Shown here: in pieces, positions 1 to 2,837 of the stretch | Numbering within the stretch: the first letter of the stretch is position 1 | Layout: the number at the start of each line of letters is the position of its first letter | From: a virus | Taxonomy: Duplodnaviria; Heunggongvirae; Uroviricota; Caudoviricetes | Length of the DNA stretch: 2,837 nucleotides | Virus record (IMG/VR): IMGVR_UViG_2541047795_000005 | Reading direction: 5' to 3' (one strand) | Position numbers and translations under genes: made by a program | Notes under the pieces: generated by a model | Told to the model about the DNA's origin: nothing | What the model saw: the letters and a program-made list of their open reading frames with translations, nothing else | Database searches by the model: none

Positions 1-186
1 TCTGCAAGCGCGGCGGCTGCTTCTGCCACTGCATCAGCTAACAGTCAAAAAGCAGCAAAAACCAGTGAAACCAACGCAAAGGTGAGCGAAACAGCGGCTG
101 CGAACTCAGCGAAAGCATCGGCAGCAAGCCAGACGGCAGCTAAAGCAAGCGAAGATGCAGCCAGAGAGTACGCAAGCCAGGCTGCG
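1..186 (+). repeat. Ala/Ser-rich low-complexity coding repeats (fibre shaft region) inside the tail-fibre CDS
   Basis: Translation SASAAAASATASANSQKAAKTSETNAKVSETAAANSAKASAASQTAAKASEDAAREYASQAA shows reiterated A-A-K/S-A-S units built from GCN/AGC/AAA codons. GC is locally high (hand count about 53-58% on 60-nt blocks). The approximate end of the repeat is judged by eye. Confidence 0.55.
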
Positions 187-1506
187 GAGCCGTATAAATA
201 TGTCTTACAGCCGCTGCCTGATGTGTGGATACCATTTAACGATTCGCTGGATATGATTACGGGCTTTTCGCCATCATATAAAAAAATTGTTATTGGTGAC
301 GATGAAATAACGATGCCTGGCGACAAGATTGTTAAGTTTAAACGTGCATCGAAAGCAACCTATATTAACAAATCTGGTGTGCTGACAGAGGCTGCCATTG
401 ACGAGCCACGATTTGAACGTGATGGCCTGCTTATTGAGGGGCAAAGAACTAATCTTCTGCTTAATTCAACAAATCCATCTAAATGGAATAAGTCAGGCAA
501 TCTGGAACTCACAGAAATATCCACGGATTCTTTTAATTTTACTTATGGGAGATTTACTGTAAAAGATACTCTTATTGGTCAGACAAGTGCTATTAATATC
601 GTAACGGTTTCTGGCAGTAAAGGGTTTGATGTCACAGGTGATGAAAAATATGTGACCATTTCATGCCGTGTAAGAAGTGATGTTGAAAATGTAAGGTGTC
701 GTTTAAGATTTGAACACCATGATGGTTATACTTACACTTTTTTGGGAGATGCTTACCTCAATTTATCAACACTTGTAATTGATAAAGCTGGTACTGCTGC
801 AGACCGTATTATTGCAAAGGCTGTAAAAGATGAGGTTACTGGTTGGATTTTCTATCAGGCTACAATTAATGCACTAGATACAGAGAGCATGATTGGTGCG
901 ATGGTTCAATACGCTCCTGTAAAAGGTTCAGGCACAGCATCTGGAGACTATCTGGATATCGCAACTCCACAAGTGGAAGGTGGATCAAGTGCTTCGTCAT
1001 TTATTGTAACTGATATAACTGCAAGCACTCGCGCAAGCGATATGGTGACAGTCCCAATCAAGAATAACCTTTATAATCTTCCTTTTACGGTTCTTTGTGA
1101 GGTACATAAGAACTGGTATAAAACGCCAAATGCAGCGCCACGTGTTTTTGATACCGGCGGTCATCAAACCGGAGCGGCTATTATTCTTGGCTTCGGTCGT
1201 TCAACAGATTACGACGGATTTCCTTATTGCGATATTGGAGGAGCTAACAGACGGGTAAACGAAAACGCATCGCTTGAAAAAATGGTTATGGGGATGCGTG
1301 TAAAGTCAGAGCAGTCTACGTGCTCAGTAAGTAACGGGCATATATCCAGCGAAACAAAAACCACATGGTCCTGTATTCAGAACACCGCAATTATCCGTAT
1401 TGGAGGCCAGACTACAGCCGGGTTACGTCATTTATTTGGTCATGTCAGGAATTTCAGAATATGGCACAAGGCATTGACTGATGCTCAGGTGGGGGAGTCA
1501 ATCTAA
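1..1506 (+). CDS. Phage tail-fibre / receptor-binding protein, 5'-partial (gene starts upstream of the window), with a C-terminal LamG/concanavalin A-like lectin-type signature
   Basis: Frame 1 is open from nt 1 with no stop until TAA at 1504-1506, so the GTG at 82 given by the ORF track is internal, not the true start. The translation begins SASAAAASATASANSQKAAK..., Ala/Ser-rich low-complexity repeats typical of fibre shafts. The C-terminus ...GLRHLFGHVRNFRIWHKALTDAQVGESI (nt 1420-1503) resembles the terminal strand motif of LamG-type jelly-roll domains. The segment ...GVLTEAAIDEPRFERDGLLIEGQRTNLL... resembles phage structural proteins. The gene is followed by a translationally coupled downstream gene. 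Confidence 0.8.
   Translation, partial: SASAAAASATASANSQKAAKTSETNAKVSETAAANSAKASAASQTAAKASEDAAREYASQAAEPYKYVLQPLPDVWIPFNDSLDMITGFSPSYKKIVIGDDEITMPGDKIVKFKRASKATYINKSGVLTEAAIDEPRFERDGLLIEGQRTNLLLNSTNPSKWNKSGNLELTEISTDSFNFTYGRFTVKDTLIGQTSAINIVTVSGSKGFDVTGDEKYVTISCRVRSDVENVRCRLRFEHHDGYTYTFLGDAYLNLSTLVIDKAGTAADRIIAKAVKDEVTGWIFYQATINALDTESMIGAMVQYAPVKGSGTASGDYLDIATPQVEGGSSASSFIVTDITASTRASDMVTVPIKNNLYNLPFTVLCEVHKNWYKTPNAAPRVFDTGGHQTGAAIILGFGRSTDYDGFPYCDIGGANRRVNENASLEKMVMGMRVKSEQSTCSVSNGHISSETKTTWSCIQNTAIIRIGGQTTAGLRHLFGHVRNFRIWHKALTDAQVGESI
1491..1497 (+). promoter_or_regulatory. Shine-Dalgarno-like ribosome-binding site for the CDS starting at 1506
   Basis: GGGGGAG lies 8 nt upstream of ATG 1506-1508, and the ATG overlaps the upstream TAA stop (TAATG), which suggests translational coupling. 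Confidence 0.55.
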
Positions 1507-1787
1507 TGAAAGATTTAACACTCAAATTTGAAGACAGGGCCGACTTTTCGGCCTTTATGGAGAGTATTGGCTATTATGATGACGAGTCGATGCAGGATGA
1601 TATTCTTATCGACGTGATAGGTAACGTGTACAAAGAAACCGGAGAACTGACTGAAGATGGCGAACCGGTATGTGTTAAGGAAGACGGATATTTTGTAAAC
1701 GTGCGCATCATTAATGATTCGCAAATATCGTCATTATTCGATGAATACGTGGTTGCTGTTGAGCATCAACTTCGTGGCTGGATGTGA
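1506..1787 (+). CDS. Small strongly acidic hypothetical protein (93 aa), function unknown
   Basis: ATG at 1506 overlaps the stop of the upstream fibre gene, with an SD-like GGGGGAG upstream, and the ORF ends at TGA 1785-1787. By hand count it has 22 Asp/Glu against 7 Lys/Arg in 93 residues. I recognise no domain. It sits between two fibre-like genes on the same strand. Confidence 0.6.
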   Translation: MKDLTLKFEDRADFSAFMESIGYYDDESMQDDILIDVIGNVYKETGELTEDGEPVCVKEDGYFVNVRIINDSQISSLFDEYVVAVEHQLRGWM

Positions 1788-1790
1788 GGA
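1786..1790 (+). promoter_or_regulatory. Shine-Dalgarno site for the CDS starting at 1797
   Basis: GAGGA (within tGAGGAAGaaaaATG) with a 6-nt spacer to ATG 1797; it overlaps the TGA stop of the upstream gene. Confidence 0.6.
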
Positions 1791-1796
1791 AGAAAA

Positions 1797-2330
1797 ATGG
1801 CTACATCGACAGTAATTCCTGATGACATCAAAACGCTAAAATCCGACGTTAGCAAATTAAAAAACGATCAAGGAAGCTACGCAACAAAATCTTATGTAGA
1901 CAATAAAGAAGAAATCGTTGGTGATTGGTATGTATCCTGTTATCAGAAGATATTGCCAACTACTGGAGCTATATTTAGGGGTAAGCTGCGCTCGACTAAC
2001 AAGACGGCTGGAATTGAAAACGCTTATAGTGAAATATACACCAGAAAAAGTATTGACAGTCCTGAAAACGCAATGGCGCGCCTTATCATAAATAATAACG
2101 GGAAAAGCATTTTCTGGGACTTTAGCGATCTTTATGGCGGAACGATGATTTTTCCCGGTGGCAGTGGTTACCTCAAAATGGGTAACTGTCTCATGTCATA
2201 TGGTAAGCGGGGAAGTAACGCGCTTATTAAATTTGATTATACCGACTCATTACAGATCAAATATGCCAATCATGGGTCGACCATGACATTAAACACGCAA
2301 GGAACCGCGTATGCTGGTGTGTCTGCGTAA
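1797..2330 (+). CDS. Tail-fibre-like protein (177 aa); probably the N-terminal body of a fibre gene whose C-terminal chaperone domain is now the separate ORF 2391-2837 (possible pseudogene fragment)
   Basis: Good SD and ATG start. The N-terminal segment DIKTLKSDVSKLKNDQGSYATKSYVDNK looks like a short coiled-coil or fibre motif. The ORF is AT-rich (about 33-37% GC on hand-counted blocks). It ends at TAA 2328-2330, and the same frame reopens immediately and runs into the S74 domain. From memory only, the pair loosely resembles short fibre-remnant ORFs annotated in cryptic E. coli prophages, but I cannot verify that and assign no symbol. Confidence 0.6.
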   Translation: MATSTVIPDDIKTLKSDVSKLKNDQGSYATKSYVDNKEEIVGDWYVSCYQKILPTTGAIFRGKLRSTNKTAGIENAYSEIYTRKSIDSPENAMARLIINNNGKSIFWDFSDLYGGTMIFPGGSGYLKMGNCLMSYGKRGSNALIKFDYTDSLQIKYANHGSTMTLNTQGTAYAGVSA

Positions 2331-2378
2331 TTATGGGGAAATTCCAGCCGTCCTGTTGTTTATGAAGTCGGTGTTGAT

Positions 2379-2383
2379 GGTGG
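2379..2383 (+). promoter_or_regulatory. Weak candidate Shine-Dalgarno (GGTGG) for ATG 2391
   Basis: GGTGG lies 7 nt upstream of ATG 2391. The same bases are in-frame codons (GVDGG) of the open spacer, so this may be coding sequence rather than a dedicated RBS. Confidence 0.3.
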
Positions 2384-2390
2384 CGCTTAT

Positions 2391-2837
2391 ATGTTCTATG
2401 CGCAGAAAAATACCGATAACACCTATATGTTAAGCGTTAATGGTGCATGTCATGCCACCGCATTTAACCAGCATTCCGACCGGGATCTGAAAGACAACAT
2501 TCAGGTGATCGATAATGCAACCGACCGCATCCGTAAAATGAACGGCTATACATACACGCTTAAAGAAAACGGTATGCCCTATGCTGGTGTCATTGCACAG
2601 GAAGCTCTGGAAGCAATCCCAGAAGTTGTAGGTTCCGCAATGAAATATCAGGACGGTGCGAGCGGATCGGAAGGTGAAGAAGGTGAACGTTATTACACAG
2701 TAGATTATTCTGGTGTTACTGGCTTGCTTGTTCAGGTAGCCAGAGAGTCAGACGACAGAATAACAGCACTGGAAGAAGAAAACGCAGAATTAAGACAAAG
2801 ATTATCTGTAATTGAGGCGGCGCTTGCGTCTAAATAA
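2391..2837 (+). CDS. S74-type intramolecular chaperone (self-cleaving) domain protein, 148 aa; likely the detached C-terminal part of the upstream fibre gene
   Basis: The translation contains the hallmark layout of the C-terminal intramolecular chaperone domain of phage fibres and endosialidases. It has HS-DRDLKDNI with Ser and Lys five residues apart (the Ser-Lys dyad), then GYTYTLKENG, then AGVIAQEALEAIPEVV, then YYTVDYSGVTGLLVQVAR, then a terminal coiled coil ITALEEENAELRQRLSVIEAAL. It is in the same frame as ORF 1797-2330. The first in-frame start after the TAA is ATG 2391, and the stop is TAA 2835-2837. Confidence 0.7.
   Translation: MFYAQKNTDNTYMLSVNGACHATAFNQHSDRDLKDNIQVIDNATDRIRKMNGYTYTLKENGMPYAGVIAQEALEAIPEVVGSAMKYQDGASGSEGEEGERYYTVDYSGVTGLLVQVARESDDRITALEEENAELRQRLSVIEAALASK
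2478..2834 (+). other. Peptidase S74 / intramolecular chaperone domain with predicted autocleavage site between Ser (2475-2477) and Asp (2478-2480)
   Basis: Motif match by eye to the S-D-x-x-x-K catalytic arrangement and the conserved GxIAQE and coiled-coil blocks of this family. Domain boundaries are approximate. Confidence 0.6.

Follow-up and report, generated by a model that had tools for sequence, protein, structure and literature searches.

Mosaicism is a classic property of tail-fibre genes and is known from lambda Stf, P2 H, Mu S and T4 gp37; Haggard-Ljungquist in 1992 and Sandmeier in 1992/94 reportedly described exchanged segments common to the tail-fibre genes of unrelated phages. 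In lambda and the lambdoid phages, stf follows J and lom, and its product has a PF08400 N-terminus, then an extended Ala-rich shaft and finally a C-terminal part that determines specificity and undergoes horizontal exchange. The distal module of Ur-lambda binds OmpC and is followed by Tfa. The same modularity is used in engineered lambda Stf chimeras (PMC11338833). The T5-like phage DT57C has branched lateral fibres, LtfA and LtfB, whose O-antigen specificity is switched when recombination transfers a divergent part of LtfA (PMC4728585, PMC10713586). Both proteins are encoded by tandem genes, and both end in an autocleaving S74 chaperone (PMC4728585). The lateral fibres of Drexlerviridae and Queuovirinae constitute a further system for comparison, and the O-antigen is thought to be the target of lateral fibres in these siphovirus groups (PMC8594841). 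Finally, Rcc01080 of RcGTA binds capsular polysaccharide (PMC7296036, PMC10218006).

The first fibre gene in the stretch of DNA analyzed here (2,837 nt in total, hereafter the window) resembles the lambdoid Stf system in the position after J and lom, the PF08400 N-terminus of its full-length relatives, the long Ala-rich shaft and the horizontally exchanged C-terminal part. Unlike Ur-lambda, it has an internal domain, predicted to be carbohydrate-binding-module (CBM)-like, that is set in a conserved scaffold, and a 93-aa ORF and then the gene of another fibre, with an S74 domain, come after it. The same three-gene layout (large fibre, small ORF, S74 fibre) and the same distal module are present in the T5-like phages FGS017, KookSpook, BUCT632 and VSe12, as well as in Seuratvirus, Nonagvirus and Warwickvirus. 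DT57C LtfA/LtfB, considered as a close analogue, proved to be an imperfect one: both systems have two tandem fibre genes, but LtfA carries an S74 domain and the first fibre here does not. Furthermore, the N-terminal attachment is of the lambdoid (PF08400) and not of the T5 collar-binding type. As for Rcc01080, its sequence similarity to the internal domain is distant and above the cutoff, and the predicted structure of that domain is beta-rich and lectin-like; however, Rcc01080 is a single-subunit head decoration with its N-terminus anchored to the capsid pentamer, whereas here the domain lies amid a tail-fibre chain. Literature on lambdoid Stf, O-antigen and ECOR and on tail-fibre GC content and mosaicism yielded nothing specific to this fibre type.

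Results

Modular layout of the first fibre gene

The window contains the distal 501 codons of the side tail fibre gene of a lambdoid prophage, composed of four independently assorting modules (cf. Table 1). Its first 207 nt share 85-100% identity with two lambdoid Stf genes (L004 and L005) and gave no match to T5-like or Queuovirinae fibres. The match of the window to the fibres of T5-like FGS017, Nonagvirus ESCO3 and Seuratvirus KurtStettler begins at nt 208-217, and the distal module from nt 208 on is common to T5-like phages, Queuovirinae, Drexlerviridae and a plasmid with phage tail genes. These alignments indicate that nt 208 is a real junction of the lambdoid shaft with the distal module. 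The sequence of this shaft is found in the complete genome NZ_CP018957.1 (L001) within an intact ORF of 794 aa, the N-terminal part of which matches that of the source scaffold of the window. PF08400 was matched in a 109-aa N-terminal fragment of the source scaffold, outside the window, and is present in most full-length homologues, while gpJ and an Ail/Lom gene are located directly upstream of the fibre in both L001 and the source scaffold. At the other end of the protein, Laminin_G_3 (PF13385) aligned to aa 445-497 with 17.6 bits, below its cutoff of 27.6, and with the last third of the profile only, hence we regard the likeness of the C-terminal tail to LamG as a resemblance alone.

Table 1. 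Coordinates of the features assigned in the window
Feature	Position (nt)	Strand	Basis or remark
Shaft end, Ala/Ser-rich repeat, lambdoid Stf-type	1-207	+	Frame open from nt 1, ORF extends upstream
N-terminal scaffold of the distal module, conserved	208-449	+	Starts at motif QPLPDVWIPFND
Exchangeable AT-rich cassette, GTA-head-spike-fibre-like, predicted CBM-like beta-sandwich	450-1068	+	Mismatches to phage Tritos; NF048003
C-terminal scaffold of the distal module, conserved, with weakly LamG-like tail and stop codon	1069-1506	+	Identity to phage Tritos
93-aa ORF between the two fibre genes	1506-1787	+	phrog_1361, E=2.5e-46
Second fibre gene, C-terminal Peptidase_S74 intramolecular chaperone	1797-2837	+	PF13884, phrog_4563

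Two shifts in base composition have different causes

A preliminary description, based on hand counts in 60-nt blocks, had proposed that a foreign, AT-rich receptor-binding module was swapped into the fibre gene between junctions near nt 200 and nt 1000-1100. We reproduced these counts exactly: the GC content was 53.3, 55.0 and 58.3% in the blocks within nt 1-180, fell to 36.7% (nt 241-300), 32.5% (nt 481-600) and 36.7% (nt 661-720), and recovered to 43.3% (nt 1021-1080), 51.7% (nt 1141-1200) and 46.7% (nt 1381-1440). Mononucleotide segmentation identified nt 192 as the sole significant change point (permutation p=0.007). No call was made at the central dip by this change-point method, which is too blunt for it, and the GC content at third codon positions (GC3) was used instead.

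The stretch of nt 1-207 encodes 26 Ala and 12 Ser among 69 residues, and its GC content is high because the codons of these two amino acids raise GC1 and GC2 (GC2 of 0.65) and leave GC3 unchanged. Its observed GC is at z=+0.75 versus the amino-acid expectation, its GC3 of 0.42 resembles that of the rest of the window, and with a value of 0.41 for nt 208-449 there is no change in GC3 across nt ~200. The drop in GC near nt 200 is therefore explained by amino acids, at the point where the Ala-rich shaft ends, and is not a trace of foreign DNA.

The central dip is of another kind. GC3 amounted to 0.228 in nt 430-1035 versus 0.409 in the flanking fibre segments (Fisher p=6e-5) and 0.407 in the whole of the remaining coding sequence (Fisher p=2e-6), which is 3.7 SD under the expectation derived from the amino acids and the window's own codon usage. 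A scan blind to homology returned nt 442-1023 as the best low-GC3 interval (GC3 of 0.216, permutation p<=0.005). Thus, the central dip is a genuine, domain-sized anomaly of synonymous sites, and the two GC shifts differ in cause, which only third-position analysis reveals.

Two explanations that would deprive the profile of its meaning were considered at this point. The better of them, albeit improbable for the profile as a whole, is that GC content follows protein composition or position-specific coding constraints and says nothing about origin. This is true of the shift at nt ~200, where the observed GC stays within 0.75 SD of expectation and GC3 is unchanged, but it does not account for a deficit at synonymous sites in nt 450-1068, nor for the GC3 of 0.37-0.38 found in an alternative allele, that of phage Tritos, which occupies the same position between identical flanks. 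The existence of this allele also indicates that the dip is allele-specific. Random variation of GC along a window this short is a very unlikely cause of the profile. It might be suggested by the binomial SD of about 6.4% GC for a single 60-nt block, by the silence of segmentation on the dip and by the marginal contrast in total GC (38.4% in the dip versus 44.5% in the flanks, Fisher p=0.03), yet the GC3 comparisons and the scan given above are both significant, and the interval returned by the scan falls on breakpoints defined by homology, as described below.

The cassette is exchanged at sharp and recurrent boundaries

In the alignment with phage Tritos, nt 1-449 differ at a single site, lying within nt 261-280, nt 450-1068 differ at 241 sites and nt 1069-1503 at none. 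The divergent block opens with a mismatch at nt 450 and closes with the last one at nt 1068, so that 241 of 619 nt differ inside and 1 of 884 nt outside (Fisher p=4e-106). Correspondingly, dS versus Tritos was 1.84 within nt 450-1068 and 0-0.02 outside, with dN/dS of about 0.2 inside. Cassette alleles are about 40% divergent in nucleotides, with synonymous sites saturated. To the GC3 values given above for the window and Tritos can be added those of several other cassette alleles, which are also rather AT-rich (0.24-0.31).

These boundaries are not peculiar to one pair of phages. A two-state HMM applied to 90 related loci resolved 45 distinct mosaic patterns, with a switch in the 450-479 bin in 22 of the 45 and within nt 1020-1079 in 30 of them; junctions at nt ~450 and nt 1030-1068 are thus recurrent among the related loci. 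The central GC3 dip coincides with the recombination cassette of nt 450-1068. Two levels of mosaicism are nested in this gene, i.e. (i) the distal module from nt 208 on and (ii) the inner cassette, and the junctions at nt 208 and nt 1068 are not two ends of one insert.

Taken against the preliminary description, the Tritos breakpoints and the HMM bear out the idea of a fibre gene that is a recombination mosaic, with identity to related fibres changing abruptly at nt 208, 450 and 1068 instead of being uniform along the gene. Its right junction was found where expected, at nt 1030-1068. A junction does exist near nt 200, at nt 208, but the GC drop there does not mark foreign DNA, and the AT-rich block starts at nt 450 and not near nt 200. 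A shift in composition is significant at GC3, whereas the lower total GC of the centre is only marginally significant, and the central module looks foreign and is very probably receptor-binding, although it is not delimited by the pair of junctions once assumed.

We also considered that the cassette diverged and became AT-rich in place, by diversifying selection or by targeted hypermutation, for instance by a diversity-generating retroelement. Diversifying selection classically acts on receptor-binding domains, and only one domain is divergent here. Nevertheless, this is highly improbable, since saturated dS in the cassette stands beside nearly zero dS in its flanks, the dN/dS ratio speaks for old alleles under purifying selection, each boundary is confined to a few nucleotides, and one and the same allele is carried by phage backbones that are unrelated. 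With regard to a retroelement, a search of the window for a template-like copy of the cassette was negative, all bases are subject to substitution, and the annotations of the loci examined include no reverse transcriptase.

Distribution and independent assortment of the modules

The fibre family comprises about 2570 detectable homologues. Among 5426 complete E. coli genomes, the segment of nt 208-449 is present in 1169, that of nt 1069-1506 in 880 and the cassette allele of the window in 177. In the family alignment versus a contig set with one genome per species, only 5 loci were found, mostly from Escherichia, and this set, sparse for the question, gave no match to the cassette allele.

The four modules combine freely among 120 homologues. 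Identity for the shaft, N-terminal scaffold, cassette and C-terminal scaffold, respectively, was 99, 100, 55 and 100% in homologue P0011, 24, 98, 93 and 99% in P0003, and 96, 99, 93 and 46% in P0082. Likewise, a cassette 93% identical to that of the window is joined to a C-terminal scaffold of 46% identity in P0085 and P0109, as in P0082, which shows that the C-terminal scaffold also assorts independently.

Downstream genes and integrity of the assembly

The 93-aa ORF starts with an ATG that shares a base with the stop codon of the preceding fibre gene (TAATG), and a hypothetical ORF of 91-93 aa is present at the same position in every related locus examined, i.e. lambdoid, T5-like, Queuovirinae and Drexlerviridae loci and a 106-kb plasmid. 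No Tfa-type assembly chaperone is encoded directly after the first fibre, where the phrog_1361 ORF and the second fibre gene come next; in L001, there are only tfa (tail fibre assembly) fragments, which lie further downstream.

The second fibre gene is interrupted in the window by a TAA at nt 2328-2330. PF13884 was detected in the product of nt 2331-2834 (E=2.5e-14, 53.7 bits versus a cutoff of 22), phrog_4563 (346 aa) matches the gene on both sides of the stop, and the CDS is intact, with 346 aa, in the related loci L001, L002 and L004. Within nt 1840-2420, all 171 variable sites (171/171) equal one of two alleles, with no unique site, and the alleles alternate in 87 runs versus 85.7 expected at random. 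Hence, nt 1840-2420 are a chimeric assembly consensus, and the TAA and the apparently novel allele are artefacts of it instead of signs of a pseudogene or a rare allele.

One might therefore ask whether the mosaic of the first fibre is likewise an artefact of a draft scaffold with collapsed prophage repeats, all the more so as the source scaffold has N gaps that reach to 2 nt from the start of the window, as well as a misplaced 601-nt contig. Independent complete genomes already refute this highly improbable reading for the region of the first fibre: NZ_CP018957.1, with its intact ORF, shares 100% identity with nt 1-1500, and five more complete genomes match the whole window with 97.0% identity and a score equal to that of L001. 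Furthermore, the IMG/VR loci L010-L013 encode 100% identical proteins over nt 190-1503, and strain FDAARGOS_536 has the cassette with 100% identity. A site-specific invertible segment of the Pin/Cin/Gin type, as in Mu, P1 and e14, is hardly credible as the source of variation, because, in spite of a PinR recombinase gene downstream of the Tritos fibre genes and the tail fibre assembly gene fragments downstream in L001, the cassette lies within the gene and keeps collinearity and frame in every allele, a search for inverted repeats on either side of nt 450-1068 found none, and alternative alleles are never found inverted beside the gene in the loci examined.

Predicted fold and function of the cassette

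The recombinational cassette corresponds to a known domain. The NCBIfam profile NF048003 (GTA head spike fiber) matched aa 144-345 with 58.9 bits (E=8.8e-16, cutoff of 36 bits), and the alignment covered profile positions 1-181 of 182. In addition, Rcc01080 (PDB 6tb9) was a direct phmmer match to the cassette (E=5e-4).

An AF2 monomer model of aa 64-501, built with 44 sequences, reached a pLDDT of about 90 only at aa 154-328 of the window, all of it beta, and stayed below 50 in the scaffolds; the cassette is thus modelled as a single compact beta-sandwich similar to carbohydrate-binding modules. The two scaffolds might conceivably build one LamG-like domain with the cassette as an insertion. 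A Foldseek search with this model, for which query ranges were not reported, returned 9b45 (E=2e-5), 8env (E=1e-4), 1gui (E=6e-4) and 1wzx (E=5e-3). The matches include tail fibres of Pseudomonas phages Pa193/E217 as well as CBM4 and CBM30, with 12-18% identity and moderate TM-scores, and they point to a resemblance in predicted fold, not to family membership. From homology and fold, the cassette is probably the host-recognition part of the fibre and presumably determines its glycan specificity.

Discussion

We conclude that the AT-rich centre of this fibre gene is a clean but ordinary example of the known mosaicism of tail fibres. With regard to mechanism, the near-identical scaffolds carried by hundreds of genomes would offer homology on both sides of the cassette, with nt 208-449 as the left arm and nt 1069-1506 as the right one. 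Because the scaffolds would act as homology arms, general or phage-encoded homologous recombination could replace the domain precisely and in frame. Such a swap would presumably alter the bound surface glycan (O-antigen, capsule or LPS core) and leave fibre assembly intact. The junction at nt 208 is probably older, and there the whole distal module joins different fibre N-termini.

The origin of the AT-rich allele was considered in light of its GC3. The value of 0.23 is typical of T5-like phages (0.18-0.29 in native genes and 0.19-0.30 in T5-like versions of the same module), and unlike those of its own scaffold (0.40) and of lambdoid J and lom (0.56-0.69). For this reason, the allele most likely arose in an AT-rich virulent-phage background, from which it later entered the prophage fibre by recombination. 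Consistently, the only phage record with the cassette allele of the window is T5-like Salmonella phage FGS017 (94.7%). By dS, the cassette is closer to FGS017 than its flanks are (0.12 versus 0.37 and 0.47), but this has to be qualified, as the tract shared with FGS017 spans about nt 250-1340, beyond the cassette, with a divergent patch at nt 1000-1080. The donor background is also uncertain in that the same allele, as judged from protein identity, is found in homologues P0003-P0007, on contigs of 60-72 kb and in a protein of 658 aa; the rather AT-rich composition of several other cassette alleles likewise weighs against it.

On a broader reading, which we advance tentatively and which may fall just as well as stand, the slot of nt 450-1068 would act in nature as a plug-and-play site at which a glycan-binding module is exchanged with domain precision, and its boundaries would be the same in temperate lambdoid prophages, in telomere phages and phage-plasmids, and in virulent phages of the T5-like, Queuovirinae and Drexlerviridae groups; the AT-rich allele would reflect a fairly recent transfer from a virulent T5-like phage to a prophage. 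If this is true, the fibres of prophages and virulent phages share a single pool of specificity domains, so that host range would be predictable and engineerable via this one domain.

The locus also illustrates how misleading a GC signal can be, one of its two shifts being purely an amino-acid effect. Modular exchange of the receptor-binding parts of tail fibres has long been established as a principle; what this family provides is exact, recurrent, in-frame exchange boundaries at nt 208, 450 and 1068, in fibres that more than a fifth of complete E. coli genomes encode. Such boundaries could inform host-range prediction as well as the construction of chimeric fibres intended for phage therapy or DNA-delivery particles.

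The first fiber gene is a mosaic with an exchanged cassette

The alignment of the first fiber gene with its counterpart in the lambdoid phage Tritos revealed abrupt changes of identity at nt 450 and 1068, the positions of the first and the last cassette mismatch. A single mismatch was found in nt 1-449 and none in nt 1069-1503, while 241 were present in nt 450-1068 (Fisher p=4e-106). Within the cassette, dS was saturated (1.84) and dN was 0.37, in comparison with a dS of 0-0.02 outside, which rules out divergence in place and indicates replacement by an old allele. Local positive selection and a diversity-generating retroelement are also excluded as sources of the divergence by the saturated dS, by the sharp boundaries, and by the lack of a template repeat in the window and of a reverse transcriptase in the annotated neighborhoods. 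Likewise, an invertible segment is excluded, since no inverted repeats lie beside the cassette and the alleles are all collinear. Nor is the mosaic an assembly artifact, because the sequence of nt 1-1503 is identical in independent assemblies.

The exchange is recurrent among relatives. A two-state HMM run over 90 related loci yielded 45 distinct mosaic patterns, with a switch in the 450-479 bin in 22 of them and within nt 1020-1079 in 30. Other switches clustered at about nt 60, 210-260, about 1500, 1820-1920, about 2130, 2290-2470, and 2600-2670; these outlying clusters include the variable segment of the second fiber and patches in its S74 chaperone region. Among 120 protein homologs, shaft, N-scaffold, cassette, and C-scaffold combine freely (e.g., identities of 99/100/55/100, 24/98/93/99, and 96/99/93/46%, respectively). 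Of 5426 complete Escherichia coli genomes, 1169 contained the N-scaffold, 880 the C-scaffold, and 177 the window's cassette allele; 90 cassette sequences formed nine clusters at 90% nucleotide identity. The counts thus show the flanks to be common currency and the cassette to be one of many alleles. The preliminary description had postulated a foreign receptor-binding module swapped in between GC shifts near nt 200 and nt 1000-1100. This proposal is partly supported: the first fiber gene is a mosaic produced by recombination, and its swapped-in module has a foreign composition and is probably receptor-binding, though this module spans nt 450-1068 and does not start at about nt 200.

Features of the window (nt)
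Feature	Coordinates	Frame or start	Remarks
First fiber ORF	1 to TAA at 1504-1506	frame 1	501 codons, open at left window end
Shaft	1-207
N-scaffold	208-449
Cassette	450-1068
C-scaffold	1069-1503
93-aa ORF	1506-1787	ATG overlaps first fiber's stop (TAATG)	phrog_1361, no Pfam match
Second fiber gene	1797-2837
Inverted repeat	1998-2015 and 2340-2357		18 nt, 17/18 complementary, 324 nt apart

Base composition of the fiber gene

A recount matched the GC values on which that proposal had been based: 53-58% in 60-nt blocks of nt 1-180, 32.5-36.7% in blocks 241-300, 481-600, and 661-720, and 43.3%, 51.7%, and 46.7% in blocks 1021-1080, 1141-1200, and 1381-1440, respectively. Mononucleotide segmentation placed a single change point at nt 192 (p=0.007). 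However, this shift is not the edge of a foreign block but an amino-acid effect at the end of the Ala-rich shaft: residues 1-69 comprise 26 Ala and 12 Ser, GC2 (second codon positions) is 0.65, GC3 (third positions) is 0.42, as elsewhere, and the GC content of nt 1-207 lies within 0.75 SD of that expected from the protein sequence. The shift also marks an older, separate junction at nt 208, which bounds the whole distal module. The fibers of the T5-like Salmonella phage FGS017, Nonagvirus ESCO3, and Seuratvirus KurtStettler are similar from nt 208-217 onward, with no similarity 5' of there, and that of Warwickvirus swan01 from about nt 166.

The central dip is weak in total GC (38.4% versus 44.5% in the flanks; a marginal p=0.03) and strong at synonymous sites. 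Its GC3 of 0.228 is lower than that of the flanking fiber segments (0.409; p=6e-5) and of the remaining coding sequence (0.407; p=2e-6), and lies 3.7 SD under the amino-acid expectation. A homology-free scan gave nt 442-1023 as the best low-GC3 interval (GC3 0.216, scan p<=0.005); this result and its coincidence with the homology breakpoints exclude chance as an explanation of the profile.

Origin of the cassette allele

The low GC3 is specific to the window's allele, since the Tritos/ESCO3-type allele within the same flanks has a GC3 of 0.37-0.38; across all cassette alleles, values run from 0.24 to 0.37. GC3 is 0.56-0.69 in lambdoid tail genes, about 0.40-0.44 in the fiber scaffold, the 93-aa ORF, and the second fiber, and 0.23 in the window cassette. 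In T5-like phages, it is 0.18-0.29 in native genes and 0.19-0.30 in their versions of the same fiber module. FGS017 was the only record of the window's allele in the phage collection (94.7% identity); its cassette (GC3 0.24) looks native, unlike its scaffolds (0.34-0.35). In the simplest interpretation, the allele would have arisen in virulent phages of AT-rich composition and then recombined into a mid-GC scaffold. By protein identity, contigs of 60-72 kb and a 658-aa protein also carry the allele; judged by size alone, these carriers would fit Queuovirinae and Drexlerviridae. The window and FGS017 share a tract from about nt 250 to 1340 that contains a divergent patch at 1000-1080. Given these other carriers and the length of this tract, we still infer the direction of transfer rather than observe it.

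The same allele (92.6% identity, nt 6001-6607) and three-gene fiber layout occur in a circular 106-kb E. coli plasmid (NZ_OZ369442.1). Because phage tail genes and a TacA/GNAT toxin-antitoxin pair are encoded on it too, this plasmid is probably a phage-plasmid. A distal-module homolog (41% identity) on a short Collinsella sp. MAG contig (2836 nt) in an actinobacterial bin probably reflects a binning error, not a real host.

Source locus and the chimeric second fiber gene

The window corresponds to nt 6205-9041 of scaffold KE700603.1 (assembly GCA_000458705.1), where the fiber locus lies in a lambdoid prophage, 3' of J and lom. Only 2 nt separate the window start from a 95-N scaffold gap on its 5' side. 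Despite this draft source, the first-fiber sequence is real, because nt 1-1500 are 100% identical to the complete genome NZ_CP018957.1, in which the homolog is an intact 794-aa ORF. RefSeq splits this uninterrupted ORF (5122-7506) into two pseudogene fragments (5128-5494 and 6490-7506), probably an annotation artifact of the repetitive Ala-rich shaft. In the source scaffold, a four-gene ZnuA/ABC-3 metal transporter followed by Usp, porin, and pyruvate:ferredoxin oxidoreductase genes lies 3' of the fibers (9729-16534), an arrangement that resembles a sitABCD cargo inserted at the Rac-type uspF-ompN-ydbK position. The prophage with the same fiber in NZ_CP018957.1 adjoins ompW/yciE/trpA instead. 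In all lineages examined (lambdoid, T5-like, Queuovirinae, Drexlerviridae, and the 106-kb plasmid), a small hypothetical ORF (91-93 aa) separates the two fiber genes, and the phrog_1361 product may act as an adaptor or chaperone.

Just 5' of the window (scaffold nt 4067-6204), two N gaps within the fiber gene enclose a 601-nt contig that carries a second allele of the second fiber gene; the repetitive shaft probably broke the assembly. Across nt 1840-2420, 171 sites vary among the window, the NZ_CP018957.1 allele, and this misplaced contig. At every one of them, the window carries the base of either one allele (94 sites) or the other (77 sites) and never a base of its own, and the two are intermixed at random (87 runs versus 85.7 expected). 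This segment thus combines two real alleles site by site, as is characteristic of a consensus built from collapsed repeats. Its in-frame stop, the TAA of nt 2328-2330, is a chimeric codon that joins the T of one allele's TTA to the AA of the other's CAA and represents neither a real nonsense mutation nor a rare allele. The chimeric consensus also explains why the second-fiber "allele" lacks a close database match (best hits: 86.6% identity at the nucleotide level among complete E. coli genomes, 82% at the amino-acid level in IMG/VR). The inverted repeat, for which a rough estimate gives about 0.003 such pairs by chance in a sequence of this length, is probably meaningless, as it lies in the chimeric zone and is weaker in NZ_CP018957.1.

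The cassette as a putative glycan-specificity domain

The NCBIfam model NF048003 ("phage head spike fiber domain", GTA_spike_fiber) matched aa 144-345, approximately the cassette, with 58.9 bits (cutoff 36), and a direct search of PDB sequences retrieved the RcGTA head spike fiber Rcc01080 (6tb9; E=5e-4). In an AlphaFold2 model of aa 64-501, pLDDT reached about 90 only at window aa 154-328, an all-beta domain, and was <50 in both scaffolds. Foldseek matches included the tail fibers of Pseudomonas phages Pa193 and E217, CBM4, and CBM30. Rcc01080 mediates capsular polysaccharide binding (PMC7296036; PMC10218006). O-antigen is the presumed ligand of the lateral fibers of T5-like phages, Drexlerviridae, and Queuovirinae, whose fiber loci are known to be hypervariable past the N terminus (PMC8594841), and recombination of a divergent LtfA stretch switches the O-antigen specificity of phage DT57C (PMC4728585). 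The spike-fiber and CBM-like matches, together with these findings on other fibers, suggest that the cassette is a putative glycan-specificity domain. The fiber gene adds a new, well-resolved case to a phenomenon already known.

Follow-up and report, generated by a model that had tools for sequence, protein, structure and literature searches.

A family of small acidic phage proteins encoded directly behind lectin-type tail fibres, as candidate partners of the fibre's distal module

The DNA analysed in this study, a stretch of 2,837 nt referred to here as the window, contains three consecutive genes on one strand: the 3' part of a gene for a side tail fibre (fibre A), a small gene for a strongly acidic protein, and a gene for a second tail fibre (fibre B) (Table 1). 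The original prediction had described the small open reading frame as encoding 93 residues, 22 of them acidic and 7 basic, with an ATG overlapping the fibre stop codon as TAATG. Our reading of the sequence and of the computed translation (D+E = 22, K+R = 7) reproduced each of these features exactly. The junction is consistent with translational coupling of fibre A and the small gene.

Table 1. Genes and signals located in the window.
Feature	Position (nt)	Strand	Description
Fibre A, side tail fibre, 3' part	1-1506	+	Ala-rich shaft, then ~400-aa lectin-like distal unit
Shine-Dalgarno-like GGGGGAG for the small gene	1491-1497	+	Purine-rich; 8 nt before ATG, within the fibre A coding sequence
TAATG stop/start overlap, fibre A/small gene	1504-1508	+	TAA 1504-1506, ATG 1506-1508
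Acidic small gene, PHROG 1361	1506-1787	+	93 aa, 10.7 kDa, pI 4.05
TGA stop of the small gene	1785-1787	+	Read from the sequence
GAGGA Shine-Dalgarno for fibre B	1786-1790	+	Overlaps the TGA of the small gene; 6 nt before ATG 1797
Fibre B, 346-aa-type tail fibre	1797-2837	+	PHROG 4563 matches both halves

The small open reading frame is a real gene and not a chance one, as indicated by frame-specific selection together with its homologues, its confident predicted fold and the acidity of the whole family. Across 37 distinct DNA alleles, drawn from 82 lambdoid copies (81 related loci and the window), dN/dS was 0.19 in the annotated frame versus 1.48 and 0.84 in the other two frames, and the gene is thus under purifying selection. 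No comparable support was found for the overlapping antisense and off-frame ORFs of this region.

At the profile level, the window protein aligned to phrog_1361 (E = 2.5e-46; residues 1-93 on profile positions 1-92 of 92) and also matched phrog_18574 (E = 5.2e-08), which is the best-scoring profile for the distant members of the family; both PHROGs are labelled 'unknown function'. The protein had no match in Pfam (E up to 1), NCBIfam or PADLOC and no informative match in the PDB, and seven distant family members scanned with Pfam likewise gave none. These searches agree with the original prediction, which had recognised no motif in the protein, and the clear homology to a known unrelated family that it had named as contrary evidence was not found in Pfam, NCBIfam, PADLOC or the PHROGs. 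Homologue searches retrieved mostly near-identical E. coli prophage proteins, and few loci were obtained when IMG/VR was scanned with queries of the T1- and T5-like type. A profile built from the distant members recovered 633 clusters (90% identity), mainly of distant relatives.

The acidity is a trait of the family, with a pI of 4.05-4.70 in all 60 unique members examined and net charges from -5 to -21. The AF2 model of the small protein (mean pLDDT 88.8) is a confident, compact alpha+beta fold with the predicted order beta1 (2-8), alpha1 (11-20), alpha2 (27-32), a long beta2-beta3 hairpin (33-48, 54-68) and alpha3 (75-81), followed by a C-terminal tail that is modelled at lower confidence. 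Three motifs are conserved, D.IG (36-39), GY[FH]VN.R (60-67) and P.R.W near the C-terminus, and the last of these is also conserved in loci without fibre B. Both the fold and the motifs are retained at 25-40% identity in prophages of beta- and gammaproteobacteria that have no fibre B.

The upstream protein, fibre A, matched PHROG 1419 'tail protein' (E = 2.5e-252) and the NCBIfam family NF048003 GTA_spike_fiber (E = 8.8e-16, better than the family cut-off), with a weak Pfam Laminin_G_3 match at residues 418-470; its homologue in Tritos is annotated as a lambda Stf homologue and placed after gene J. Its ~400-aa distal unit (residues ~75-474 of the 82-1503 ORF) is related to the RcGTA head-spike fibre, with a LamG/ConA-like strand motif at its end. 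The last ~40 aa of fibre A (IRIGGQ..G.RHLFGHVRNFRIWHKALTDAQ) are conserved among coliphage and enterobacterial alleles, and distant members retain only a looser terminal motif. In an alignment of 32 non-redundant loci in which the upstream fibre unit was paired with the small protein (alignment A2), the ~400-aa unit was homologous throughout; P35, G41 and N50 were invariant, and F12, R14, A15, S16, R36, L42, L43, E45, T49, G367 and L391 were at least 90% conserved. According to Pfam, the chaperone domain Peptidase_S74 (PF13884) is absent from both fibre A and the small protein and occurs in the window only in fibre B. The original prediction had also noted that no classical Tfa-type gene was visible, which our Pfam and PHROG scans showed to be correct for the window.

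The position of the small gene was compared across 115 loci. At 113 of them an upstream ORF of 150 aa or more ended close by, with the start of the small gene no more than 4 nt ahead of that stop and no more than 46 nt behind it, and the two exceptions were located at contig ends. The junctions comprised 1-nt overlaps (64 loci), 4-nt ATGA overlaps (40), one abutting pair and gaps of 7-46 nt (8); the small gene thus overlapped or abutted the fibre stop at 105 loci. At every locus whose sequence was read, the upstream tail protein ended in a homologous ~400-aa lectin-like unit of the GTA-spike-fibre/LamG type. The pairing was found in lambdoid phages, T1-like swan01, T5-like IrisVonRoten, FGS017, IME178 and AKFV33, rV5-like CarlMeissner, Dhillonvirus, Queuovirinae, P2-like and environmental contigs, and prophages of Cupriavidus, Paenalcaligenes and Buttiauxella, whereas the small gene was not found away from a lectin-type tail protein among the 115 loci. 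The co-occurrence with this fibre type that the original prediction had proposed to examine therefore held at 113 of 115 loci, which come from widely differing lineages of phages, and the gene without a nearby fibre, which would have told against a fibre-related role, was not encountered in this set. In rV5 itself, an allele of the S74 type is present in its place.

In the phage database, the C-terminal 130 aa of fibre A matched 204 records and the small protein matched 186, and the two sets divide by host and genus in nearly the same way, suggesting that the fibre module and the small protein occur near 1:1. At least some of the difference between these counts reflects search sensitivity, as the family member in AKFV33 was missed by the query. 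In one T5-like phage the fibre domain has 92% nucleotide identity to that of the window, but the small protein is only 41% identical; the small protein thus does not co-vary with the receptor-binding allele. This missing co-variation fits binding to a conserved face of the fibre and equally fits carriage as a conserved recombination linker.

The downstream side of the small gene is more variable. The 9-nt spacing between the small gene and fibre B is identical in nearly all lambdoid loci, and fibre B has a conserved N-terminus (MATSTVIPDDIKTLKSDVSKLK) and a C-terminal Peptidase_S74 intramolecular chaperone domain (about nt 2475-2630; PF13884, E = 2.5e-14). In the window this gene is broken by an in-frame TAA at 2328-2330; the codon is CAA in 32 of 32 related loci, and an intact 346-aa gene is present in Tritos. 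A second fibre is encoded there in most coliphage loci. Fibre B followed the small gene at 88 of the 115 loci by a motif test, plus two near-variants, while 23 loci without it carried baseplate, lysis-like or membrane genes at this position, or a terminator and then an unrelated gene. As the downstream neighbour varies, the upstream protein is the invariant partner. In P2-like loci, a 139-aa gene that is Tfa-like on sequence inspection lies behind the second fibre, and the small protein is encoded behind the lectin-type one. Each fibre in the loci examined would thus seem to have its own helper, namely the S74 domain for fibre B and the Tfa-like gene for the second fibre of P2-like loci.

These comparisons lead us to propose, at about even confidence, that the small protein is dedicated to the upstream side tail fibre, with the lectin-type distal module as its partner. 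Its most likely role would be that of an assembly factor or a retained subunit of this module; its family would then be new, although of a functional kind that is already known. A fibre helper or subunit is more likely than an anti-restriction factor, because the small gene always lies directly behind a lectin-tipped fibre gene. The small gene is part of the late tail operon, and because it begins at or within the stop codon region of the fibre gene, its product is likely made in step with the fibre. In the proposed mechanism, the small protein would bind the lectin-like beta-sandwich on a face that is conserved and does not contact the receptor, with the beta-hairpin motif GY[FH]VN.R and the C-terminal P-x-R-x-W tail as candidate contact elements. 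It may then help the fibre tip, which is served by no S74 intramolecular chaperone and by none of the Tfa type, to fold or stay soluble, and it may remain attached there, as a cap or a small accessory subunit. The original prediction had suggested a fibre assembly or attachment factor; the association with the lectin-type fibre at 113 of 115 loci strongly supports such a role, but attachment of the downstream fibre cannot be the whole function, as 23 of the loci have no fibre B.

By analogy, this role would parallel those of the Tfa proteins of lambda, Mu and P2 and of T4 gp57A, to which the small protein family is unrelated. Tfa-type proteins (lambda Tfa, Mu U/U', P2 G; Caudo_TAP) are needed for the C-terminal receptor-binding tip of their fibres, and in Mu they stay bound to it (cited in PMC11990801). 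Like them, the small gene lies directly 3' of a fibre gene in a late operon, and the TAATG of the window and the overlaps or abutments at 105 of 115 loci suggest that it is co-expressed with that gene. In contrast, the small protein is half their size (93 aa versus ~175-194 aa), shows no Pfam or PHROG cross-match to Tfa/Caudo_TAP and no tail-chaperone PHROG among its matches, and its putative partner is a lectin-like beta-sandwich unit rather than a Tfa-dependent tip. T4 gp57A is small, acidic and separately encoded, and is an all-helical general chaperone of several T4 fibres that is encoded away from them. The small protein resembles it in size, acidity, separate gene and putative helper role; however, it is modelled as alpha+beta with a long beta-hairpin, its gene is tied to one fibre type, and there is no homology between the two.

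The lateral fibre locus Gp22-Gp23-Gp24 of IrisVonRoten (Bas32, BASEL) is a direct orthologous arrangement. Here, a proximal fibre of 796 aa with a 'galectin-like' C-terminal domain is followed by a 92-aa protein, 39% identical to that of the window, and by a T-shaped distal fibre with an N-terminus resembling that of fibre B, although this distal fibre has 574 aa and two receptor-binding domains, compared with the 346-aa S74 fibre of the window. Gp23 bears the annotation 'tail fiber protein' with no stated role, and the BASEL authors modelled the fibre complex from Gp22 and Gp24 only (PMC11990801). The small protein is not characterised in the papers examined on DT57C LtfA/LtfB, BASEL, rV5 and AKFV33 proteomics, or RcGTA; the virion proteomics of AKFV33 covered only four large gel bands (PMC3326045). 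In Alteromonas phages, a small fibre-adjacent protein has been proposed to cap the receptor-binding tips of new fibres as a transient chaperone (Gonzalez-Serrano et al. 2023, as cited in PMC11990801), and the gene position of the small protein is similar to this description. The small protein is conserved while receptor-binding regions vary, and a cap seated on the variable binding site is therefore disfavoured. As for RcGTA, the domain shared with its capsular polysaccharide-binding fibre Rcc01080 (NF048003; PMC7296036, PMC5026251) is present in fibre A, the neighbour, and not in the small protein. In RcGTA the fibre consists of one chain mounted on a pentameric base and is reported beside capsule genes with no small partner described (PMC5026251), and the spike-fibre domain may therefore not need this protein.

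The lectin-like tips of side and lateral fibres act as O-antigen and glycan sensors of many coliphages and are prime targets for host-range engineering, and the small protein may be required to fold or mount this type of fibre. If this is true, the small gene would have to accompany receptor-binding modules of this type whenever they are swapped or expressed, whether in lambda-like, T1-, T5- or rV5-like backbones or in tailocins, annotation pipelines should drop the label 'hypothetical' for its product, and the family would represent a third, non-homologous solution to fibre-tip assembly beside Tfa-type and S74 intramolecular chaperones. As it is compact, confidently modelled and widespread, the family offers an easy experimental target.

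An alternative hypothesis is that the small protein is the joint of a branched fibre, located at the distal end of fibre A and docking the N-terminal peptide of fibre B (MATSTVIPDDIKTLK...), so that each side fibre would bear two receptor-binding proteins. The small gene lies exactly between the two fibre genes, with a 9-12 nt spacer, in coliphage siphovirus lineages, the arrangement recurs at 88-90 of the 115 loci, and the ~22-aa N-terminus of fibre B is conserved while the remainder is exchanged (alleles of 346, 234, 224, 574 and other lengths). Moreover, attachment of IrisVonRoten Gp24 to the proximal fibre Gp22 has been proposed (PMC11990801), and branched LtfA-LtfB fibres are established in DT57C (PMC4728585, PMC10713586). 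We nevertheless regard this hypothesis as unlikely, as the small protein and a lectin-type upstream protein persist without a fibre B of the conserved N-terminus at 23 of the 115 loci (e.g., L122, L084, L124 and L125), including PhiR40_1, rV5-like phages, P2-like and Mu-like loci and prophages of Cupriavidus and Paenalcaligenes; IME178, with a different N-terminus on its downstream fibre, is counted among them. Binding of fibre B by the C-terminal tail as its sole role was dropped, given the conservation of P.R.W at such loci. In addition, the long tail fibres of DT57C are described as LtfA and LtfB only and those of AnnaHegner are numbered consecutively as Gp9 and Gp10 in the cited papers, and from this published composition and numbering both branched fibres appear to lack the small gene. 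Docking of fibre B could still be a further function, beside a main one that involves fibre A.

A hypothesis combining both contacts, to which we assign a rather small probability, is that of a two-faced, virion-resident subunit of the fibre tip, the folded core of which would clamp the conserved face of the lectin-like unit of fibre A. Its acidic surface and P-x-R-x-W tail would then provide either a socket into which exchangeable distal fibres insert their conserved N-terminal peptide, or an acidic glycan mimic masking the lectin site until release. The socket variant, if true, would amount to a universal plug-and-socket for modular receptor-binding proteins in siphoviruses and myoviruses.

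It is doubtful, and in our view improbable, that the small gene serves mainly as a conserved recombination linker with a minor protein function, in which it and the conserved ends flanking it, namely ~35 aa at the C-terminus of fibre A and ~22 aa at the N-terminus of fibre B, would be homology anchors for swaps of receptor-binding cassettes. Mosaic boundaries do fall at the block edges (the match of FGS017 to the window ends at nt 1481, which is 25 nt short of the fibre stop), and where the small gene is at least 94% identical, the alleles upstream of it combine freely with those downstream. However, a pure DNA anchor would yield neither the frame-specific dN/dS of 0.19 nor the retention of fold and motifs at 25-40% identity in prophages without fibre B. 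The linker and protein roles are not mutually exclusive.

Least probable is an accessory passenger (moron) functionally unrelated to the fibre, such as the DNA-mimic anti-restriction factor raised in the original prediction or another host-takeover protein: the strong negative charge (22 acidic versus 7 basic residues, pI 4.05) and the lack of a recognisable family would suit it, but the fixed position, which places the gene always within the late tail-fibre operon and probably not under early or leading-region expression, the empty PADLOC, Pfam and NCBIfam searches, and the lack of any homology or fold similarity to known mimics (Ocr, ArdA and similar) disfavour it. We also considered a programmed frameshift, in which a -1 slip on the G5 run (1491-1495) would join the small protein to fibre A. 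This is unlikely, since alleles differ in the frame of one gene relative to the other, with 1-nt or 4-nt overlaps, abutment or gaps of up to 46 nt.

The 93-aa acidic product of the gene that follows the upstream fibre gene (hereafter the small protein) may well be a functional partner of that fibre (fibre A), a reading in which we place about even confidence. It would be a dedicated partner of the lectin-type module in which fibre A ends, most likely as an assembly factor, and may stay bound to it. Observed in its support are a place in the late operon, a start that overlaps or abuts the fibre gene, purifying selection, and a strict pairing with a single type of fibre tip in phages of unrelated backbone. 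We infer that the small protein physically binds the lectin-type unit through its beta-hairpin motif and C-terminal tail, and that it exerts a chaperone effect on the fibre A tip.

The window covers the 3' portion of a side-tail-fibre operon of lambdoid type. In its closest match, Escherichia phage Tritos (95.7% identity over 80% of the window at megablast stringency), J is succeeded by an Stf-like fibre of 790 aa, a hypothetical protein of 93 aa and a tail fibre of 346 aa, with genes for integrase and excisionase after them. The 93-aa frame was recovered as originally described, with 22 acidic (D + E) against 7 basic (K + R) residues, and its translation gives a computed pI of 4.05 and a mass of 10.7 kDa. 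The proposed stop/start overlap is likewise present, the fibre TAA occupying 1504-1506 and the ATG 1506-1508, with a plausible Shine-Dalgarno sequence ahead of it. No terminator-like site was found on the plus strand between the three window genes, and promoter-like matches in the window were at chance level.

Coordinates of features in the window, the small protein and the collected loci
Feature	Location	Strand	Basis or remark
Fibre A gene, 3' part	window 1-1506	+	
Shine-Dalgarno of small gene, plausible	window 1491-1497	+	GGGGGAG in sequence
Small gene	window 1506-1787	+	
Fibre B gene	window 1797-2837	+	
NF048003 region	window 82-1503, especially residues 144-345 of the 1-1503 translation		NCBIfam match
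beta1	small protein 2-8		AF2 prediction
alpha1	small protein 11-20		AF2 prediction
alpha2	small protein 27-32		AF2 prediction
beta2-beta3 hairpin	small protein 33-48, 54-68		AF2 prediction
alpha3	small protein 75-81		AF2 prediction
Protein of about 95-116 aa after small gene	L122 4289-4576; L109-L111 ~6306-6600; L125 5312-5602; L124 5324-5674		
AKFV33 ORF137 and ORF136 region	L123 2048-4669		fibre A and small-protein orthologues, respectively

The small gene is not a chance reading frame, as several lines of evidence show. Among 82 lambdoid copies (81 related loci and the window, representing 37 DNA alleles), the annotated frame had a dN/dS of 0.19, and the two alternative frames had values of 1.48 and 0.84. 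Homologues were found in 186 phage records (tblastn); when 1.84 billion cluster representatives were scanned exhaustively with HMMER, 51 matched, nearly all of 85-125 aa, and a profile built from distant members matched 633 clusters at 90% identity. Moreover, all 60 distinct family members collected were acidic, with pI values of 4.05-4.70 and net charges of -5 to -21.

No family was found for the small protein in Pfam, NCBIfam or PADLOC, nor for seven distant members in Pfam. It belongs to PHROG 1361 (E 2.5e-46) and the distant members fall in PHROG 18574, both labelled 'unknown function'. The AF2 model, based on a 23-sequence alignment, is confident (mean pLDDT 88.8, pTM 0.75), with a long beta2-beta3 hairpin and a C-terminal tail of lower confidence. 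Conserved across the family are L6, F8, a D.IG motif (G39 invariant), GY[FH]VN.R (N65 invariant, and R67 invariant in distant members) and a C-terminal P.R.W.

In all, 127 loci were collected: 80 E. coli prophage contigs from IMG/VR, 28 viral contigs, environmental and other, retrieved by querying with distant members, five closer viral contigs of T5- and T1-like type, annotated phages of six coliphage lineages and three bacterial prophages. Automatic scoring was possible for 115. In 113 of these, an upstream ORF of at least 150 aa stopped at most 46 nt before or 4 nt past the small-gene start (TAATG-type overlaps of 1 nt in 64, ATGA overlaps of 4 nt in 40, abutment in one and a gap of 7-46 nt in eight); both non-conforming loci lay at contig ends. 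The N-terminal parts of the upstream proteins were wholly different between loci, ranging over Stf-like shafts, T5 Ltf-like N-termini, a 1479-aa rV5-type fibre, P2 H-like fibres and free-standing proteins of 395-420 aa, while a C-terminal unit of about 400 aa was common to them. Across 32 non-redundant aligned pairs, P35, G41 and N50 of this unit were invariant, and F12, R14, A15, S16, R36, L42, L43, E45, T49, G367 and L391 were at least 90% conserved. The check on co-occurrence suggested with the original prediction thus came out positive: no copy of the small gene without an adjacent lectin-type tail protein was found among the loci collected.

In the phage database, the last 130 aa of fibre A matched 204 records compared to 186 for the small protein, and the two sets broke down by genus and by host in nearly the same way. 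AKFV33 was on the fibre A list alone although its orf136 clearly belongs to the family (GYYINIRI ... RKWA), and at least part of the excess is therefore due to search sensitivity. Records labelled 'Campylobacter phage' or 'Listeria phage' (e.g., MG065654, OR848352) contained sequences that were identical or nearly so to coliphage rV5-like or T5-like genes and are probably mislabelled or contaminant. In several prophage copies (L020, L050, L062, L067 and L075), the small gene is intact but fibre A, upstream of it, is truncated or frameshifted, as would be expected if the fibre module decays in resident prophages.

The distal unit of fibre A matched NCBIfam NF048003 'GTA_spike_fiber' above the cut-off (E 8.8e-16). 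This match links the tips of coliphage side and lateral fibres to Rcc01080, the head-spike fibre with which the Rhodobacter gene transfer agent (RcGTA) binds capsular polysaccharide (PMC7296036, PMC5026251). The last strands showed a weak match to Laminin_G_3 (ConA-like), equally faint in a Buttiauxella homologue (Pfam), and the BASEL authors call the orthologous IrisVonRoten Gp22 a proximal fibre whose C-terminal domain protrudes and is 'galectin-like' (PMC11990801). A repeat-like pattern within the unit (F.RAS.AT near residue 87 and TRASD near residue 313 of the 82-1503 ORF) suggests two putative tandem beta-sandwich domains.

As a rule, the tip of a fibre depends on a helper that is encoded in cis, and each fibre in the loci examined has one, which is why a chaperone role is proposed here. 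The downstream tail fibre (fibre B) has its own S74 intramolecular chaperone; in P2-like loci, a second fibre is followed by a 139-aa gene that is Tfa-like by reading of its sequence, not by Tfa profiles; and the lectin-type fibre, with neither S74 nor a Tfa-like helper, is followed by the small protein.

The small protein was at least 94% identical across lambdoid prophages, in which the fibre A distal unit formed at least 10 clusters at below 80% identity and several fibre B alleles assorted independently. Conversely, in a T5-like Salmonella phage the fibre domain showed 92% nucleotide identity to window 208-1481, but the small protein was only 41% identical. Such T5-like phages (e.g., PP429239, at that same identity) have only this segment in common with the window, that is, the distal unit minus its last 8 codons, ending 25 nt ahead of the fibre stop; the sharp boundaries near 208 and 1481 indicate recent horizontal cassette exchange between temperate lambdoid and virulent T5-like phages. 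Being constant across fibre alleles and divergent beside a nearly unchanged fibre domain, the small protein shows no co-adaptation with those parts of fibre A that vary and presumably bind glycans. This speaks against a cap over the variable binding site; any contacted surface must be conserved, and binding to the conserved sandwich core would fit.

Fibre B was the downstream neighbour in 88 loci (90 counting two near-variants), and in the other 23 the downstream gene varied: a membrane-like protein of 95-116 aa in PhiR40_1 and in Paenalcaligenes and Cupriavidus prophages, a terminator and then an unrelated gene in rV5-like phages, a baseplate-like gene in one locus (L085), and a fibre with a different N-terminus in IME178 and P2-like loci. 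As the P.R.W tail is kept in loci without fibre B as well, the upstream lectin-type unit is the sole invariant partner of the small gene. For the coliphage loci, a role as adaptor by which fibre B docks on fibre A has its appeal, and it agrees with the BASEL model, in which Gp24 attaches to Gp22; however, with fibre B absent from 23 loci, this cannot be the general function of the family, and we consider it unlikely, possibly an added role. The originally proposed assembly or attachment factor gains support from the co-occurrence with the fibre type, but its extension to fibre B docking does not hold as a general function.

Production as a frameshift fusion with fibre A is also unlikely: a -1 slip at the G5 run at 1491-1495, 10 nt ahead of the fibre stop, would read into the small-protein frame with no intervening stop (...AQVG-GVNL-MKDL...), but the two genes do not keep a fixed frame relative to each other from allele to allele. 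The small-gene block also serves as a stretch of homology at which cassettes are exchanged; that the gene persists mainly as a recombination linker is nevertheless improbable, since the frame-specific dN/dS and conservation at 25-40% identity in distant prophages show selection on the protein itself. The DNA-mimic or passenger (moron) role also raised originally, to which the charge alone points, is very improbable given a late-operon position fixed in at least eight lineages, the lack of a match in the searches and a generic fold.

As a partner of fibre A, the small protein probably works, by analogy, like Tfa of lambda, Mu and P2 or T4 gp57A, but outside those families, as it has no Tfa profile match, is half the size of Tfa, and is modelled as alpha+beta rather than helical like gp57A. 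Its direct orthologue in a studied phage, IrisVonRoten Gp23, is annotated 'tail fiber protein' and left out of the published fibre model (PMC11990801). For AKFV33, whose orf136 is another orthologue, virion proteomics covered four large gel bands only and is uninformative on a 10-kDa protein (PMC3326045). In that gel, ORF137 ran at 95.8 kDa against a predicted 83.1 kDa; the excess of 12.7 kDa, close to the 10.2 kDa of ORF136, may be ordinary SDS-PAGE error. The family is already in databases as 'hypothetical'; what is new is the rule that, in many phage groups, it goes with a single architecture of the fibre tip, together with the functional hypothesis. If true, it would add a new, non-homologous family to the fibre assembly and accessory proteins, a useful, testable lead for receptor-binding-protein engineering that is unlikely to surprise a specialist.

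The fibre B frame in the window is interrupted by TAA at 2328-2330, which leaves an N-terminal part of 177 aa and a C-terminal part that contains the S74 domain. Because all 32 related loci aligning gap-free across the site have CAA (Gln) there and the 346-aa Tritos gene is intact, the codon is read as a C-to-T nonsense mutation, reflecting prophage decay or sequencing error. The first ~22 residues of fibre B (M-x-T-x-T-x-I-P-x-D-I..LK; window 1797-1862) are conserved and the remainder is exchanged (98 to 581 aa), giving alleles of 346, 234, 224, 574 and other lengths. This peptide, common to lambdoid, T1-like, T5-like, Dhillonvirus and Queuovirinae loci (L002, L003, L118-L120, L123), is probably the peptide by which fibre B docks and attaches to the proximal fibre. 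The putative membrane-like protein of about 95-116 aa, conserved after the small gene in several loci without fibre B, recurs in enterobacterial, Paenalcaligenes and Cupriavidus prophages, with hydrophobic N-terminal segments in four loci (MNRTH.EHL.VAL.IQGFF... / MDITSILHALCAVAVQVLAG...).

Follow-up and report, generated by a model that had tools for sequence, protein, structure and literature searches.

A short S74-type tail-fibre gene of an Escherichia coli prophage, most probably inactivated by a single-base nonsense mutation

Introduction

To our knowledge, S74 chaperones act only in cis. This view draws on general knowledge and on the cis architecture found in DT57C, T5 and K1F (PMC4728585). 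In DT57C, the corresponding Pfam domain (PF13884) is present in both LtfA and LtfB (PMC4728585), and work on BASEL indicates that lateral fibres may comprise one, two or more proteins (PMC8594841). A Ser/Lys dyad with the two residues five positions apart has been described for both endoNF (S911/K916) and MyRF (S587/K592) (PMC3742443, PMC8326128), and MyRF is cut on the N-terminal side of the serine, between P586 and S587, a position equivalent to S911 of endoNF (PMC8326128).

Here, we analysed a 2,837-nt stretch of prophage DNA (the window, at its full length) that carries an S74 domain in an unusual setting. Intact homologues hold this domain in cis at the C-terminus of the fibre, whereas in the window that arrangement is absent, as a TAA lies between the two parts. 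We conclude that positions 1797-2837 very probably represent one short accessory tail-fibre gene inactivated by a single-base nonsense mutation.

Organization of the locus

The window contains four co-directional reading frames of 501, 93, 177 and 148 codons, the last two of which encode exactly the proteins EQT40432.1 and EQT40433.1 of Escherichia coli HVH 182 (4-0985554). The source scaffold is KE700603.1 of the draft assembly GCA_000458705.1. The features discussed below are the following:

1..1506, + strand: 3' part of a lambda-Stf-like side tail fibre gene (last 501 codons plus TAA), by PHROG 1419
1506..1787, + strand: orf93, a small conserved gene with no assigned function between stf and the S74 fibre gene, by PHROG 1361
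1797..2330, + strand: 5' fragment of the S74 tail-fibre gene, codons 1-177 plus the premature TAA, by PHROG 4563 positions 1-177
1908..2329, + strand: recombinant (mosaic) patch carrying a private variable N-domain allele, by 94 differences
2319..2471, + strand: conserved fibre motif WGN..R..V.E.G...FY.Q.N...NG, about residues 175-225, by its match to T4 gp34
2328..2330, + strand: premature TAA at codon 178, next base T, by reading of the frame
2331..2390, + strand: former codons 179-198, LWGNSSRPVVYEVGVDGGAY, outside both ORFs, by translation
2391..2837, + strand: ORF of the 3' fragment, codons 199-346 plus TAA, 148 aa, by Pfam S74
2475..2630, + strand: Peptidase_S74 core (PF13884), by Pfam

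The locus forms the right-hand end of a lambdoid prophage with the gene order L, K, I, J, lom, stf, orf93, split gene and orf97, beyond which the chromosome continues with an ABC-type metal transporter operon and genes for a universal stress protein, a porin and pyruvate:ferredoxin oxidoreductase. The first frame of the window is open from base 1, and a 95-N scaffold gap inside stf ends 2 nt before the window. It matched PHROG 1419 'tail protein' (E = 5e-268, positions 291-793 of 793) as well as the NCBIfam spike-fibre domain NF048003 (E = 9e-16), and its homologues are annotated stf in Tritos and the PhiR phages. The C-terminal part of this large fibre gene shares 73-92% DNA identity with tail protein genes of Nonagvirus phages and of phages of ~108-110 kb, which are probably T5-like. 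A Pfam search of the C-terminal 501 residues of the Stf-like protein returned no S74 (PF13884) domain.

The ATG of orf93 overlaps the stf stop codon (TAATG). The orf93 product matched PHROG 1361 (E = 2.5e-46), its exact sequence is present on at least 1000 contigs, and the gene occupies the equivalent position in Tritos, PhiR11_1, JenP1 and ESCO3. The cassette stf - orf93 - S74 fibre is common to temperate lambdoid prophages and virulent Nonagvirus phages, and together with orf97 it is placed at the end of the late operon. A preliminary description of the locus had proposed a nonsense mutation in a decaying prophage. Its first half is supported, as detailed below, but decay is not apparent in those neighbours that can be assessed: L, K, I, J, lom, orf93 and orf97 each have a full-length gene call, and stf is interrupted by scaffold gaps.

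ORF 1797-2330, which has a GAGGA Shine-Dalgarno sequence upstream, and ORF 2391-2837 lie in one frame, separated by a single TAA and a 60-nt spacer that is free of stops in that frame; here, the preliminary description was exact in its coordinates and in the spacer peptide. A stop-free run of 20 codons has a chance probability of ~(61/64)^20 = 0.38, which is not significant alone, so continuity has to rest on homology. The stop coincides with the beginning of the conserved motif and precedes the cleavage residue Ser227 by 49 codons, and ORF 2391-2837 comprises the last 28 residues of the mature fibre followed by the whole S74 chaperone domain. Residues 179-198, made by neither ORF, include W180, G181 and R185, which are invariant in an alignment of 21 sequences, as well as V188 and E190, which are nearly so. 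The spacer (2331-2390) offers no in-frame ATG, GTG or TTG ahead of 2391. The sole sequence resembling a ribosome-binding site there is a weak Shine-Dalgarno-like GGTGG 7 nt upstream of ATG 2391, which is Asp-Gly-Gly coding sequence that intact copies share.

Independent expression of the downstream ORF was considered and rejected: promoter or terminator signals did not rise above shuffled-sequence expectation, the RNA search gave no Rfam family match, and no tRNA gene was found within 20 kb.

Homologues of the interrupted gene

PHROG 4563 ('tail fiber protein', 346 positions) spans both halves, with residues 1-177 aligning to its positions 1-177 and the translation of 2331-2834 aligning to positions 179-346. 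Since this family covers both halves and the homologues are single ORFs, we regard the region as one gene. Intact homologues measure 345-351 codons, and all those examined carry a sense codon at position 178, which bears out the earlier proposal of a nonsense mutation in a normally single polypeptide. The close DNA relatives in E. coli Ecol_316 (97% over the window), E. coli 266917_2 and the phages Tritos, PhiR11_1, JenP1 and ESCO3 are annotated as one CDS of 1041-1056 bp.

A relative of the gene was present at 80 IMG/VR loci, five of which were cut by contig ends. The 75 complete copies comprised 69 uninterrupted genes of 346 codons, two of 345 codons and four lesioned ones, that is, 71 of 75 were uninterrupted. 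Codon 178 varies among intact copies (CAA, 40; AGT, 13; AGA, 9; TTA, 7; AAA, 5; CGA, 3), yet it is always a sense codon, and no relative conserves a stop at this position. At least 80% of 1797-2400 is covered in 638 complete E. coli genomes. The intact 346-aa protein forms clusters of 2132, 906, 161 and 148 members. The 177-aa product is a singleton among ~15 billion proteins; the lesion is private to the strain. The exact 148-aa sequence also occurs inside an intact prophage copy (L067), and the residue at which its ORF opens, Met199, is replaced elsewhere in the family by Leu, Ile, Val or Gly. Neither a conserved stop nor a conserved start at 2391 thus exists in this family.

Protein architecture

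The intact protein is a chain of 346 aa, made up of an N-terminal stalk, a variable domain of ~140 residues, the conserved fibre motif and the C-terminal S74 chaperone. Its N-terminal segment consists of short repeats, the number of which differs between homologues in the 21-sequence alignment, and it probably forms a coiled-coil stalk. An AlphaFold2 monomer of an intact homologue (P0032), computed with the same alignment, predicted a helix in this segment, in a model of poor overall quality (mean pLDDT 53, pTM 0.28).

The family profile matched chains of T4 gp34 (4UXE, 5NXF, 5NXH and 9X3R) at positions 174-223 with E-values of 4e-6 to 6e-5, the chaperone-bearing tip of phage S16 gp37 (6F45, E = 3.5e-8) and MyRF (7DC3). 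In the case of gp34, the likeness concerns the repeat motif of the proximal long tail fibre (4UXE, 5NXF, 5NXH; E = 4e-6 to 1e-5), which corresponds to about residues 175-225. In contrast to gp34, however, the motif is present in a single copy located directly before the S74 cleavage site, and the remainder of the protein is unrelated.

The downstream part matched Peptidase_S74 over residues 227-278 (E = 2.5e-14; 53.7 bits against a cut-off of 22), followed by a long C-terminal helix. The predicted catalytic residues Ser227 (2475-2477) and Lys232 (2490-2492) lie in the sequence S227-D-R-D-L-K232 and are each at least 90% conserved in the 21-sequence alignment. Cleavage had previously been placed at the Ser-Asp bond, which does not agree with the family, whose members are cut N-terminal of the serine (PMC8326128). 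By analogy, the cut is expected here between His226 and Ser227, and the mature fibre would comprise residues 1-226.

A second gene copy and the reality of the stop

Two N gaps lie just upstream in the scaffold, and between them sits an orphan contig of 601 nt (7507-8107 of locus L006). This contig is a second copy of the gene, covering codons ~15-214 and identical to L067. It is uninterrupted, reads TTA at codon 178 and has flanks identical to the window, which indicates that HVH 182 carries the gene twice and that the assembler collapsed the identical flanks.

This duplication brings up the possibility that the TAA arose as an error in assembling or base-calling the draft genome and that HVH 182 has an intact gene. 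Apart from the N gaps and the second copy with its TTA and identical flanks, the position of the stop fits such an error: base 2329, which makes the stop, closes the series of 94 differences between the copies, 4 nt past the previous one, and hence sits exactly at the repeat boundary, where consensus errors are likeliest. Moreover, the 177-aa product is known from NCBI only, with no independent (Logan) assembly among its sources. However, a TAA is hard to obtain this way, as a single switch between the known CAA and TTA alleles gives CTA or TTA, never TAA, and a chimera of the two is an unlikely source of the stop. Reads over base 2329 should also cover the copy-specific positions 2324-2325, which would make the copies locally separable, and comparable real lesions occur in other genomes and in one sequenced phage. 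On this evidence, we consider an artefact unlikely; the idea would fall with many HVH 182 reads, or an amplicon, bearing TCTGCGTAATTATGG. As a genuine change, base 2329 could be a point mutation located just beyond the patch boundary.

History of the allele

All 94 differences from the second copy and L067 are confined to 1908-2329, which marks the N-terminal domain as a recombinant patch. Around it, the window is identical to the prophage type represented by L067 and L068 at ~1100-1907 and 2330-2837 and over 191 further bases. In the comparison with Ecol_316, positions 1-1500 are identical and nearly all of the ~85 differences lie within 1860-2345. Measured against four intact alleles, the patch has a dN/dS of ~0.24, indicating that it diverged as working coding sequence and not by drift after inactivation. 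As the sequence outside the patch is identical to intact copies and the patch itself has been under purifying selection, the lesion looks recent.

A search for the ancestral allele returned no protein with more than 80% identity to the 177-aa fragment. Likewise, exact-pattern scans, one spanning codon 178 as NNN and two from the N domain, gave no exact DNA match in viral, metagenome and species-representative genome collections. Codons 179-183 are exactly those of the TTA (Leu178) allele, and codons 176-177 correspond to neither common type. A patch-specific TCTGCG is located at 2322-2327. Judging from these sequences, ancestral codon 178 was presumably TTA (Leu) or CAA (Gln), with one base change leading to the stop either way. 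The stop lies 4 nt beyond the last marker of the patch, and on a rather improbable reading it was generated by the very recombination event that brought in the private N-domain allele. If so, mutagenesis would be linked to mosaic junctions in fibre genes.

Further lesions in the family

The gene is interrupted in other members of the family as well:

L008, a Logan contig from ERR5414565: TGG to TGA at Trp180
L053: TAG at codon 195
L054: TAA at codon 300
Phage PhiR47_1 (PV340566): TAG at codon 295
P0061: a 295-aa protein ending after residue 295
L081 and L090: A6 to A7 (+1) frameshift at codons 83-84

Pseudogenes make up ~5% of the complete prophage copies, with lesions at scattered sites. Many of the abundant 254-aa 'Met93' proteins (such as P0044, 232 members, and P0056, 400 members) probably stem from the frameshift; their Met93 start is seen in several allele backgrounds. 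Taken together, inactivation of this accessory gene for an S74 short fibre is frequent among E. coli prophages, and it is seen in at least one sequenced phage as well.

A programmed stop hotspot at codons 178, 180 and 195 was considered and discarded, given that lesions are also seen at codons 295-300 and around codon 84, that L008 was found via the shared 148-aa ORF, and that a single change creates a stop at few codons of this stretch. The 148-aa ORF results from a stop anywhere between Val175 and Met199, where only about six codons are one step away, and the closeness of the three stops is largely a matter of ascertainment.

A split gene or a suppressed stop

As an alternative, the preliminary description had raised a genuinely split system, in which a 177-aa fibre would be served by a 148-aa S74 chaperone acting in trans and translated from ATG 2391. 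The intact S74 domain with its Ser/Lys dyad, the weak GGTGG 7 nt upstream of the ATG and the independent stop of L008 (TGA at codon 180), which lies two codons away and leaves an identical 148-aa ORF, would all suit this arrangement. The layout of the gene does not: the break falls 49 residues inside the mature fibre and not at the boundary between fibre and chaperone, and 20 residues, among them W180, G181 and R185, end up in neither product. Neither the stop nor Met199 is conserved, the arrangement is a singleton, GGTGG merely encodes Asp-Gly-Gly, and the nearby stops are explained by ascertainment. In DT57C (both fibre proteins), T5 and K1F, moreover, S74 is C-terminal and in cis (PMC4728585). 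An explicit direct test of trans-complementation by an endosialidase chaperone was not found in the literature searched. With the arrangement a singleton, the break 49 codons ahead of the serine, invariant residues lost and Met199 variable, a working split gene is very unlikely.

TAA followed by T is the most efficient termination signal in E. coli, and this strong context, the lack of a tRNA gene within 20 kb and of any RNA family match, and the absence of the stop from all relatives make it scarcely credible that programmed readthrough or a suppressor tRNA yields some full-length protein, even though the frame continues open to the end of its 346 codons and no damage is seen in the sequence beyond the stop.

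Discussion

We thus favour the reading of 1797-2837 as a single gene that was broken by one nonsense mutation. Codon 178 would have been turned into TAA by one change, either TTA to TAA or CAA to TAA, and translation from 1797 would end after 177 residues. The resulting product would lack the last 49 residues of the mature fibre along with the whole chaperone and, given the cis role of this domain in characterised fibres, would be expected neither to fold nor to trimerise. The 148-aa ORF would simply be what is left of the gene, with a fortuitous internal Met as its first codon. Where the gene is intact, its chaperone should bring about trimerisation of the fibre before releasing itself by a cut in front of Ser227. 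From what is known of the family, we infer that the function of the gene has been lost.

The significance of these findings lies mainly in annotation: the entries EQT40432.1 and EQT40433.1 are best combined into a single one marked as a pseudogene, or corrected if reads disagree. On this reading, the locus is an ordinary strain-private pseudogene, not a new fibre-plus-chaperone system. A functional split, if true, would be the first case of an S74 chaperone that works in trans, on a fibre truncated at its C-terminus and encoded by a gene of its own, and would overturn the cis-only view of these chaperones; nothing in our analysis supports it.

The S74 chaperone of K1F endosialidase and MyRF resembles the one described here in its PF13884 domain, the Ser/Lys spacing (SDRDLK in the present case), the long C-terminal helix and, in intact homologues, the C-terminal location of the domain. 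In contrast to these proteins, the carrier here is very small, with a mature part of 226 residues and no enzymatic domain, and a stop 49 codons ahead of the cleavage site severs S74 from its fibre.

The nearest studied analogue is the branched LtfA/LtfB fibre of DT57C. As with LtfA/LtfB of DT57C and DT571/2 and Ltf (pb1) of T5, the fibre genes are adjacent and lie in a side-fibre locus, and the small fibre is predicted to end in an autocleavable PF13884 domain. By this likeness, the small S74 protein would form a second, accessory fibre branch. The two loci differ in that the C-terminal 501 residues of the Stf-like protein in the window are without PF13884, which in DT57C is part of both proteins, and in that a 93-aa gene is inserted between the fibre genes.

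With respect to the lesion, the frequent breakage of this gene resembles the dispensable side-fibre gene of laboratory lambda. As reported by Hendrix and Duda in 1992, stf of lambda PaPa is said to be inactivated by a frameshift that leaves the phage otherwise viable. In both cases, one small mutation turned an accessory side-fibre gene into two ORFs with the rest of the tail module intact, and PhiR47_1 likewise carries a stop in its S74 gene. The present locus differs from lambda PaPa in that the mutation is a nonsense substitution and not a frameshift, and in that it affects the S74 short fibre and not stf.

Two copies of the S74 fibre gene in HVH 182

The stf gap of the HVH 182 scaffold that holds the window (L006) contains a 601-nt orphan contig (L006 7507-8107), flanked by N runs at 6067-7506 and 8108-8202. 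Identical in sequence to the IMG/VR prophage loci L067 and L068, the contig spans codons ~15-214 of a further S74 fibre gene copy, which carries no interruption and reads TTA at codon 178. HVH 182 thus carries two related copies of the gene, and the assembly of this stretch of the scaffold is unreliable.

Disrupted copies at other loci

Nonsense mutations and a frameshift were found in the following copies of the S74 fibre gene:

L008 38-1078 (Logan ERR5414565 contig): invariant Trp180 codon changed from TGG to TGA
L091 3520-4560 (phage PhiR47_1, PV340566.1): TAG at codon 295
L081 1634-2672 and L090 3001-4039: frameshifted copies, window equivalent ~2039-2050

The TGA in the Logan contig is an independent nonsense mutation, located two codons from the window stop in an L067-type allele background, and the 148-aa downstream ORF is identical to that of the window. 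In PhiR47_1, the stop falls within the S74 domain. This phage is deposited as a complete genome, in which the broken gene is annotated as two hypothetical proteins of 294 and 37 aa; phage propagation may not require the S74 fibre gene.

L081 and L090 represent two different alleles sharing the same +1 frameshift, an expansion of an A6 run (CTCAAAAAATGG) to A7 at codons 83-84. Many 254-aa database proteins begin at Met93, just 3' of this run (clusters of n = 232 and n = 400), which, together with the shared frameshift, suggests either that slippage has recurred or that a broken allele has spread widely. In the window allele, the run at this position is only A5.

Variation in the N-terminal region

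Window positions 1908-2329 form a sharply bounded mosaic patch with 94 differences in 422 nt between identical flanks. The variable N-terminal domain encoded there is a private allele, with a dN/dS of ~0.24. No second copy of the patch was found in any collection searched. Such a patch is typical of receptor-binding-domain shuffling. The N-terminal segment itself consists of short D-I/V-K/T-T-L-K-S-D-V-S-like repeats:

Alignment A2 (S74 fibre protein family) columns 1-90, window protein residues 1-35: N-terminal repeat segment

Repeat copy number differs widely among the homologues in this alignment, so that fibre stalks would differ in length.

Gene organization and fibre relatives

The stf stop and orf93 start overlap (TAATG, window 1504-1508), and the S74-gene ATG lies 9 nt 3' of the orf93 stop, with GAGGA in between (window 1785-1799); from this arrangement, the three genes look translationally coupled. 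The S74 fibre gene is always accompanied by orf93 (PHROG 1361). Directly 3' of the S74-gene stop and 5' of orf97, just beyond the window end, lies an apparent intrinsic terminator: a GC-rich hairpin with a trailing T run (GGGGCCGAGCGCCCCGTTTTATT; L006 11042-11075).

Window 208-1481, which encodes the C-terminal portion of the Stf-like fibre, gives a match to NCBIfam NF048003 (head spike fibre domain) and a weak one to Laminin_G_3. Its DNA is 92% identical to a tail protein gene of vB_Si_CECAV_FGS017, a 110-kb Salmonella phage, and shares 73-90% identity with fibre genes of Nonagvirus/Seuratvirus and other virulent coliphages, which points to exchange of fibre modules between temperate and virulent phages.

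Follow-up and report, generated by a model that had tools for sequence, protein, structure and literature searches.

A base-by-base mixture of two prophage gene copies very probably explains an interrupted tail-fibre gene in an Escherichia coli HVH 182 draft scaffold

The second tail-fibre gene in the stretch of DNA analysed here (2,837 nt, hereafter the window) contains a 453-nt patch that, judging by its pattern of bases, is very probably an artefact of draft assembly in which two gene copies of the same genome are mixed base by base. The window is identical to part of E. coli HVH 182 scaffold KE700603.1, in draft GCA_000458705.1 (L006 8205-11041). A sequence-only reading of the gene had suggested that a foreign fibre body was exchanged onto a resident chaperone cassette, with a junction close to an interrupting stop codon. 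For the window we replace this suggestion, as the body is explained site by site by two known alleles.

Three reading frames on the same strand make up the window: the 3' part of an stf-like gene, an ORF of 93 amino acids, and a fibre gene of 346 codons (Table 1). The stf part has a weak Laminin_G_3 match at its C-terminus, and the start of the 93-aa ORF overlaps the stf stop in a TAATG. This ORF sits between both fibre genes in Tritos, ESCO3, PhiR11_1, and JenP1, and the gene order stf, 93-aa ORF, second fibre, 97-aa ORF is common to these four and to E. coli Ecol_316. The match of the second fibre to phrog_4563 is colinear and covers residues 1–177 and 179–346, and intact 346-aa homologues were present in 68 of 86 loci; in the window, the frame expected of this family is interrupted by a TAA. 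We attribute the TAA to blending, as a defect of the record, and a defect of the gene itself is not thereby indicated. The first 31 residues of the second fibre are probably its attachment end, by analogy with lateral fibres, which are conserved at the far N-terminus only (PMC8594841). E. coli genomes matching the window did so in a median of two copies, and in up to seven.

Table 1. Features of the window, with the layers of A-locus and B-locus sequence along the scaffold (window positions)
Feature	Position	Strand	Description
stf 3' part (lambda Stf-like side tail fibre)	1..1506	+	phrog_1419 tail protein, E 5e-268
stf variable receptor-binding island	about 401-1100	+	purely A-locus type
93-aa ORF, conserved	1506..1787	+	phrog_1361, E 2.5e-46
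Second, short tail-fibre gene, 346 codons	1797..2837	+	phrog_4563 'tail fiber protein'; one frame through the in-frame TAA
N-terminal segment, aa 1-31	1797..1890	+	conserved; 0 mismatches to many alleles
Patch; hypervariable body (aa 32-183) in natural alleles	1891..2343	+	apparent A/B site-by-site blend
In-frame TAA, codon 178	2328..2330	+	T of B's TTA, A of A's CAA
Last 44 codons of mature fibre	2344..2474	+	identical to A, B and many alleles; travel with the chaperone
Peptidase_S74 intramolecular chaperone and C-terminal coiled-coil helix	2475..2834	+	PF13884
Ser227 and Lys232	2475-2477 and 2490-2492	+	motif SDRDLK
Layer, pure A	1-1100		243 A/B-variable sites
Layer, pure B	1531-1892		9 A/B-variable sites
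Layer, A/B mixed	1903-2343		
Layer, pure B	2344 into sitD		

Differences between the window and its relatives were concentrated in the patch. Compared with the closest complete genome, Ecol_316, the window had 86 mismatches over 2837 nt and no indels, and 77 of the 86 lay within positions 1891-2343 (binomial p 4e-51). Identity to the closest relatives was 70%–93% in this interval versus 97%–100% on both flanks. The region 1880-2345 had a best match of 83.9% among 5,426 complete E. coli genomes, and the C block at 2346-2837 was matched at 99% or more in 270 complete E. coli records. Across these complete genomes, INPHARED, IMG/VR, and a protein set of 5.8 billion clusters, we found no natural donor of the patch closer than that nucleotide match or closer than 82% in amino acids. 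The 177-aa product of the interrupted gene, recorded as 'hypothetical protein G834_01509, E. coli HVH 182', stood alone in a collection of 15 billion proteins, and searches of PDB and Pfam with this 177-aa body returned no matches. We note that many database relatives of the gene are 'partial' proteins on contigs of 300–800 nt; the relatives in the large protein-set search were almost all truncated or partial, with none of 346 aa, and the lack of close matches was never used alone.

Since the patch had no donor in the databases, we tried a two-parent test. From the 86 loci we gathered 56 distinct intact alleles, and took as parents allele A (L007, Tritos-like, from the Ecol_316 trp-side prophage) and allele B (L066, from the Ecol_316 sitABCD-side prophage). 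No window base in the patch was missing from the other alleles. A and B differ at 169 patch sites; the window agreed with A at 94 of these and with B at 75, and none was private or in a third state. The order of the two along the patch was that of a random sequence, with 86 switches (83.4+/-6.4 expected for random order) and 44 runs of length 1. The 54 other natural alleles were mostly A-like or B-like, and those distant from both carried 9–63 private sites. An example of the blended haplotype in the window is GGTGTGTCTGCGTAATTATGGGGAAATTCC, and an example of a chimeric 21–31-mer is TCTGCGTAATTATGG. The product encoded by the window had 13 residues found in neither parent. Among the 21-mers of the gene, 403 (starts 1888-2329) were absent from every other locus; a chimeric 30-mer around the stop was absent from IMG/VR and from metagenome contigs, in which the pure A and pure B 30-mers were both present. 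We also considered the patch as a rare natural allele and rejected this, given the absence of any donor closer than 83.9% from the collections searched and the assignment of every base to A or B.

Both parents are found together in the nearest complete genomes, and the scaffold itself bears signs of a difficult repeat. Each of the six complete genomes with the best full-window matches (97.0%) has a further site that matches allele B at 100%. The two copies in Ecol_316 are 146.5 kb apart, A (3521440-3522480) in a prophage beside ompW/trp and B (3667939-3668979) in a prophage beside sitABCD-uspF-ompN, the latter being the context of the HVH 182 scaffold as well. In a three-way alignment over 3.7 kb, each scaffold base was that of the A locus or the B locus, arranged in successive layers (Table 1), with the B base at sites 1531-1610 of the 93-aa ORF. 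Upstream, the scaffold is 99.98% identical to the B locus. It has N-gaps at L006 6067-7506 and 8108-8202, the window starting 2 nt past the second, and the 601-nt contig between the gaps is 100% pure B, corresponding to gene positions 42-642, which comprise the variable body and short flanks. The pure copy seen in HVH 182 is B only, and pure A is seen in related complete genomes. Overall, we see what is expected of a collapsed repeat: two co-occurring copies explain all bases, the chimeric k-mers are absent elsewhere, and gaps and a stray contig lie next to the affected gene.

We propose a route by which such a blend could arise. HVH 182 would carry two lambdoid prophages, each with a three-gene fibre cassette (stf-like gene, 93-aa ORF, and 346-aa fibre), and the cassettes would differ only in two variable islands, one being the receptor-binding island of stf and the other the second-fibre body. 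The assembly would have passed from one copy into the other through their identical stretches, and within the second island each variable site of the consensus would have received its base from either copy. By-products of this blend would be the in-frame TAA, the 177-aa G834_01509, and a 148-aa S74 ORF. Unresolved repeat ambiguities may have been flattened to one base each; ALLPATHS-LG keeps local ambiguities where repeat copies are indistinguishable (PMC3483556). Since a pure de Bruijn assembler gives no k-mers that are absent from the reads, some step of consensus building, polishing, or ambiguity flattening has to be supposed. One flattening rule, the choice of the alphabetically first base, was tried and rejected, as it fits only 80 of the 169 sites. 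The case resembles collapsed or mis-joined repeats in short-read drafts in having two near-identical copies, breakpoints in stretches of identity, adjoining gaps with a stray bubble-branch contig, and parental bases only. It differs in that the copies here are 37% apart over 453 nt, which is above the usual range of collapse.

The stop codon is readily produced by the same mixing. Codon 178 in natural alleles is CAA, AGT, TTA, AAA, AGA, CGA, or AGC, and the TAA of the window takes its T from the B codon and an A from the A codon. Of random site-by-site blends of A and B, 51% had an in-frame stop, always at codon 48, 85, or 178, and the stop lies near the module junction because codon 178 is one of these three. 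The interrupting stop of the sequence-only reading is accounted for by two sense codons, CAA and TTA. We rejected a programmed stop or readthrough, since all 56 intact alleles have an amino-acid codon there and other loci are disrupted at other positions.

Base composition did not divide the gene into two parts. The sequence-only reading had described a step between an AT-rich fibre body and a GC-balanced chaperone module. Its hand counts were exact (36.7% GC at 1801-1860, 33.3% at 1861-1920, 46.7% at 2521-2580, and 48.3% at 2641-2700); the four counted blocks are selected extremes of ordinary scatter. The standard deviation of GC in 120-nt windows over 208-2837 was 0.041 versus a binomial 0.045, with no excess. 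On the two sides of the stop, GC was 40.6% (1797-2330) and 44.8% (2331-2837; Fisher p=0.19). A scan with 1000 shuffles placed the best change point within the gene at 1978 (35.4% to 44.2%, likelihood ratio 4.8), far from the stop, and it was equalled by 31% of base shuffles (permutation p=0.31). The patch at 1891-2343 had 41.1% GC versus 45.1% in the C block at 2344-2837 (p=0.21). Split into halves likewise, one natural parent allele had 43.6% and 45.4% GC (p=0.58) and the other 38.8% and 44.8% GC (p=0.051); GC3 was flat in one of them and shifted in the reverse direction in the other.

Codon positions and the location of the low-GC stretch account for what had looked like a step. Upstream versus downstream of the stop, there was no difference in GC3 (40.4% versus 37.9%) or GC2 (42.1% versus 39.6%), and only GC1 differed (39.3% versus 56.8%, p=0.001). 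This difference arises because the chaperone half is rich in glycine, alanine, valine, aspartate, and glutamate, which have codons starting with G and make up 43.5% of the C-terminal half versus 28.8% of the N-terminal half. The GC1 shift is one of amino-acid content, not of mutational history. In the low-GC blocks at 1801-1920, 90 of the 120 nt fall inside the conserved N-terminal segment 1797-1890, which is approximately 100% identical in relatives, has 37.2% GC (mean 36.1% across 56 alleles), and has the lowest GC along the gene in every one of these alleles. The AT-rich stretch is therefore not the variable body for which it had been taken. A foreign segment would be expected to bring a significant GC shift that is seen at GC3 and falls at the homology breakpoints, and none was found in the gene. 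With no significant step and a flat GC3, composition is silent on whether the halves have separate histories.

These results bear on an alternative in which the window holds a real pseudogene, formed when a foreign, AT-richer body recombined onto a resident GC-balanced chaperone cassette with the crossover beside a nonsense mutation. We consider this very unlikely. The drop in identity between the two conserved flanks would fit it, as would the reassortment of bodies and C blocks among natural alleles and the sporadic disruptions at other positions of the gene (in loci L043, L050, and L040). However, a foreign body should have bases of its own, and the patch has none; A and B alternate randomly along it, often at adjacent nucleotides. 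The GC step is non-significant with GC3 flat, the low-GC stretch belongs to the conserved N-terminus, and a mixture of two sense codons accounts for the stop. Additionally, a genuine pseudogene would carry its nonsense mutation on a natural haplotype, and the 453 nt around this stop are not a natural haplotype.

Blending could also have taken place in the cell, by repeated very short gene conversion or patchy mismatch repair between co-resident prophage copies. Both donors are on one chromosome, in direct orientation and with identical flanks, and tail-fibre genes are recombination hot spots. This nevertheless strikes us as highly improbable, since it needs approximately 86 exchanges in 453 nt at 37% divergence, many of them between neighbouring bases and with no new mutation. 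The product would be non-functional, yet a pure B copy of the segment is kept in the same scaffold, and nothing similar occurs in other genomes among the 5,426. The chance is very slim that the patch is the true HVH 182 sequence, with co-resident prophages shuffling the fibre body at near single-nucleotide grain; if it were, fibres would have a way to diversify in vivo, by 'family shuffling', for which there is no earlier description, seen here in a non-functional result.

We give almost no credence to the patch as a real allele ancestral to, or intermediate between, A and B: a true ancestor would also have no private sites and would interleave A and B states, as observed, but it must agree with A-like alleles where they carry the B base and with B-like alleles where they carry the A base, and the window did so only at chance level (18 versus 21 for L060 and 16 versus 13 for L004; 14 alleles tested, odds ratios 0.6–2.1, all p>0.07), a TAA-bearing ancestor could not yield two intact lineages, and A and B are precisely the pair of copies that the nearest complete genomes carry.

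Setting the probable assembly blend aside, the natural gene is modular. The two Ecol_316 copies differ at 1 site in the N-terminal 94 nt, 171 in the 453-nt body, and 2 in the C-terminal 494 nt. Across 57 sequences, a 5% divergence cut gave 11 body types and 8 C-block types in several combinations, and pairwise distances of body and C block had a correlation of 0.30. Searched separately, the halves had very different distributions, whereas a shared distribution and identity profile would have spoken against separate histories. The body half matched 2 PHROG families and 12 phage records, each from an Escherichia lambdoid phage or a Nonagvirus, and the S74 half matched 548 phage records in a wide range of genera, as well as 34 PHROG fibre families (343–1803 aa) at their C-termini. 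The idea of separate histories for body and chaperone therefore stands on homology, through reassortment and differing distributions, and finds no support in composition. The module boundary, at 2343/2344, is 44 codons upstream of the cleavage serine and not at the chaperone start. In T5 pb1, autoproteolysis involves residues that lie 14–25 aa before the cleavage site, and the chaperone wraps around the domain ahead of it (PMC4690869); the position of the present boundary would fit a similar role for upstream residues.

The downstream half has the characteristics of an S74 intramolecular chaperone. It matched PF13884 with 53.7 bits (gathering cut-off 22, E 2.5e-14) over aa 49-100 of the downstream part, and in the motif S227-D-R-D-L-K232, the residues S49, D50, and K54 of the half-protein were invariant in a 31-sequence alignment. 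An AF2 model of the C half (pLDDT 80) placed a helix at 126-167, and Foldseek matched the model to 7DC3 (E 3e-4), 3GW6 (1e-3), and 3GUD (4e-3); the sequence of the S74 half also matched PDB 6F45. The profile match, a Ser and a Lys five residues apart, a predicted alpha/beta fold with a long C-terminal helix, and a place at the extreme C-terminus were thus all found. Relatives have intact copies of the real gene, whose product is most likely a short fibre that forms trimers. Folding of the trimer would be driven by the C-terminal domain, which would afterwards release itself by cleavage just ahead of Ser227, with Ser227 and Lys232 as the predicted pair, and the variable body (aa 32-183) would set what the fibre binds. 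A literature search for the role of the second fibre returned nothing specific.

Compared with known S74 fibres and spikes (phage K1F endosialidase, T5 pb1, and the S16 long tail fibre), the gene shares the Pfam S74 domain and the C-terminal coiled-coil helix, and the predicted fold of its C half matches the intramolecular chaperone structures 3GW6, 3GUD, and 7DC3. The spacing of the SDRDLK pair equals that of Ser1264 and Lys1269 in T5 pb1 (PMC4690869). In contrast to pb1, with 1396 aa, the natural second fibre has 346 aa, and about 226 after the predicted cleavage. It further differs from these systems in being the second fibre of a lambdoid/Nonagvirus stf cassette and in having a body with no detectable relative in PDB or Pfam. 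A conserved far N-terminus with hypervariable distal parts is also seen in Stf-type mosaic loci of lambdoid prophages and small siphoviruses (BASEL, Queuovirinae/Drexlerviridae; PMC8594841). As in such loci, the cassette is common to temperate lambdoid phages (Tritos and the PhiR phages) and virulent Nonagvirus (JenP1 and ESCO3); unlike in lambda, the position of Tfa is taken by the 93-aa ORF and the S74-bearing short fibre.

The natural plan of a conserved N-terminus, a hypervariable body, and a conserved S74 block is already known in kind, and modular S74 fibre architecture is not new. The main value of these results is a caution on the public record, as the gene body and the stop codon recorded in KE700603.1 (with proteins such as G834_01509) are probably not real. 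Read from sequence alone, or through a standard identity profile, such a patch would pass for a rare divergent allele, a recombination junction, and a pseudogene. The two-parent test, with zero private sites and a random-order switch count, exposes blends of this kind cheaply, and they can readily be expected in paralogous fibre cassettes of prophages.

The two prophages of E. coli Ecol_316, which carry the A and B copies of the fibre cassette, differ at 243 sites in the receptor-binding island of stf (401-1100), with identical sequence on both sides of the island. In the draft scaffold KE700603.1 (locus L006), we found that an A-type stf island sits in B-type prophage surroundings, which implies a chimeric join inside the 430-nt identical stretch at 1101-1530. 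Between the scaffold's two N-gaps, in the place expected for stf sequence, lies a 601-nt stray contig (L006 7507-8107) that matches positions 42-642 of the pure B second-fibre allele at 100%. The sitABCD transporter genes, which border the B prophage on its fibre side, occupy the uspF-ompN-ydbK (Rac-type) position (table below).

Features in and beside the fibre cassettes (plain coordinates are those of the window)
Feature	Coordinates	Remark
93-aa ORF, phrog_1361	1506-1787	Start overlaps stf stop (TAATG, within 1503-1508)
sitABCD, iron/manganese transporter	L006 11729-15178; L087 10729-14178	Directly adjoins B prophage fibre end

Relatives of the second fibre gene in databases are mostly "partial" proteins, in many cases with hundreds of members, encoded on 300-800-nt contigs. 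Annotation also frequently shows a 254-aa form whose first residue is Met93. Draft assemblies seem to break regularly at this gene. Two of the partial proteins, P0002 and P0073, show 79% and 57% identity to the E. coli fibre halves, the parts on either side of the in-frame TAA, and come from 545-nt contigs labelled Streptomyces cocklensis and Aeromonas veronii, respectively; these organism labels probably reflect contaminated assemblies.

Other copies of the second fibre gene carry apparent disruptions at sites that differ between copies, as seen in five IMG/VR loci (L043, L050, L040, L039 and L053; gene start at 3001). Depending on the copy, nonsense changes affect codons 195 and 300, the reading frame shifts near codon 176, or the gene is rearranged beyond codon 222; these may reflect genuine decay or additional assembly artefacts. 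The versions in the Nonagvirus phages ESCO3 (L003) and JenP1 (L005) are 351 aa long, and in their last ~30 codons the end of the C-terminal helix is swapped for a different tail, …KLESEVQELKAIVKTLLT…SSTDLP. This swap is an additional module boundary within the chaperone.

The largest composition shift in the window falls within stf, where GC drops from 57% before ~192 to 42% after it (raw likelihood ratio 17.3). This shift coincides with the end of the Ala-rich repeats in stf (1-207 versus 208 onward), and matches to T5-like and Nonagvirus fibre genes start at 208. One example is Salmonella phage FGS017, which matches the window at 92.4% across 208-1481.

The 93-aa ORF accompanies both fibre genes in lambdoid prophages as well as in the virulent Nonagvirus phages JenP1 and ESCO3. 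In lambda, by comparison, the position that this ORF holds in these cassettes is taken by the assembly chaperone Tfa.
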